From the NCBI GenBank assembly GCA_965248435.1, contig OZ252100.1:32001-96000 (forward strand): a DNA stretch of 64,000 bases, given 5' to 3'. This document shows positions 1 through 64,000 of the stretch, one piece after another. Below the pieces are notes generated by a model, which saw only the letters and a list, made by a program, of their open reading frames with translations, ran no database searches and was not told the DNA's origin. Position 1 is the first letter of the stretch, and each line of letters begins with the position of its first letter. A program made the position numbers and the translations under genes. Origin of the DNA: Candidatus Latescibacterota bacterium (GTDB lineage Bacteria; Latescibacterota; UBA2968; GCA-2709665).

Positions 1-1338
1 CAGAAAGTAACGGCCCAGAATTGGACCGCGCTTGACACCCGGATGGGCCGAGTAGAACTGTCCTTCCTGGACACCATCGAGTCGGCTTGGGACCTTCCTC
101 CCCGAAAAAGCTCAACAGAGTTCTCTGCCGATATCCTCCGCCACGTATCCTCCGCCGCCGCGGTAAGACGGATTCTTAGCGATATGTATCGGCTTGATCC
201 AGAACCCACGAGAGCTGTACAGGACCTTTTATACCGCTTTGAAGACTTGGTTCGACTGGGAGACCAGGATTTCCAGACGGTGCTCTCGAGGGTAGACGCT
301 TGGGACCTTGCGATTGCGCTCGGCTCGGCGACGGCCAGTCTGAGGCGGCGCGTGCTCGCGAACGTTTCCGAACGTCGGGCACTAAACCTTTCTGAGGATG
401 AGGAAGCCATCGGTGAGGTCGAGCCCGATGACGCTGAGGCAGTGCAGCGTCGCATTGTCCAAAAAGCCCGGAGTCTCTACGAAGAAGGAAAAATCAGGAC
501 TTACTTCGGGTCGGTCGGTATCGCGGAGGAAGAGGATGAGCCCTCTCCTGATGAAGGTAAGCCTGCCGGCGGGTCAGGCAAAAAAGGGGAAGCCTTGACC
601 GAGCCCAAGCAGAAGCGACGGAATCTGAAAGGAATGGCCCTCGGTCTTTCCGGTGCAGTCGTGTGTGTCGCACTCGTTGCCTGGTATGTTCAATGGCGCT
701 CAGGCGTCTCGAAGCCCAATGGCAGTTCACGGCGAGCAACACTTTTCCGCGGGTCGGACAGCGAGACCCCCGCGAGGAGCGTAAACAAAAAGAAAAAGAC
801 GGGACAGAGCATCCTGACCGACGATGGGTCGAGCATGGAGACCGTAGTCGGTGACGTGCTGCTTTTTTCAGGCGATTCAGATCCTCCGGATGTTGAGAAA
901 CTCAAGACAGGGGATCAGGTGGTGACGGAGGCGGGTCGGAGGGCCGTGCTCAGGCTTGGGGAAGAGGTGGGACAGATCCAGGTCGAGGGGGCATCGTCTC
1001 TAGAGATCGGGGAGAAAGAAGAGAACGGAACCGTTCCTCCCCAGTTGAGTATTCGATTGGGAAAACTCTGGGTCTACGTAAAAAATCCAACCATGGAGGT
1101 GCGTTCACCCCTCGCCGTGGTCACCGCTTCGGAGGGGGCGCTATACAAACTGCGCGTCGTGCTCGATGCGTCCACCACGATTTCCGTGAGTCGAGGTACC
1201 GTCTGGGTCAAGCCGCTTGTCGGTGAGGACAGTGGAAATCTGGTCCTTGGACCACAAGATGTCGTGAGAATTCACCCGCGGGGTCGCATCACCCGGTACA
1301 ACCAGGAACCGGAATCGGGTTGGTTGGGTTTGTTTTAG
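1..1338 (+). CDS. FliG C-terminal-like domain + transmembrane helix + FecR-like domain fusion protein (probably 5'-truncated by window edge)
   Basis: Frame open from base 1. 'LYRFEDLVRLGDQDFQTVLSRVDAWDLAIALGSA...NVSERRA...QRRIVQKARSLYEEGKI' resembles FliG_C. Hydrophobic 'GMALGLSGAVVCVALVAWYV' follows, then FecR-like 'LKTGDQVVT...LSIRLGKLWV...EVRSPLAVV...ISVSRGTVWV'. Confidence 0.75.
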   Translation, partial: QKVTAQNWTALDTRMGRVELSFLDTIESAWDLPPRKSSTEFSADILRHVSSAAAVRRILSDMYRLDPEPTRAVQDLLYRFEDLVRLGDQDFQTVLSRVDAWDLAIALGSATASLRRRVLANVSERRALNLSEDEEAIGEVEPDDAEAVQRRIVQKARSLYEEGKIRTYFGSVGIAEEEDEPSPDEGKPAGGSGKKGEALTEPKQKRRNLKGMALGLSGAVVCVALVAWYVQWRSGVSKPNGSSRRATLFRGSDSETPARSVNKKKKTGQSILTDDGSSMETVVGDVLLFSGDSDPPDVEKLKTGDQVVTEAGRRAVLRLGEEVGQIQVEGASSLEIGEKEENGTVPPQLSIRLGKLWVYVKNPTMEVRSPLAVVTASEGALYKLRVVLDASTTISVSRGTVWVKPLVGEDSGNLVLGPQDVVRIHPRGRITRYNQEPESGWLGLF

Positions 1339-1414
1339 GGTAATCCTGGATGATCTTCAAAATGGCTGCAGGATGAAGATGGATCTGCCGATGGTTTCGG
1401 TGGAGGACCATTGA

Positions 1415-1825
1415 ATGAAGATTTGGCTCAAGATTGCGATTCTGACGTTTCCGGCTCTGGCTGCGGGCGACCTATGGGCCGCCGGGGAGTCGATCTATGG
1501 CCTCGAATCCGTGAAATTCACCAGGGTGTTCGACCCTGATCCGAGGCCCGAGAGACTGCTGCTCGTTTCAGGCAGCCTGAAATTTGCAGGAGGTTTCCCT
1601 GGGGGAAATACCTGGGAAGCTGTCACCTATATTCCTCAGCGGACGGCGGCCCCGAGGGCCGACTACGGGATCCTCAAAGTAACCGGGAACTTCGTCCGCT
1701 TCTACTCTTTTGTTTCATTCGCGACCTATCGGGGTAGAGTGGGTGAGGAAGGTGAGAAGATTTCCGTCACAAAGATCGACGGAGCCGGCAGGTCTCAAAC
1801 CGAGACGTGGTATCTGGTCAGATAG
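1415..1825 (+). CDS. hypothetical secreted protein
   Basis: GGAGG RBS upstream; signal-peptide-like N-terminus (MKIWLKIAILTFPALAAG); beta-rich body. Confidence 0.6.
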   Translation: MKIWLKIAILTFPALAAGDLWAAGESIYGLESVKFTRVFDPDPRPERLLLVSGSLKFAGGFPGGNTWEAVTYIPQRTAAPRADYGILKVTGNFVRFYSFVSFATYRGRVGEEGEKISVTKIDGAGRSQTETWYLVR

Positions 1826-1914
1826 GGCGACCCGTATTGTTTTCCGGGGCGTCGAGTGGAATTTTGTTATATTTACGCTGCAATACGGGTCAGGTTTTGG
1901 GGGCATCGGATCAG

Positions 1915-2304
1915 ATGATTGAGAAGGAAATCGGAAAGTATAAAACCTATGTCCTTGAGGCTGAGGACATGGTCGTCGTTATGGGTGAAGTGGCGAAACA
2001 TGCCGGCTTCTTGAAGGAGGCCGGTTTTGAGGAGCACCCGGAGACCAAGGAGTGGGTTGGGAAGGGCGCCCACCTTTACGGAATGGATCCCCAGACATTC
2101 TTCGATAGGTTCAGTTCTCGAACCGGGGGCGACTCAGAACTGACGGCTCAGGCGACGGACGGCCAGTCGTTCTACCAGGTGGATTCACTCCCACTGGTAG
2201 AGGAGGACGAGCAGGGCAGATCTTTTATTGTGAGCATTCACGCCCTGGATTTGGAGACGAGGACGGTGATCGATGAGGGCGTCTCGAACTTCAGGGTCGG
2301 GTAG
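1915..2304 (+). CDS. hypothetical acidic protein
   Basis: ORF 1807-2304 with likelier ATG at 1915; protein-like composition; followed by terminator. Confidence 0.6.
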   Translation: MIEKEIGKYKTYVLEAEDMVVVMGEVAKHAGFLKEAGFEEHPETKEWVGKGAHLYGMDPQTFFDRFSSRTGGDSELTAQATDGQSFYQVDSLPLVEEDEQGRSFIVSIHALDLETRTVIDEGVSNFRVG

Positions 2305-2329
2305 CACTGTTTCGGTGATATTTTATTCG

Positions 2330-2359
2330 AGGCGCGGCCTTCGGGTCGCGCCTTTCTTT
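2330..2359 (+). terminator. intrinsic terminator
   Basis: AGGCGCGGCC-TTCG-GGTCGCGCCT followed by TTCTTT. Confidence 0.8.
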
Positions 2360-2404
2360 GTTTCGGGCCGGTTGAAATCTAATTTTTGACACCAATCCGG
2401 TCGT

Positions 2405-3724
2405 TCATGGGTCTCGAAGAAATTCGAGTGCTGCGTCCGAAGCCGCGCGGCCGCTCAGAACAGCGCTCTCTATCGTCGAGGGAAGGCCCGTGTCGGTCCA
2501 GTCTCCGGCAAGGAAGAGTCCGGGCCATTCGGTAGTGACGCCAGGGCGAGGGGCGCTCGGGGGAAGGACGTAAGTCGCCTGGCGTTCCCGAACGACGAGA
2601 CTATGAATCAGGGTATTCCTCTCATTATCAGGGAGGTGAGAACGGATCTCTTCCAGGGTGATACGGACCAGATCCGCGTCCGATTCGTCCAAAAGCCCGT
2701 CAGCCGCACTCGACACTACCGCAACGTGACCCGTCGACGCTCGATCCCGCCCTCGATAGAGGCTCCGCTTGTTGAACACCCAATGCATTCGGCCACCAAG
2801 GAGTCCAACGTAATCGGATTCGATAACGGGATGCTCAAACCAGAGGTTGACGGATAGGATGGGTGAGGGGCGAAAGGAGGCCAGGTCTCGGCGAAGTCTG
2901 GAAAGAGAAGGGGGAAGGAGTCGGATAAGCGCCGTCGGGGGCACAGAGCTGATACAGGCGTCGGCACTCAATCTTTCGCCAGAGTCTAATTGGATGGAAA
3001 TTCTCTCTCTCTCCTCACCGAAGTGAACCACCCGGCGGCGCAGTAGGACCTCTCCTCCGCGCGATTTAATGAACTGACTCGCGGAATCGGAATACAGTCC
3101 GCTCAGGCCGACGGTAGCGTATCCCAGGCACGCGCCGTCCAGGTTCCGCAGAAAAGCGTCTCGGAAGATCCGAGCAAGGTGGCTGGCGGGTGCATCCTCG
3201 GGGGCCTGGTTCAAGGCTGAGATCGAAAGTGGGTGCCAGAAGCTTCTGAGGAGACGATCAGTTTGACCGCACCGTTCCAGCCAGGCTTTGACGGAAAGAC
3301 CCTTCGTTTTGAGAGGCGACAGGTTCCTTGCGACACCTGCAAACTTCGGCATATCGGAGAGTGCGATGGGTTTGAAACGCATCAGGCCGAGCAGAATGTG
3401 AAGGGGAGAAGGGAGGCGGGGAAAGGAGAGGTGTGTTCTACCCAGTCGCGGGTGGCGAAACTCAATCGCGAATTTGTTCTGAAAGTGGAGCCGGTCCGAT
3501 GTTCCGATCTGTTTTAAAAATTCCAGCGTGTGCAGATTGCACTTCATCAACAAGTGCTGGCCGTTGTCAACCGTGTCCCCGGTCTGTCTGTCCGTGAAAG
3601 AATACGCCCTTCCACCCAACTGCTTCCGCCGTTCCAGCAGCGTCACTCTGAGACCTTTGCTTGCGAGTTGAGCGGCGGCGGAGAGCCCAGAAAATCCCCC
3701 CCCGATGACGACGACGTGTTTCAT
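2405..3724 (-). CDS. hpnE: hydroxysqualene dehydroxylase HpnE (FAD-dependent)
   Basis: VIGGGFSGL Rossmann motif, LGGRAYSF..DNGQH, LAGDWTDTGLPSTIESAVLSG; downstream of hpnC/hpnD. Confidence 0.9.
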   Translation of the reverse strand: MKHVVVIGGGFSGLSAAAQLASKGLRVTLLERRKQLGGRAYSFTDRQTGDTVDNGQHLLMKCNLHTLEFLKQIGTSDRLHFQNKFAIEFRHPRLGRTHLSFPRLPSPLHILLGLMRFKPIALSDMPKFAGVARNLSPLKTKGLSVKAWLERCGQTDRLLRSFWHPLSISALNQAPEDAPASHLARIFRDAFLRNLDGACLGYATVGLSGLYSDSASQFIKSRGGEVLLRRRVVHFGEERERISIQLDSGERLSADACISSVPPTALIRLLPPSLSRLRRDLASFRPSPILSVNLWFEHPVIESDYVGLLGGRMHWVFNKRSLYRGRDRASTGHVAVVSSAADGLLDESDADLVRITLEEIRSHLPDNERNTLIHSLVVRERQATYVLPPSAPRPGVTTEWPGLFLAGDWTDTGLPSTIESAVLSGRAASDAALEFLRDP

Positions 3725-4575
3725 GCCAGAGACCGCCTGGCTCCAGCGCGAATCCATGTGCTGAGTGCAATGCTGAATTTCCTCAGGTTGTTCACACCTA
3801 TCGAATTCTCGAACACGTTGTATTGGACCGATTCTATCCGCTTGAGTAGGGCTGTGTATATATGCGCCATGATCTCAGCCGAAAAGAGGTCTGGCCGATC
3901 TTCTTCTGTGAGGAATTTCCTCGCTCTCGCGTAAAAATCCTTCGCCCGCTTCGTTTGAAATCGCATCAGTTTCACGAATGCGGGGTTATACGTGTGAGAC
4001 AGCAGGTCCCGTTCGGAATAGCCGAACCGCTGAAGATCCTCGGAGGGTATGTAGATGCGATCCTGCTGGGCGTCAGCTTTCAGGTCTCTCATGATGTTCG
4101 TGAGTTGCAACGCGACGCCGAGGTTGACTGCATAATCCCGGGTCTTCAAATTCCGATATCCAAATATTTCAATGCAAATCAGTCCGATTGTGGATGCAAC
4201 CCGATAACAGTATTGGTAAAGGTCATCAAACGTGGCATACCGGCGTTTGTGAAGGTCCATTTCGACGCCGTCGATAAGGTTCAGGAAATGGGATTTGGGG
4301 ATGGGGAATTGAAGGAGCGTCTTTTGAAGGTCGATGGTAATCGGGTGTTCGGCGCGCCCCTCATAGCAGGCTTCCAGCTGGCTTCGCCAGGTCTGCAGAT
4401 TTTCTCGCGCAGCTTCTGGTGATGACGCCTCGTCCACCAGATCATCCGTGAATCGGCTAAAGGCATAGGCGGCGAAGATGGCATCCCGCTTGGGCTTGGG
4501 TAGGAAAACGAAGGCGTAATAAAAATTCGTGCGCGCCTTCTTGACGAAGGCACTCGTGGAATCACTGATCTTCAT
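3721..4575 (-). CDS. hpnD: presqualene diphosphate synthase HpnD
   Basis: NFYYAFVFLP, RFTDDLVD, YCYRVAS, LQLTNIMRD motifs of squalene/phytoene synthase family; operon position. Confidence 0.9.
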   Translation of the reverse strand: MKISDSTSAFVKKARTNFYYAFVFLPKPKRDAIFAAYAFSRFTDDLVDEASSPEAARENLQTWRSQLEACYEGRAEHPITIDLQKTLLQFPIPKSHFLNLIDGVEMDLHKRRYATFDDLYQYCYRVASTIGLICIEIFGYRNLKTRDYAVNLGVALQLTNIMRDLKADAQQDRIYIPSEDLQRFGYSERDLLSHTYNPAFVKLMRFQTKRAKDFYARARKFLTEEDRPDLFSAEIMAHIYTALLKRIESVQYNVFENSIGVNNLRKFSIALSTWIRAGARRSLA

Positions 4576-5530
4576 GAGGGTCGGATAATGTTGATGTTTC
4601 TTCACTTATGTCTTTCGGAAAGAACGCGCGAAGCAGAAGACGGGCGCGGTCCCAGGCCGAGATGCGTGGGCGTCTCCGGAAGACATCGTATCCGTTCTGA
4701 CGGATCTTGTCCAGAATCCGAAGTCCGCCCAGGCAAGTCAACCGGAGTTCGAATCTCAGACGGCCGGCTACGGATTCAGAAAGGGATCGTCCATCGTTGA
4801 AGAGCGCCTCGGTGCGTGCGATCTCGAATTCCAAGAGGTCATCGAAGCCGGGCGTCACGCGTCCTTGCGCCAGGTTTTCTTCTGTAACCTCGAACCGATT
4901 CATATCCTCCTGCGGAATATAGACCCTGCCGCGCGAGAAATCTACCGCGACGTCCTGCCAAAAATTGGTCAGCTGCAGTGCGCTGCAGATTGCATCTGAG
5001 AGAAGAAGCCTCCTTTCGTCTCTATGGCCAAAGAGGTGCAGGATGAGTCTGCCGATCGGGTTGGCCGAGTAGCGGCAGTATGAGAGCAGATCATCGAAGG
5101 TTTGTCGGCGCTGCGTCGTCACATCCAACCTGAAGGCCCACAGGAGGTCTCTGAGAAGCTGGGTCGGAATGTGATGCGTCCGTATTGTTTCGGCAAGTGC
5201 AGTAAATACAGGACCTTCAGGAGCTGTTAGGCAGGCGTTGAGACGCTCTTCCCACCTGTCCAGTCTGATGAGACGCTCCGTATCGTTCATTCCGGGTTCG
5301 TCCGCAAAATCGTCTGCTGCACGAGCGAAGGCGTAGATACTACAAACGTGGGGTCTGAGAGACCTGGGGATCAAGCGGGAACCCACCGGAAAATTCTCGT
5401 AGTGACTCCTCGTTACAGACTCACAGTAGGAAAACGCCTTCCCAAGCGACACGGTAGATTCTTGATTCGTTAGGCCCTCAATTTGAGCAGACGTTATTTG
5501 GGAGGTCATGGCGAGAGGAAGATAAGACAT
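4562..5530 (-). CDS. hpnC: squalene synthase HpnC
   Basis: HYENFPVGS, YAFARAADDFAD, YCRYSANPIGRL, LQLTNFWQDVAVD are HpnC-type motifs. Confidence 0.92.
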   Translation of the reverse strand: MSYLPLAMTSQITSAQIEGLTNQESTVSLGKAFSYCESVTRSHYENFPVGSRLIPRSLRPHVCSIYAFARAADDFADEPGMNDTERLIRLDRWEERLNACLTAPEGPVFTALAETIRTHHIPTQLLRDLLWAFRLDVTTQRRQTFDDLLSYCRYSANPIGRLILHLFGHRDERRLLLSDAICSALQLTNFWQDVAVDFSRGRVYIPQEDMNRFEVTEENLAQGRVTPGFDDLLEFEIARTEALFNDGRSLSESVAGRLRFELRLTCLGGLRILDKIRQNGYDVFRRRPRISAWDRARLLLRAFFPKDISEETSTLSDPHEDQ

Positions 5531-5605
5531 TGATCTTTAAGGGGGAATCGAATTTTCGCAAAGTGCCTTTGCTAATTGAACCTGCTTTCCTCATTCTGTT
5601 CTGTC

Positions 5606-5635
5606 TTGACAGATGGGTTCTCGCTGACCTATATT
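5606..5635 (+). promoter_or_regulatory. sigma70-type promoter for cobalamin operon
   Basis: TTGACA-N18-TATATT just upstream of the riboswitch. Confidence 0.55.
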
Positions 5636-5670
5636 CCGGTGTCGTCGATCTTTGACATTGTTGTCCATCA

Positions 5671-5835
5671 GGCCCAGGTGCCCCCAAGGGGGCCAAAAGG
5701 GAAGACGGTGTAATTCCGTCGCGGACCCGCCGCTGTGACCGAGGATGCGTCCTGCACAAGCCACTGGCCGGTATCAATAGGCTGGGAAGGCGTAGGAGCG
5801 CAGATGATCCGGGAGCCAGAAGACCTGCCTGAGCC
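5671..5835 (+). ncRNA. cobalamin (B12) riboswitch
   Basis: AGGTGC...AAAAGGGAAGACGGTGTAATTCCGTCGCGGACCCGCCGCTGTGA...AAGCCACTG...GGGAAGG...GAGCCAGAAGACCTGCC (B12 box); upstream of BtuB-like and cob genes. Confidence 0.95.
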
Positions 5836-5905
5836 GTGGTGTCGATTTAGATCTTCCTCGAGGAGCGGGAAGCAAGATCAGCTATAGATCCATAAGGAAT
5901 TGGGT

Positions 5906-5940
5906 TCCCCGGCTTCAGGAAAGAGGCCGGGGATTTTTGT
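5906..5940 (+). terminator. riboswitch-coupled attenuator terminator
   Basis: TCCCCGGCTTC-AGGAAA-GAGGCCGGGGA then TTTTTGT, between aptamer and start codon. Confidence 0.75.
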
Positions 5941-5980
5941 TTGATGTCCATGGCTGCCTCAGATAAGGAACGAGTGAACG

Positions 5981-8227
5981 ATGATGCTTCGGTTTATGTC
6001 CAACCATAGAGGCTCACCCTGCGCGATGGAATGGGTGCTCTCCGTCCTCTTCCTTATTTTGACTCCCCGTTTCGTCGACGCCGCCACTCTGAAGGGGATC
6101 ATAAAGGATACTCAGACTAACGAACCCCTCTATGGGGCATGGGTCGTTCTGGGAGACGCCATCGGAGGTGTTGAGACAGATGCCGCGGGTCGGTTTGAAT
6201 TCGATTCTGTGCCTGCAGGCATCTACACGCTGCGCGTTTCACACGTAGGATACCACCAACTCGTGGAGAAAGGGGTGAGGGTATTGGATCGGGCAGAGGG
6301 CGTGTTGCAACTGGCAATGATACCCAGGCTGATTCCGCTGGAGGAGATGATCGTGCGGGCAGAACCGGTCGGACAATCCGATATTCATCGGATGCCTTCA
6401 TTTGTGACCGTCTTGAAGCGCGAGATGTTCGAGGGCCGAGCGACGTCCGTGCCCGAAGTTTTATCGACAGCGACAGGAGTTCAACTGAAACAATTGGGCG
6501 GGCTCGGAAGTTTCAGCACGATCTCGGTTCGTGGTTCCTCCGCCGAGCAGGTGGAGATCTATCTGGACGGCATCCTTCTTAATTCGGCCTTTGGGGGAGG
6601 CGTCAATCTGAGCAATCTCCCTCTCAAGCAGATCGAGCAAATAGAGCTGTATCGAGGCGCTGCGGCAGAGGGGGGGGGTATGGGAGGGACCCTCCACATT
6701 CGGACGCGTTCAGCGAGGGAGGGGTGGCAGCGGAACGGAGGCGTTTCCTGGGGCTCATTCGATACACGAAATCTCAGTACAACGATCTCCGATCGAAGGG
6801 GAGCGGGCGATTACCTGCTCGTGGCGGAATATCTCACAAGCGATAACAACTTTCGATTTCTTGATGACAATGGCACGCGCTACAATCTGGACGACGACTC
6901 CGTTGCCCGCCGAGTGAACAGCGACTTTACATCCGGAAGTTTGCTGGGAAAGTGGAGACATCGGTTTCATCGGAATTGGAAGTTCTATCTTCAGGAAAAT
7001 CTCTACTGGAGCCACAAAGGGATTCCTGGAATCAGCAACAACCAATCGACACACGCCCGCCTGAATACGTTCAGAAATCTCGTTGAAGCCGGCGTCGTGA
7101 TTCCGGATCTGAGAAATCGGTTTTCCATTCGGCAGCGAGTCACCTTCTCTCATACGGCAGAGTCTTTTATGGACCCGAATGGGGAGGTGGGTCTGGGGCG
7201 TCAGAACAGCCGATATCGGACGAGGCATATCGAATGGCAGAGCAGGATTCAGACTGCGATTGGCCAAAATCTTGGCACAGGTTTGGGCATCTCCATTCGG
7301 AAAGAGACCTTCCTTCCCGAATCCCGCCTGCAGCGTCGGTCGCTCTTCCTCGAAAGCGATCGGTGGACAGCCGATGTGCGGGTGGGGACGGATTGGGAGC
7401 TCCCCGGGCGCAAGGGGATCGCTTCGATCTCTGCGGAGGTCCGGCGCCTTCGAAGCCGGGTGTTCGATGAGAACCCCTATCTGTTTTCGCCCGAGGCGTC
7501 AGACACGACGACAGACCGAACGCTTGTATCTTTCCGGTGGGGGTTGCGATTCGACCTGAGGCCCGGGCTCTGGCTGAAGGCCAATCTGGGGTTGAGTCCC
7601 CGGGTTCCCAGCTTCTACGAACTCTTCGGTGATCGCGGAGGTGTCGTGGGGAATACCGAATTGATCCCCGAAAGGGGGCATACCTGGGATGCCGGTTTTC
7701 GGGCCCAATCTCGTCGCGATGCGGTGTTTGAAGCTGCTTTCTTCGACCATCGCTACGAGGATCTGATTCAGTTCGTTCAGACATCACAGGGGACATCCCG
7801 TGCCTTCAACATCGGCAAAGCTCGTGCGCGAGGCGTGGAAGTCACGGCTGGCGTATCCCCTGTGAGGAGGTGGTCGATATCCGGAAACTACACCTATCAA
7901 CGTGCCGTGGACGAATCAGACATTCCCCACCGCCAGGGAAATCGCCTGCCAAACCGACCTGCCCACAGGACATTTCTACGCACGGACGTTGGGGTGGGAT
8001 ACGTTTCAATCTTCTATGAATATACTTTCCAGGACAAGAATTTCCTGGACCGGGCCAACTTGCGTCCCGTGCCGTCCCGCCATATCCACAACCTCGGATT
8101 ACGCGTTCGCCTTTCGAGCCGGGCCCGAATGACGCTAGAAGCCAAAAATCTGAAGAATACACGGATCGCCGACGTCTGGGGATATCCGTTGCCTGGAAGA
8201 TCTTACTTCGTCACGCTGCAGTTATAA
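5981..8227 (+). CDS. btuB: TonB-dependent receptor, BtuB-like cobalamin transporter (N-terminal carboxypeptidase-regulatory-like domain)
   Basis: Plug motif 'ISVRGSSAEQVEIYLDG..IEQIELYRG'; C-terminal 'YPLPGRSYFVTL'; B12 riboswitch upstream. Confidence 0.85.
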   Translation: MMLRFMSNHRGSPCAMEWVLSVLFLILTPRFVDAATLKGIIKDTQTNEPLYGAWVVLGDAIGGVETDAAGRFEFDSVPAGIYTLRVSHVGYHQLVEKGVRVLDRAEGVLQLAMIPRLIPLEEMIVRAEPVGQSDIHRMPSFVTVLKREMFEGRATSVPEVLSTATGVQLKQLGGLGSFSTISVRGSSAEQVEIYLDGILLNSAFGGGVNLSNLPLKQIEQIELYRGAAAEGGGMGGTLHIRTRSAREGWQRNGGVSWGSFDTRNLSTTISDRRGAGDYLLVAEYLTSDNNFRFLDDNGTRYNLDDDSVARRVNSDFTSGSLLGKWRHRFHRNWKFYLQENLYWSHKGIPGISNNQSTHARLNTFRNLVEAGVVIPDLRNRFSIRQRVTFSHTAESFMDPNGEVGLGRQNSRYRTRHIEWQSRIQTAIGQNLGTGLGISIRKETFLPESRLQRRSLFLESDRWTADVRVGTDWELPGRKGIASISAEVRRLRSRVFDENPYLFSPEASDTTTDRTLVSFRWGLRFDLRPGLWLKANLGLSPRVPSFYELFGDRGGVVGNTELIPERGHTWDAGFRAQSRRDAVFEAAFFDHRYEDLIQFVQTSQGTSRAFNIGKARARGVEVTAGVSPVRRWSISGNYTYQRAVDESDIPHRQGNRLPNRPAHRTFLRTDVGVGYVSIFYEYTFQDKNFLDRANLRPVPSRHIHNLGLRVRLSSRARMTLEAKNLKNTRIADVWGYPLPGRSYFVTLQL

Positions 8228-8236
8228 CCTCGGGGA

Positions 8237-9517
8237 GTGAAGATGAGATTTCGTTCAGGAATGCTTTGCCTTATCTGTGTCCTCAGTGCCTGTTCGTTGG
8301 CGTGGGCGCAGGACCGAGCGATTTTGACGACGACGGATTTCGAGAGTGGGAGTGTCTCCGTTGTGGACTTGCAAACGGACCTGGCGGCCGTGAACCTGCT
8401 GAACATCCACAGCGATGCTGCAGTGCGGACTTACGGGGGATTGGTCTACGTCATCAATCGGTTCGGCGAAGACAATATCCTTGTACTTGATCCCGACGAT
8501 CTCGCGACACCCGTTCTTCAATTTTCGGTGGGAAACGGGACGAATCCACAGGATATCGCATTCCTGAGCCAGACCAGGGCCTACATCGCCAGGCGGGCGT
8601 CCGACCGCCTCCTGATCGTGAACCCTGCGACCGGTGATTCGCTCGGGGGCATCGATCTGTCTTTCGTGGCTGATGCAGATGGATTGCCAGAAATGAAATT
8701 CGTCACGATATTTGGGAGAAGTCTCTACGTGACGTGTCAAAGACTGGATCGAGACAATTTCTCCTCGCCCACCGACCGCAGCGAGGTCGTGGTCGTTGAT
8801 ATGGATACAGATACGGTTATGGATCTGGACCCGGAGCAGGATGGCATTCAGGGAATCGTGCTTCAGGCAAAGAATCCGTTCGGCGGACAGGTTCGTATAG
8901 GGAGGAAGCTTTATCTGTCTTGCGTCGGATCGTTCAGTGATCTGACCGACGGTGGTATAGAGGTGTTGAACCTGGAGGAGAACTTAACAGAAGGAGTCGT
9001 GCTTGGTGAGGATCTGCTCGGGGGAAATGCAGGCTCCATCGCGTTCACTTCCGAGGAGCTTGGATATGTCGTGGTTTCGGATGCCTCATTTGCGAACAGC
9101 GTCAAGGGATTCGACCTGGCCTCAGGGGGAACCGTTTCTGGGACGCTTCCGGGCGGTTCGGGGGGGTTTGTACCTGAAATCGCAGCGTGGAAAGGGCAAC
9201 TCTACGTCGCGGATCAAGGCAGCTTCGGGAGTCCAGGGACGGCAGGACTCCTGATCTACGATGTGTCATCCGAAAGTCTGGTGACTGGGCCGATTTCCAC
9301 CGGGCTTCCTCCGAATTCGATCGCCTTTCTGGAGACACCTTCTACTGCGGATTTCGACGGCAGCGGCGGAGTAGATTTTATGGACTTCCTTTCCTTTGTT
9401 CTGGCTTTCGATTCGACGCAAGGTGACGCCGATTGGGATTCGAGGTTCGACCTGGACGGCGACCTTGAAGTCCGTTTCGGCGACTTTTTGGTATTCGCAA
9501 GATTCTTTGGTCAATAG
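8237..9517 (+). CDS. secreted YncE/BtuG-like beta-propeller with C-terminal EF-hand/dockerin-like domain
   Basis: Signal peptide; repeated propeller blades (VYVINRF, NPQDIAF, LYV); C-terminal DFDGSGGVDFMDF...DLDGDLEVRFGDF. Confidence 0.75.
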   Translation: MKMRFRSGMLCLICVLSACSLAWAQDRAILTTTDFESGSVSVVDLQTDLAAVNLLNIHSDAAVRTYGGLVYVINRFGEDNILVLDPDDLATPVLQFSVGNGTNPQDIAFLSQTRAYIARRASDRLLIVNPATGDSLGGIDLSFVADADGLPEMKFVTIFGRSLYVTCQRLDRDNFSSPTDRSEVVVVDMDTDTVMDLDPEQDGIQGIVLQAKNPFGGQVRIGRKLYLSCVGSFSDLTDGGIEVLNLEENLTEGVVLGEDLLGGNAGSIAFTSEELGYVVVSDASFANSVKGFDLASGGTVSGTLPGGSGGFVPEIAAWKGQLYVADQGSFGSPGTAGLLIYDVSSESLVTGPISTGLPPNSIAFLETPSTADFDGSGGVDFMDFLSFVLAFDSTQGDADWDSRFDLDGDLEVRFGDFLVFARFFGQ

Positions 9518-9544
9518 AAGGTTTCTGCGGAGTTGAAAATAGCT

Positions 9545-10159
9545 ATGGGAAAAGGTCGATCCGATGCGTCGAGTGGCCCCCGCGTCATTCCCCCTGCTGA
9601 TAGAAGCGAGAAGCTGCATCGGCTACATGTATATTATGGGTACGGGAAAGGGAAGACGACCTGCTGTATCGGACTTGCGATCCGGGCCTTCGGGGCCGGA
9701 AACCGCGTTGCGCTTGTTCAATTCGACAAGGGCTACGACGGGGAAACAGAACACTATTCTGAGAGGAAGGTCCTTCGTCAACTCGAAGGCCTGGACCTCC
9801 ACCCGACGGGCTGCGAGCGGATGATGCCTGACGGCTCGTTTCGGTTTGGGGCCGAGGAACGGGACATCGAGGAAGCGAAGCGGGGGATGGAGATGGCCGG
9901 GAGGCTGATCGTGGAGGGCAAGCACGACCTGGTTGTCCTGGACGAAATCCTGGCGGCCGTCGCTTACGATCTGGTCGCGGCCGAAGATGTGATGGCTCTT
10001 CTGGACATTTACGATGCCGATCGAAAATCCGAACTCGTTCTATCGGGACACAAGGTCTGGGATGACCTGATAAAGCGCGCGGACCTCGTTACGGAGATGC
10101 GGAAAGTAAAGCACTATTACGCGGAGGGAACGCCTGCCCGGCTGGGGATCGAGTTTTAG
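9545..10159 (+). CDS. cobO: cob(I)yrinic acid a,c-diamide adenosyltransferase (CobO/BtuR)
   Basis: HVYYGYGKGKTT, LVQFDKG, VVLDEI, ADLVTEMRKVKHYY..ARLGIEF. Confidence 0.92.
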   Translation: MGKGRSDASSGPRVIPPADRSEKLHRLHVYYGYGKGKTTCCIGLAIRAFGAGNRVALVQFDKGYDGETEHYSERKVLRQLEGLDLHPTGCERMMPDGSFRFGAEERDIEEAKRGMEMAGRLIVEGKHDLVVLDEILAAVAYDLVAAEDVMALLDIYDADRKSELVLSGHKVWDDLIKRADLVTEMRKVKHYYAEGTPARLGIEF

Positions 10160-10693
10160 ATGGCACACATTGTCCTCGTGACGGGTGGGGGCCGAAGCGG
10201 AAAGAGCAGCTACGCGCAAAAGTTGGCCGAGGCGCTCCCCGGCCAGCGGGCCTTTGTGGCTACCGGCGTCTCCGTGGATTGCGAGATGAAGGACAGGATT
10301 CTGTCACACCAGAGGGCGAGGCAGGATAAGGACTGGGAGACAATAGAGGAGCCGGTAGCGCTCTCTCGGATCCTCGAAGAGTCGAGACACGAAGTCCTGC
10401 TGGTAGACTGCCTGACCCTGTGGATCAACAATCTGATGCACGAAGCAGAGCTAGAAGGGCGACAGATCGAAGAGGCTGATGTGGAGACGTGTTGCGACAA
10501 TCTCCTGAAAGCGGCTTTGGATCGATCCGGGGCTATTATTCTTGTGACCAACGAAGTGGGCATGGGCATCGTACCCGATCATCCATCCGGCAGGAGATAT
10601 CGTGATCTGTTGGGGAGGTGCAACCAGAGGATCGCCCGCCAGGCAGATCGAGTTGTGCTGATGGTCTCCGGGATACCTCTAGATCTGAAATAG
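10160..10693 (+). CDS. cobU: adenosylcobinamide kinase/adenosylcobinamide-phosphate guanylyltransferase
   Basis: [40 protein letters not shown]. Confidence 0.95.
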
Positions 10694-10702
10694 GGACTGA
10701 GT

Positions 10703-11767
10703 ATGAGGCTCCTTGAATCGACGTTGCAGGCCATACAGGGACAGGACCAGGCGTCCCGGTCAAAGGCCAGGGCGCACCTGAGTCAGCTGACGATGCCACA
10801 TTGGGCCCTGGGCCGCCTGATGGATCTTGCCGAAGACCTCGCTGGAATGACGCGGTCACTGTCTCCGCCAACGGGGAAAAAAGCGATCGTAGTCATGGCG
10901 GGAGACCACGGCGTCGTTGAGGAGGGAGTGAGCGCCTATCCCCAGGAGGTGACCACCCAGATGGTACATAGCTTCATCGAGGGGGGTGCCGCGATCAATG
11001 CCCTGGCCCGGGTCAGCGAGATTCGTCTGATCGTGATGGATATGGGCATTGTCGGGGATCTTCAAGCCGCGGTACGAGCCGGAAAGCTTCAGTCCAGACG
11101 TATCGGGGCAGGCACAAAGAACATAGCGCGCGGGCCGGCGATGCTTAGAGAGGAGGCCGTTCGATCTCTGGAGGCTGGAATAGAGATCGCCAGTCAGCTG
11201 GGAGATTCAGTGGACCTTTTCGGGTCCGGGGATATGGGCATCGGGAATACGACGCCGAGTGCGGCCATAACTGCATCGGTCACGGGGCGGCCCGCAAAAG
11301 AAGTGACCGGCCGGGGCACCGGCGTGGATGACGAGCGGCTGGCGCACAAGGTCGAAGCAGTCGAACGCGCACTGGACCTGAATCGACCCGATCCGAAAGA
11401 CGGACTGGATGTGCTGGCCAAAGTGGGGGGGTTCGAAATTGGTGGAATCGCCGGCCTGATTCTGGGATCTGCTCGGCTGAAAAAGCCGGTCCTGGTCGAT
11501 GGGTTTATTTCGATGGCCGGCGCACTCATCGCGACCCTGCTCGCGCCCGATTCCGTCGACTATCTGATTGCGGCGCACCGGGGCTCGGAGCCCGGGCACG
11601 GTGTGATTCTTGAACACCTCGGTAAACTGCCGCTGCTCGATCTTGAGCTTCGCTTGGGAGAAGGAACCGGGGCGGCGCTGGCGATGCCCCTGGTCGAGGG
11701 GGCCGCCAGACTACTGACGGACGTGCAGACGTTTGATGCGGCCTCAGTATCGAAGGCTAAGGGGTGA
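10703..11767 (+). CDS. cobT: nicotinate-nucleotide--dimethylbenzimidazole phosphoribosyltransferase
   Basis: MAGDHGV..GVSAYPQEVT, GDMGIGNTT, GGFEIGG, LRLGEGTGA. Confidence 0.95.
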   Translation: MRLLESTLQAIQGQDQASRSKARAHLSQLTMPHWALGRLMDLAEDLAGMTRSLSPPTGKKAIVVMAGDHGVVEEGVSAYPQEVTTQMVHSFIEGGAAINALARVSEIRLIVMDMGIVGDLQAAVRAGKLQSRRIGAGTKNIARGPAMLREEAVRSLEAGIEIASQLGDSVDLFGSGDMGIGNTTPSAAITASVTGRPAKEVTGRGTGVDDERLAHKVEAVERALDLNRPDPKDGLDVLAKVGGFEIGGIAGLILGSARLKKPVLVDGFISMAGALIATLLAPDSVDYLIAAHRGSEPGHGVILEHLGKLPLLDLELRLGEGTGAALAMPLVEGAARLLTDVQTFDAASVSKAKG

Positions 11768-12513
11768 ATCGCCTTTTTGCCGCGATCCGTTTTCTGACGA
11801 TCCTGCCCCTTCCAGGAAGGCGGGGGTGTGAGCTTGAGGACCTGGCCCGGAGCTTGGTCTTTTTCCCCGTCGTTGGGCTTTTTATCGGGGCTCTGGCCGC
11901 CGCCTTCGCGTGGGGTTTGGGCCATCTGCTACCGGACCTGGTTACCGGCGTTTTGACGACGATCCTGCTCATCGGGGTCTCCGGTGGGCTGCATATGGAC
12001 GGCGCGTCTGACACGGCGGACGGATTCTTCAGCGCACGGCCTGAAGAACGTGTCTTGGAGATCATGAGGGACAGCAGAATCGGGGCGATGGGCGCGATTG
12101 CCATCGTCTCTCTTTTTTTACTAAAGGCTTCTGCATTGACCGGACTTTCAAACGAGATCCGCTGGCAGGCGGCGCTACTCATGCCGGTCGCGGGTCGGTG
12201 TGCGCTGGTTGTATCTATGGCAATTCTACCCTATGTGCGTGCGGAGGCCGGGATCGGATCTCCGTTCCATGAGAAGCGGCCACGATTCGCTGCCGCCTGG
12301 AGTCTCTTTCTGATGGGCTTGGTTGGCTGGGTCGTTGCTGAGATATCTGGATTGATCGCTGCTGGCGCCACGCTGGGTGCCATCTTACTCTTTGCCTACT
12401 ATGTCTATCGCAAGATCGGAGGTTCTACAGGTGATACACTTGGCGCGACGTGCGAGATCGTTGAATGCGTTCCGCCGTTGACGCTACTCATTTGGTTGGA
12501 CGTAGCCATATAA
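11764..12513 (+). CDS. cobS: adenosylcobinamide-GDP ribazoletransferase (cobalamin synthase)
   Basis: FLTILP, GGLHMDGASDTADG, IMRDSRIGAMG, GGSTGDTLGA; hydrophobic. Confidence 0.95.
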   Translation: MNRLFAAIRFLTILPLPGRRGCELEDLARSLVFFPVVGLFIGALAAAFAWGLGHLLPDLVTGVLTTILLIGVSGGLHMDGASDTADGFFSARPEERVLEIMRDSRIGAMGAIAIVSLFLLKASALTGLSNEIRWQAALLMPVAGRCALVVSMAILPYVRAEAGIGSPFHEKRPRFAAAWSLFLMGLVGWVVAEISGLIAAGATLGAILLFAYYVYRKIGGSTGDTLGATCEIVECVPPLTLLIWLDVAI

Positions 12514-12539
12514 GAATGTTTCGAAGATTCTCTGACTTG

Positions 12540-12573
12540 AACTTCCCCGGGCATCCGCTCGGGGAAGTTTTTC
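12540..12573 (+). terminator. intrinsic terminator after cob operon
   Basis: AACTTCCCCGGGC-ATCC-GCTCGGGGAAGTT-TTT. Confidence 0.75.
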
Positions 12574-12661
12574 GTAAGTTCACTAGGAATGGATTGATTC
12601 CCATCGCCATCACGCCTATCTTGGCGGGGGGAAACGAATTTTCATAGCACGGGAGGCTCAG

Positions 12662-13450
12662 ATGGAGACCCACTTCTTCGCCGGTTTAGATGGTGGCCCG
12701 AGATCCGAGAAGCCCAGGAAAGAGGGGAGGACGATGGTCGTCGACTGGGGTCTAGGACCACACGCCCAGGAGGATCTGGTCGTCACCGGGGGAGGCTATT
12801 TCGACTTTGCAAAAGTCGCCATCGGCTACTCGCGGCTCTACTCGAACGATGTCCTCGGCAATAAGATCAAACACTATCAGGAGCACGGAATCGAGCCCTT
12901 TCCCGGGGGGCAGTACTTCGAGTATGCCGGGGTCGAGGGGAAGTCGGACCTCTATTTGCCGGCAGCGTGCAAGGCAGGCTACCGATGGGTGGAAGTGTCG
13001 GATAATCAGGCCGGTGTTTCGCTGGACTGGAAGCTTCAGATGATTCAATCCGCGAGGGAAGAGTTCGGCCTCTCGGTCCTGGGCGAAGTCGGGCAAAAGG
13101 AGGGCCTCGAGGCCGCCGTCTCTATGGCGGATGACGTGAAGGCCTGTCTGGATGCCGGTTCGGAGATCGTTCTCCTGGAAGCAGCGGAACTGGTGAGTGA
13201 TGACCCCGAGACGAAAAAGGAAGTGGACGAAGTCGTCGCGGTTGTAGAACTGAAACTACTCATGTTCGAGCTGCCCGGTCCGTGGATTCCCGGTACCAAC
13301 CTGCACGACATCCACGCCATGCGCAGGCAGCTCATCGACCGTTATGGTCCGGAGGTCAACCTCGGCAACGTGCTTGCCGACGATCTGATAGACCTGGAGG
13401 CCTACAGACGAGGACTGGGGATCACTGCGGGAAGAAAAGGCGAGGACTGA
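12662..13450 (+). CDS. comA: phosphosulfolactate synthase (ComA family)
   Basis: RSEKPRKEGRTMVVDWG, DFAK, GG..FE, VEVSD, EVGQK, FE.P, GPEVNLGNV..LEAYRRGL. Confidence 0.85.
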   Translation: METHFFAGLDGGPRSEKPRKEGRTMVVDWGLGPHAQEDLVVTGGGYFDFAKVAIGYSRLYSNDVLGNKIKHYQEHGIEPFPGGQYFEYAGVEGKSDLYLPAACKAGYRWVEVSDNQAGVSLDWKLQMIQSAREEFGLSVLGEVGQKEGLEAAVSMADDVKACLDAGSEIVLLEAAELVSDDPETKKEVDEVVAVVELKLLMFELPGPWIPGTNLHDIHAMRRQLIDRYGPEVNLGNVLADDLIDLEAYRRGLGITAGRKGED

Positions 13451-13467
13451 TCCGAGGTTCCAAGGCA

Positions 13468-14772
13468 ATGGCTCGAGACGAAAGAAAGGCGATCACCGGC
13501 TGGGCGTTCTACGACTGGGCCAATTCCGGGTTTGCCACAACCGTCGTTGCAGGATTCTTTCCGATCTTCTTCAAACAATTCTGGAGCTCGGGGATCGACA
13601 CAACGCTGAGCACTGCCAGGTTGGGTCTGGCAAATTCGCTGGCGGGCATCGTTGTGGCCTTCTTTGCACCCGTGCTTGGTGCCATCGCAGACCGGGGAAC
13701 CTCCAAGCGGAAATTCCTCCTGTCTTTCGCCTACCTCGGCGCGGCGACGACGGCCTGTCTATATTTCGTCGAGAGGGGCAATTGGCCTTCGGCCGTATTG
13801 GTTTTTGTGATCGCAAGTATCGCCTTCTCAGGCGGAAACATCTTCTACGACGCGCTGATCACGGTCGTTGCGTCTGAAAAGAAACTAGACTTTATATCGT
13901 CGCTCGGATTTTCGCTGGGATACCTCGGAGGCGGGATCCTCTTCGCGGTAAATGTCTGGATGACGCTGCGGCCGGAAACCTTCGGGTTCGCAGATTCTGT
14001 TGAGGCGGTTCGGTTCAGTTTCGTTTCTGTGGGCGTCTGGTGGGCGATTTTTTCCATTCCGCTCATTCTGTTCGTCAGAGAACCGGAATCAGAGAAGGCC
14101 GCACCAGGGTTTAAGGCAATCGGGGAAGGTGTTGCTCAGTTGATGGCGACGTTTAGGGAGATCCGGCACCTCAAACCGATCTGTCTGTTTCTCGCGGCGT
14201 ATTGGCTCTACATAGATGGCGTGGATACGATCATCAGGATGGCCGTGGCCTATGGCATCTCGATCGGGTTCGAGGCGAATGACCTGATCGTGGCTCTGCT
14301 AATCACACAGTTTGTTGGATTTCCGTTCGCGATCGGGTTTGGCCTTCTGGGTAAACGGATCGGAGCCAGACCCGCGATCTTCCTCGCTATCTTTGTCTAC
14401 CTGTTCGTGTCCATTTGGGGCGCTTTCATACAAACCAAAGGTGAATTCTATACGCTGGCTGTGTTGATCGGAATGGTGCAAGGAGGCATTCAGGCACTGA
14501 GTCGGTCCTACTATGCGAAGCTGATCCCGCTGGACAAATCGGCAGAATATTTCGGTTTCTACAACATGATCGGAAAGGTTGCGGCCGTGATCGGTCCCGC
14601 CCTGGTTGCGTCGCTCGGCCTGTTTATCAGGGATATCGGTTACAGCAGCGACGTCGCATCAAGAGCCAGCATCAGTTCGGTCGCGCTGCTGTTCCTGGCG
14701 GGCGGCTGTCTGCTCTACTTCGTGGATGAAGAGAAGGGGAAGAGAGAGGCGGCTTACCTCTCTGGAGAATAG
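13468..14772 (+). CDS. MFS transporter, UMF1/Atg22 (BtlA-like) family
   Basis: GWAFYDWANS, APVLGAIAD, GGIQALSRS, EYFGFY; about 12 TM helices. Confidence 0.88.
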   Translation: MARDERKAITGWAFYDWANSGFATTVVAGFFPIFFKQFWSSGIDTTLSTARLGLANSLAGIVVAFFAPVLGAIADRGTSKRKFLLSFAYLGAATTACLYFVERGNWPSAVLVFVIASIAFSGGNIFYDALITVVASEKKLDFISSLGFSLGYLGGGILFAVNVWMTLRPETFGFADSVEAVRFSFVSVGVWWAIFSIPLILFVREPESEKAAPGFKAIGEGVAQLMATFREIRHLKPICLFLAAYWLYIDGVDTIIRMAVAYGISIGFEANDLIVALLITQFVGFPFAIGFGLLGKRIGARPAIFLAIFVYLFVSIWGAFIQTKGEFYTLAVLIGMVQGGIQALSRSYYAKLIPLDKSAEYFGFYNMIGKVAAVIGPALVASLGLFIRDIGYSSDVASRASISSVALLFLAGGCLLYFVDEEKGKREAAYLSGE

Positions 14773-14807
14773 ACGGAAAATCAGTTGCGGATTTCGGAGA
14801 GTTATGA

Positions 14808-15647
14808 TTAACGCGCCAATGACCGAAAGTAGTCCCTGTAGCGAATCGTCTCAGTGAGATTGTCACATTCGTTGCAGCGTTCCCATTCCGTCCAGACGTA
14901 CTCGATTCCGACCCATCCCCTGTAGCCTGTCCTCTGCATGGCCCTGAAGACCCGTTTGTAATCGATGACGTTTCGATCGAAACCTTCCTGCAGTCGGCCC
15001 CTGCGCCCGCCTCTGACGTGAAAGTGGCTGGCGTATTTCATTAGGGGTTCAATCTCGGCATCGGTCAGTCCGATTCGCGTAAAGTGGGTATAGTCTAAAG
15101 TAAGGGTCAAGCCCTGCACCTGTTCGACGAGCTTTGCTGCCCCATTGGGGCGTGGAACGATCGAACCGATGTGGGCCTCGACACCGAAAACGATCTTGTG
15201 CTGCCTCGCTTGTTCAACCCGCCAACTCAGTTCATCGACGGTCCGCGCAAGAGAATCCTTGGGAGACTCCTCCTCGAAACGCATACCCGGTAGACACGTT
15301 ACGTGCTTGCATCCGCATTCGGCCGCGTAGTCCAGCGTCTTGTCGAACCAGTCTCGAGCCTTTCGCCGTCTCAGGGCCAGGGGATGGTTAGCCGCGAATG
15401 GCCCGGGGTTCGCGTCAGCCTGGAGAAAGACATCGGCCGCTTTGAGCCCCAGGCCGTCGAGCTTCTTTTTCAATCGTCTGGCTGATCTGCTCGGGTTCTT
15501 GAACTCAGTCGAGGGCTGGAGGTGCGAGCGGTTTTCGAAGAGCCCGATGTCCACGCCCTTGAATTCCAGCGTTGAGATGAGCTTAAGCACATCGTCGTGC
15601 GGCAGTAGCGGAAAGGTAAAATCGGCGCAGGCGAGTTTGAGTCTCAC
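14808..15647 (-). CDS. sugar phosphate isomerase/epimerase (xylose isomerase-like TIM barrel)
   Basis: VEAH, LTLDYTH, HFHVRG, GYRGWVGIEY; GTG start overlapping upstream stop. Confidence 0.8.
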   Translation of the reverse strand: MRLKLACADFTFPLLPHDDVLKLISTLEFKGVDIGLFENRSHLQPSTEFKNPSRSARRLKKKLDGLGLKAADVFLQADANPGPFAANHPLALRRRKARDWFDKTLDYAAECGCKHVTCLPGMRFEEESPKDSLARTVDELSWRVEQARQHKIVFGVEAHIGSIVPRPNGAAKLVEQVQGLTLTLDYTHFTRIGLTDAEIEPLMKYASHFHVRGGRRGRLQEGFDRNVIDYKRVFRAMQRTGYRGWVGIEYVWTEWERCNECDNLTETIRYRDYFRSLAR

Positions 15648-16453
15648 GAGTCTTCCATAAACTTCGTATGCGAAGTCTCCCATTCAGCGGCGGCCGTATA
15701 CCCGCAGTCGATGACAAGAGAGGTCCCCGTCACGCCAGCAGAGTCCTCGCACGAAAAGTAAAGGATCGACTTCGCGATTTCCCCTGGGCTCAGCGCGACG
15801 CCCATCGGTACCCGACGGAGACGCCCGGAAAGCGTCGCCTCTGGGTCGTCCGTCGTTTCAAGATGTTCCCGCAGCATGGGGGTATCGGTGATTCCCGGAC
15901 AGACACAGTTACAGCGCAGTCCGTCGGCGGCGTAATCCAGCGCGATCGATCTCGTCAGACCGAGGACTGCATACTTGGACGTCGTATAGACCGGCGTCAA
16001 CGCCTGACCGACAAAGCTGCTGATCGAACCGACATTGACCACGTAGCTCCGCGCATTCCTTCTAAAGTGATCTAAGCCGTACTTCGTCGAATAAAAGATC
16101 GATTTGACGTTCACGTTCATCACGCGGTCCCAGTCCTCGTCTGAGTGCTCGTGCAAAGGGTCAACGTGTACGATGCCCGCACAGTTGACGACGATCTGCA
16201 AACCCCCGAAATGCTCGGCTGTCTTGGCGATCGACTCACGAACCTGGGTTTCGCTGGTGACGTCGCATTCGACAGAGACGGCGTCCCCTCCGCTTTCGAT
16301 TATTCCATCAGCGACGTTTCGACCTTTGTCTCCCTGGACATCAACGACGGCGACTTTTGCTCCTTCCTGAGCAAATAGCTGGGCGGTCGCCTCACCCATC
16401 CCTGAGGCACCCCCGGTGATCCACGCCACCTGACCTTCGAGGCGTCCCGGCAT
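15644..16453 (-). CDS. SDR family oxidoreductase
   Basis: ITGGASGMG, VNCAG, YTTSK catalytic motif, VCPG. Confidence 0.92.
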   Translation of the reverse strand: MPGRLEGQVAWITGGASGMGEATAQLFAQEGAKVAVVDVQGDKGRNVADGIIESGGDAVSVECDVTSETQVRESIAKTAEHFGGLQIVVNCAGIVHVDPLHEHSDEDWDRVMNVNVKSIFYSTKYGLDHFRRNARSYVVNVGSISSFVGQALTPVYTTSKYAVLGLTRSIALDYAADGLRCNCVCPGITDTPMLREHLETTDDPEATLSGRLRRVPMGVALSPGEIAKSILYFSCEDSAGVTGTSLVIDCGYTAAAEWETSHTKFMEDS

Positions 16454-16457
16454 CCGA

Positions 16458-17516
16458 TCATTCCTCCTGTGAAGTCTCGACCGCGATTCGAGCCCACTTA
16501 TCCTGGAAGCATTTACGGTCGAAGACCTCCGGATTCAAGACCCCGTTGGGTCGCTTGCCCTTATACAGATCTACCATTCCCTGGCATACCGCCTTTCCGA
16601 TGTCCCGGACAAGTTCATCTGTCCAAGCGATGGAGTGTGGAGCGAGCAGTACGTTTTCGAGTTGGCCAAACCGGTGAGGAGAGACGATTGGCTCGCCCAC
16701 GAAACAGTCTAGCGCAGCCCCCGCAATCGCCCCTTCTTTCAGTGCGTCGTAAAGGGCATCTTCGTTTACGATGCCCCCGCGTGCAGTATTGAGCAGAAAG
16801 GCGCCAGGTTTCATGAGCGCGAGTTCTGAGGGGCCAATCAGGTCATTCGTCTCCTCATTCAAGGGGCAATGGATAGAAACGAAATCGGCCTGGGCCATCA
16901 GTTCCTTCAAGGGAACCAGCTTGACCCCCAGCCTATCGGCCTCGGAGGGATCCACGTATGGATCGAAGGCGAGCGGCGGCTTCATCCCAAAGACACTCAA
17001 GAGACGAATCGTTTCCCGGGCGATTCCACCGAGCCCTACAGTCCCGAGCGTGCGGTCCCGCAACTCAACACCCATATACCCGGTACGGTCGTCCCATCTG
17101 CCTTCCCGAAGGAGCTGGTCCTTGACGCGAACGTGATGGGCCAACGCGATCATCCATCCAACCGTCGCCTCGGCGACCGGGCGGTCCACGGCGCCTCGTG
17201 TGATAAAGACGACAACATCTGCCGAGGTACAGGCCTGGACATCCACCGCATCGAAACCCACGCCAAACCGGCCCAAAGCAAGCAGGTTCTCGGAGTTGGA
17301 AACGGTATCCCTGTTCACGACCTGACCGTGTACGATCACGCCGTTTGCCTGAAGAATCTGGTCGGGCGTGATGGGACTCCGGTCCTCAGAGAGGGGGAAA
17401 AGCTCGATTTCACGATATTCCCGAAAGATGGAAATGGCCGTATGTTTGAATTTGGACTCTCCTTCATAAAAGTCCGCGGAGACTGCAACTCGGAAGGGCT
17501 TGGAACCTGGCGTCAA
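16458..17516 (-). CDS. D-isomer-specific 2-hydroxyacid dehydrogenase
   Basis: GVGFDAVD, VGLGGIA, DFVSIHCPL, LNTARGGIV, LAPH. Confidence 0.9.
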   Translation of the reverse strand: MTPGSKPFRVAVSADFYEGESKFKHTAISIFREYREIELFPLSEDRSPITPDQILQANGVIVHGQVVNRDTVSNSENLLALGRFGVGFDAVDVQACTSADVVVFITRGAVDRPVAEATVGWMIALAHHVRVKDQLLREGRWDDRTGYMGVELRDRTLGTVGLGGIARETIRLLSVFGMKPPLAFDPYVDPSEADRLGVKLVPLKELMAQADFVSIHCPLNEETNDLIGPSELALMKPGAFLLNTARGGIVNEDALYDALKEGAIAGAALDCFVGEPIVSPHRFGQLENVLLAPHSIAWTDELVRDIGKAVCQGMVDLYKGKRPNGVLNPEVFDRKCFQDKWARIAVETSQEE

Positions 17517-17724
17517 AGCGCTACTCTTTTTCGGGTTGTGCGGTGCAAGCGAACGGGTGGAGATGGAGCTTCACCAGGCAACATCTGGACTAATAGCACA
17601 TTTGTCAAGCGTGTCAGGAATGAGGTGGAATGTCTTGCTTCTTGAACATGGAGCCCTTATTTTGATGCCGAATGTTCCGAATTCTGGTGCTGGGGCAAGC
17701 AAGGTTTGAGGAGATCATCTGGTC

Positions 17725-18505
17725 TTGGGTGGAACGCTATGGACCATAGGAACTGTGGTTGGTATTCTGTCGAGCGTTTCATCCGCATCCTCTCAGGTAA
17801 ATATCGAAAAGTTGAGAAGGGAGGAGGATCAGAGAGGACTGAGCGGGACCGTCGACGTTGATGTCTCAGGGCGATCCGGCAACGTGGATGTGTGGCAAGT
17901 TGCGGTTGGTGGTCGGGTGGATTTCGCCGGGCCGTCGGCCACGACGCTTTTCGTCACTCGAGCGGACTTTGGATGGGAAGATGGCAAACGGTTCTCGAAC
18001 GAGGCGCTACTCCACCTGAGACGTGTTCACCGAAACCGATCCTGGCTTCGACCAGAAGCGTTCGTCCAGATAAACTACGATAAACCACGGCTTCTCACCT
18101 TCCGCGGGCTTCTAGTTTCTAGGGGCTGGTCTCCGTATCGGAATCGCTTCCTCTGAAAATTTCGCGTTCTGGTGGGGTTCAGCCTACATGGTCGAGCACG
18201 AGAGCCTGGAGCTTCCCGAGGGCGCACGTCATTCCAAGCGTGTTTGGGTGCATCGGTGGAGCAATTACCTCTCTTCGCGAGCAGTGTTGAGCGAACGGGC
18301 AACACTGCTCTGGTCAGCCTATCTCCAGCCTCGTATCAACGTATTTGAAGATGTCAGGGCCATAGCCGAACTGGATATTGGCGTAGAATTGACAAGCCGA
18401 TTTTCTTTCGTGGTGAGCTTCCGCACCCGGTACGACAGTCGGCCGCCGGACGACACCGAGTCGACAGACACATCGCTTTCAACGGGAATTTCCGTCGCAT
18501 TCTAG
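17725..18505 (+). pseudogene. DUF481-like outer-membrane beta-barrel, frameshifted
   Basis: ORFs 17725-18156 and 18188-18505 join into one continuous frame (...RGLLGAGLRIGIASSENFAFWWGSAYMVEHE...) if 7 nt (TTTCTAG) at 18116-18122 are removed; ends in F. Confidence 0.75.
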
Positions 18506-18528
18506 AAAAGGGGCGTCGAACAGCTTCT

Positions 18529-19621
18529 ATGGTTGAGGAAAAGATCTATCGCGCAGGGGCCATTGGGAGGACGGGCGGGGGAAACTACGGTCACGGAATT
18601 CATCTGGGTTACAAAGGGCACGAGCGGATCGAGTTCGTTTCAGTCGCCGATCCGGATGAGGAAGGTCGCCAAAGGGCTGAAGCCGAAACCGGCGCGAAAC
18701 GCACCTACGCGGATTACCAGGAGATGCTTGAACGGGAATCGCTTGATCTAGTAAGTGTCTGCCCGCGCTGGGTGGACTGCCATCTGGAGATGGTGCTGGC
18801 GTGTGTGGAGGCAGGCTGTCACGTATACTGTGAGAAACCCATGGCGATGCGTCTGGATGATGCAGACCGGATGGTCTCGGCGGCTGATCGCAGGGGTGTA
18901 AGAATTGCAGTTGCACATCAAGGGGTCTACCTGCCTCAAACCCGGGAAGCGAAGCGGCTCGTGGAGTCGGGTCGAATCGGGGACCCCCCATACAGTCTAT
19001 GCCTGGGGCAAACAGGACCATCGAGGGGGTGGAGAAGACACGATGGTGCTTGGGACGCACCTCTTCAACACGATGCGCTTTTTCTTCTCGGAGGTGGCCT
19101 GGATGTTCGCACACGTGACGGTTGAAGGGAGGGAAATTGGACCGGGCGATGTAAGGGATGGGAATGAACCGATTGGTCCAGTGGCCGGAGACTGTGTGGA
19201 GAGCTACTTCTCTTTTCAATCCGGCGTGAGTGGATTCTTTCGTTCGCGCGCCAACAGCCACCCAGGGGACCGGCCCTACGGGATGGAGATTGCGGGCCAG
19301 GAAGGACGCCTCGCGCTTTGGGGGGGATCGCCGGACCAGATTTTCCTGTGTCCCTACGGAGGTTCTGCTCCCGAGCGTCCTGACCGGGTATGGCAGCGGC
19401 TGGATGTCGAAACCGCGCCCTATACGGGGGGAAATAGTCGGGCCATCCAGGACCTGATTCAATCGATAGAGGAAGATCGCGACCCGCTCTCCAGCGGGCG
19501 AGATGCCACTTCGGCGCTCGAGATGATTCTGGGCGCATACGAATCTCAGATCTCGGGCGGACGCGTAGAATTTCCAATGAGCGAGCGAACCCACCCACTC
19601 GACCGGCTGCGTTGCAATTGA
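18529..19621 (+). pseudogene. Gfo/Idh/MocA oxidoreductase with +1 frameshift
   Basis: N-half (AIGRTGGGNYGHG, YCEKP) and C-half (KQDHRGGGED...) are in different frames; the shift is in GGGGACCCCCC at about 18979-18989. Confidence 0.8.
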
Positions 19622-19990
19622 GAACATAATCCGTCACAAGTTGAGAGGCCACATGTCGAGGGGAAAAAGTTACAGGGCCGGTGCCATCGGCCGCACGGGG
19701 AAGGGCCGCTACGGGCATGGCCTTCACCTGGCCTACAAGGAAATCGACGAAGTAGATCTGGTCGCGATCGCCGATCCGGACGATGAAGGACGCGCGGCCG
19801 CAAAAGAAGAAACAGGGGCCAAGACGGACTACGCCGATTACCGGGATATGCTGGAAAAGGAAGATCTGGATATTGTCAGCGTCTGCCCAAGATGGGTGGA
19901 CTGCCATCTCGAGATGGTGCTGGCCTGCGCCGATGCGGGATGCCACATCTACTGTGAGAAACCGATCGCGATGAGCTTGGAGGATGCCGA
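18867..19990 (+). repeat. 1,124-bp direct repeat, copy 1
   Basis: Appears identical to 22486-23609 (offset 3619): same ORF translations, including the same frameshift. Confidence 0.95.
19653..19990 (+). pseudogene. truncated 5' copy of the Gfo/Idh/MocA gene at 23272
   Basis: Identical N-terminus to ...IAMSLEDA, then runs into unrelated patchwork sequence. Confidence 0.9.
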
Positions 19991-20167
19991 GGCCTGGGTC
20001 CGACTGCCCTGGCTTATGCTTGCCGCTGAACAGATGCGTTCCGAGCACCATCATGTCTTCGCCACCGCCCCGGTGGTCCTGTGTGCCCAGCCTCAATGTC
20101 AGCCATTCGAATCGATCTATACAGTAATCGATGGCCCCGACTCCCACGCTGCCCATCCCGGGCCATC
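19991..20167. other. patchwork of four short fragments copied from downstream loci
   Basis: 19992-20024 = 39239-39271 (+); 20025-20091 = revcomp 23745-23811; 20092-20125 = 25605-25638 (+); 20123-20167 = revcomp 24536-24580. Confidence 0.95.
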
Positions 20168-20348
20168 TAATCAATCTGCCCATTAATTTCGGAAATTCTG
20201 GATGTGTGGCAAAAATTCTGGCTGCGATGGCGAAGAATGTGATAGCCAGAAGAATATCAGTGTGGAAAGGTCTTCCCCTTCGGATTTCGCGTCTTGTGCA
20301 CGAACTTCTAGGCGCAGTACCCGCGCCACATGACTTCCGGTCAAACAC
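20168..20348 (-). pseudogene. possible 5' fragment of a membrane protein gene cut by the patchwork junction
   Basis: Minus-strand frame reads ...HTDILLAITFFAIAARIFATHPEFPKLMGRL then hits the junction. Confidence 0.35.
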
Positions 20349-20663
20349 CGGATGAGGTTCTAACTAGGCAAAAATATTTGCCTAAACTCTAAACCCTCGC
20401 CGCGTCCGGCTGTGCGCAAGTAAGAATCGTGGTAATCTTTATATACTATCGTGTGGTTTCTAACCTATGACATCACGCGCAGATGTGGCTAGGCAAAGAT
20501 TCAACTATACATCACGGTGGTTTACTTATCCCTCATCTCAATCAAATCCAATCAGAGGGATTTATGAATTCGGCATTATGTGTTTCGATATTACGAGTGG
20601 TGTTCGGATTAGAAGACTTAGGCCACCCCTAACCAATACAACAGTAAGTGAGGATTTTTTGCC

Positions 20664-21434
20664 ATGGCAGATCGATCAACAGAGGAAGAGGACATAAACG
20701 ACGAGTTTAATCGGAGGAGAGGGCGACTTCGAATCGCACCGGGGCCTGTTGGTGAGGACGTTCCTCAGTGGATGAATGACGGTATCGAGGAACTGTACGG
20801 CCTCTTCAACACAACCGCCGACATATGGGACAAGAAATTTTCTGTGGAGTCTGATAATCTCTTCTACAGAGCTGTTTCGGAGCAAGTGCCGATTACATCG
20901 GCGGAACTGGACATTCTCGATCTTGGATCTGGCACGGGAATACAGCTCGAATCCGTTTTCGCCCGAGCACCAAATGCCAAGGTAACTGGGATCGACTTGG
21001 CTCCAAACATGCTGGATCAACTACGCTTCAAGTTCGTCAATAGAACTTCCCAGCTTCGGCTCGTTCAAGGATCAATACTTGATCTTCCATTAGGAGACAG
21101 GGAGTATGATTATGTCATTTCCACACTCACTATGCATCATTTTTCACCGGAGAACAAAGTTCGAATCTATCGCAAGGTGAGAGAAGCGTTACACGCAGCG
21201 GGTTTGTACATCGAGGGTGATCAGTCCACTACCGCCGAGGGCGAAAAAGAAACCCTCTATTGGTACCATCATTGGATTGCCAAGCTCCCGGGCGGAGATC
21301 GTTCTGAGTGGAACTACGACATCACTTTATCTGTGGGAACTCAGAAGCGAATCCTTCGCCAGTCCGGGTACTCTGAGGTCCAGCTTACGTGGGAGGAACC
21401 AGGTAAGCGAGCAGTTCTGGTGGCGAAGCGTTAG
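20664..21434 (+). CDS. class I SAM-dependent methyltransferase
   Basis: ILDLGSGTG motif I, VTGIDLAPNML, YDYVISTLTMHH. Confidence 0.88.
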   Translation: MADRSTEEEDINDEFNRRRGRLRIAPGPVGEDVPQWMNDGIEELYGLFNTTADIWDKKFSVESDNLFYRAVSEQVPITSAELDILDLGSGTGIQLESVFARAPNAKVTGIDLAPNMLDQLRFKFVNRTSQLRLVQGSILDLPLGDREYDYVISTLTMHHFSPENKVRIYRKVREALHAAGLYIEGDQSTTAEGEKETLYWYHHWIAKLPGGDRSEWNYDITLSVGTQKRILRQSGYSEVQLTWEEPGKRAVLVAKR

Positions 21435-21711
21435 CGCGCGCGAAGTGATGAACCAGTCGACGTCTGGTATTTCGCGTACGGAAGGATCAGGCCATGGTCC
21501 GTGGGACGTTTCGGTGGCCAGCCGTTGTGCTCTTTCGGATCTCAGAGCACAACCAATTCGTCTTCGTTGACAATGACCTTTCAGCTGTGACTTGTCAGTG
21601 ATTATGCTCATCTTTGAATTCTTGAGGGAAATATACTCCAGGGCTAAGAGTCAGCCTATTGCCGCGCGATCCACTCGCATCTCCCACGCTGAAAATCCGG
21701 AAAATAGTGAT

Positions 21712-22485
21712 ATGAAAGTCTTGATGGTGGAGATTTTTGGAAGGGGAGGTCTTGCTCACTATGTTTTCAACCTGGCTTCGGAACTCGCCAGGAGCGGCGC
21801 GAATATCTGCATCGTGACCGCCGCGGAATACGAGCTTGAATCCCTCTCGTTGCCCAGTGGTGCCGTGGTCAGTCCGAATTTGAGCCGTTTAGCATTTCGC
21901 CTGCGAGGCTTATTGCCCGATTCCATGCTTCGTCTAATCAAGGTTGTAGAGTTCCCCGCGAGCTCAGTCTCGGTCTTCAGAGTTGTTCGAAACTGGAAGC
22001 CCGATGTGATCCATCTACATTGCACAAGTTGGGCTATTCTATTGCTCCTAGTTTTCCTCAAACCATTAGGCGTTCCTCTAGTGTACACGGCTCACAACGT
22101 GATACCACACGAGTCTTCCGGTTTTCATGAGGCTATATTCAAAGTAATCTACAGGATGTCCGATCACATTATCGTGCATAGTGTGCAGGATCGAAAGCTA
22201 CTAAGCGATAAATTCGGTGTGGAAGACGCTGTATCGGTCGTTCCTCAGGGTAATTACTGCTTTCTCTGTGATGAACCCAAGATGGTTACCCGAATTCAAG
22301 CACGCAGCATCCTTGCAATCGAACAAGATGCGGATGTCGCGCTCTTCTTTGGATTCCTTCGCGAGAACAAAGGGTTGAACTTGCTGCTAACTGCGTGGCC
22401 AGAAGTGTGCAAAGTTCGTCCAACTGCGCGACTGCTGATAGCAGGGTACCCGAATCGGATGAACAGAAAGAGATTTGATCAGCTT
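21712..22485 (+). pseudogene. glycosyltransferase family 4, 3'-truncated
   Basis: MKVLMVEIFGRGGLAHY, KPDVIHLH, YTAHNVIPHE, LFFGFLRENKGL, LLIAG; the C-terminal EX7E region is absent because repeat copy 2 begins at 22486. Confidence 0.85.
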
Positions 22486-23240
22486 CCGGATGGTCTCGGC
22501 GGCTGATCGCAGGGGTGTAAGAATTGCAGTTGCACATCAAGGGGTCTACCTGCCTCAAACCCGGGAAGCGAAGCGGCTCGTGGAGTCGGGTCGAATCGGG
22601 GACCCCCCATACAGTCTATGCCTGGGGCAAACAGGACCATCGAGGGGGTGGAGAAGACACGATGGTGCTTGGGACGCACCTCTTCAACACGATGCGCTTT
22701 TTCTTCTCGGAGGTGGCCTGGATGTTCGCACACGTGACGGTTGAAGGGAGGGAAATTGGACCGGGCGATGTAAGGGATGGGAATGAACCGATTGGTCCAG
22801 TGGCCGGAGACTGTGTGGAGAGCTACTTCTCTTTTCAATCCGGCGTGAGTGGATTCTTTCGTTCGCGCGCCAACAGCCACCCAGGGGACCGGCCCTACGG
22901 GATGGAGATTGCGGGCCAGGAAGGACGCCTCGCGCTTTGGGGGGGATCGCCGGACCAGATTTTCCTGTGTCCCTACGGAGGTTCTGCTCCCGAGCGTCCT
23001 GACCGGGTATGGCAGCGGCTGGATGTCGAAACCGCGCCCTATACGGGGGGAAATAGTCGGGCCATCCAGGACCTGATTCAATCGATAGAGGAAGATCGCG
23101 ACCCGCTCTCCAGCGGGCGAGATGCCACTTCGGCGCTCGAGATGATTCTGGGCGCATACGAATCTCAGATCTCGGGCGGACGCGTAGAATTTCCAATGAG
23201 CGAGCGAACCCACCCACTCGACCGGCTGCGTTGCAATTGA
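22486..23240 (+). pseudogene. 5'-truncated duplicate of the first Gfo/Idh/MocA gene
   Basis: Same sequence as 18867-19621; lacks the NAD-binding N-terminus. Confidence 0.88.
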
Positions 23241-23609
23241 GAACATAATCCGTCACAAGTTGAGAGGCCACATGTCGAGGGGAAAAAGTTACAGGGCCGG
23301 TGCCATCGGCCGCACGGGGAAGGGCCGCTACGGGCATGGCCTTCACCTGGCCTACAAGGAAATCGACGAAGTAGATCTGGTCGCGATCGCCGATCCGGAC
23401 GATGAAGGACGCGCGGCCGCAAAAGAAGAAACAGGGGCCAAGACGGACTACGCCGATTACCGGGATATGCTGGAAAAGGAAGATCTGGATATTGTCAGCG
23501 TCTGCCCAAGATGGGTGGACTGCCATCTCGAGATGGTGCTGGCCTGCGCCGATGCGGGATGCCACATCTACTGTGAGAAACCGATCGCGATGAGCTTGGA
23601 GGATGCCGA
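22486..23609 (+). repeat. 1,124-bp direct repeat, copy 2
   Basis: Appears identical to 18867-19990. Confidence 0.95.
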
Positions 23610-24393
23610 TCGAATCGTGGAGGCGACAGATCGGGCAGGTGTAAAGATTGTCGTCGCGCACCAGGGTCTCTATGTGCCACAAGTTCACGAAGTGAAACGT
23701 CGAATCGATTCCGGAGTGATCGGCCGTTTGGAGGCGTTCTACGCGCTGGGCACACAGGACCACCGGGGCGGTGGCGAAGACATGATGGTGCTCGGAACGC
23801 ATCTGTTCAGCTTGATGCGATTCTTCGCAGGCGACGTCGACTGGATCTCTGCCCACGTTACGGCAGGGGGGCGTGATATTGGACCTGAGGATGTGAGGGA
23901 AGGGCACGAGCCGATCGGCCCTATAGCTGGAGATTCGGTGAGCAGCTATCTCTGGTTCAAGAGCGGGATTTCAGGTCATTTCTCCTCGAGAGTCAAGCAG
24001 AGCGCTTGGGCGCCCGATGGGGGTAAAGGTTCCGGGATGAGCCTGGAGCTCGTCGGGCAGGAGGGGAGGATCAGCATGAAGGGCGGTGCGGCGGGGGCGG
24101 TACGAATCTACCCTTTCGGAGTCTTCACGCCCTGGGACGGTGATCCGCCGTGGAGATCCCTCGACGTTGAGTGCCTGGATCACCTGCAGGGGAATCGGTT
24201 AGCCATCGTCGAGCTGATGGAGGCGGTCGAACAGGAACGCGAGCCCATCGGAAGCGCGCGAGACGCTCGTGCCGCCCTGGAAATGATTCTGGGCGCCTAT
24301 GAATCACAGACGAAAGGCGGCGTTCGAGTATCTTTCCCGCTTGCAGAACGATCCCATCCGCTCGAGCGATTCAAGAATGGAGCCAACACCTGA
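23272..24393 (+). CDS. Gfo/Idh/MocA family oxidoreductase
   Basis: AGAIGRTGKGRYGHG, HIYCEKP, MVLGTHLF; intact. Confidence 0.9.
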   Translation: MSRGKSYRAGAIGRTGKGRYGHGLHLAYKEIDEVDLVAIADPDDEGRAAAKEETGAKTDYADYRDMLEKEDLDIVSVCPRWVDCHLEMVLACADAGCHIYCEKPIAMSLEDADRIVEATDRAGVKIVVAHQGLYVPQVHEVKRRIDSGVIGRLEAFYALGTQDHRGGGEDMMVLGTHLFSLMRFFAGDVDWISAHVTAGGRDIGPEDVREGHEPIGPIAGDSVSSYLWFKSGISGHFSSRVKQSAWAPDGGKGSGMSLELVGQEGRISMKGGAAGAVRIYPFGVFTPWDGDPPWRSLDVECLDHLQGNRLAIVELMEAVEQEREPIGSARDARAALEMILGAYESQTKGGVRVSFPLAERSHPLERFKNGANT

Positions 24394-24474
24394 TCCACAA
24401 GTACCTGGACGAATCCAGGGGTTTTGGATATATAGTATTTGTCGTAGCGCGACACACGGTGTAGGGGAGGATTC

Positions 24475-25434
24475 ATGGAGCTGAAGATCAACCGGGACAT
24501 CAAGGGTGAGGTCATCTCCCCAACATTGCTTGCAGGATGGCCCGGGATGGGCAGCGTGGGAGTCGGGGCCATCGATTACTTGAGGAGGCAGCTGGATGCA
24601 GCTCCTATCGCTGAGTTGGACCTGAGTGAGTTCTTCACTCCTGAAGCCGTTGTCGTGGAGAATGGAATCGCGAAGGCATTCACGGATCTGCCGACCCACG
24701 TCTTCTACTACGTGCGTGAACCCGAATTGATTATCTTCGAAAGCGAAGCGCAGGTCGGCGGTACAGGTGGAATAACTTTGATGACTCAGATTCTGGATTT
24801 CGCCTCTGAATTGAAAGTAAAGAAGATCTATACGGGCGCTGCGTTCTCCAGACCGATCAGCCACCGAGAACCGGTCAAGGTCCTGGGTGTGGCCAACCGC
24901 GAAAGCCTGAGAGATGGGCTCGTCCCTCACGGCGTTGAAATCCTGGACGAGGGGCATATTTCGGGGCTGAATGGCCTGCTTCTTGGGTTTGCAGGATTGA
25001 GGGATATCGAGGCGGCCTGTTTGCTGGCCACGATGCCACAATACGCCCAAATGATGCCAAATCCCAAGGCTTCCCGCGAGATCATCCGCGTCTTCGAATC
25101 GATCTTGGGCGTCCAGATCGACATGGAGGAGATCGATCAGGCGGCAGAGCAGATGGATCAAACGATGTTTGAGATTGAAGAGAAGATACGGGCAACGTTC
25201 TCCAGCATGGAGATGGAGGAGGATGAAGCGTCCGAACTCGAGGAGGTTGATGAAGAGCAGGTTCCTCAGTACGTGATGGAGAAGATCGAGAGATTATTCG
25301 AAGAGATTCAGCAAGAGAATTCGAGAGGGAAAGCGGCCCAGCTGAAAAAGGAACTGGATCGTTGGAATCTGTACAGTCTTTATGAAGATAGGTTCCTAAA
25401 CCTGTTCCGTCGAGATAAGGAGGGCGGCGTTTAG
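24475..25434 (+). CDS. PAC2 (proteasome assembly chaperone-like) family protein with acidic C-terminal extension
   Basis: LLAGWPGMGSVG..AIDYL, ISGLNGLLLG, CLLATMPQY..PNPKAS. Confidence 0.8.
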   Translation: MELKINRDIKGEVISPTLLAGWPGMGSVGVGAIDYLRRQLDAAPIAELDLSEFFTPEAVVVENGIAKAFTDLPTHVFYYVREPELIIFESEAQVGGTGGITLMTQILDFASELKVKKIYTGAAFSRPISHREPVKVLGVANRESLRDGLVPHGVEILDEGHISGLNGLLLGFAGLRDIEAACLLATMPQYAQMMPNPKASREIIRVFESILGVQIDMEEIDQAAEQMDQTMFEIEEKIRATFSSMEMEEDEASELEEVDEEQVPQYVMEKIERLFEEIQQENSRGKAAQLKKELDRWNLYSLYEDRFLNLFRRDKEGGV

Positions 25435-25458
25435 CAGCCTCCCATATATTCTTAACGT

Positions 25459-25497
25459 AAGGACATGTCTCCAAATGGTGACATGTCCTTTGTTTTA
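25459..25497 (+). terminator. intrinsic terminator-like hairpin
   Basis: AAGGACATGTC-N10-GACATGTCCTT followed by TGTTTT. Confidence 0.6.
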
Positions 25498-25608
25498 TTC
25501 CCGACGCCGACTTGCTTGAAATGTCTTGCCTGATACATCATTTGCGCCTAATTTGAGAGCCGGAATCGCAAAAATCTGTATAAGATGACTTTTCAATGAG
25601 AGGACTCA

Positions 25609-26670
25609 ATGTCAGCCATTCGAATCGATCTATACAGTGATACGGCGACCAAACCGACCAAAGAGATGAGGGAGTTCATGTGCTCCTGCGAGGTGGGTGA
25701 CGAACAGCGATACGAGGATCCTTCGGCGAACGAACTCCAGGGAATGGTCGCCGAGATGCTCGGAAAGGAAGCGGCGATCTTTCTCCCTTCAGGCACGATG
25801 TGTAATCATATCGCATACCTGGTTCACTGTAAACCAGGGGATATGGTCCTGATGGAGAAAACAGCGCATCCTCTTATATCCGAGGCCGGAGGAGCGTGTG
25901 CGCTTGCAGGGGTGACGATCTACCCCGTCGACGGACAGAAAGGACAGTTTTCGGCCGAGCAGGTCGCCGAGTTGATGTCTTATCCATACAGTTTGCGCAG
26001 GCCGGGCGTGAGGGTCGTCTCTGTAGAACAGACTGCGAACAGTCCTGGAGGGTGCATCTGGCCGCTCGAGCAGATGAGGGCCGTGTGCGAGGTGACGCAC
26101 GAGAAAGGGGCCATTGCGCACATGGATGGGGCACGGCTGTTGAACGCGGTCGTTGCCACGGGGATTTCGCCTCAGGACTACGCGGAAACGTTCGATTCGG
26201 TGTGGATCGACCTGAGCAAAGGGTTGGGGGCCCCGGTAGGCGGGGTTCTCGCAGGCTCCGAAGCGTTTATCCAGGAAGCGTGGGCGTGGAAGCATCGTCT
26301 GGGCGGTGCAATGCGGCAGTCCGGCATCCTTGCAGCGGCCGGGATTTACGCACTCAAGCACAACGTCGATCGGCTGGCCGCGGACCACATAAATGCAAAA
26401 CGCTTCGCAAAAGGCATTTACAGTGCCGAGGGTATCGCAGTGGATCCGGATTCCGTGGAGACGAACATGGTGCGTTTCGATGTTGCAGATACCGGGTTGT
26501 CATCCTCGGCCTTCGTCGAGCGGTTGATCGGGGAAGAAGGTGTCAGGGTCAGCACGCCTGGCCCGACTGCACTTCGAGCCGTCCCACATCTCGGGATCAC
26601 CGAAGATGACATCGACTCAGCAGTGGAATCGGTCCATGGCCTGGCGGGACGGATTGTGGAGGGCGTTTAG
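25609..26670 (+). CDS. ltaE: low-specificity L-threonine aldolase family (PLP)
   Basis: IDLYSDTATKP, FLPSGTM.N, HMDGARL, DLSKGLGAPVG, GGAMRQSG. Confidence 0.88.
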   Translation: MSAIRIDLYSDTATKPTKEMREFMCSCEVGDEQRYEDPSANELQGMVAEMLGKEAAIFLPSGTMCNHIAYLVHCKPGDMVLMEKTAHPLISEAGGACALAGVTIYPVDGQKGQFSAEQVAELMSYPYSLRRPGVRVVSVEQTANSPGGCIWPLEQMRAVCEVTHEKGAIAHMDGARLLNAVVATGISPQDYAETFDSVWIDLSKGLGAPVGGVLAGSEAFIQEAWAWKHRLGGAMRQSGILAAAGIYALKHNVDRLAADHINAKRFAKGIYSAEGIAVDPDSVETNMVRFDVADTGLSSSAFVERLIGEEGVRVSTPGPTALRAVPHLGITEDDIDSAVESVHGLAGRIVEGV

Positions 26671-26697
26671 GCTTCCAAACTTATGGAGACTTGAGGT

Positions 26698-27861
26698 ATG
26701 TATCGCATCGCAATTCTGGGCTGCCGTTCCAGGGGAACGGCGGCGGCCATGGCTTATCACGCACATCCCGGGACGGAGGTGGTTGGACTCTGTGACCGGA
26801 TCCCAGAGCGACTTCAGGAGCTGGGCAACGCGTTGGGGGTTACCGCCCGATTCGCTGACGCAGACGAAATGATCCGAGAGACCCGGCCCGATATCGTTGC
26901 TATTCCCACAGGCACTGAGTTTCACTACGACCTCTGCATGCAGGTCCTGAGATACGGTTCCACACATATCGATGTGGAAAAGCCGATGTGCGTGGATCTG
27001 GTTCAAGCGGATACCCTTGTGCGGAAAGCCGAGGAGGTGGATGCACGCATCGCGGTCCATCACCAGGGCCGCTGCGGCGTTTGGATGAAAGCGGTTGTGC
27101 GGGAGATTCAAAAGGGACGGATCGGGGATCTGCAGCACATGACCGCTTACGGGAAGGGCTACTACGGCGGCTATGGCCTGATGAACATCGGCACCCATAT
27201 TCTTAGCAACTTTCTGGAACTGGCCGGGCCGTGCAGGCGCGTGTCCGCTTCTGCCCTGACGGATGGGCACCCGATTACGCCCGAGGATGTCCTGCCTTCA
27301 TCGAACGGCATGGGAACGATCGCGGGAGAAGCCATAACCGCAACGCTCGAGTTCTCAGGGAATGTGACCGCGACGCTCGTGCACCACCGTTACCCGGTGA
27401 TCGACAATCAATTCGCTCGCCTTGTGATTCAAGGGAGCGAGGGGATACTTTTGTGGGATTGGGATGGCGCGTGGCGGATGACGCCCCATGGATTTCCTCC
27501 GAAGGTGACGAAGCATGATTGGGAGTTACTGGATTCCGACGGTCCAGAGCACTATGATCCTGACAGCGGCGTGAATTCAACCGAGTATTCATATGTGGAT
27601 GAATATGTCCACGCGCTGGACGAGGAACGGGACCACGTCTGCAGTGGGTCCGAAGCGGTACACGTGATCGAGATCATGATGGGAATTTTCGAGTCGGCTG
27701 CCCACGGCCGGACAGTCGAACTGCCGCAGGTCGACCGGGAGCACCCCCTTGTGCGCTGGCGACGTGAGGCCGGCCTGGGTGAGCCGGAACCGATGCCCAG
27801 GCCCTACCCGGAGTGGTTGGCGGCTGAGGATCGACGATTGGGTAGGGGTAAGGAGAACTAA
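26698..27861 (+). CDS. Gfo/Idh/MocA family oxidoreductase
   Basis: IAILGCRSRG, VEKPM, LMNIGTH. Confidence 0.88.
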   Translation: MYRIAILGCRSRGTAAAMAYHAHPGTEVVGLCDRIPERLQELGNALGVTARFADADEMIRETRPDIVAIPTGTEFHYDLCMQVLRYGSTHIDVEKPMCVDLVQADTLVRKAEEVDARIAVHHQGRCGVWMKAVVREIQKGRIGDLQHMTAYGKGYYGGYGLMNIGTHILSNFLELAGPCRRVSASALTDGHPITPEDVLPSSNGMGTIAGEAITATLEFSGNVTATLVHHRYPVIDNQFARLVIQGSEGILLWDWDGAWRMTPHGFPPKVTKHDWELLDSDGPEHYDPDSGVNSTEYSYVDEYVHALDEERDHVCSGSEAVHVIEIMMGIFESAAHGRTVELPQVDREHPLVRWRREAGLGEPEPMPRPYPEWLAAEDRRLGRGKEN

Positions 27862-28923
27862 ATGCAGAGGGTAAGAACGGCGCTGCTCGGCGTGACCCAC
27901 CCGCACTCCAGCTTTCACCTCAAAACTCTGCAGACATCATCCATGGTCTCGGGGATCGTCCTCTACGATCCTGATGGTGATGCACTCGAAAGCGTGAGGT
28001 CGGAGTACAAGGTCGAATCTGTCTACACCGATTTGGAGGCTCTCCTCGCCGAGGAGAAGTTCCCAGTTGGAATTGGTTGCGTTGAAAACGATCTCAACGC
28101 AGTTTTGTGCAATAGGCTCATCGAAGCCGGCGTACACGTGATGAGCGAGAAACCGATCGGGAAAAACGCAAAGGAAGTCGGGTCCGTGGTGTCCGCAGCG
28201 AGAGAAAAGCGAGTCAAACTGGGGGTGATGTACTCAAACCGATCTCATCCCATCACCCAGGAGGCTCGCAGACTCGTCCAAGACGGCGTGATCGGGCGCG
28301 TGACGAGCTGTGAAGCAAGGCAGGTAACCTCTCAGATCAAGTTCAGGAATCCCGATCTATGGCTGTTCAAGAAAGACAGGGCCGGGGGCGGCATTCTGTC
28401 CTGGCTGGGCTGCCACCACATCGATCTGCTGTGCTATGTGATGGGGGATGAAGTCGCGTCGGTCTCTGCAATTGTGGATACCCTGAGCGGCGAGGCGATC
28501 GACGTGGAGGATGTGGCATCGGTCAGTTTTCGGTTTCAGAGCGGCGCCATCGGAGGACTGCAGGCAGGATACCAGCTCGCGATGAGCACCGCGGGCTATC
28601 AAGGGGCGAAATACGATAGCTATGTCGGGTTCCGCGGGACAGAAGGTCGGCTCTACTGGAGTCCGATCGATCGACCTCCGCGGCTTCACGTGGAGAGCGC
28701 TCATCCGGAATGGGCTTCGTCACCCGAACGCACGTTCGACTTTGCACTCCCCCATGTGGAGGCCTACGGAGGCGCACACGGCCTCTCTTTTGTCGAAACC
28801 TTCATTTCGTCCGCGCTCGGCGAAGGGGAGCCGGTGGCCACGGGTGAGGATGCACTTCGCGTCGCCAGGATCGTGGATGCGATCTACGAATCGAACGATA
28901 CTGGAAGAAGAATCGAGTTGTGA
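27862..28923 (+). CDS. Gfo/Idh/MocA family oxidoreductase
   Basis: HVMSEKPI, AGGGILSWLGCHHID. Confidence 0.88.
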   Translation: MQRVRTALLGVTHPHSSFHLKTLQTSSMVSGIVLYDPDGDALESVRSEYKVESVYTDLEALLAEEKFPVGIGCVENDLNAVLCNRLIEAGVHVMSEKPIGKNAKEVGSVVSAAREKRVKLGVMYSNRSHPITQEARRLVQDGVIGRVTSCEARQVTSQIKFRNPDLWLFKKDRAGGGILSWLGCHHIDLLCYVMGDEVASVSAIVDTLSGEAIDVEDVASVSFRFQSGAIGGLQAGYQLAMSTAGYQGAKYDSYVGFRGTEGRLYWSPIDRPPRLHVESAHPEWASSPERTFDFALPHVEAYGGAHGLSFVETFISSALGEGEPVATGEDALRVARIVDAIYESNDTGRRIEL

Positions 28924-29765
28924 TGGTTGCTTCGGGACGGGCCTCGGTGCGGTTGGAGACCATCAATCGAGAAGCCGTGACGCCCCTGGGTATGGCAGGA
29001 AACCCCGACACCAAAAGCCGGTGGCTGAGCACAGCTTTTGACGCAGGAATAAACGCCTTTTTCTTCTACAACCTCTCCTTCTCCGGGATGATCGCCGGCT
29101 TGCGCAACCTCCTCAAACGGGAACGTGAGCGTGTGATCGTGGCGACCGGAACAGAATCCCGGGATCCCTTCGAGATGAGGCGACACCTCGACCGCATCAA
29201 GGCGCAGCTGCAGGTGAGCGTCATCGACCTGTTCTTCGCAGAATACGTCTCTCCTTCAGACGGGACAGATGATGTGTTGGGAGTCGGAGGTGCGTTGGAT
29301 GAGATTTGGAAGTGGAGGGAGGAGGGGACCGTGCGCTACGTAGGGGCGACGGTGCACGATCGCCCGCTCGCTTTGAAGTTGATCGCAAGCGGGAAGGTCG
29401 AGGTGTTGATGCACCGCTATAACATGGCACACCGTGGCGCCGTGGCAGAAGTGCTTCCTGCGGCCATCGGTGCGGGAGTTCCTGTAGTTGCGTTCACCTG
29501 CACACGCTGGGGATCGCTTCTAAAGGGTCACCCGGAGTGGGCGGGAGAGATTCCAACCGCTGTGGATTGTTACCGGTATGCGCTGTGCCACCCGGCGGTA
29601 GACCTTGCGCTAACGGCGCCTGCTTCGCTGGATGAGCTTCAAGGGAATCTCGGGGTGATGAAAGAGCCGATGGCTGTGGACGCGGGCCAGATCACGAGTT
29701 GGGAGTCCTACGGCGATCTCGTCTATGGGTCCGGCACCGATGCCTTTGAAACAAAATGGCCTTGA
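28920..29765 (+). CDS. aldo/keto reductase family protein
   Basis: AFDAGINAFF, IDLFF, GTVRYVGAT.H, LMHRYNMAH. Confidence 0.8.
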   Translation: MMVASGRASVRLETINREAVTPLGMAGNPDTKSRWLSTAFDAGINAFFFYNLSFSGMIAGLRNLLKRERERVIVATGTESRDPFEMRRHLDRIKAQLQVSVIDLFFAEYVSPSDGTDDVLGVGGALDEIWKWREEGTVRYVGATVHDRPLALKLIASGKVEVLMHRYNMAHRGAVAEVLPAAIGAGVPVVAFTCTRWGSLLKGHPEWAGEIPTAVDCYRYALCHPAVDLALTAPASLDELQGNLGVMKEPMAVDAGQITSWESYGDLVYGSGTDAFETKWP

Positions 29766-29780
29766 CCGGATCGATCTAGG

Positions 29781-30725
29781 TCAGACGACGGGGCTCGGAA
29801 GGTCCTTACCGTTCAGCCCGGCGACCAGGTTGTCCACTGCGAGTCGGGCCATCGCGCGTCGTGTCTGAACCGCAGCGCTACCCAGATGTGGGGTAATGAT
29901 CACGTTGTCCATCTTGAGGAGCGGGTGATCTCTAGGGAGGGGTTCCGGTTCGGTCACATCCAGCGCTGCGCCGCGTATCTGCCCGTTCTGTAACGCTTCT
30001 GTCAAGGCCTCGTGATCCACGATGGGTCCGCGGGCAACGTTGATGAGAAACGCTGTGGGTTTCATCATCGCAAGCTCATCTCGACCGATCAAGCCTTTCG
30101 TCTCCTCGGTCATCTTGACGTTCAGGGAGACAAAGTCGGACTCGGAGAGCAGATCGTTTAGCGTTGCATAGGTAACACCGAGTTCCGCTTCCACCCTGGG
30201 GTCCGGTTTCCGGTTATGGTAGAGTACCCTCATGTCGAATCCCTTGGATCGGTGGGCCACGTGCCTGCCGATGTTGCCCAATCCCACGATGCCCAGCGTA
30301 GATCCGTGAATATCCCATCCGATGAATAGATTGGGGTCGTGTCTCGTGAAGGCCTCGCTTCTCGCGTAGCGGTCTGAGCTGACGACCTGTCTGGCAATCG
30401 CCAGGATCAGGGCGAATGTCATATCCGCAGCCGCACCATCTAGTGTGTTCGCCGTATTTCCTACCGGTATTCCCCGCTTCCGTGCCGCTTCCAGGTCTAT
30501 GTGCTCCACACCCACGCCGTGAATACTGATAACCTTGAGAGAAGACAAGCGATCCATCAGCGCCTCATCGATCGGAAACAGGCTATATCCGAATAGCCCA
30601 TCGAACGACGCGTATTGATCGGGACTGGGGCCGCCCTCTGACATAATCGTGACTTCGCAGTGCTCATCCAGCATCTTGCGGAGCTCTTCGGGGACCGGAA
30701 CGTTCAACAGGACTTTGTGTGCCAT
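29781..30725 (-). CDS. D-glycerate dehydrogenase/glyoxylate reductase
   Basis: GIVGLGNIG, INVARG, ALDVTEPEPLP, TPHLGSA. Confidence 0.88.
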   Translation of the reverse strand: MAHKVLLNVPVPEELRKMLDEHCEVTIMSEGGPSPDQYASFDGLFGYSLFPIDEALMDRLSSLKVISIHGVGVEHIDLEAARKRGIPVGNTANTLDGAAADMTFALILAIARQVVSSDRYARSEAFTRHDPNLFIGWDIHGSTLGIVGLGNIGRHVAHRSKGFDMRVLYHNRKPDPRVEAELGVTYATLNDLLSESDFVSLNVKMTEETKGLIGRDELAMMKPTAFLINVARGPIVDHEALTEALQNGQIRGAALDVTEPEPLPRDHPLLKMDNVIITPHLGSAAVQTRRAMARLAVDNLVAGLNGKDLPSPVV

Positions 30726-30760
30726 ACCAACATGCTTCCTTTCATTAGGTTTGGAACGGT

Positions 30761-31732
30761 TCAATTCGTCGGCGTGAGAATGCGCTTTGGATTCTCGACC
30801 ATGATTTGATCGACCTGTTCGTCCGAGAGACCGACTTCGCGGAGCAGGGGTGCAAACCAGTCCATCAGCAGCGCGAACCCGTGACCGCCATATTTCTTGA
30901 GGTGGTACTTGCGCGTCATATCACACGAAACTGTGACCTGCTCTATATGTCCCCAGTCTGCGAATGTTTTTGCAAGCTGGGCCTTTCCGTGTTCAAAAAG
31001 CTTGCCATTGTCTCGTTCACCGTAGCCGACGGTGTCGATCCCGACGTTGACGCCCGTATCGAGGATGCGTTTGAGGTGTTCCATCTCCGGGTTGGACAGA
31101 CCGGCCGCCACAGCTGACGCGTCGGAGGGCATCATGTGTCCCAGAACGACCTTATCGATCTGGGCACCGTGCCTTTTGAACGCTTCTACCTGCCAGTCAC
31201 AGTCTCTCAGCCCACAATGGGTCGAGATGGGGATCCCAACTGCCTGCTGCGTCATACAGGCCGCTTGAAAAACCTTGTCAGCATCCTCAGGCACGCCATC
31301 CTCGTTCGAACCGAACTCGGCAAGCACGCCGGGGCGCACATCGGTTCCTTCAAAGCCGTTCTCGCATTCGTTGGTCCATCGCTGAGCCAGCTCTTCTGCT
31401 GTGGATGCCGCCACATAATCAGGCCACACGATCGGCCGGTAGACACCTGTTGAGGTGATGATGTTGATCCCGGAGTCCTCCGCGATCTTCTTGAGTCCAG
31501 CAGGATTCGGACCCAGGCCGATGCATGTGAGATCGACGATCGTACGCCCGCCGGCACGCAGAACGTCCTTCATTTCCCAGATCAGCGTATCTATCTCATC
31601 AAGTTTTTTATTTGGGTCGTTGCCACTCCACGAGTTGTCCACAATCACGTGCTCGTGCGCGTAGGTTGGGCCCAGATCCTCAGGCGAAATTGGTCCCAGC
31701 ACACCCATAACTTTTCCAGGCTGAGAACTCAT
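30761..31732 (-). CDS. phosphotriesterase-related amidohydrolase
   Basis: LGPTYAHEH, GGRTIVD, ISTH, VLGH, VSCD, NPKRIL. Confidence 0.88.
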   Translation of the reverse strand: MSSQPGKVMGVLGPISPEDLGPTYAHEHVIVDNSWSGNDPNKKLDEIDTLIWEMKDVLRAGGRTIVDLTCIGLGPNPAGLKKIAEDSGINIITSTGVYRPIVWPDYVAASTAEELAQRWTNECENGFEGTDVRPGVLAEFGSNEDGVPEDADKVFQAACMTQQAVGIPISTHCGLRDCDWQVEAFKRHGAQIDKVVLGHMMPSDASAVAAGLSNPEMEHLKRILDTGVNVGIDTVGYGERDNGKLFEHGKAQLAKTFADWGHIEQVTVSCDMTRKYHLKKYGGHGFALLMDWFAPLLREVGLSDEQVDQIMVENPKRILTPTN

Positions 31733-32001
31733 CCTTCTTCCTTTTCCTGTCTGTCGCTTGTTGGACCAAACTGACTAAGGATCCGAATGACACGGGGCGC
31801 TGAATATATAGCCACCCGGGACGTCGGGCAATCGGAAAGAGGGAGACGGAGCGGAACTCTCAGGCCCATAGGCGCTACAGCAAAGTCAACAAGTTTGTTT
31901 TGATTTAATGGAACGGTTTGGAAGTCTGAGATGTTTAAGAAGGTGAAATCACAATTCGTATCTAAACCTGGAATTTTCCAGCCTTTCGGAGGTTCATTGA
32001 G

Positions 32002-32163
32002 ATGCTGACAAGACTTTCCAACCGAGTGACCTACCTATACGGTCAGGCCCCGATCAGCCTCACCTTTCCACACGAACCCAGGTGGAGACGAAGACGGGCC
32101 TACAAGCGTGCCTGGCACGGGGAAAAACCTGTAACATCGTCGGATGCATCATCCACATCTTAG
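32002..32163 (+). CDS. putative 53-aa small basic protein (below ORF-track cutoff)
   Basis: GGAGG 9 nt before ATG; MLTRLSNRVTYLYGQAPISLTFPHEPRWRRRRAYKRAWHGEKPVTSSDASSTS; terminator downstream. Confidence 0.45.
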   Translation: MLTRLSNRVTYLYGQAPISLTFPHEPRWRRRRAYKRAWHGEKPVTSSDASSTS

Positions 32164-32241
32164 GCTGAAGAAGAGCGATTTTTGTAGAAAATGACACGGC
32201 CAGGCGCCTGATGATGTGCAGCGGGCCTCATGAGCAAGCAC

Positions 32242-32277
32242 GGCCGCCCCGAGCAAGTGCTCCGGGCGGCCTTTTTA
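32242..32277 (+). terminator. intrinsic terminator
   Basis: GGCCGCCCCGAGCA-AG-TGCTCCGGGCGGCC-TTTTT. Confidence 0.8.
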
Positions 32278-32453
32278 TTGCCTCTAAGCTGGCGCAAAGT
32301 CAGAAATTTAACTGCCAATACGGCCAATGCGAACAATTCGGCGACGGGTATGTGCCATATTGACAATTCGCGCTTTATCTCAGGGGGTGGACTGGAATGG
32401 GAAAATATGTATAAGAATTTGTGCGTATTGAAGTTAAAAATATATCCGTTGAA

Positions 32454-32470
32454 TTGGCACAGGCATTGCG
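32454..32470 (+). promoter_or_regulatory. sigma54 (-24/-12) promoter
   Basis: TTGGCAC-AGGCA-TTGC matches TGGCAC-N5-TTGC; AT-rich tract upstream. Confidence 0.75.
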
Positions 32471-32530
32471 GTCAGAGTGTGCGTGAGTTAAATGACGACC
32501 CATTATCCATATCTAACGGAGGTGAAGAAG

Positions 32531-32959
32531 ATGACACTCGTAAGATGGCAGCCCAGGAGATTGGTCGATTTCAGGAGTGAAATCGACAAGTTCTTTGAGG
32601 GGTTTGGGGATGGGGATTCGGTCTGGGGCGCGTGGAGTCCCGCGATGGATGTGTCCGAGACGGAAAACGAGATTCTCGTTCACGCGGACCTGCCCGGTCT
32701 GAGCAAGGATCAGATCAAGGTCAGCCTGGAAAACAACGTCCTGACCATCAAAGGAGAGAAGCGGCAGGAGTCCGACAATAAGGACAAGCAGTTCCATAGG
32801 AGCGAGAGGTCTTATGGATCCTTCACCCGCTCGTTCAGGCTCCCCTCGGAAGTCGCGGCAGGCAAGATTTCGGCGTCCTACAAGGATGGCGTCCTGGCAC
32901 TGACGCTTCCGAAGTCGGAGGCCGCCAAGCCGAAGGAAATCGAGGTGAAGGTGGTCTGA
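32531..32959 (+). CDS. Hsp20/alpha-crystallin small heat-shock protein
   Basis: WSPAMDVSET, ADLPGL, LTIKGEK, ERSYGSFTRSFRLP, ASYKDGVL, KEIEV; GGAGGTG RBS. Confidence 0.95.
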   Translation: MTLVRWQPRRLVDFRSEIDKFFEGFGDGDSVWGAWSPAMDVSETENEILVHADLPGLSKDQIKVSLENNVLTIKGEKRQESDNKDKQFHRSERSYGSFTRSFRLPSEVAAGKISASYKDGVLALTLPKSEAAKPKEIEVKVV

Positions 32960-33003
32960 CGAGGGCCCAGGTCCCTTACCTCACCAAAGCAGTCAACTCT
33001 GGC

Positions 33004-33036
33004 AAGGGGACCGTTCGGGATGAACGGTCCCCTTTG
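33004..33036 (+). terminator. hairpin/terminator between hsp20 and dnaJ
   Basis: AAGGGGACCGTTC-GGGAT-GAACGGTCCCCTT. Confidence 0.65.
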
Positions 33037-33093
33037 AACTGACGAACGGGATCAAAGGTCAGCACAAGCGTTGGCGAAATAAAGGCCGGTCGA

Positions 33094-34068
33094 ATGGATT
33101 TCAAAGACTATTATGAGATGCTAGGGGTCTCAAAAGGGGCGTCGCAAAAGGAGATTCAGAGCGCCTTTCGGAAGCTGGCGCGGACTTGTCACCCGGACAA
33201 GAACAAGGATCCCGCAGCAGAGGAGAAATTCAAGGAGATCAGTGAAGCGAACGAGGTCTTGAGCGATCCGGATAAGCGTGCCAAGTATGACCGCTACGGA
33301 ATGGCCTGGAAGGCCGCTCAAGAGGGTCATGGACAGCCTCCGGGTTTCGAAGGTGTCCGATTCGACTTCGATCCCTCGAACATCGACTTTTCGATGGGTA
33401 GCCGAGGTGAGTTCGGGAGCTTCTTCGATGTTCTGGAACACCTTTTCGGAGGTGCGAGATCGGCTTCCGGCGGGACACCCTTCGGTGGCTTTGGAGGCGT
33501 GCACGGCTCGCGGTCGTCCGGGGGCGCCGATCACGAAGCCCGGCTCAGCTTGACACTGGAAGAGGCCGCTCGAGGCGGAAAACACAGGATTTCGCTGGCG
33601 GACCCGGAAAGTGCCAAATCGAAGATCTACTCGGTTACGTTACCGGCCGGTATCCAGCCCGGAAAACGAATTCGGCTCGCGGGGCAGGGTGGAAAGGGAA
33701 TGGGTGATGGAGCCTCGGGTGATCTGTATCTGATCGTCAATGTCGGGCCCCACGACCGGTTTGAGCTCAAGGGCCGGGATCTCTACACCCTGGTTGCTGT
33801 CACGCCCTGGGAAGCTGCGCTGGGGGGCTCGATCAGGATGAATGCTCTGGATGAAACGATAAAGGTCAGCATCCCGTCCGGATCATCTTCTGGACGCAGG
33901 ATACGGTTAAAGGAGAAGGGATTTCCCGATTCACGCGGCGCTGGCGATCTCTATGCGGAGATTCGGATCGTGGTGCCTGAAAAGGTGTCGAGCAAAGAGC
34001 GGGAACTTTACGAAAAACTCGCGGATGTTTCAGAATTCGAGGCGCACGGACGGGCGAGTGCGAAGTAG
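33094..34068 (+). CDS. cbpA: DnaJ class B / CbpA-like chaperone
   Basis: J-domain with HPD; G/F region; no zinc finger; VTPWEAALG. Confidence 0.85.
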
Positions 34069-34087
34069 ACAACTTGAGGAGATGGAC

Positions 34088-36733
34088 ATGGACCTCAGCA
34101 AACTAACGCAAAAATCTCAGGAGGCGGTCCAGGAGGCGCAGACCGGGGCGGCGGGCTACGGTCACGCCGAGGTAGACGGCGAGCATCTGCTTTTGGCCCT
34201 GTTAGAGCAGCCGGACGGACTCCTACCGAGGATTCTGGCACGAATGGATGTGCCGGTGAAGAAACTCATCAGCGAGGTCGAGCAAACCCTGGTGAAACGC
34301 CCGAAGGTATCAGGCCCCGGCGTTGAGGCCGGAAGGATTTACGTCACGGACCGGTTTCAGCGCCTGTTCGGGAGTGCTGAACAGGAAGCAGGGCGGTTGA
34401 AAGATGAGTACATCTCCGTGGAGCACCTCGCCCTCGCGCTCATCGAAGAAGGAAATAGGTCGGAAGGAGGAAAGATCCTTGAGCAGTTCGACATTTCTCG
34501 GGACAGATTCCTCAGCACGCTAACAGGCATACGCGGCGCTCAGCGCGTCACAAGCGCGACGCCGGAGGGGTCCTACGAAGCCTTGGAGAAGTATGGAGTG
34601 GACCTTGTCGCCCAGGCTCGTCAGGGGAGGCTCGATCCTGTCATCGGGCGGGATTCTGAGATCCGGAGGGTGGTGCGCATCTTATCCAGAAAGACGAAAA
34701 ACAACCCGGTGCTCATCGGCGAACCGGGAGTGGGCAAAACGGCGATCATAGAGGGACTGGCGCAGCGCATCGTTCGAGGGGATGTGCCGGAGTGGCTCAA
34801 AGACCGGTCTTTGTTCTCGCTCGATATGGGCGCTCTCATGGCCGGCGCAAAGTACCGCGGGGAGTTCGAGGAGCGGCTCAAGGCCGTTCTGAACGAGATC
34901 AAGGAGAGTGAGGGCAGGATTCTGCTCTTTATAGACGAAGTTCACAACATCGTGGGTGCTGGACGGACGGAGGGATCGACGGACGCGGGGAATATGCTCA
35001 AGCCCATGCTGTCCCGGGGGGAACTGCACTGTATCGGGGCCACGACACTGGATGAACATCGCAAGTATATCGAGAAAGACGCAGCGTTGGAGCGGCGATT
35101 CCAGCCCGTAGTCGTGGATCAGCCAACGGTGGAGGACACGATCTCCATCCTTCGGGGTCTACGCGAGCGATACGAGGTGCATCACGGTGTTCGCATTCAG
35201 GACAATGCCCTTGTCAACGCAGCGATGCTGTCCAATCGATATATCGCAGACCGGTTTCTGCCCGATAAGGCGATCGACCTGGTGGATGAGGCTTGTGCCA
35301 CGGTTCGTACAGAGATCGACTCGATGCCCGCCGAACTGGATGAAATGACGCGCCGCGTGATGCAGCTCGAGATCGAAGAGGCTGCCTTGAAGAAGGAAAA
35401 GGACAAGGCGAGTCGAGAACGGCTGCACGGGCTAAGAAAAGAGCTGGCCGATTTAAAGACCGACACGGATGCGATGCGGGCCCGGTGGGAGACGGAGAAA
35501 GCGGCGATTCAGGATGTCCGGGGAATTCGGGAGGAGATCGAACAGGTGCGTCGGGCGATTGAAGACGCAGAACAGCAGTATGACCTGAACCGAGCCGCGG
35601 AGCTTAAACACGGCAAGCTGCCAGAACTCGAGCGCCAGCTCAGGGCCTCGGAGGCGGTGCAGTCCGGGGACGGCCGGCTGCTGAGAGAAGAGGTCACGGA
35701 GGATGAAATCGCGGAAATCGTCTCACGATGGTCCGGAATTCCGGTTACGCGGCTCGTTGAAGGAGAGCGGGAGAAGCTGCTCCGGCTGGACGAGATCTTG
35801 CACCAGCGGGTCGTGGGTCAGGACGAGGCGGTGTCGCTCGTCGCGGATGCCGTGATCCGGGCGCGAGCCGGGATCAAGGACCCCCGCAGGCCGATCGGGT
35901 CCTTCATCTTTCTCGGGCCGACCGGTGTAGGGAAGACCGAGCTTGCAAAGACGTTGGCAGAGGCCATGTTCGACAGCGAAGAGAACATGGTACGGATCGA
36001 CATGAGCGAATACATGGAAAAGCACACGGTATCCAGGCTGGTGGGTGCCCCCCCGGGCTATGTGGGCTACGAAGAAGGGGGCCAGTTAACCGAGGCCGTC
36101 CGCCGGAAGCCTTATTCCGTGCTCCTGTTCGACGAGATCGAAAAGGCCCACCACGATGTCTTCAACGTCCTCCTGCAGATCTTGGACGATGGGAGGCTTA
36201 CGGACGCGCAGGGGCGAACGGTCGACTTCAAGAATACAGTAATTATTATGACCTCGAACATCGGGTCCCATTTTCTACTCGAGGGTGTAACTGAGCAGGG
36301 AGAGATCAAGGCGGGTGCCCGGGAGGCGGTCTTGCGCGAGATGCGGCAGCACTTCAGGCCCGAGTTCCTGAATCGCGTAGACGATATTGTTCTGTTTAAG
36401 TCTTTGACACAGAGGGAGATTATCCGAATTGTTGAATTGATGGCTGAGGATCTGAAGTGCCGCTTGAGTGGTCGAAGGATCAGGCTCGAGATCACAAAGC
36501 CTGCCTGTGAGTTCGTTGCGCGCGAAGGGTTCGACCCAATCTACGGAGCACGTCCGCTCAGACGCTTCCTCCAGCGCGAGTTGGAGACGCGGATCGGCCG
36601 CGCCCTGATCGGGGGCGAAATTCTGGACGGCGCTTCGATCACCGTAGTTCTCGATGAGGACGAGCTCGTCGTGAAACACGAGAATCCACCGACTGAAACG
36701 GTTGAAGGAGCACCCGAATTTGTCTACAACTAG
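34088..36733 (+). CDS. clpB: ATP-dependent disaggregase ClpB
   Basis: Clp-N repeats; two AAA modules ([16 protein letters not shown]); coiled-coil M domain; GARPL. Confidence 0.97.
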
Positions 36734-36758
36734 GGCAGAAGGTACGTGAGATGACATA

Positions 36759-36790
36759 ACCCCTTCCTCGCAGGAGGAAGGGGTCTTTTG
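36759..36790 (+). terminator. intrinsic terminator
   Basis: ACCCCTTCCTC-GCAG-GAGGAAGGGGT-CTTTT. Confidence 0.8.
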
Positions 36791-36908
36791 CTTTCCCGGT
36801 AATCGGACAGCTGCGCCATCATCGCCTGATTTCCTCAAGAAATTTCTTGTCACTTTTGGTGATAACCTTATCTTCTTTTAGACACTTATAGCCCGAAAGG
36901 GTTCTTTT

Positions 36909-38366
36909 ATGAAGAAGGCTAAAATCGTCTGCACCATCGGACCCTCTTCAAGCTCCAAGGAGATGATTACCCGGTTGATCGAGGCGGGCATGGACGTCGC
37001 CCGTCTCAATTTTTCTCACGGTGATCATTCAGCACAAAAGGCAAATATCCTCGCAGTCAGAGCGGCCTCCGAACAGATGAACCGGCCTGTGGCCATCCTC
37101 CAGGATCTTCAAGGCCCCAGGATCAGGGTCGGCGAAATCCACGAGGGATCCATCGAACTCGTTTCAGGGGAACGGGTTGTTCTCACGACGCGCGAAGTGA
37201 CTGGCACGTCCAAGGAGATACCCACCACCTATCAGATGCTTCCGGAAGATGTGGGGAAAGGGGACAGGATTTTACTCGATGACGGCCAGATCGAGTTAAG
37301 CGTCCTCGATGTGGATGGGCGCGACGTGCAATGCGAAGTGGTGACAGGGGGACATCTGAAGGCTCACAAGGGGATCAACCTTCCCGGGGTCCAGGTGAGT
37401 GCATCGTCATTAACTGTCAAAGATCGGGAAGACTTGGCGTTTGGCATCGATCAGGGCGTCGACTATTTGGCCCTGTCGTTCGTCCGGGGTCCATCCGATG
37501 TTCAGGAAGTGAAGGATCTGTTAAAGGAGCGGGGATCGGACGTCCCGGTGATCGCCAAGCTGGAGCGCCCGGAGGCGGTCGAGAACCTGGATGCCATCCT
37601 GGAGATCTCGGACGGAATCATGGTGGCCAGAGGCGACCTCGGCGTGGAGTTGTCTCCCGAAGAGGTCCCCATCGTCCAGAAACAGATGATTTCGGCGGCC
37701 AACCAGGCGGGGGCGCTTGTCATCACGGCTACCCAAATGCTGGAGTCGATGACCACGAACCCTCGCCCGACGCGGGCAGAGGCCTCCGATGTCGCCAATG
37801 CCGTCTTCGATGGGACCGACGCGGTGATGCTTTCGGGGGAAACCGCGGTCGGGAAGTATCCCGAAGCGTCGGTACGCATGATGGCGCGGATTGTCGAGCG
37901 CACAGAGACCAGTATGCTGGCCGAGGCACCGATACGTCGCCGTGCCGATCAGTCGGATTCCCTCACCTTCCCGGGTGCGATCGGGCACGCCGCTGCAACA
38001 GTGGCCCAGGATATGGGGGCCAAGGCGATCGTCGCCTTCACGCAATCCGGGTCGACCGCAATGTTGATTTCCAAGTGGCGACCCAGGACCCCGATCATCG
38101 CGTTTACGCCGCACGAAGTCATCTTGAGGCGGCTCTGCCTTTGCTGGGGGACCGAGCCGAGGGTGATGGAACTCGTGGAGGATACGGACGAGATGGTTTC
38201 AGAAGTGAGCGAACAACTGCTTAAGGAAGGGAGCGTCGAAGTCGGGGACGTGCTCGTGATCCTTGCCGGGGCCCCTGTGACGGCGCGGGCCGAGACGAAC
38301 CTGCTGAAGCTGCACCGGGTGGGTGAGGGACAATCCGGTCCAGATTTGGAGGATCAGTCAAAGTGA
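36909..38366 (+). CDS. pyk: pyruvate kinase
   Basis: KIVCTIGP, ARLNFSHG, IAKLE, IMVARGDLGVE, ATQMLESM, DAVMLSGET. Confidence 0.97.
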   Translation: MKKAKIVCTIGPSSSSKEMITRLIEAGMDVARLNFSHGDHSAQKANILAVRAASEQMNRPVAILQDLQGPRIRVGEIHEGSIELVSGERVVLTTREVTGTSKEIPTTYQMLPEDVGKGDRILLDDGQIELSVLDVDGRDVQCEVVTGGHLKAHKGINLPGVQVSASSLTVKDREDLAFGIDQGVDYLALSFVRGPSDVQEVKDLLKERGSDVPVIAKLERPEAVENLDAILEISDGIMVARGDLGVELSPEEVPIVQKQMISAANQAGALVITATQMLESMTTNPRPTRAEASDVANAVFDGTDAVMLSGETAVGKYPEASVRMMARIVERTETSMLAEAPIRRRADQSDSLTFPGAIGHAAATVAQDMGAKAIVAFTQSGSTAMLISKWRPRTPIIAFTPHEVILRRLCLCWGTEPRVMELVEDTDEMVSEVSEQLLKEGSVEVGDVLVILAGAPVTARAETNLLKLHRVGEGQSGPDLEDQSK

Positions 38367-39754
38367 CCGACGAACTGGCCCCCGCAGGAGCAGCCGGAGG
38401 GGCAACAGAACATCCGATCGAGGCGCTCGTGGAGGTGTCCACACATCTCCTCGAGATGGAAGACCGGAGGACACTCAAAGGGGTGCTCAACGGACAGAGG
38501 CCCGCCGATCTGGCTGACCTGATGCGGCTCATAGATAACAAGACTAGAGAAAGCCTGTTCAACCTGCTCGATGACCACCTGGCAGCGGAGGTGCTGGCCG
38601 AGTCAGATGCGGCAACCGCCGTCGCGATTGCCGAGGACCTGGGACCCCGGGAGTTGTCGGACCTCGTCGAGGAGATGGCACCCGACGACGCTGCAGACCT
38701 GCTGTCAGAACTGGAGGATGAGGAGGCCGAGAAGGTCCTGGATCTGATGGAGGTTGAAGAGGCGCAGGAAGTCCAGGAACTGATGGCGCACGAAGAGGAT
38801 ACCGGGGGCGGCATCATGACCCCGGAGCTTGTTTTGGCACAAGAAAATACAACGGTATCCGAGGTGATCGAGACACTCCGGCGGGAGGCCGAAGAGACCG
38901 ACATTGCCGAGCTTTATGTCGTCGATGAGAAAGACAGGCTTGTCGGGGAGGTCCCACTTCATCGATTGGTGACAGCCCGGCCTGGGTCGACGATGGCCGA
39001 CCTGATGTTCCGGGATTTGATCACGGTGACACCCGAAACGGATCAGGAGGAGATCGCCAGGCTGTTTACGCGCTACGATCTGCTCGCCCTGCCGGTCGTG
39101 GACGCTGACGGTACCCTGGTCGGGCAGATCACGGTGGACGACGTGCTGGATGTGATCCACGAAGAGGCGACTGAAGATATCTACAAAATGGCGGGGACGA
39201 GCGACCAGGAGATCGTCCATCCCTCGGTCTTTGGCGTTGCCTGGGTCCGACTGCCCTGGCTTATGCTTGCCCTTCTCGGAAGCTTCCTGTCGGGACTCGT
39301 GATCCACGTCTTCGACGTCGCGCTGGAGCGGGTGATTACACTGGCCGCCTTCATTCCGGTGATTATGGCCACCGGGGGCAACAGCGGCCTGCAGGCATCC
39401 ACGGTAACCGTGCGGAATCTGGTCACAGGCCAGGCTTCGACTCGTTCGATATTACGAATGGTCTTGAGAGAAGTCGGTACCGCTGTCGTGATCGGGGCAG
39501 CGTGCGGGATCGCCGCGAGTGCGGTGGCCTGGCTCTGGTTTCAGGAACCCCTGGTAGGTGTGTGCGTGGGCGGGGCCATGTTCCTCGTGATCACCCTGGC
39601 CGTTTTTCTTGGGGTTCTGGCTCCTGTGGTTTTTCAGCGTGTCGGTATCGATCCGGCCATAGCCTCTGCCCCCTTCATCACGACGGCCAATGATATTCTG
39701 GGACTGTTCATCTATCTGGGTCTCGCCACGATCCTGATCGAACGGTTTATGTAG
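38363..39754 (+). CDS. mgtE: magnesium transporter MgtE
   Basis: MgtE_N, CBS pair, RLPWL, GGNSGLQ, IDPAIASAPFITTAND. Confidence 0.95.
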   Translation: MTDELAPAGAAGGATEHPIEALVEVSTHLLEMEDRRTLKGVLNGQRPADLADLMRLIDNKTRESLFNLLDDHLAAEVLAESDAATAVAIAEDLGPRELSDLVEEMAPDDAADLLSELEDEEAEKVLDLMEVEEAQEVQELMAHEEDTGGGIMTPELVLAQENTTVSEVIETLRREAEETDIAELYVVDEKDRLVGEVPLHRLVTARPGSTMADLMFRDLITVTPETDQEEIARLFTRYDLLALPVVDADGTLVGQITVDDVLDVIHEEATEDIYKMAGTSDQEIVHPSVFGVAWVRLPWLMLALLGSFLSGLVIHVFDVALERVITLAAFIPVIMATGGNSGLQASTVTVRNLVTGQASTRSILRMVLREVGTAVVIGAACGIAASAVAWLWFQEPLVGVCVGGAMFLVITLAVFLGVLAPVVFQRVGIDPAIASAPFITTANDILGLFIYLGLATILIERFM

Positions 39755-39761
39755 AAAGCCA

Positions 39762-39968
39762 ATGACTCCGATCCTGCGATTCACGATCGCGTTTCTGCTC
39801 CTCGTCCTGCCCATTTCTGTGGGGACGATAGGCTACGCCTGGGTTGAAGGATGGTCGATTTTGGACAGCCTTTACATGACCCTCATAACGATCACGACGG
39901 TGGGCTATGCCCTGGGCGACGAAGCCCAGTTGGATCGGTTAAAGGTGATGGCATCCGCGACTACCTAA
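39762..39968 (+). pseudogene. potassium channel (2TM + RCK/TrkA type) remnant with large in-frame internal deletion
   Basis: TM1 and pore helix 'GWSILDSLYMTLITITTVGY' are fused directly to TrkA_C-terminal-like 'ALGDEAQLDRL'. Confidence 0.8.
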
Positions 39969-40102
39969 CACCACCCTGCCTTCCGCGTGCGGCAAGTTTT
40001 TACTACGATTCAAACCACTTCGATTTTCCCTACCGCTCACCTCTCCAATAGCTCCCACAAGATCTTCCCCTGTGACCGAATGACCGAACGGAATACAGAC
40101 CG

Positions 40103-41875
40103 TTGACCTGGCAAAGACTTTTTGTGATTCCATTTCTCGTCTGTTGCCCTTTGGTGGTTTTGGGGCAGGGGGGCGTGCGCCCCGTGATCGAACGATTGGC
40201 AATCCAGGGGAATCGCGCGATCTCAGTGGGCGAACTCAAACGATTGATGAATACCCGTCAGAGTTCCGCGTTCTCCTGGCTGCCAGGAGTGGGGACTCGC
40301 GTGTTCGAATCTCAGGTGTTCCGGGCAGACGTGGCCCGAATTGTCGCCCGTTACAAGGAGATGGGATTTTTCGACGCGGCTGTGGATACGACAATCGACC
40401 GCAGCCGTCCGGGCGCAGTTCGCCTGGGGATCAAAATCGTAGAGGGAGAGGCGGTTCGGGTCTCACGACTCGATCTCGAGGGGTTTGGCGGGGTTCCCGA
40501 CATGGACAGCACCGGCCTGCGGAACATTCTTCTGTCGATTCCCGGCCAGCCGCTTTCCAAGACTGCGCTGGAAAAAGATCAACGGGAGGTTCTACGTCGC
40601 CTGCAAAACAAGGGTTACGCATTTGCCGAGGTGACCGGAGATATTGAAGTGAAGCGTGACAGCAAACGTGCCGTGGTGGCATTTCGAGTCATCCACGGCC
40701 CGGTTTGTCGATTCGGTGACGTTTCCGTAGAGGGCAATCAGAAGGTTTCCGATGGGATCATCCGTCGCGGTCTCACTTTCCAGCGCGGCGAGGTTTATCA
40801 AATGTCGAAAATCCTGGACAGCCAGAGGGAGTTGTATCGAGCCGGCGTGTTTCGCTCCGTGTCGCTCGCGCTTCCTGACAGCCTCGAACAGTCGAGTCCC
40901 GTGCCGATGGTCGTCTCCGTAAGTGAGCGAAGGCCGAGGAGCTTGAAGCTTGGTGCGGGCTACGATACCGAAGAGCAGATCCGTGGGTCGATCACCTGGC
41001 AGCATCGGAACTTTCTTGGGGGTGCCAGGCGGCTTGCCCTGGAATCAGCTGCGTCATCATTGGAAATGAGTGCGACGCTCGGAATCAGGCAGCCCTATGT
41101 TTTCGGCAGCAGGACCTGGCTCAGCCTGTCAGGGTTTATTGAGCAGGACCGACCCGAGGAGATTCGAGTTAAGCGATTTGGCGGCAGCGCTTCGCTGGAA
41201 AGGACATTTCGATCCACGGGCAGGCTGGTCTTCGAGATTCGAACGGAGCTCGTAGATTTCCAAGCAGACAGCACGCGTACGAATTTTATCCTCGCTTATC
41301 AAGAGGACACGCGAGACGATTTTTTCGATCCACAGCGGGGTGCTGTGGCCCTGATTACGCTGGAGGAGTCGGGGCATTTCTTTCAGTCCGAACAGGAATT
41401 GCTCAAACTGACCGGAGAGGGCCGATGGTACAGGCGCATCCGGTCCCGCGGTGTACTGGCTTTCCGGGTTTCAGCCGGATGGATCAGGGAACTTGGCAAG
41501 ACCCGGGAAGTTCCAAACTTTGAGCGATTCTTCTCTGGAGGCGCGAGGAGCGTGAGGGGATGGCGTCTGAATCAGCTGGGCCCCCGAGACGCTGCTGGTG
41601 TCCCCGTTGGAGGATTGAGCCAGCTGGAGGGGGGCATCGAACTGCGATATCGGATCTTTCCTGTCGTGGGTGCCGCCATTTTTCTGGACGGGGGAAACGT
41701 GGGGTCTGGTCGCCTCGATGCGTTCGATCTAACCACCCTGAAATGGTCGGCCGGTTATGGGCTACGGTATCTGAGCCCCATCGGGCCACTTCGCGTGGAC
41801 GTTGCCCACCGGCTTTCAGAGGATTCACTTGAACCGGGGAGAAGAATCTATTTCAGCTTTGGCCAGGCGTTCTGA
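40103..41875 (+). CDS. tamA: Omp85 family outer-membrane protein, TamA-like
   Basis: POTRA repeats (IQGN, VEGN); FFSGGARSVRGW; YLSPIGPLRVD; FSFGQAF; precedes TamB-like gene. Confidence 0.8.
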   Translation: MTWQRLFVIPFLVCCPLVVLGQGGVRPVIERLAIQGNRAISVGELKRLMNTRQSSAFSWLPGVGTRVFESQVFRADVARIVARYKEMGFFDAAVDTTIDRSRPGAVRLGIKIVEGEAVRVSRLDLEGFGGVPDMDSTGLRNILLSIPGQPLSKTALEKDQREVLRRLQNKGYAFAEVTGDIEVKRDSKRAVVAFRVIHGPVCRFGDVSVEGNQKVSDGIIRRGLTFQRGEVYQMSKILDSQRELYRAGVFRSVSLALPDSLEQSSPVPMVVSVSERRPRSLKLGAGYDTEEQIRGSITWQHRNFLGGARRLALESAASSLEMSATLGIRQPYVFGSRTWLSLSGFIEQDRPEEIRVKRFGGSASLERTFRSTGRLVFEIRTELVDFQADSTRTNFILAYQEDTRDDFFDPQRGAVALITLEESGHFFQSEQELLKLTGEGRWYRRIRSRGVLAFRVSAGWIRELGKTREVPNFERFFSGGARSVRGWRLNQLGPRDAAGVPVGGLSQLEGGIELRYRIFPVVGAAIFLDGGNVGSGRLDAFDLTTLKWSAGYGLRYLSPIGPLRVDVAHRLSEDSLEPGRRIYFSFGQAF

Positions 41876-41904
41876 AGATCCAGATAAAGATCGAGGGGCG
41901 AAGT

Positions 41905-44900
41905 GTGAAATTCGTCGGTAAACGTAAGATTAGACAACGCCTTAGAAGGATTCTGGGGCCTGTCACCCTGACGCTGGCGTCTGCGATAGCCCTTGCTGCA
42001 GGGGCGATCTTGATCCTCCAGGCGGGATGGTTGAACAGCCTACTCCTGGCGACCCTCGAGCACCGTCTGTCCTCGGAACTTGGGGGCTCCGTACAGCTTG
42101 GGGAGCTTCGCGGAAAGCCGCTATCTGCGTTCCGGGTGGTCGACGTTCGAATCGTCACCCGAGATGGTGATCGCGTCGAATTGGACACCCTGGAAGTCCG
42201 CCCCCGGCTGCTTCCGCTTTTCCTTGGGAGGTTGGTTTTTGAGCGTGTAGAACTTAGGGCTCCGAAGCTGATCTTGGGGTCGGGTGGGACGGGGAAGCCT
42301 CCCTCAAAGGAAAGCTGGCTTCTGAGATTCGATGCGGTGAGGCACGGCTGGAGCAAGGGCTGGCTGCTCCGGGAGCTTCGGCTGGAAGAGGTTGTGGTCA
42401 CACAAGGCCAAATGATAGAGGAAGTCGGCGGATCTGAGCTGTTGGGTGACCTCAATCTTGTCTTCGGCTTCAACGCGAATCCCGATGGCTACAGGCTCAA
42501 GCTGCATCGCTTCAGATCTGTGGTCTTCGATCCTCCCCTTGTGATTTCGAATCTCGAGGCCGCCGCGACGCTGAAGGATGGGGTGCTACTTGTGGAAGGT
42601 CTGGAGCTGCGCACCCCGCGTTCCCAGCTCTCCCTCTCCGGGTCGCTTACCGATCTTTCCAACCCGAAGATCGACTTGAATGTAAGCTCAGAACACTGTG
42701 CACTACAAGAATTTACAGGGTATACATCCGATGTCGTGCTGGGTGCATTGAAGGCAAGACTGGTCGGGGGCATGGATCGCCTGAGCGTCGACCTTGGCTT
42801 CAGGCAGTCGGAGGCGAAGCTGGCGCTGGAAGGCCACGTTGACCTCACAGGCGAGAAGATTGGCTACGATCTTCAGGTCGAGGCCGACGGCGTAGAGCTG
42901 GATAAGATCTTGCCGGGACTTGGTGGTGGCGCCGTGTTCGACCTGCGGGGAGGGATCAAAGGGAGAGGGATCAGGCCCTGGAACGCCGAAGCGGACGTAG
43001 ATGCAGTTCTGTCCCGCGGCCTTGCGCTAGGCGCAAAGATCGACACACTGCAGGCAAATGCAAAGCTTCGGAACGGGGAAGTCGCGATCGAGTTAAGGGC
43101 GAGGGGTCCTGCGGGCGACGCCGAAGGACGGCTCCGGGTGGACCTGTCGGGCAGGGTACCTTTCTACGACCTGTCCGTAGACTTCAGGCACGTGGATCTT
43201 TCCAGATTCGAAGAGGGTCCAGGGGCTCAGACCGATCTCACGGGTGAGGTCCATCTGGAGCGGGAGGGCCCAGAGGCCTGGAATGGGAATGCCATATTGA
43301 AGTCGTTGAGAGCCGGACCGGTCAGGTGCGAGGAGCTCTTTTTCCAGGGGACGTTCAGAAAAGGAGAAATCAAACTGACCGGCCTGAGTGCCCTCGTCCA
43401 GCCTGGTTCGGGGTCGTTGTCGGCAACCGGACGAATCGATCTGGGGCAGATCTGGAGACCTGAGGCCGGACTTCCATCCTACAATCTGGATTTTCTTATC
43501 GAATCGTTGGACGCAGGTCAGTTGAACGAGGTTCTGGAGCAAGCGGGTCCCGTTTCCTTGGCAGCCAACTTCGAGGGAAAGGGGTTTCATCCAGATTCCA
43601 TTTCGGCGCTCCTTCGCATAGAGACCACTGCCCCGAGGTTTCTGGGGGTGGGGTTGGACACCGGCCACGTTTCGTTAGTGCGGCAGGGTCGCAGCCTGAA
43701 GCTTCGGGATCTGATTTTCAAGAACGACATCTTCAGCCTGAATGGGGGTGGTCAAGCCACGATCGGCGATAGTCTGGCTTTTGAACTCTGGGGCCAGGTC
43801 GATCCTGCGAAGTTGGGTGGCAAACTGGGACTGGAGGTGGGTGGCGGTCCGCTTTCGTTTGAAGCAGAACTCGGTCGAACCTGGGCCGATCCTCTCTTTT
43901 CGGCAAGGCTTTACGGGAATCGTTTGGACACCGAGGGCGTCTCGATGTTCGGTGTATCGCTCGAAACGACGCTGCCTGTGCTCTCGAGCGGTGGGCTTTC
44001 GGTTCGTGTCGATTCACTTGTCTGGGCGAACCGGTCTCTTCGGAAGGTCTTTTTGGATGCCGGACTCGATGGGGATGATGTGGTCTTTTTATTAGGGAAT
44101 TCCACAACAGAAAAAGATCGGATGTCTCTATGGGGGAGGTTGGGGATATCAGACCAGGAGGTTCGTCTCGCGCTGGACTCTCTGTCGGTCGGCGTGGGCG
44201 AGGTCGCTTTTTCAAATGCAGGGCCCTGCCGCCTGAGCTACCGCCCCGAGTCGGGCTTAAGCGTCGAACAGTTCCGCGTGGGGGGGCCGGCCGGGCGTAT
44301 GGAGGCCCGGGATCATACCGATGCGCCGGGTGCCGTGAAGATCATTGTGAGCGACATGGATCTACGTCCGTGGTTTTTGATGTTGGGCTTGGGGGAGGAG
44401 GTGAGCGGGACGCTAGACGGCGAGGTCGTAGTTTCTGGAAACCTCGGCGACCCGCAAGTCGTTTCAGACATTCAATTTCAAGATGTGACAGCCGCGGGCG
44501 TAGGGTTTCGGGAAATTTCGGGGTCTATTGCCTATTGGAGAAGCAGCCTCGACCTTGACCTGGAACTGACCCAGACCTCCGGCGCAAATGCCCGTGTTTT
44601 GGGGACTCTGCCCCTCGATTCCTCTGGCCTGTCCGCCCGGGACGAGGCTCCAGATATGTCGGTGGACCTTTCCATCCAGTCGGAAGGCATAGATTTGGGG
44701 TTCCTTAAGGTCTTGTCCCCTGAGATCGCTGCCTCGAAGGGAGATCTTGCAATCGACGTGAGGGTAACAGGCTCTGCTGCGCAGCCCAAGCCCGACGGTT
44801 GGCTAAGGATAGCCAACGGCCAACTGGGCCTCACATCATTGAATCAGGACTTCCGCGGCCTCGTGGCAGATGTGAGTTTTTTGCCCGACGCGATTGTTGT

Positions 44901-45942
44901 GGAACGCCTTGGCGCAGAGGGAGGTCGATTGGCGGGAAAGGGGAAGATCCACCTCGAAGGCCGGACGGTTGGCACCTTCGACCTCAGTTTCAAGTTCGAA
45001 GACCTGGCGGTCGTGAACCTTCCCGAACTAAGCGCCAACCTCAATGCGGATCTCACGCTTCGGGGAAACCTGGATGGACCGGTCCTGGAGGGGCAAGCGG
45101 AACTGACGCGTGCTGTTATCGAGCTTCTGAGCCTCCTTGAGGGCCCCGAGGCCCAGGAGGAGAGCATCTGGAATACTGTGCCGTTCTTGCGGAGGATGTC
45201 GGGCAAGGTCCGGGCCTCGGCCTCCCGTAACGTCTGGATTCGGGATAGGACCCTAAATGTGGAAATCTCGGGAGATCTGGACGTTGTGAAGGAGCCGGAG
45301 GGTTTTCGGTTTTACGGTGCGCTCGACAGCAGGAGGGGCAACTACGACTTTCAAAACGCGAATTTCAACATCGATGAGGGGCAGATTCAATTTCTGGGAA
45401 AAACGGAGACCAACCCGGAGCTCTCCATTCTTGGATCCAAGCGCGTAAAGCTGATCACGGGTGAATCCGCAATCATCACTGTAATCTTGGGTGGCGCGCT
45501 GCTCCACCCCCAGGTTACCTTTGAGAGCGATCCCATCCTCCCCGAGGAAGACATCCTGTCCTACCTGGTGCTGGGTCTGCCCGCCGACGTTCTCGGTGGA
45601 TCGCAGGGCCAGGGTGGGGGATTGACAGACCAGGCTCCATATCTGGTCCTGGGGATTGCAGCAAACCGCTTGAAACGGACGATAGGGAAACAGCTGAACC
45701 TGGACGTCGTGGAGATTGACGTTGGAGGAACAGCGGCGACACGACTTGTCGTCGGCAAGTACATCGGGCAGAAATTCTTCGTTAGCTATGCACAGGATCT
45801 TCGCTCCCCGATTGGCGGCCAGGAAGTGACGGTGGAGTATGAGCTCATTCCCAAAGTTACGCTCGAGGCCCAGCAAAGGGTTGGAACTGAACAACAATCG
45901 GAGAGGCAATCCATCGGATTCTTCTGGAAGACGGAGTGGTGA
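41905..45942 (+). CDS. tamB: translocation and assembly module TamB-like protein
   Basis: N-terminal anchor; long beta-taco; C-terminal DUF490-like 'FESDP.LPEEDILSYLVLG', 'VGKYIG', ends W. Confidence 0.8.
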   Translation: MKFVGKRKIRQRLRRILGPVTLTLASAIALAAGAILILQAGWLNSLLLATLEHRLSSELGGSVQLGELRGKPLSAFRVVDVRIVTRDGDRVELDTLEVRPRLLPLFLGRLVFERVELRAPKLILGSGGTGKPPSKESWLLRFDAVRHGWSKGWLLRELRLEEVVVTQGQMIEEVGGSELLGDLNLVFGFNANPDGYRLKLHRFRSVVFDPPLVISNLEAAATLKDGVLLVEGLELRTPRSQLSLSGSLTDLSNPKIDLNVSSEHCALQEFTGYTSDVVLGALKARLVGGMDRLSVDLGFRQSEAKLALEGHVDLTGEKIGYDLQVEADGVELDKILPGLGGGAVFDLRGGIKGRGIRPWNAEADVDAVLSRGLALGAKIDTLQANAKLRNGEVAIELRARGPAGDAEGRLRVDLSGRVPFYDLSVDFRHVDLSRFEEGPGAQTDLTGEVHLEREGPEAWNGNAILKSLRAGPVRCEELFFQGTFRKGEIKLTGLSALVQPGSGSLSATGRIDLGQIWRPEAGLPSYNLDFLIESLDAGQLNEVLEQAGPVSLAANFEGKGFHPDSISALLRIETTAPRFLGVGLDTGHVSLVRQGRSLKLRDLIFKNDIFSLNGGGQATIGDSLAFELWGQVDPAKLGGKLGLEVGGGPLSFEAELGRTWADPLFSARLYGNRLDTEGVSMFGVSLETTLPVLSSGGLSVRVDSLVWANRSLRKVFLDAGLDGDDVVFLLGNSTTEKDRMSLWGRLGISDQEVRLALDSLSVGVGEVAFSNAGPCRLSYRPESGLSVEQFRVGGPAGRMEARDHTDAPGAVKIIVSDMDLRPWFLMLGLGEEVSGTLDGEVVVSGNLGDPQVVSDIQFQDVTAAGVGFREISGSIAYWRSSLDLDLELTQTSGANARVLGTLPLDSSGLSARDEAPDMSVDLSIQSEGIDLGFLKVLSPEIAASKGDLAIDVRVTGSAAQPKPDGWLRIANGQLGLTSLNQDFRGLVADVSFLPDAIVVERLGAEGGRLAGKGKIHLEGRTVGTFDLSFKFEDLAVVNLPELSANLNADLTLRGNLDGPVLEGQAELTRAVIELLSLLEGPEAQEESIWNTVPFLRRMSGKVRASASRNVWIRDRTLNVEISGDLDVVKEPEGFRFYGALDSRRGNYDFQNANFNIDEGQIQFLGKTETNPELSILGSKRVKLITGESAIITVILGGALLHPQVTFESDPILPEEDILSYLVLGLPADVLGGSQGQGGGLTDQAPYLVLGIAANRLKRTIGKQLNLDVVEIDVGGTAATRLVVGKYIGQKFFVSYAQDLRSPIGGQEVTVEYELIPKVTLEAQQRVGTEQQSERQSIGFFWKTEW

Positions 45943-46162
45943 GGGTACCCAGTTTGCAAGTCTGGTGTGGGTTTTGCTTCCTTGTAGTCGGAAGCAACGA
46001 ATCTTAAGACTTGACCTGGAGAAAACGACGCGGCACCTTGAACTTGAAGGATTGCTCACGTTCCGCACGTTCCGCAGGTATAATGCCTGCATCAGACTCG
46101 CCCGGATGGTAGGATAAGTCGTTTTACCAGAAGGCACGTCACCCAAGCAAATAGGGGGAAAT

Positions 46163-46846
46163 ATGCACAGGTCACTCTTCCGAACTTTTTCGGCAACGAT
46201 CCTCGTTCTTCTTCTGGCGGGCAGCGGATCTGCAAATAGCTATAAGGTAGACCCTGCCCATTCCTCGGTCGAGTTTTCGATTCGCCATATCGTCAGTCGT
46301 GTTACGGGTTCATTTACAGATTTCTCCGGGTCAATTATGTATGACCCGGAGCAAGTGGAGAAGTCGACTGTTGAGGCGACGATTCAGATTGGCTCGATCG
46401 ACACGCGAAACGAGAAGCGGGACAATCACCTCAGGAGCCCTGACTTTTTCGACGCAAAGAAGTACCCGGAAATGTCATTCAAGAGCACGGGCGTCAAAAA
46501 GCAGGGGGACAAGCTTCTTGCGACCGGCGACCTGACACTTCACGGGGTGACGAAGAGTGTTGTCCTGACCGTAGAAGTGCTCGGTACGGGTGTGCACCCA
46601 ATGTCAAAGGCACCTGTAGCAGGGTTCGTCGGAGAAACGGTGATCAAGCGGTCAGATTACGGTGTCAACAACTGGACTGACGCCACAGGGATGCTGGGTG
46701 ACGAAGTCCGAATTTCCTTGAACATTGAAGCAGCGGGCACGAAAGGGGCCAATCCTTGTAATCCCTGTAACCCGTGCGGAAAGGCCGGTAATCCCTGCAA
46801 TCCGTGCGGAAAGGCCGATAATCCCTGCAATCCGTGTGGAAAGTAA
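46163..46846 (+). CDS. yceI: YceI family secreted protein with Cys-rich (NPC)7 tail
   Basis: YKVDPAHSSVEF, SIDTRNEKRDNHLRSPDFFD, GDLTLHGVTK, IKRSDYG. Confidence 0.92.
   Translation: MHRSLFRTFSATILVLLLAGSGSANSYKVDPAHSSVEFSIRHIVSRVTGSFTDFSGSIMYDPEQVEKSTVEATIQIGSIDTRNEKRDNHLRSPDFFDAKKYPEMSFKSTGVKKQGDKLLATGDLTLHGVTKSVVLTVEVLGTGVHPMSKAPVAGFVGETVIKRSDYGVNNWTDATGMLGDEVRISLNIEAAGTKGANPCNPCNPCGKAGNPCNPCGKADNPCNPCGK
46751..46843 (+). repeat. about 30-bp coding tandem repeat (NPCNPCGKAx)
   Basis: AATCCCTGYAAYCCGTGYGGAAAG(GCCGRT) x3 plus one extra NPC. Confidence 0.9.
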
Positions 46847-46904
46847 TCGTGCGATAGACGTCGATCTGTCCACGGCCCAAGTTTGAAAATCGCCCCGTTC
46901 ATAA

Positions 46905-46938
46905 GCGCAGGATTCCTTCGAATCCTGCGCCTTTTTTT
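46905..46938 (+). terminator. intrinsic terminator
   Basis: GCGCAGGATT-CCTTCG-AATCCTGCGC-CTTTTTTT. Confidence 0.85.
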
Positions 46939-47084
46939 ATGCCCCAAATCAAAAGGTCTGTGGCACCTCACCTCAGAGCGCGGGCCTGACAAACCGATTT
47001 CTTGTTACGCGGCGAGGTTCGAATTCATATCTTACTGAGAAGATCACAGATCTCTCACAATTCTCAGTCACAGGGAGGAACGCC

Positions 47085-47750
47085 ATGAATGCGATCGGGG
47101 AAGCGCTGCTGCAGTCATACCAGACGTTTTTCACACAGCTGTCTGGATTTCTACCCAAGCTGATCGGCTGTGTCCTGATTCTGATCTTCGGGTGGATTAT
47201 CGCCAAGGTCATTCGCACAGTTTCCGTGAGACTACTCGCCGTCGTTCGTTTGGACGTGCTGACGGAGAAAGCCAAAATCGATCGGTTCCTGAGTGAAGGG
47301 GGCGTCAAGCAATCTGCCGTCGAAATCATTGGGACCCTCCTGTATTGGCTAATCATGTTGATCGTGATCGTGGCCGCGTTCAACAGCCTCGGCCTTCAGG
47401 TGGCGTCCGAGTTGTTCAATCAGGTCATTCTGTTCATTCCGAACATCATCGTGTCCATATTCGTGCTCATCCTCGGCCTTTTCCTTGCAAACTTTACAGG
47501 ACAGGTTGTGGTTACCTATGCGAAGAACGTCGGGGTTGACAATGCAGACTTGGTTGGCAAAATCGCGCAATACGCCATCATCATCTTTGTCGTTTCCATC
47601 GCCCTCACGCAGATGAACATTGGCGAAAAAATTCTGGCCAACGCGATTCTTATCCTGTTTGGTGCGGTCTGTTTGGCCCTTGCCCTGGCGTTTGGACTCG
47701 GAGGTCGCGAGTGGGCATCACGTGTGATCAAGAAATTTTGGGGGGAATGA
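47085..47750 (+). CDS. conserved TM-helix protein (CmpX / MscS-like transmembrane region)
   Basis: Two 'FLPKLIG / FIPNIIV' TM_helix repeats; LALAFGLGGRE. Confidence 0.82.
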   Translation: MNAIGEALLQSYQTFFTQLSGFLPKLIGCVLILIFGWIIAKVIRTVSVRLLAVVRLDVLTEKAKIDRFLSEGGVKQSAVEIIGTLLYWLIMLIVIVAAFNSLGLQVASELFNQVILFIPNIIVSIFVLILGLFLANFTGQVVVTYAKNVGVDNADLVGKIAQYAIIIFVVSIALTQMNIGEKILANAILILFGAVCLALALAFGLGGREWASRVIKKFWGE

Positions 47751-47781
47751 AAGGAGCTTCCTTCAACAGTGAGGAAGACAG

Positions 47782-48726
47782 ATGTCAGAAAATCGCCTTC
47801 GGAGTGACGGCGACATTCTCCAGGATCGGGTTGCGCGGCTCGAAGTCCTGCTGAAGATCAGCAGGATGATGAACGCGACGTCCGATCAGGAGACCCTGAT
47901 AAGAAACATCGCCGCGGAAGTAAGCAGCTACGTCGGGGCCGACCGATGCTCGATCTTCTTTTACGACCGGGTCTCGGATCAGCTCTATACCCATCTGGCG
48001 ACCGGGCTCTCGGCAGGTCAGCAGATTCGGATTTCCAGCAGTACCGGGATAGCCGGATATGTCTTCCAGGCGGGCAAGGAATTGAATGTGCACGATGTGT
48101 CGAAAGAACCCAGGTTTACGGGAGAGGCGGATCAAAAGACTGGGTATCGCACTCGGAGTTTGTTGACTTTTCCCCTGGCCAATCGGCAAGGCAGGCCCAT
48201 CGGAGTCTTTCAGTTCGTTAACAAACAGGGGAGGCCCGGGTATTTTACCGAGGATGACGAAGCGTTCCAGGCGGAACTCGTGGAACAGATTTCAGATCTT
48301 CTGGAGCTCGTCCTCCGAAAGGACGAACTCGCACAGCGGAATGCCATTCTTGAGGAGCAGATGAAGGAGTTGTCTGCCTTCGAATATTTGATCGGAGACC
48401 GCACTGCTGTCAACCTTCTCTTTCGCGCTAACCGGAAGATTCATTACTGGGGCGGGATGGTTGTCCTCGTCTTCCTGGTCTTGATGGCGGTCACCTCGCT
48501 GGGTATGGTCCATTTCGAACCTATGCGGAAGACCATGCTCGGGCTTCACATCGGAACCGGATTCGGATTGGGCACCCGATATTACGTCTACACCGACGCG
48601 GTTTCCGTCCTGACACTTGCCATCTCTTCTACAGGCCTCCTGCTCTACGTTTACCCACCCCTGAATCGGTGGATGAAGGCCCAAAAGCAGCGCATGATGG
48701 CTAAAAGAGTAAAGACAGATCGGTAG
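47782..48726 (+). CDS. GAF domain + PepSY-associated TM-like membrane domain protein
   Basis: GAF: ADRCSIF, GIAGYV, DQKTGYRTRSLL, IGVFQFVNK, FTEDDE; C-terminus RKIHYWGG..., LHIG..., TGLLLY. Confidence 0.72.
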   Translation: MSENRLRSDGDILQDRVARLEVLLKISRMMNATSDQETLIRNIAAEVSSYVGADRCSIFFYDRVSDQLYTHLATGLSAGQQIRISSSTGIAGYVFQAGKELNVHDVSKEPRFTGEADQKTGYRTRSLLTFPLANRQGRPIGVFQFVNKQGRPGYFTEDDEAFQAELVEQISDLLELVLRKDELAQRNAILEEQMKELSAFEYLIGDRTAVNLLFRANRKIHYWGGMVVLVFLVLMAVTSLGMVHFEPMRKTMLGLHIGTGFGLGTRYYVYTDAVSVLTLAISSTGLLLYVYPPLNRWMKAQKQRMMAKRVKTDR

Positions 48727-48762
48727 CGGGAAGGCGGCATGAATGTCTGAGGCCCGGCGGGC

Positions 48763-48791
48763 TTGACATCGCGACGCGGCGCGCCTATTTT
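48763..48791 (+). promoter_or_regulatory. sigma70-type promoter
   Basis: TTGACA-N17-TATTTT. Confidence 0.45.
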
Positions 48792-48856
48792 CCTGCCGGT
48801 CTCAGCGAACGGTTGCAAAGTTCTGCCTGGAAGACATCCAAGAAGAGGGGGAGGGA

Positions 48857-49288
48857 ATGGATCGATCTGTGCGCGGTTTGATTTTGGCCGTTTCGGCTTT
48901 GAGTTTGTTCTCCCTGTTGGCCTGTGATGGAGGAGGGGACGAGGGCCTCCCCACCCGGCGGGCCGAGATGCGTGATATAAAGCTGAGCACAGACCGCATC
49001 GCAGCAGTGCTCAAGAACGATTCTCTGGAGGGGGTCGAGGAGGACGCCAAGAAGATCAGACGCGCGCTGCACGCGGTGACCGAACTTTACCCTCCTGAAT
49101 ACGAAGAAAAGTACCGGGCCTATAGTAAAGAGGCGCAGGACCTGGCCATTGAACTGGCGATCGAGGCGAGGGCAAACGACGTCAAGAAATCAAACTGGAA
49201 GTTCCGGGGGCTGGTTCCGTATTGCGGCAAATGCCACGAGGACTGCGCATTTCTGCTTGCGCCGGCCTTTCCGGAATACGAGCACTAG
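48857..49288 (+). CDS. class II (cytochrome c'-like) monoheme lipoprotein
   Basis: Lipobox LLAC; helical body; C-terminal CGKCH. Confidence 0.75.
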   Translation: MDRSVRGLILAVSALSLFSLLACDGGGDEGLPTRRAEMRDIKLSTDRIAAVLKNDSLEGVEEDAKKIRRALHAVTELYPPEYEEKYRAYSKEAQDLAIELAIEARANDVKKSNWKFRGLVPYCGKCHEDCAFLLAPAFPEYEH

Positions 49289-49312
49289 GTTTCGCTGCAC
49301 GAGAAGTTTTAG

Positions 49313-49349
49313 AAGAAAGGGACGGCCAGCGAAAGGCCGTCCCTTTCTT
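49313..49349. terminator. bidirectional terminator
   Basis: AAGAAAGGGACGGCC-AGCGAAA-GGCCGTCCCTTTCTT between convergent genes. Confidence 0.8.
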
Positions 49350-49387
49350 GTTACGGATTCTATTCGCGAGTGGTCCTGAGGCGTGCT

Positions 49388-50143
49388 TCACCGCAGCAGG
49401 TTCTGGAGCGCCTGGAAGTGTTCAGGAGGGCAGATCAGGGTAGGTTCAGCGACGCGCCGGCCGTCATAGATCTCCGCAAACTCGACCGCCTCCCCGGAAA
49501 GGAAGCGGAAGGGAATCCCCAAGACGTGAAGCATGGCCGCACACGCCGTGTAATCCCAGATGTGCGCCTGGCCGAGCGCCCCCACCGCGGATCCCCGAAT
49601 AACATAGCAGAGATGTGCAGCTGTTGATCCAAGACTGTGAAGTTTTCCAGAGAAATCGATCCTTTGATCGCCCAGTACTGATTCACTGACGAGCAGGAGC
49701 GCGTTTGTCTCGATCGGAGGATCCGGAGGGGGTAGGGGAACACCATTCAGGAACGTCTTTATCCCATCTGTGTGGTAGAGATCATCCAGCACAGGGAGGA
49801 AAAAAGCGCCAATGACCGGAACACCTTCCTCGAGCATCCCGACCGACACACCCCAGACTGGAAGCCCGTGATTGAAACAACGCGTCCCATCTATAGGATC
49901 GATGGCCCATATACGCCCGGATCGGGGGTGTGGATCGTCGCCTTCTTCGCCGAGGATCGAGTCGTCCGAATATTTCGAGTTGATCTCACTGCGCAAATAG
50001 CATTCTACGGCCAGATCGGCTTCTGTGACCCACGAATCGTCGGCCTTGGTGGATCCCCGGGTCTTGCCGAAGTAGGAAAGCGCGAGTTCGCCACCCTTCC
50101 GAGTTATCCTGAGCAGCCACTCAACATCGATTTCTGGGGACAA
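49388..50143 (-). CDS. inositol monophosphatase family protein
   Basis: VTEADLAVE, ILGEEG, WAIDPIDGT, IWDY. Confidence 0.9.
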   Translation of the reverse strand: MSPEIDVEWLLRITRKGGELALSYFGKTRGSTKADDSWVTEADLAVECYLRSEINSKYSDDSILGEEGDDPHPRSGRIWAIDPIDGTRCFNHGLPVWGVSVGMLEEGVPVIGAFFLPVLDDLYHTDGIKTFLNGVPLPPPDPPIETNALLLVSESVLGDQRIDFSGKLHSLGSTAAHLCYVIRGSAVGALGQAHIWDYTACAAMLHVLGIPFRFLSGEAVEFAEIYDGRRVAEPTLICPPEHFQALQNLLR

Positions 50144-50172
50144 GGATCCGCTCTCCTGCAAAGCGAGCAACG

Positions 50173-50785
50173 TCAGGCATCGGCAAACTTCCAAACCTGG
50201 AGTGCAGTGCGTCCAAAGATCCAGGACCGTTCATCTTCGCTCAGGGCAGAGAAGTAGCTCTGAGGAAACGTGAGGGAATTGTCATAGCCTTCTCGTGTGC
50301 TGACTGGCGGATAATCGCTGCCCCACATGATTCGTTTGGGGCCAAAGGCCTCCAGGGCCATGTCGGCCAGCGGGGGGACATATGTGAAGGGGTGCGGCAG
50401 TTCGCAGATCTCTCCGAAGCCTGGTAGCTTGATCGTGAGATTCGGATAGCTCGCGAGTTGGGTAATGGCCGAGTTCTGAGGCCGTACGCCACTGGGCCAG
50501 GGGATCGGCGCCTCTGGCCTTCAGGGGCAGACGTATACCCGGGATCCCGCTCTCACTCCATTTCCTCATCATTTTTCCGTCGTCATCATTTGCTACGATC
50601 ATTGCGGCAGAGAACCGACCGGGGTGGTTGGACATGGCCTCGAGCAGATAGGTATTGTCCGTATTTCCCATGTACTGGATCAACACGGCCTTGGACACGC
50701 CCGATCGCTGCATGTGGAACAGGAGAGACTCGACCGGTTCGTACTTGGACAGGCCGATGTGGCAGTGGGTGTCTACAATCGTCAT
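50173..50785 (-). pseudogene. amidohydrolase_2 family protein with internal deletion/frameshift
   Basis: N-part IVDTHCH...QWRTASELG and C-part AITQLASYPNLTIKLPG...IMWGSDYP are in different frames, abutting at about 50468; the intervening segment with the 'EH' metal ligand is absent. Confidence 0.78.
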
Positions 50786-51498
50786 ATCGGAAGGCTTTCC
50801 TGGAAGCCCTGCGCGGGCCCCTCGACTGACTTGAGCGGTTCGATGTTTCCTGCCGTGTCGTGCTTGAAGTCGTTGACCTGCCGGGAGACTGGATGGGTTC
50901 TCAGCTTCTCGGATGGATAGGGTTTGAGCAGACCGCGCAGTCCCTCCGGCCGGTAATAATCCGGATCAAGCCACTGCTCGTAGGAATCTGCTTCGAGGAT
51001 CGCCGGCATCCGGTTGTGGATCTCCTTGAGCAGATCGTTTGGCTCCGTCGTGATGATGACACAGGAATGGAGGATGTTCCCGTCGCCTGTACGGTACGAT
51101 TCCCAGAGACCGGCGAAGGCGAACGGCTTTCCGGACTTCAGCCGGATGTAGATCGGGGTCTTTGGGTTTCCCCCCGACTCTTTTCTCCACTCGTAAAAGC
51201 CGTCCCCCAGGATCAAACAGCGTCGTTTTTCGAATCCCATTTGAAAAGAAGGCTTCTGTTCGAGCGTCTCAGCTCGCGCGTTGATCAGACGGTTGCCTAT
51301 TTTCGGATCCTTGGCCCACGAGGGCACCAGCCCCCACCTGAAGGACCGGGCCGATCGTTCGCCGTCGTTGGGCAGGACCAGGACATCTTGCCCGGGGGCG
51401 ATATTGTAACGCGGTGCGAAGGGGATAGGGAATTCAAAGTTGCCGAACACCAGTTTGAGTCCGTCCGGACCCATTATCAGTGTGAACCGTCCGCACAT
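50782..51498 (-). CDS. SOS response-associated peptidase (SRAP/YedK)
   Basis: MCGRF, RYNIAPGQ, WGLVPSW, INARAET, GFYEW, IHNRMP. Confidence 0.95.
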   Translation of the reverse strand: MCGRFTLIMGPDGLKLVFGNFEFPIPFAPRYNIAPGQDVLVLPNDGERSARSFRWGLVPSWAKDPKIGNRLINARAETLEQKPSFQMGFEKRRCLILGDGFYEWRKESGGNPKTPIYIRLKSGKPFAFAGLWESYRTGDGNILHSCVIITTEPNDLLKEIHNRMPAILEADSYEQWLDPDYYRPEGLRGLLKPYPSEKLRTHPVSRQVNDFKHDTAGNIEPLKSVEGPAQGFQESLPI

Positions 51499-51524
51499 TT
51501 CATTGCTCCTTGGGTCAACTCTCT

Positions 51525-52382
51525 TCAAAGGCCGATGCGCGAGAGAAATTCCTCCATCCCAGTGATGCCCAGGTTGACCCTGAAGAGCCCGCCGCCATTC
51601 TCCTCCCTACCACCTCCCGCGCTGGTAATATAAATGTCTGTGCGATCTGCACCGCCAAAGGTCAAGCTGGTGACGAGTTTCGTCGAAACAGAGATCCGTC
51701 GCTCTTCTCTGCCGTCCGAGGTGTAACGAACAATACAGCCACCCCCGTGATACGCAGACCAGACGTAGCCCTCTGAATCGACCGTGAGTCCGTCTGGAAC
51801 GCCATCGTCCGGATTTGTTTCGAGGAAAACCGTCTGGTTGGTCAGATGGCCGGTCTCAATCTCGTAGTCAAAACTGTAAATCTTTCGCGATGTTGAATCC
51901 GTGTAGTAGAAGGTCTTTCGATCTAGGGTAAATCCCATACCGTTGGAAAGCCCGACGTCGTCCAGGATGAGGTCGAGGGTGCCATCCGTGTCGAGCCGGT
52001 AAAGCCGGGCCAGACCCCCCTCCGGAGGGATCGTTCCGCAGAAGACCCGACCTTTCGGATCGGCAATAACGTCATTGAACCGGGTCTCCCGATCTTCTGG
52101 ATATCCTTCGAACACCGTGCTGAGCGTCCCGTCCTTCCAGGTCCGAATGGCCCCTTTTCCCATAAAGAAAAGCAGCGAACCGTCGGCCTGGATCGTAAAG
52201 CCACCCACGACATCCCCATCGTAGAATTGTTCATAATTCTGGGTGGCCGGGTCGTACCGGAACAATCTCCCTTGCGGAATGTCTGTCCAGTAAATCCGGT
52301 TCTCCTCAGGATGCCACAGCGGGCCCTCGCCAATTTCGCATTGGGCATCAACGATCAGTTCGGGTTTTGTAGTCTGCTCCAT
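51525..52382 (-). CDS. SMP-30/gluconolactonase/LRE family protein
   Basis: GEGPLW, RFND..ADPKGR, SNGMGF, PDGLTVDSEG, TFGG. Confidence 0.92.
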   Translation of the reverse strand: MEQTTKPELIVDAQCEIGEGPLWHPEENRIYWTDIPQGRLFRYDPATQNYEQFYDGDVVGGFTIQADGSLLFFMGKGAIRTWKDGTLSTVFEGYPEDRETRFNDVIADPKGRVFCGTIPPEGGLARLYRLDTDGTLDLILDDVGLSNGMGFTLDRKTFYYTDSTSRKIYSFDYEIETGHLTNQTVFLETNPDDGVPDGLTVDSEGYVWSAYHGGGCIVRYTSDGREERRISVSTKLVTSLTFGGADRTDIYITSAGGGREENGGGLFRVNLGITGMEEFLSRIGL

Positions 52383-52613
52383 ACTCAGCCGCCCTCTCTT
52401 GTGGGCCACAATCAACTGAGGAAAAATCCCTTTAGGATGGATCACTATCTATACCTCAAGCCTTGAATTGTCAAGGCAATTGTGAATTTTTGGAGAATTA
52501 TCGATTGCCTTCTGCCTTGCTCTTTCCTATGATTTCAAACGCTTATCGGGGAAGGCAAAAAAAGCCCGGATGCCGAGTTGGCACAGCGTGTAATCCAAAC
52601 AAAGGAGATCTCT

Positions 52614-52907
52614 ATGGCGCAAACCGTGGACGATCTTTCAATCAACTACGAGGAAGATGGGGTTCTACTTTGCAAACAGCTGGACCGTTTCGTGCTCTCT
52701 AAGGGCGCGTGGGCCACACTCATGTACCTTTACCAGGATCTGGATCGGAAAACGGGCGATTACGGGCCGAAAAAGGTAGCCATCCGACGCTATCAGAAGC
52801 GAGATGGTGAGTATGTGTATAGAAGCAAGTTCAACATCTCGAGTATGGATCAGGCGAGGAAGATCATCGAGGCCCTGCAAAACTGGAGTAAAGCAGAAGA
52901 ATCATAG
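52614..52907 (+). CDS. conserved hypothetical protein (possible PC4/YdbC-like nucleic-acid-binding fold)
   Basis: AGGAG RBS; basic/aromatic beta strands followed by a C-terminal helix. Confidence 0.65.
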   Translation: MAQTVDDLSINYEEDGVLLCKQLDRFVLSKGAWATLMYLYQDLDRKTGDYGPKKVAIRRYQKRDGEYVYRSKFNISSMDQARKIIEALQNWSKAEES

Positions 52908-52936
52908 AAGGGACAGATTGGCGGGGGAGCGACGCG

Positions 52937-55636
52937 TTACATCGAGACACCGAGGAGGCCACGGGCGAACTGGAAGTCTGTGTTGCCTTGAAGACGGGTC
53001 TTAGGGGTGTAGCGGCGAGAGGCAACCTCAACGATCAGTTTGAGCATTTCCTCCGAATTTTTCCGGGTGTCTTCGCCCAGGAAGAGATCGATATCCTCTC
53101 CGTAGTTCGACTTCAAAGCATCGCCTTCCGAAATCAAAATCGTTGGAATCATCGGGTGACCCTGCATCGGATGTCCATCTATGTATCCCAGTAAGACTTC
53201 GACGCCTGTTGCTCCGATGCCGGTGAGGTTCTCAACCCACTGCTCGGTCGGGCTCTCCATAACGTAAAATCCGGATTCCCTCGTGGGCTGTCCGTAGGCC
53301 AGAGTCGGAGTCGTCTGACTCGATAGGAGCGTGTCCTCGACGAACCCGGGAGCTGATAGGAGGCTCCCCCTCTCCGGGACAACGACGGTTGCCCCCGCGC
53401 TGACGAGGGTTCGGATCAATTCGCCCAGACTCCGTGCTGCGGCTTCGGATAGGAGACCTGCCCCAACCACGCCGACACGCAGGGCATCGAGTTTTTCCTC
53501 TTCACATTCCGCGCCGCGACAATCAGCAATCTTTTCTGAAAACCAGCGTTCCACTTTCTCCAGTACGCTTTCTATCCCTCCGTCGAGTTGCACGCTCGCC
53601 CACCCGAATCTACCCGGGTCGATCCCTCTCTCGTTCATCTCGTGTCTGAAGTAGTCATTGTGGGTCATCTCGCATCCGTGCTCGAGGAGCAGTCCGAATT
53701 CCACGAAGGGATGAGTGAGGTGGCCGAGCATGGCCTCTGTATAGTGACGAAACGCGGACTCCCCGGATACCCCGCACCCTTCGCTATGGGGCAATGCGAC
53801 GAACCGGGAAATCCCTGTTTCGCCCCCCAGACGCTTGGCGTTGAAACGCTCCGCCGCCATCTGTGCGATTTGACTCGAACAGAGGCTGGACGGCAGAATC
53901 AGCCCCACACGGTCAGTCGTGGTGCCCCGATCCGTCCGGATGGCCTGGAATCTGAACTTCGATTCGAGGCGTTCCGTTCTTATCGGAGTGGGCTTTCCAT
54001 CTGGCGGCGGAATCGCGCGCAACTCGGCGACATTCCCAGCGTCGTTCTGACTCCAGTCCCTCCAGATCGAGACCTGGCTATGCCCGGCGATCTCCCCCTT
54101 GCTGAGTTCGCCTGAGGCGACGTTGATCGTCTGGTTCAGCATCTCCTCGCCGAGCTGATCCATGGGACGGCCCTCCAGATATGCCCCGGCATTCACATCC
54201 ATCTCTTCGGGCAGGAGGTTGTATCGGCGGGTCGTCGTCACGACCTTCAGGGTCGGGACGAACGGGAAATTCGTAATCGCCCCATTGCCAGTCACGAAGA
54301 AAATCAGGTTGCAGCCTGCGGCAACCTGTCCGGCGACGCTTTCCAGGTCGTTTCCTGGACTATCCATGAAATAGAATCCGGGCGTCAGCATCCGCTCACC
54401 ATATCGGATCACGCGATCCACACGAACGTCAGGGTGGCGCTTCATCCCAGCCCCGATGGATTTGAGCACGATGTTGTAGAGTCCTCTGAGCCGGTTGCCC
54501 CCCGAGGGGTTCCCCTCTGCCGTCGTCCCGTGCCACTCGGCAAGCGCCCTGTAGCGCTCGATGGTAGCCAGGAATCGCTTTGCCGTATCCTTGTCTCTGA
54601 CGTTTCGGAGGATGTATGATTCCGCACCGATCAGCTCCTGGGTCTCGGCCAGATTTGCGGCGCCCCCGAATCGGATGATCTCCCGGGCGACCCAGGCAGC
54701 GAGCGGATTCCCCGAAACGCCCGAAAAGGCATCGGAGCCCCCGCACTGAAGGGCGACCTTGAGGTCCCCCGCGGATTTCTCTGTCCGGGGGGTCTGGTTC
54801 ACGGCCTCCAGCCAGCCTTTGACGATCTTCTCGCCCTCTCTAAGGCCGTCCTGGAAGGCGCCGGTCAGGGTCAGGAACCGGTGCGGCACCTCAGCGAAGG
54901 GATAGTTCTCGGAAGCCATGTAATCTTGAAGCATTTGATTCGTGACCGGTTCGGTGCCGTAGTCAACGGCCAGGACCGCGCCCACGTTGGGATGAACGAA
55001 AATCCCGGCCAGGGTCCGTAGCAGCAGATCCAGGTTATTCGGGCGGTCCTTGCTGCCCCCTTCGGTGTGGGCTACAGGGACGATGGCATCTACGTTTTCG
55101 TAGGACGAGGTGTAAGGCTTAAGATTCGACGATAGATGTCTCGCGTAACTTGCTGTTCGGGAGGTCGTTCCAAGAATCACAATACAGTTTCGAGTACCCA
55201 CGCCGCGTGAAGCACCTCGAGGGTATCCTAGGAAGGACCGCGTTGCCTCGTGTGGCGCGACTTGTGTCCCGGGCCGAAACGGGGTTTCTGTGAGGGTGTA
55301 GGGCACGACGCGGTCTTCAAAATTTGCCTCGGAGGGGAGCCTGGCGTCCACCTTTCTGAGTCGCATCGTCTCGAGGATCAGCTTGTTGCATACGTATTCC
55401 CCCGGAAGGATCTCGCGCGTGGCCAGACCAAAAGGCATGCCCCACGAAAGCAGGGGTTCGCCTGGGGCGATGCGGCGAATGGCGAATCTGTGCCCCTCCA
55501 AAATCGTGAAGTCGACGGACAATCGTTGGTCGTTGAATTCGACTCGGGTGCCTGGTTCTAGGATACGGGTGGCAATGGCCACGTTATCCTTGGACCCTGG
55601 CAGATGCCCGATCTGGTCGAATTTGACGTCATTCAT
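52937..55636 (-). CDS. UxaA/GarD family dehydratase, long form (SAF + catalytic + second degenerate domain)
   Basis: DNVAIA..GHRFA SAF domain; GVGTRN; LQCGGSDAFSGVSGNP; GNPSGGN; second HSEGCG..EHGCE block. Confidence 0.85.
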   Translation of the reverse strand: MNDVKFDQIGHLPGSKDNVAIATRILEPGTRVEFNDQRLSVDFTILEGHRFAIRRIAPGEPLLSWGMPFGLATREILPGEYVCNKLILETMRLRKVDARLPSEANFEDRVVPYTLTETPFRPGTQVAPHEATRSFLGYPRGASRGVGTRNCIVILGTTSRTASYARHLSSNLKPYTSSYENVDAIVPVAHTEGGSKDRPNNLDLLLRTLAGIFVHPNVGAVLAVDYGTEPVTNQMLQDYMASENYPFAEVPHRFLTLTGAFQDGLREGEKIVKGWLEAVNQTPRTEKSAGDLKVALQCGGSDAFSGVSGNPLAAWVAREIIRFGGAANLAETQELIGAESYILRNVRDKDTAKRFLATIERYRALAEWHGTTAEGNPSGGNRLRGLYNIVLKSIGAGMKRHPDVRVDRVIRYGERMLTPGFYFMDSPGNDLESVAGQVAAGCNLIFFVTGNGAITNFPFVPTLKVVTTTRRYNLLPEEMDVNAGAYLEGRPMDQLGEEMLNQTINVASGELSKGEIAGHSQVSIWRDWSQNDAGNVAELRAIPPPDGKPTPIRTERLESKFRFQAIRTDRGTTTDRVGLILPSSLCSSQIAQMAAERFNAKRLGGETGISRFVALPHSEGCGVSGESAFRHYTEAMLGHLTHPFVEFGLLLEHGCEMTHNDYFRHEMNERGIDPGRFGWASVQLDGGIESVLEKVERWFSEKIADCRGAECEEEKLDALRVGVVGAGLLSEAAARSLGELIRTLVSAGATVVVPERGSLLSAPGFVEDTLLSSQTTPTLAYGQPTRESGFYVMESPTEQWVENLTGIGATGVEVLLGYIDGHPMQGHPMIPTILISEGDALKSNYGEDIDLFLGEDTRKNSEEMLKLIVEVASRRYTPKTRLQGNTDFQFARGLLGVSM

Positions 55637-55723
55637 CCTGCGAATCTCCCTGCTAGTGGCCCGAGCTGCTGGGACGTATACAAAAAATCAGGCCCAAAGT
55701 CAAGGAACTGAGCGAAAATTCCC

Positions 55724-55752
55724 TTGCTGGTTAGGACGGATTGGATTATACT
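55724..55752 (+). promoter_or_regulatory. sigma70-type promoter for dtxR-feo operon
   Basis: TTGCTG-N17-TATACT. Confidence 0.45.
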
Positions 55753-55812
55753 ACTAACAGATGTTTTATTAATAAAACACACCGCATGCTTCCCAAACCG
55801 CGGGGATGGGCC

Positions 55813-56343
55813 ATGACTACTTCAGATGTGTGGAAGGCTTTCGAGGAGAACGAGATAACCCATAGCGTGGCGCATCACCTTGCTGCCATTAGAGATCTGT
55901 CTCAGCAGCACGGATATGCGAGGGTCTCAGACGTCGCCAGGTATCTCGACATTACCCGGGGGAGTGCCTCCCTTACGCTCAAGGCACTGAAGCAGAGAAA
56001 CTATGTGCTGGAGGACCTAAACAAGCACCTGAGGCTTTCGGAAGACGGACAGCGCGTGGTCGACGTGGTGATGGCCTCACGGGCCATCGTCCGAAAGTTC
56101 TTGCGAGATGTCTTGCACGTTGAAGAGAAACAGGCCGAGATCGATGCCTGTAAGGTCGAGCATCTCCTGAGCGTGGAGACAGGAGAAAAGCTGCTGCATT
56201 TCGTCAGGTTTCTGATGTCCGAGGCACCGATCCCTGAGCGCTTCCTGGAGGCCTTTTGGGGCGAGAAGGAAATCTGCCACGACATAGAAGATTGTCCCAT
56301 CTGCGAAGAAGAATGCCTTCTCCACCTGCACGTGGAATCTTAA
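55813..56343 (+). CDS. DtxR/MntR family metal-dependent repressor with Cys/His-rich tail
   Basis: ARVSDVARYLDITRGSAS HTH; AEIDACKVEHLLS; tail CH..EDCPICEEECLLHLH. Confidence 0.88.
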   Translation: MTTSDVWKAFEENEITHSVAHHLAAIRDLSQQHGYARVSDVARYLDITRGSASLTLKALKQRNYVLEDLNKHLRLSEDGQRVVDVVMASRAIVRKFLRDVLHVEEKQAEIDACKVEHLLSVETGEKLLHFVRFLMSEAPIPERFLEAFWGEKEICHDIEDCPICEEECLLHLHVES

Positions 56344-56382
56344 AGGCGTTGGGAAGGAATTGGTTTCAGAGGGGATCTTGCA

Positions 56383-56697
56383 ATGCGATATTCACTGATG
56401 GCGTCCACTCCCCGGAGGCTTCAGAAGTCCGCGGGCCAACCCGAGGACAGAACGCCTCCGGAAACGGTGGCGGAAGGCCCGCTGACGACCTGGCCAAAGG
56501 GGAATGAAGGCCGGGTGGTTGAGGTCGGAGGTCTTTCCCGACTTGCAGCCCGACTGCGAGAGCTCGGGGTCGTGCCGGGTGCCAGAATTCGGCTTTTGAG
56601 GACCGGTTGCCCGACGGTTATTCAGGTAGAAGAAGGTCGCTATTGCCTGAGAAAGAAGGATGCAAGCTTGATCAAGGTCAGGCCTAGGAGCTCATGA
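56383..56697 (+). CDS. feoA: ferrous iron transport protein A
   Basis: RLRELGVVPGARI..GCP; overlaps feoB start. Confidence 0.85.
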   Translation: MRYSLMASTPRRLQKSAGQPEDRTPPETVAEGPLTTWPKGNEGRVVEVGGLSRLAARLRELGVVPGARIRLLRTGCPTVIQVEEGRYCLRKKDASLIKVRPRSS

Positions 56698-58931
56698 GCA
56701 ACCCGAACAGTGTGGAAGTAAAGCACCCGCGGAATGAACGAATCAGGACCATTGCCCTGATCGGAAACCCCAATACGGGTAAGACGACCCTCTTCAATGC
56801 CCTCACCGGGCTCTCCCAGAGGGTCGGGAACTACCCGGGGGTTACGGTCGAACGTCGTGCGGGGCCGCTCAAGCTTAATGGGGAAACGGTCGAGCTGCTG
56901 GACCTGCCGGGCACTTACAGCCTCGCGGCAAATTCGCCGGACGAAATGATTGTCGCTGACGTCCTTCTGGGTCATCAGGCGGGTGAATCAGATGTGGACG
57001 CCGTCGTGGTCATCGTGGATGCCGCAAACCTGAGGCGGAATCTCTACCTGGTCTCTCAGGTGATGGAGTTCGGAATCCGTACAGTCATTGCCCTGAATAT
57101 GGTCGACCTCGCCGAGTCCGCCGGAATTCGTGTTGATCCAGAGCGCCTGTCCGAGCGGATCGGGATCCCGGTGGTTCCCATCTGTGCGAACAAGAAGCGG
57201 GGACTCGATGACTTGCGACACGGCCTTTCCAAGACCCTTTCGGGCCAAATAGATCGTTCCGGATCTGACCTGTCTCGATTCCTGGGTCCGCTGGGCGAGC
57301 AGGTCAAGGCGTTGAGGGAGGAGGTCAACCGGTCAAAGAATGGGCAGGCCGGAAATGTGTCGGAGGTCGAGTTGTATCGCGCCGTCGTGGACGAAGGCGG
57401 CTACGCGGAGAAGCGCATCGTCGACACGCTCGGGCCCGAAGTTGCGCGAAAAGTGACCGGAATCCGGTCGAAGCTGCAGGCGGACCGACCCCTGTCAACC
57501 CTCGAAACGGAATCCCGCTATGCCTGGATCGACCGGACCATCTCGGACGCGCTCTCCCGGCCTCCGATGCTTCAGACAAGCCTGTCAGACCGGATCGATC
57601 GATTCCTGACGCACCGCATCTTCGGAACGATTGCGTTTGCCGTTATCATGGGGATCGTTTTTCAGTCCATCTACGCGTGGGCCCTTCCTTTGATGGACGG
57701 AATCGAGACACTGTTTTCAGAGTTGGGCCAAGCTGCGGCCTCGTTCCTTCCCGAAGGGGCGATCCAATCCCTGGTCGTAGATGGGGTGATCGCTGGCGTG
57801 GGGAGTGTGGTCGTGTTCCTCCCGCAAATCGCGATCCTCTTTTTCTTTCTTGCGCTACTGGAAGGATGCGGATACATGTCTCGTGCGGCTCTGCTTATGG
57901 ACCGCATGTTCAGGTGGTGTGGACTGTCCGGTAAATCGTTCGTCCCGATGATCTCCAGCTTTGCGTGTGCCATTCCCGGGATTATGGCCACACGGACGAT
58001 AGACGACCGCCGAAGCCGGCTGCTGACGATCCTGGTCGCGCCTCTGATGAGCTGTTCGGCCCGACTTCCGGTCTACACGCTTTTGATCGCGGCGTTTATC
58101 CCCCGCGAAAGCATTCTCGGTGGCTGGATCGGCATCCAAGGACTTACGTTGTTTGCGATGTATTGCGTCGGTATCGGAGTGGCCATTCCTGTGGCCTGGA
58201 TCTTGAAGAAGAGCCTGTTGGCCGGAGAATCATTACCCTTTGTCATGGAACTCCCGTCATACAAATGGCCCGATTCGAGGACGACCTACCTGCGAGTTTA
58301 CCTGAAAGTCAAAGCATTCGTCACCCGCGCTGGCACGATCATCCTCTCGGCGGCAGTCGTGATGTGGGCGTTGGCCTACTTTCCCCGTTCGGATCGAATC
58401 GAGGAGACGTTTCGAGCGGCACAAGAAACGGTCAGGCTCAACCAGGTGGGGGAAGTCCAGGCGAGCGCGCTTGCAGCACTAGAGGCTCAGATGAGCGCGG
58501 AGTTCCTTGAGCAGAGCCTGCTTGGCCGTGCCGGTCGCTTTGTAGAACCGGCCGTGCGGCCGTTGGGGTGGGACTGGCGAATCGGTATGGCTGCAATCGC
58601 CTCCTTCCCCGCTCGTGAAATCGTCGTTGCCTCCCTGGGGACGATCTTCAGCGTGGGCAGCGACGTGGACGAGACGTCGCAGACGCTGCGGGATGTGATG
58701 CGGCAGGCCGTAAGGGCCGATGGGACCCCACTGTTCACGATTCCGGTCGCCCTCTCGATTATGGTCTTTTTCGCCCTGTGCGCACAATGCGCGGCCACCC
58801 TGGCGGTGATGCAGCGTGAGACCGGGTCCTGGCGGTGGCCGATCTTTGCGTTCACCTACATGACGGGTCTGGCCTACCTGGGGGCATTCGTCACCTACCA
58901 GGCAACCACGGCCCTGGGGTGGGGAGGCTAG
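56694..58931 (+). CDS. feoB: ferrous iron transport protein B
   Basis: GNPNTGKT, GNYPGVTVE, DLPGTYSL, NMVD, MSCSARLPVY, FVMELP. Confidence 0.97.
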   Translation: MSNPNSVEVKHPRNERIRTIALIGNPNTGKTTLFNALTGLSQRVGNYPGVTVERRAGPLKLNGETVELLDLPGTYSLAANSPDEMIVADVLLGHQAGESDVDAVVVIVDAANLRRNLYLVSQVMEFGIRTVIALNMVDLAESAGIRVDPERLSERIGIPVVPICANKKRGLDDLRHGLSKTLSGQIDRSGSDLSRFLGPLGEQVKALREEVNRSKNGQAGNVSEVELYRAVVDEGGYAEKRIVDTLGPEVARKVTGIRSKLQADRPLSTLETESRYAWIDRTISDALSRPPMLQTSLSDRIDRFLTHRIFGTIAFAVIMGIVFQSIYAWALPLMDGIETLFSELGQAAASFLPEGAIQSLVVDGVIAGVGSVVVFLPQIAILFFFLALLEGCGYMSRAALLMDRMFRWCGLSGKSFVPMISSFACAIPGIMATRTIDDRRSRLLTILVAPLMSCSARLPVYTLLIAAFIPRESILGGWIGIQGLTLFAMYCVGIGVAIPVAWILKKSLLAGESLPFVMELPSYKWPDSRTTYLRVYLKVKAFVTRAGTIILSAAVVMWALAYFPRSDRIEETFRAAQETVRLNQVGEVQASALAALEAQMSAEFLEQSLLGRAGRFVEPAVRPLGWDWRIGMAAIASFPAREIVVASLGTIFSVGSDVDETSQTLRDVMRQAVRADGTPLFTIPVALSIMVFFALCAQCAATLAVMQRETGSWRWPIFAFTYMTGLAYLGAFVTYQATTALGWGG

Positions 58932-58932
58932 G

Positions 58933-59109
58933 ATGGTGATGGACTGGCAGTCGATCCTGGTTATCGTCATCGCAGCGGCGTGCGCATTCTGGCTGGTCAG
59001 ACAGTTCCTTCGGCCCTTCCTTGTGACTGAACAGGATGCAGGATGCGGCGGGGCTGCGCCGTCGTCCAGGCCAGGGCAGCTCCTTGAAGTGTTGCCTCCG
59101 GATGAGTAG
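58933..59109 (+). CDS. FeoB-associated small membrane protein (58 aa)
   Basis: MVMDWQSILVIVIAAACAFWLVRQF...GCGG; directly after feoB; RBS GGAGG. Confidence 0.65.
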   Translation: MVMDWQSILVIVIAAACAFWLVRQFLRPFLVTEQDAGCGGAAPSSRPGQLLEVLPPDE

Positions 59110-59151
59110 CTAGAACGCTGCAGGACAAAGTGTTCTATCTTTCACGTTAAG

Positions 59152-59192
59152 TGGGCGATCCCTCTGTTGCGGGGCGATCGCCCTTTTTGTTT
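59152..59192 (+). terminator. intrinsic terminator
   Basis: GGGCGATC...GATCGCCC-TTTTT. Confidence 0.7.
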
Positions 59193-59236
59193 TTGTGTTT
59201 TCTTTAAGAAGGGTTGCATTTTTGAAGAAAACAGAC

Positions 59237-59280
59237 TTGACATTTCTCTCTCTAAAACATATTTTTAGCTATTCCTAAAC
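59237..59280 (+). promoter_or_regulatory. sigma70 promoter overlapped by DtxR/MntR-like operator
   Basis: TTGACA-N17-TATTTT; palindrome TTTAG-CTATTC-CTAAA at 59264-59279. Confidence 0.6.
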
Positions 59281-59337
59281 TTTTTTTCGTTAATGCCTCA
59301 GATTTCGGACTACGTCTGATCAGCCCAAGGGGAGGTC

Positions 59338-60564
59338 ATGAAAACACATTCCTTGCACACAGGAGGAGGACCGGTCAGAGTGGTGATCCTCTTGCTCTGC
59401 GCGGTTTGCTTAACGACCTGCGGCAAGCTGCTGACGAGCGCGCCCGAGGAGGGGGAGACCCTCGACGGCACTCTGGACATTTCGCCAGCCCTCAATTCCT
59501 CGTTCGCAAGAGGGGATGAGCAGTTTGAGCGGGTCTTCACGATCGCGGACGGCCTGGGTCCGATCTTCAATCAGCCCAGTTGCGAAACCTGCCATCCAGG
59601 CGATGGTCGAGGAACCCCATTCACCACGTTAACGCGCTTCAGTGTTGCGGGTGACCTGGTCCCCAAGCTAGGAGGGGGTCAGCTCCAGGACAAGGCCATC
59701 CCTGGTGTGTCGCCAGAGGTCCTTCCGCCCGGTGCCGAGACTTCTGTAAGGATGCCTCCTCCCGTCTTCGGAATGGGGCTGGTCGAAGGCATCCCGGTCG
59801 AGACCCTGGTTGCACTGTCAGATCCGGATGATGCGGACGGAGATGGGATCTCTGGCCAGATCAACTGGGTGCAGGCGGCCGATTTTGTGCCCCCAGAGGT
59901 TGTCGGGTCCGGACCTGGCCTAGCCGTGGGCCGGTTCGGTCGGAAGGCCAATGTCTCCTCGCTTCTTGAGCAGGTGGTGAACGCATACCGTGAGGATATG
60001 GGCATAACAACCGACTTTGCGCCAGACGAGGTCTTACACCCTCAGGCCGGGGATATGACGATTGGTGACAACGTCCCTGACCCTGAGGTGCCGGCTTCAG
60101 AGGTCAATGATGTGATCATGTACGTACGTCTGCTCTCGCCACCCAATCGGGGCGAAATCACGGATGCGGTCCGCCGGGGGGAGGCCCATTTTACGGAAAT
60201 CGGGTGTGCCAGTTGTCACATTCCCACACTAAAGACTGGACCCAATCCGATCCCTGCTCTGGACCGGGTCGATGCCAACCTCTACTCTGACCTACTCCTG
60301 CACGACATGGGCTCGGAGCTGGCCGATGGTCGTTCGGATGGGACGGCTAACGGGTTCGAGTGGAAGACCCCGCCGCTGATGGGGCTGCGCCTGGCTGCGG
60401 ACGCACTTGGGGGAACAGCCTTCTTGCTCCACGACGGCCGGACTTCTGACCTTGCGGACGCGATTCAACTGCACGGGGGAGAAGCGGAGGCGTCTCGCAA
60501 CCGGTTTCTGAGTCTTTCTGAAGAGCAACGTCAGGACCTGATCGCATTCCTGATGTCCCTGTAG
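59338..60564 (+). CDS. di-heme oxidoreductase (DHOR-family) lipoprotein
   Basis: GLGPIFNQPSCETCH; DPDDADGDGISG; GRFGRKA; GCASCH; YSDLLLHDMG; EWKTPPL; LHDGR. Confidence 0.88.
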   Translation: MKTHSLHTGGGPVRVVILLLCAVCLTTCGKLLTSAPEEGETLDGTLDISPALNSSFARGDEQFERVFTIADGLGPIFNQPSCETCHPGDGRGTPFTTLTRFSVAGDLVPKLGGGQLQDKAIPGVSPEVLPPGAETSVRMPPPVFGMGLVEGIPVETLVALSDPDDADGDGISGQINWVQAADFVPPEVVGSGPGLAVGRFGRKANVSSLLEQVVNAYREDMGITTDFAPDEVLHPQAGDMTIGDNVPDPEVPASEVNDVIMYVRLLSPPNRGEITDAVRRGEAHFTEIGCASCHIPTLKTGPNPIPALDRVDANLYSDLLLHDMGSELADGRSDGTANGFEWKTPPLMGLRLAADALGGTAFLLHDGRTSDLADAIQLHGGEAEASRNRFLSLSEEQRQDLIAFLMSL

Positions 60565-60571
60565 CCACGAA

Positions 60572-61000
60572 ATGGGCGCAAGGAAGATCTCCCGACGTCG
60601 TTTTTTGTCCACTTCCGGATGCCTGACGGTGGGCTTACCGCTTTGGTCGTGTGCGACCGTTTCGATCTACCGTACGACCGTCGTAGGGGACCGCATTTCT
60701 CTTGATCGTTCGCGCTTTCCCGAGCTGAGCTCACCGGGTGGAGGGATTATGCTGCAGGCCAGGGAACTGGAGGACCCGCTCCTTCTGGTCAACGATGGCG
60801 GGAGACTTCAGGCCTACTCAGCCGTCTGTACGCACCTCAGGTGCAACGTGCGGCCGTCGGGCGGGTTCCTTGTCTGCCCGTGTCACGGCTCGACATATAA
60901 TCTAGGGGGAGGCGTCACGCGGGGTCCGGCAGCGAGGGCGCTCCCAAAGTTCGAGACGCAGACCATCGGAGACCGAGTAGAGATTGTCATTCCTCGATAG
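60572..61000 (+). CDS. Tat-exported Rieske [2Fe-2S] (lipo)protein
   Basis: SRRRFL twin-arginine; CTH..C..CPCHGS; GPA.RAL. Confidence 0.9.
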   Translation: MGARKISRRRFLSTSGCLTVGLPLWSCATVSIYRTTVVGDRISLDRSRFPELSSPGGGIMLQARELEDPLLLVNDGGRLQAYSAVCTHLRCNVRPSGGFLVCPCHGSTYNLGGGVTRGPAARALPKFETQTIGDRVEIVIPR

Positions 61001-61009
61001 GAGAGAAGG

Positions 61010-62182
61010 ATGTACCGATTCGTTTTGGTCTTGTTTTTAGCGGGTCTATTTGCGGGGAATGTCCGCGCAGAGGATGAACCCGAAGAGACGCCGAGGCCCT
61101 TCGTGAAGGGTGGGGCGTACGACAAGCCGCATCTTTTCAAGCATTCAACCGGTAAGGCTTCGTTCGGCGGTTATGCCGAGGCCCACTTTCGTTATGAACA
61201 GGAAGAAGGGGTCACGGAAGAGCTCACCTTTGTTCCGATGCGGTTCAATCTGTTCTTTCATTCTGCTGTCTCTGAGCGGTTCAGGATGGCTGCCGAACTC
61301 GAGTTTGAAGAGGGGACAGAAGAGATCCTCCTGGAGCTCGCGATTCTGGACTTCGAGCTTCACTCATCGCTGTCGCTCCGCGCAGGCATGATCCTGACTC
61401 CGCTCGGCAAGTTCAACCTCGCCCACGACAGTCCGGCCAACAAGGTGACCGACCGACCCCTGGTCAGTACTCAGATTATCCCGACCGCGCTCTCTGAACC
61501 CGGAATGGGAGTCTTCGGCGCCTTCTACCCGTCTCCCCAATCGCGGGTTACCTACGAGCTCTACGCCGTGAACGGCCTTACCGCAGGATTGATCGAGGAG
61601 AGTGACGCGGGCACGCGCATTGCCAAGGGGCGGGGTAACATAGAAGACAACAACAACCGCCCCGCCTTCGCTGGGAGAATCGGGATCAGTCTCGTTCCAG
61701 AGGCAGAGGTGGGCTTCTCTTGGCACACGGGCCAATACAATGAATCAAAAGCGGAAGATCTGGTAGTGGACGATGCACGACAGTTGAGGATCCTGGCAGT
61801 GGACGCAGAATACCGCCGGGGACTCTACGAGTTCGTCGGTGAGTATGCCCGGGCCAGTATCGATCTTCCTCCGAGCCTGGGGGGGTCGATCTTTGCAGAA
61901 AAGCAGCAGGGCTTTTACGTTCAGGTAAGCGCCGAGTTCCTGCGGAATGTGATCCCGACCGTACCCGGGTCTTTCTTCCAGGGTGTCGTGAGATACGATC
62001 GCATCGATTTTGATACCGATCTGGAAGGAGATGACCAGACCCGCCTGACGCTGGGTCTCAACTTCCGTCCTACCGAAGATTCCGTTTTCAAGCTGAACTA
62101 TCTCTACAACCGTCACGATGACAGGAACAACGTCCGGGCCCTTGGCGCAGGCATCCTGTTCAGTGTTGCGACCTATTTTTGA
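61010..62182 (+). CDS. outer-membrane porin-like beta-barrel (OprO/OprP-like)
   Basis: Signal peptide; GGY.E, AELEFE, LRAG.ILTPLG.FN..H, GLNFRP; terminal YF. Confidence 0.75.
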   Translation: MYRFVLVLFLAGLFAGNVRAEDEPEETPRPFVKGGAYDKPHLFKHSTGKASFGGYAEAHFRYEQEEGVTEELTFVPMRFNLFFHSAVSERFRMAAELEFEEGTEEILLELAILDFELHSSLSLRAGMILTPLGKFNLAHDSPANKVTDRPLVSTQIIPTALSEPGMGVFGAFYPSPQSRVTYELYAVNGLTAGLIEESDAGTRIAKGRGNIEDNNNRPAFAGRIGISLVPEAEVGFSWHTGQYNESKAEDLVVDDARQLRILAVDAEYRRGLYEFVGEYARASIDLPPSLGGSIFAEKQQGFYVQVSAEFLRNVIPTVPGSFFQGVVRYDRIDFDTDLEGDDQTRLTLGLNFRPTEDSVFKLNYLYNRHDDRNNVRALGAGILFSVATYF

Positions 62183-62204
62183 GCTGAAGTAAATCCTGGC
62201 AGCA

Positions 62205-62236
62205 AAAAGGCCCCTGAGAATCCTCAGGGGCCTTTT
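62205..62236. terminator. bidirectional terminator
   Basis: AAAAGGCCCCTGAG-AATC-CTCAGGGGCCTTTT. Confidence 0.85.
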
Positions 62237-62257
62237 CATTCCCTCAAATCCTGGCGT

Positions 62258-64000
62258 CTAGTTCTGGGCAGCGCGCACTTTCGCCAGACGCAGGGCGTTT
62301 CCCGTCACGCCGAGTGACGTGCCCATGTCACCCAGAAGGATGGCGGTGACGAGTGACACCAGACCCGGAAACACGCCGACCGCCAAGACGAACTTGATCA
62401 GGATGGAAGACCAGACATTCTGACGGATGACCCTGCGGGAGATACGCGAAAGACGGAGGAGGTATGGCAGTTTGGTGAGGTCATCGGCCATCAGGGCAAC
62501 GTCCGCGTTTTCGAGTGCCGCGTCGGTTCCCGCAGCACCCATCGCGATGCCGACCGACGCTGCAGCAAGCGCTGGTGCGTCGTTGATTCCGTCACCAATC
62601 ATGGCCACGCGGCCGTAGGTCTGCTCCAGTTCTCTTACGGCTTCGACCTTCTGCTCTGGAAGCAACCCGGCCCGAAACTCGTCCACCTCCAGCTCACGAG
62701 CGATCGTCCGCGCCGTCAGAGCATTATCTCCGGTCAGCATGACGATTCGCTCAACACCGAGCCGATGCATTGCCTGAATCGACTCGCGTGCATCCTTTCG
62801 CACCGTGTCGACGACGGCGAGACCCCCAATGAGCTCTGATTCATTTCCGATCAGGACGACCGTTTTCCCTTCTTGATAAAACCTTTCGAGCTTGCTGGGA
62901 ACCCTTCCCGGGAACAGCTCGGGTTTTCCGACTGTGAGGACCCCGCCGTTGATGCGTGCCCGCGCTCCCCGGCCCGTGATGGACTCGAAATCGGACACTT
63001 CGGGAAACTCGACGCCTTCGGCTCGTTTCACGATGGCGCGGGCAATCGGGTGCTGCGAGCGCTGCTCCAGGGCGCCTGCAAGACGCAAGACCTCCGACTC
63101 GGGCAGGCCGTTCAATGAAAAGATCTCACTGACTTCGAGTTTTCCGTGCGTCAGCGTCCCTGTTTTGTCGAATGCGACCACACGCACTTCGGCAAGTGCT
63201 TCCAGGTGATTGCCCCCCTTGATCAATACGCCGTTTCTGGCCGCGCTGGTAATGCCGCTTATCACCGCAACCGGCGTGGAAATTACCAATGCGCAGGGAC
63301 ACGCGATGACCAACAGCGTCAACCCCCGAAGGAACCAGGTGTCGAATTCAGCTCCCAGGATCAGGGGCGGGATGAGGATGACGCCTACGGCGAGCAGCGT
63401 TACCACAGGCGTATAGATGCGCGAGAGTTTCCTCACGAACTGCTCACTGGACGAGCGGTTCTCCTCGGCCTCTTCGACCATCCGGATGATGCGGCTCAAG
63501 GTGCTTTCAGAGGCTGTACGCGTCGCCAGAAGCGCCAGAAACCCTTCGCAATTGATCGTTCCCGCAAAGACCTCGTCGCCCATATTCTTGGTGATCGGCA
63601 TGGACTCCCCTGTAATGGGGGATTGGTCCACGGCCGAGGTGCCCCCGACGACCGTGCCATCGATCGGTATTTTTTCTCCCGGACGCACGAAGACTCTTTC
63701 GTTGTGTTCCAATTCCGCGACCGGCACAACACACTCCTGTCCGTTGCGCACCACCGCAGCGGTGTCGGGCGCCAGGTCCATTAGAGAGGTTATGGAATTT
63801 CGCGCTCGGTCGATGGAATAGCCCTCCAGCAACTCGGCGGTGGAGAACAGGAAGGCAATCGCCGCGGCTTCGGTGTACTCCCCCAGGCAAGCCGCGCCGA
63901 AGATGGCCGCGGTCATCAGGAAGTGCATGTCGAGCGAAAGGGTGCGGAGCGCACGAATGCCTGCGGGGAAGAAATTGAGACCGCCCAGAAGGGCCGACAT
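62258..64000 (-). CDS. heavy-metal P1B-type ATPase (CadA/ZntA-like), 5' end outside window
   Basis: TGES, CPCALVISTP, FDKTGT, SQHPIA, MLTGDN, GDGINDAPAL. Confidence 0.93.
   Translation of the reverse strand: MSALLGGLNFFPAGIRALRTLSLDMHFLMTAAIFGAACLGEYTEAAAIAFLFSTAELLEGYSIDRARNSITSLMDLAPDTAAVVRNGQECVVPVAELEHNERVFVRPGEKIPIDGTVVGGTSAVDQSPITGESMPITKNMGDEVFAGTINCEGFLALLATRTASESTLSRIIRMVEEAEENRSSSEQFVRKLSRIYTPVVTLLAVGVILIPPLILGAEFDTWFLRGLTLLVIACPCALVISTPVAVISGITSAARNGVLIKGGNHLEALAEVRVVAFDKTGTLTHGKLEVSEIFSLNGLPESEVLRLAGALEQRSQHPIARAIVKRAEGVEFPEVSDFESITGRGARARINGGVLTVGKPELFPGRVPSKLERFYQEGKTVVLIGNESELIGGLAVVDTVRKDARESIQAMHRLGVERIVMLTGDNALTARTIARELEVDEFRAGLLPEQKVEAVRELEQTYGRVAMIGDGINDAPALAAASVGIAMGAAGTDAALENADVALMADDLTKLPYLLRLSRISRRVIRQNVWSSILIKFVLAVGVFPGLVSLVTAILLGDMGTSLGVTGNALRLAKVRAAQN

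Follow-up and report, generated by a model that had tools for sequence, protein, structure and literature searches.

How does a bacterial chromosome come to carry four short, exact copies of its own neighbouring genes, set end to end at the edge of a duplication? The question is raised by positions 19991–20167 of the window, i.e. of the whole 64,000-nucleotide stretch of DNA analysed here, which belongs to a two-contig genome of 5.67 Mb from a host described as a marine bacterium. The features on which the argument turns are the following.

18529–19621, plus strand: GfoA, a paralogue of the Gfo/Idh/MocA oxidoreductase type whose coding sequence is divided between two frames (Pfam).
18867–19990, plus strand: repeat R, copy 1, in which a 19-nt spacer joins the 3' part of GfoA to the 5' part of GfoB; 100% identical to copy 2.
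19641–20186, plus strand: truncated GfoB duplicate of about 117 codons, reading into the patch of short pieces (ORF list, Pfam).
19991, no strand: untemplated G, differing from the native continuation (T at 23610) and from the base before the mgtE donor (T at 39238).
19992–20024, plus strand: 33-nt copy of mgtE in sense orientation, equal to 39239–39271.
20025–20091, minus strand: 67-nt inverted copy of GfoB, the reverse complement of 23745–23811.
20092–20125, plus strand: 34-nt copy of the ltaE start, equal to 25605–25638 (4 nt of upstream sequence and the first 30 nt of ltaE).
20123–20167, minus strand: 45-nt inverted copy of PAC2, the reverse complement of 24536–24580, sharing the overlap AGT with the ltaE piece.
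20168–22485, plus strand: fragment U, 2,318 bp, single-copy and low in GC (BLAST, GC measurement).
20664–21434, plus strand: intact class I SAM methyltransferase of 256 aa within U (Pfam Methyltransf_25, E = 4.8e-19).
21712–22485, plus strand: GT4 glycosyltransferase truncated at the joint between U and R, with 258 of about 400 residues (Pfam, homologue alignment).
22486–23609, plus strand: repeat R, copy 2, 100% identical to copy 1.
23260–24393, plus strand: intact GfoB, 377 aa, containing the 67-nt donor (Pfam).
24536–24580, plus strand: intact donor in PAC2, gene 24475–25434 (sequence match, Pfam).
25605–25638, plus strand: intact donor at the start of ltaE, gene 25609–26670 (sequence match, Pfam).
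39239–39271, plus strand: intact donor in mgtE, gene 38363–39754 (sequence match, Pfam).

The two copies of R, each 1,124 bp, were recovered by both self-BLAST and genome-wide BLAST. The left edge of copy 1 is continuous with the 5' end of GfoA and the right edge of copy 2 with the 3' end of GfoB, both as in the native order, and the edges that face each other, the right one of copy 1 and the left one of copy 2 where it meets U, are novel. Novel joints lie at 19990/19991, at three positions within the patch, at 20167/20168 and at 22485/22486. The ancestral locus order is GfoA-GfoB-PAC2-ltaE, and the derived allele is a tandem duplication of R with a 2,495-bp insert at the duplication joint, of which the patch of short pieces is only the left 177 bp and U the remainder. 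Altogether, the untemplated G, the four copied pieces, U and the second R add 3,619 bp. Since both R copies and all four pieces match their counterparts perfectly, the event is, judged by divergence, recent.

In a genome-wide BLAST the four pieces gave E-values of 1.2e-8 to 1.5e-27, and each had exactly one other copy in the 5.67-Mb genome. The donors lie 136 (GfoB), 927 (PAC2), 1,996 (ltaE) and 15,630 bp (mgtE) downstream of the native breakpoint at 23609/23610; by hand arithmetic, the chance that four random donors would all fall within 16 kb on either side is about 1e-9. The identities of mgtE, GfoB, PAC2 and ltaE were confirmed by Pfam; all four genes are on the plus strand and the orientations of the pieces alternate (+, -, +, -). 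A first-pass annotation made from the letters had already delimited the repeat and the pieces, and every coordinate was reproduced by re-comparison and BLAST, as were its statements that the donors are intact and all on the downstream side and that the patch sits at the joint of a duplication, flanked by the R copies. It described a patchwork at a breakpoint, which stands, but overlooked the 2.3-kb foreign fragment in the same joint, and with that fragment the reading shifts from a breakpoint curiosity to the footprint of a gene acquisition. An origin of the pieces as restriction fragments was rejected, as no common motif was found at the eight donor ends. The first eight bases after the native breakpoint (23610–23617), TCGAATCG, recur in the ltaE piece at 20107–20114, and AATCGAT recurs in the PAC2 piece; however, a random 30-mer matches the patch over at least 8 nt in 11.9% of trials, so the recurrence of TCGAATCG, at a chance of about 12% per flank, was given no weight as a mechanistic clue and is probably a coincidence.

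Fragment U differs from its surroundings in composition, with a GC content of 48.9% vs 56.6% for the genome and 58–61% for the flanks. BLAST found no second copy in the 5.67-Mb two-contig genome and no match among 72,556 plasmids and 50,697 phage records; the left 496 bp contain no ORF assigned to a Pfam family. The second contig, C2 (17,156 bp), has the GC content of the chromosome (56.6%) and carries no copy of U. Among 185,579 species genomes (one per species), relatives of the methyltransferase were found only in four Ca. Poribacteria MAGs (loci L022–L025), with 63–70% amino acid and about 70% nucleotide identity, and the GC content of these loci is 48–49%, like that of U. The native GfoB-PAC2-ltaE block had no DNA match in the four MAGs; a longer query containing this block matched 30 of the 31 genomes in the comparison of relatives. 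For the glycosyltransferase, the best homologue among 5.8 billion proteins (P0002, 400 aa, 53% identity) aligns over its residues 1–259 and the alignment ends at base 22485, and 141 of about 400 residues are missing, cut off at the joint. The low GC content, the truncated glycosyltransferase and the Poribacteria-like methyltransferase without the native neighbours in those MAGs mark U, on compositional and homology grounds, as foreign, with arbitrarily cut ends. In the Poribacteria loci the glycosyltransferase is not adjacent to the methyltransferase; hence, what these loci share with U is one related gene, and they are not the donor, although the relationship and the equal GC content give a hint to the donor lineage. 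U was also considered as a transposable element and rejected: it is single-copy and encodes only the methyltransferase and the truncated glycosyltransferase, with no transposase, and no inverted repeat inside it was listed when the window was compared with itself by BLAST. Likewise, a target-site duplication of a transposon would be short, and the duplicated stretch is 1,124 bp.

The joints themselves consist of one added base followed by overlaps of 0, 0 and 3 nt (AGT), i.e. microhomology is present in one of the four assessable joints (3 nt) and none is extended. When the would-be continuation of each donor was compared with the next piece, and conversely, over 12-nt flanks of the joints with known donors, 24 of 96 positions were identical, against 24.5 ± 4.3 for random sequence. 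The joints are, by this measure, homology-independent, and their description as essentially blunt in the first-pass annotation is borne out. The genome encodes a matching repair machinery: Ku (293 aa; TIGR02772, Ku_bact, 273 bits vs a cut-off of 150) adjoins LigD (775 aa) at C1:4144466–4147714, and LigD contains the domains ligD_pol (234.6 bits, cut-off 214.7), LigD_PE (157.9, cut-off 144) and NHEJ_ligase_lig (258, cut-off 227.75). Ku and LigD, which were among the genes that the first-pass annotation had proposed to look for, are encoded side by side and with all domains above curated cut-offs. For RecB, only matches below the cut-off were found. At C1:3253498–3258794, neighbouring ORFs of 1,082 and 1,036 aa give UvrD/RecB-like helicase matches below the RecB cut-off and may represent an AddAB-like end-processing pair.

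On balance, we consider it probable that the locus is a Ku/LigD-type end-joining scar that also records the horizontal transfer of 2.3 kb of foreign DNA. A single recent, homology-independent end-joining repair event, for which the Ku and LigD encoded in this genome are the most likely enzymes, would have joined the chromosome end at 19990 to an end starting at 18867, giving the 1,124-bp tandem duplication; the second end could have been supplied by a sister chromosome, or by the duplex itself if its break was staggered by 1.1 kb and then filled in. Before sealing, the gap would have taken up one untemplated G, four stretches of 33–67 nt originating within 16 kb downstream of the break, and a linear foreign piece of 2.3 kb with arbitrary ends. 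The short stretches may have been copied by a repair polymerase or ligated as fragments of the degraded sister arm. The break, the acting enzymes, copying as opposed to ligation and the singleness of the event are what we infer here. End joining was also the interpretation of the first-pass annotation, and in this it agrees with a real scar at a duplication joint, with blunt joins and with the presence of Ku and LigD; however, its view of the pieces as ligated RecBCD/AddAB degradation products fits no better than copying by a repair polymerase. Helicase-nucleases of the AddAB/RecBCD type release single strands and not blunt duplexes, and the source of short duplex fragments is therefore left unexplained. 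Also, end joining by itself does not account for the 1,124-bp duplication, which requires two breaks on two sisters or a very long stagger, and no sequence feature links the event to Ku/LigD over another ligase or polymerase.

Bacterial end joining is known to leave scars with some of these properties. In Streptomyces ambofaciens, repair of I-SceI breaks by NHEJ yielded two inserts, of 42 and 83 bp, that stemmed from sequence close to the break, and one of 30 bp from a distant gene; five insertions of 30 bp to 18.8 kb were reported, with single non-templated bases at blunt ends and microhomologies of 0–6 nt, and a promoting role of NHEJ in horizontal transfer was proposed (Hoff et al. 2018, PMC5869714). 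The short inserts of own DNA from near the break and the single non-templated base are shared with the locus described here. In contrast, the S. ambofaciens breaks were induced, each scar received one insert, all inserted DNA was endogenous and, in the accessible text of that study, no target duplication is described (PMC5869714), whereas the event here is natural and combined a row of four pieces with a foreign fragment and a duplication of 1.1 kb. In Sinorhizobium meliloti, a heterologous cassette was captured at a chromosomal break in a Ku/LigD-dependent manner; 2 of 285 clones received two cassettes in tandem, 1-nt insertions were usual at blunt ends, and the authors refer to a correlation linking NHEJ to the transfer of DNA from distant donors (Dupuy et al. 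2018, PMC6379672). Here too, a linear foreign fragment would have been ligated into a chromosomal break without homology; however, the S. meliloti cassette was introduced by electroporation, with selection, at an engineered site, and the accessible part of the report mentions neither local filler nor a duplication (PMC6379672). In the literature searched, as far as its accessible text goes, no natural chain of several short local pieces in a bacterial chromosome, with or without foreign DNA, and no four-piece chain was found, but only single inserts or two tandem cassettes. The statement of the first-pass annotation that such scars are 'little described' should be toned down, as single local inserts of 30–83 bp at induced breaks repaired by NHEJ have been published for Streptomyces (PMC5869714).

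A different origin, which we regard as unlikely although it has real strengths, is replicative template switching of the FoSTeS/MMBIR type, in which a 3' end released at 19990 copied four local stretches and subsequently a foreign molecule before the nascent end re-engaged 1,124 bp behind its start, at 18867, the duplication arising as a side effect. In eukaryotes, the textbook signature of FoSTeS/MMBIR is a tandem duplication that carries several short, locally templated inserts. The locus shows just such a duplication, with short inserts in both, alternating orientations (+, -, +, -) from within 16 kb, and donors that BLAST shows to be intact, as they must be by definition if they were copied. 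The replication geometry is also compatible: dnaA lies at 3.08 Mb beside the skew minimum and the skew maximum at about 226 kb, so at C1 ~52 kb the plus strand is the leading strand, and for a fork moving rightwards all the donors are still to come and the point of re-entry has already been passed. A terminus-specific process was dismissed, as the locus lies about 174 kb before the skew maximum, which is too far. Template switching accounts for the duplication more naturally than end joining does, and the 'Tandem' preprint names both template switching and NHEJ by Ku/LigD for bacterial duplication junctions of 0–1 bp. On the other hand, three of the four assessable joints lack microhomology and none is extended, an untemplated base is present, and the template for 2.3 kb would have been a foreign molecule of which the 5.67-Mb assembly contains no copy. 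In the literature searched, no bacterial precedent for such serial switches was found. Eukaryotic filler DNA, as known from polymerase-theta end joining, T-DNA junctions, yeast break insertions and FoSTeS/MMBIR, consists of short copies from near the break, in either orientation and with donors unchanged, at a rearrangement joint; templated insertion in eukaryotes typically primes on microhomology of 1–5 nt or more, with enzymes that bacteria lack. The locus resembles eukaryotic filler in its several short local copies, their orientations and their unchanged donors, but differs from it in that three of the four joints have no overlap. Papers on such eukaryotic processes include PMC11724301, PMC2671141 and PMC9121065.

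Far less probable is an SPDIR-like process, in which free single strands anneal at a replication fork, or the homology-facilitated illegitimate recombination of DNA taken up by transformation. The sizes of the pieces would fit, since SPDIR in Acinetobacter baylyi displaces stretches of 3 to ~100 bp that may be intragenomic or foreign, and in this the two cases are alike (10.1101/2023.11.22.568220). However, as far as the accessible text of that preprint goes, SPDIR requires microhomology or extended microhomology at both crossovers, involves a single piece and replaces sequence rather than adding it, giving microindels of ~100 bp or less (10.1101/2023.11.22.568220); the flank test (24/96) revealed no such microhomology, and the gain here is 3,619 bp with a 1.1-kb duplication. 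In addition, U has no homologous anchor in this genome.

An artefact, whether through misassembly, through a chimera formed by ligation or MDA, or through a contaminating construct, would be a highly improbable source of the structure, although chimeric library molecules do typically look like patchworks of short exact pieces and every run with the full structure derives from one sample. Runs X16–X19 represent this sample, which is possibly the source of the assembly and not an independent isolate; of the sampled words of a 5.3-kb stretch, 98–99% were present in its four runs, and 34% in X20, a run from another study with another organism label. Runs X2–X15 contained small shares of these words. 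Contigs assembled from the reads of X16, X19, X20 and X1 were compared with 18600–22485, which includes a single copy of R. In X16, R forms a contig of exactly 1,124 nt at a depth of 60.6 vs 28.7 for U, and the 67-nt GfoB piece forms a contig at a depth of 59.5, corresponding to two copies. Each of the four patch joints is bridged in X16 by a contig of its own of 57–61 nt, with about 30 nt per side and depths of 28.9–30.5: R copy 1 to G and mgtE by 19961–20021, mgtE to GfoB by 19995–20054, GfoB to ltaE by 20062–20121 and ltaE to PAC2 by 20096–20152. The latter two joints are also bridged in X19, where they are the patch joints among the matches listed, and in both runs a single contig covers 20138–22485 and extends 30 nt further; R has a depth of 20.9 vs 10.3 for U in X19. 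Loose contig ends at 19992, 20024 and 20125 correspond to the native mgtE and ltaE contexts, and the left-flank contig of X16, for which as for every contig there is one depth figure, stands at 39.4 vs 28.7 for U. A chimera would mean one molecule, but the joint k-mer depth in X16 equals single-copy depth, and two joints and the U contig recur in X19. Also, MDA data would look different from the even depth and the contigs of up to 128 kb seen here; the long contigs indicate genomic DNA. The structure is thus neither an assembly error nor a single chimeric molecule. The first-pass annotation had taken joints confined to a single read or library, or R at single-copy depth, as the pattern that would speak for an artefact; instead, the contigs place the joints at single-copy depth and R at about twice that depth in X16, with the doubling of R and two of the joints repeated in X19.

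Capture of cDNA by a reverse transcriptase jumping between mRNAs, or spacer-like integration of prespacers by Cas1-Cas2, is barely credible: two pieces have the spacer-like length of 33–34 nt and every donor lies in a transcribed gene, but neither RVT_1 (reverse transcriptase) nor Cas1, which the first-pass annotation had suggested as a target and which was looked for in vain, has a match in the 97.5%-complete genome, the pieces switch between sense and antisense, whereas the four genes share the plus strand, and there are no repeats between them. A CRISPR array was rejected for the same reasons, the pieces abutting without repeats and Cas1 having no match.

The polarity of the change follows from the X20 run. 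A 6,825-nt contig spans 18600–19990 and then continues directly into native GfoB, PAC2 and ltaE; it matches 18600–19990 with 8 substitutions and one missing base (~99.4% identity), and it places the donors 136, 927 and 1,999 nt beyond the breakpoint, where 136, 927 and 1,996 would be expected. This contig, at a depth of only 3.3, is the empty site, without U, in a near-identical strain from another study. Apart from this bridging contig of X20, neither X20 nor X1 has cover on U. X1 covers 19056–19435 and 19808–19990, followed by the native continuation, as expected whether the insert is present or not. U is also missing from the closest species genome (G001, ~80% identity), in which the GfoB-PAC2-ltaE block begins about 200 bp after the upstream gene, as read from match coordinates; none of the matches listed in 30 relatives falls in U. 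Homologues of PAC2 carry inconsistent MAG labels, with 71% identity to Latescibacteria and 59% to Gemmatimonadetes.

The duplicated stretch falls within a pair of tandem paralogues, GfoA at 18529–19621 and GfoB at 23260–24393, which are 71–76% identical in nucleotide sequence over 220–585 nt. In relatives, one to three Gfo-type genes lie upstream of PAC2, and this variation, together with the paralogy of GfoA and GfoB, suggests a locus with a history of duplication. The N-terminal domain of GfoA is encoded in ORF 18529–19125 and the C-terminal domain in ORF 18905–19621 (Pfam). The frameshift is one extra C in a run of six at 18974–18980 (~18979; 22593–22599 in copy 2), and omitting base 18979 yields a single open frame of 363 aa. 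The X20 contig is one base shorter at this C-run, which restores the 363-aa frame (depth only 3.3). Since the extra C is present in both R copies, the decay of GfoA into a pseudogene probably preceded the duplication of R. The truncated GfoB duplicate matches only positions 7–107 of 120 of the GFO_IDH_MocA profile (Pfam).

The end-joining reading carries a wider claim, namely that bacterial end joining has been caught importing foreign genes while stitching in short pieces from the neighbourhood of the broken chromosome; we consider this quite possible, if a little short of probable. The role of Ku/LigD in acquiring DNA from distant donors has so far been supported, in the papers cited here, only by a genome-wide correlation and by engineered breaks with selected cassettes (PMC6379672). 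The locus is a natural, read-supported example for which both the 'before' and the 'after' allele are available, and arbitrarily cut foreign DNA, homology-free joints and the repair genes are all found within one genome. The four-piece chain would mean that bacterial break-repair scars can equal the complexity known from yeast, plants and tumours, and, if the reading is true, the locus would be a bacterial counterpart of the templated-insertion or filler scars of eukaryotes. Its signature, abutting and non-collinear exact copies of nearby genes, can be scanned for in complete genomes with and without Ku/LigD, which would give the frequency of such scars and, again if the reading is true, would allow these patchworks to be used to count NHEJ-mediated horizontal transfers.

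Within this genome, a k-mer scan for abutting, non-collinear, two-copy exact segments of at least 25 nt returned 76 adjacent pairs, four of which are the scar patch. The only other four-segment chain, at C1:2509321, was rejected as a second patchwork, as it belongs to a repeat family with 131 BLAST matches; the remaining pairs, judged from partner coordinates alone, are tandem or clustered paralogous families. In a scan of two-copy repeats, R was the only exact repeat of at least 1 kb with neighbouring copies. The dispersed repeat family occupies C1:2509321–2509430 and about 130 other sites, with units of about 48–88 nt and 85–96% identity, often in tandem arrays (e.g. C1:1527781–1527894 and 4092050–4092148). 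Elsewhere in the window, self-BLAST revealed a near-perfect 32-nt palindrome at 62205–62236 (30 of 32 positions).
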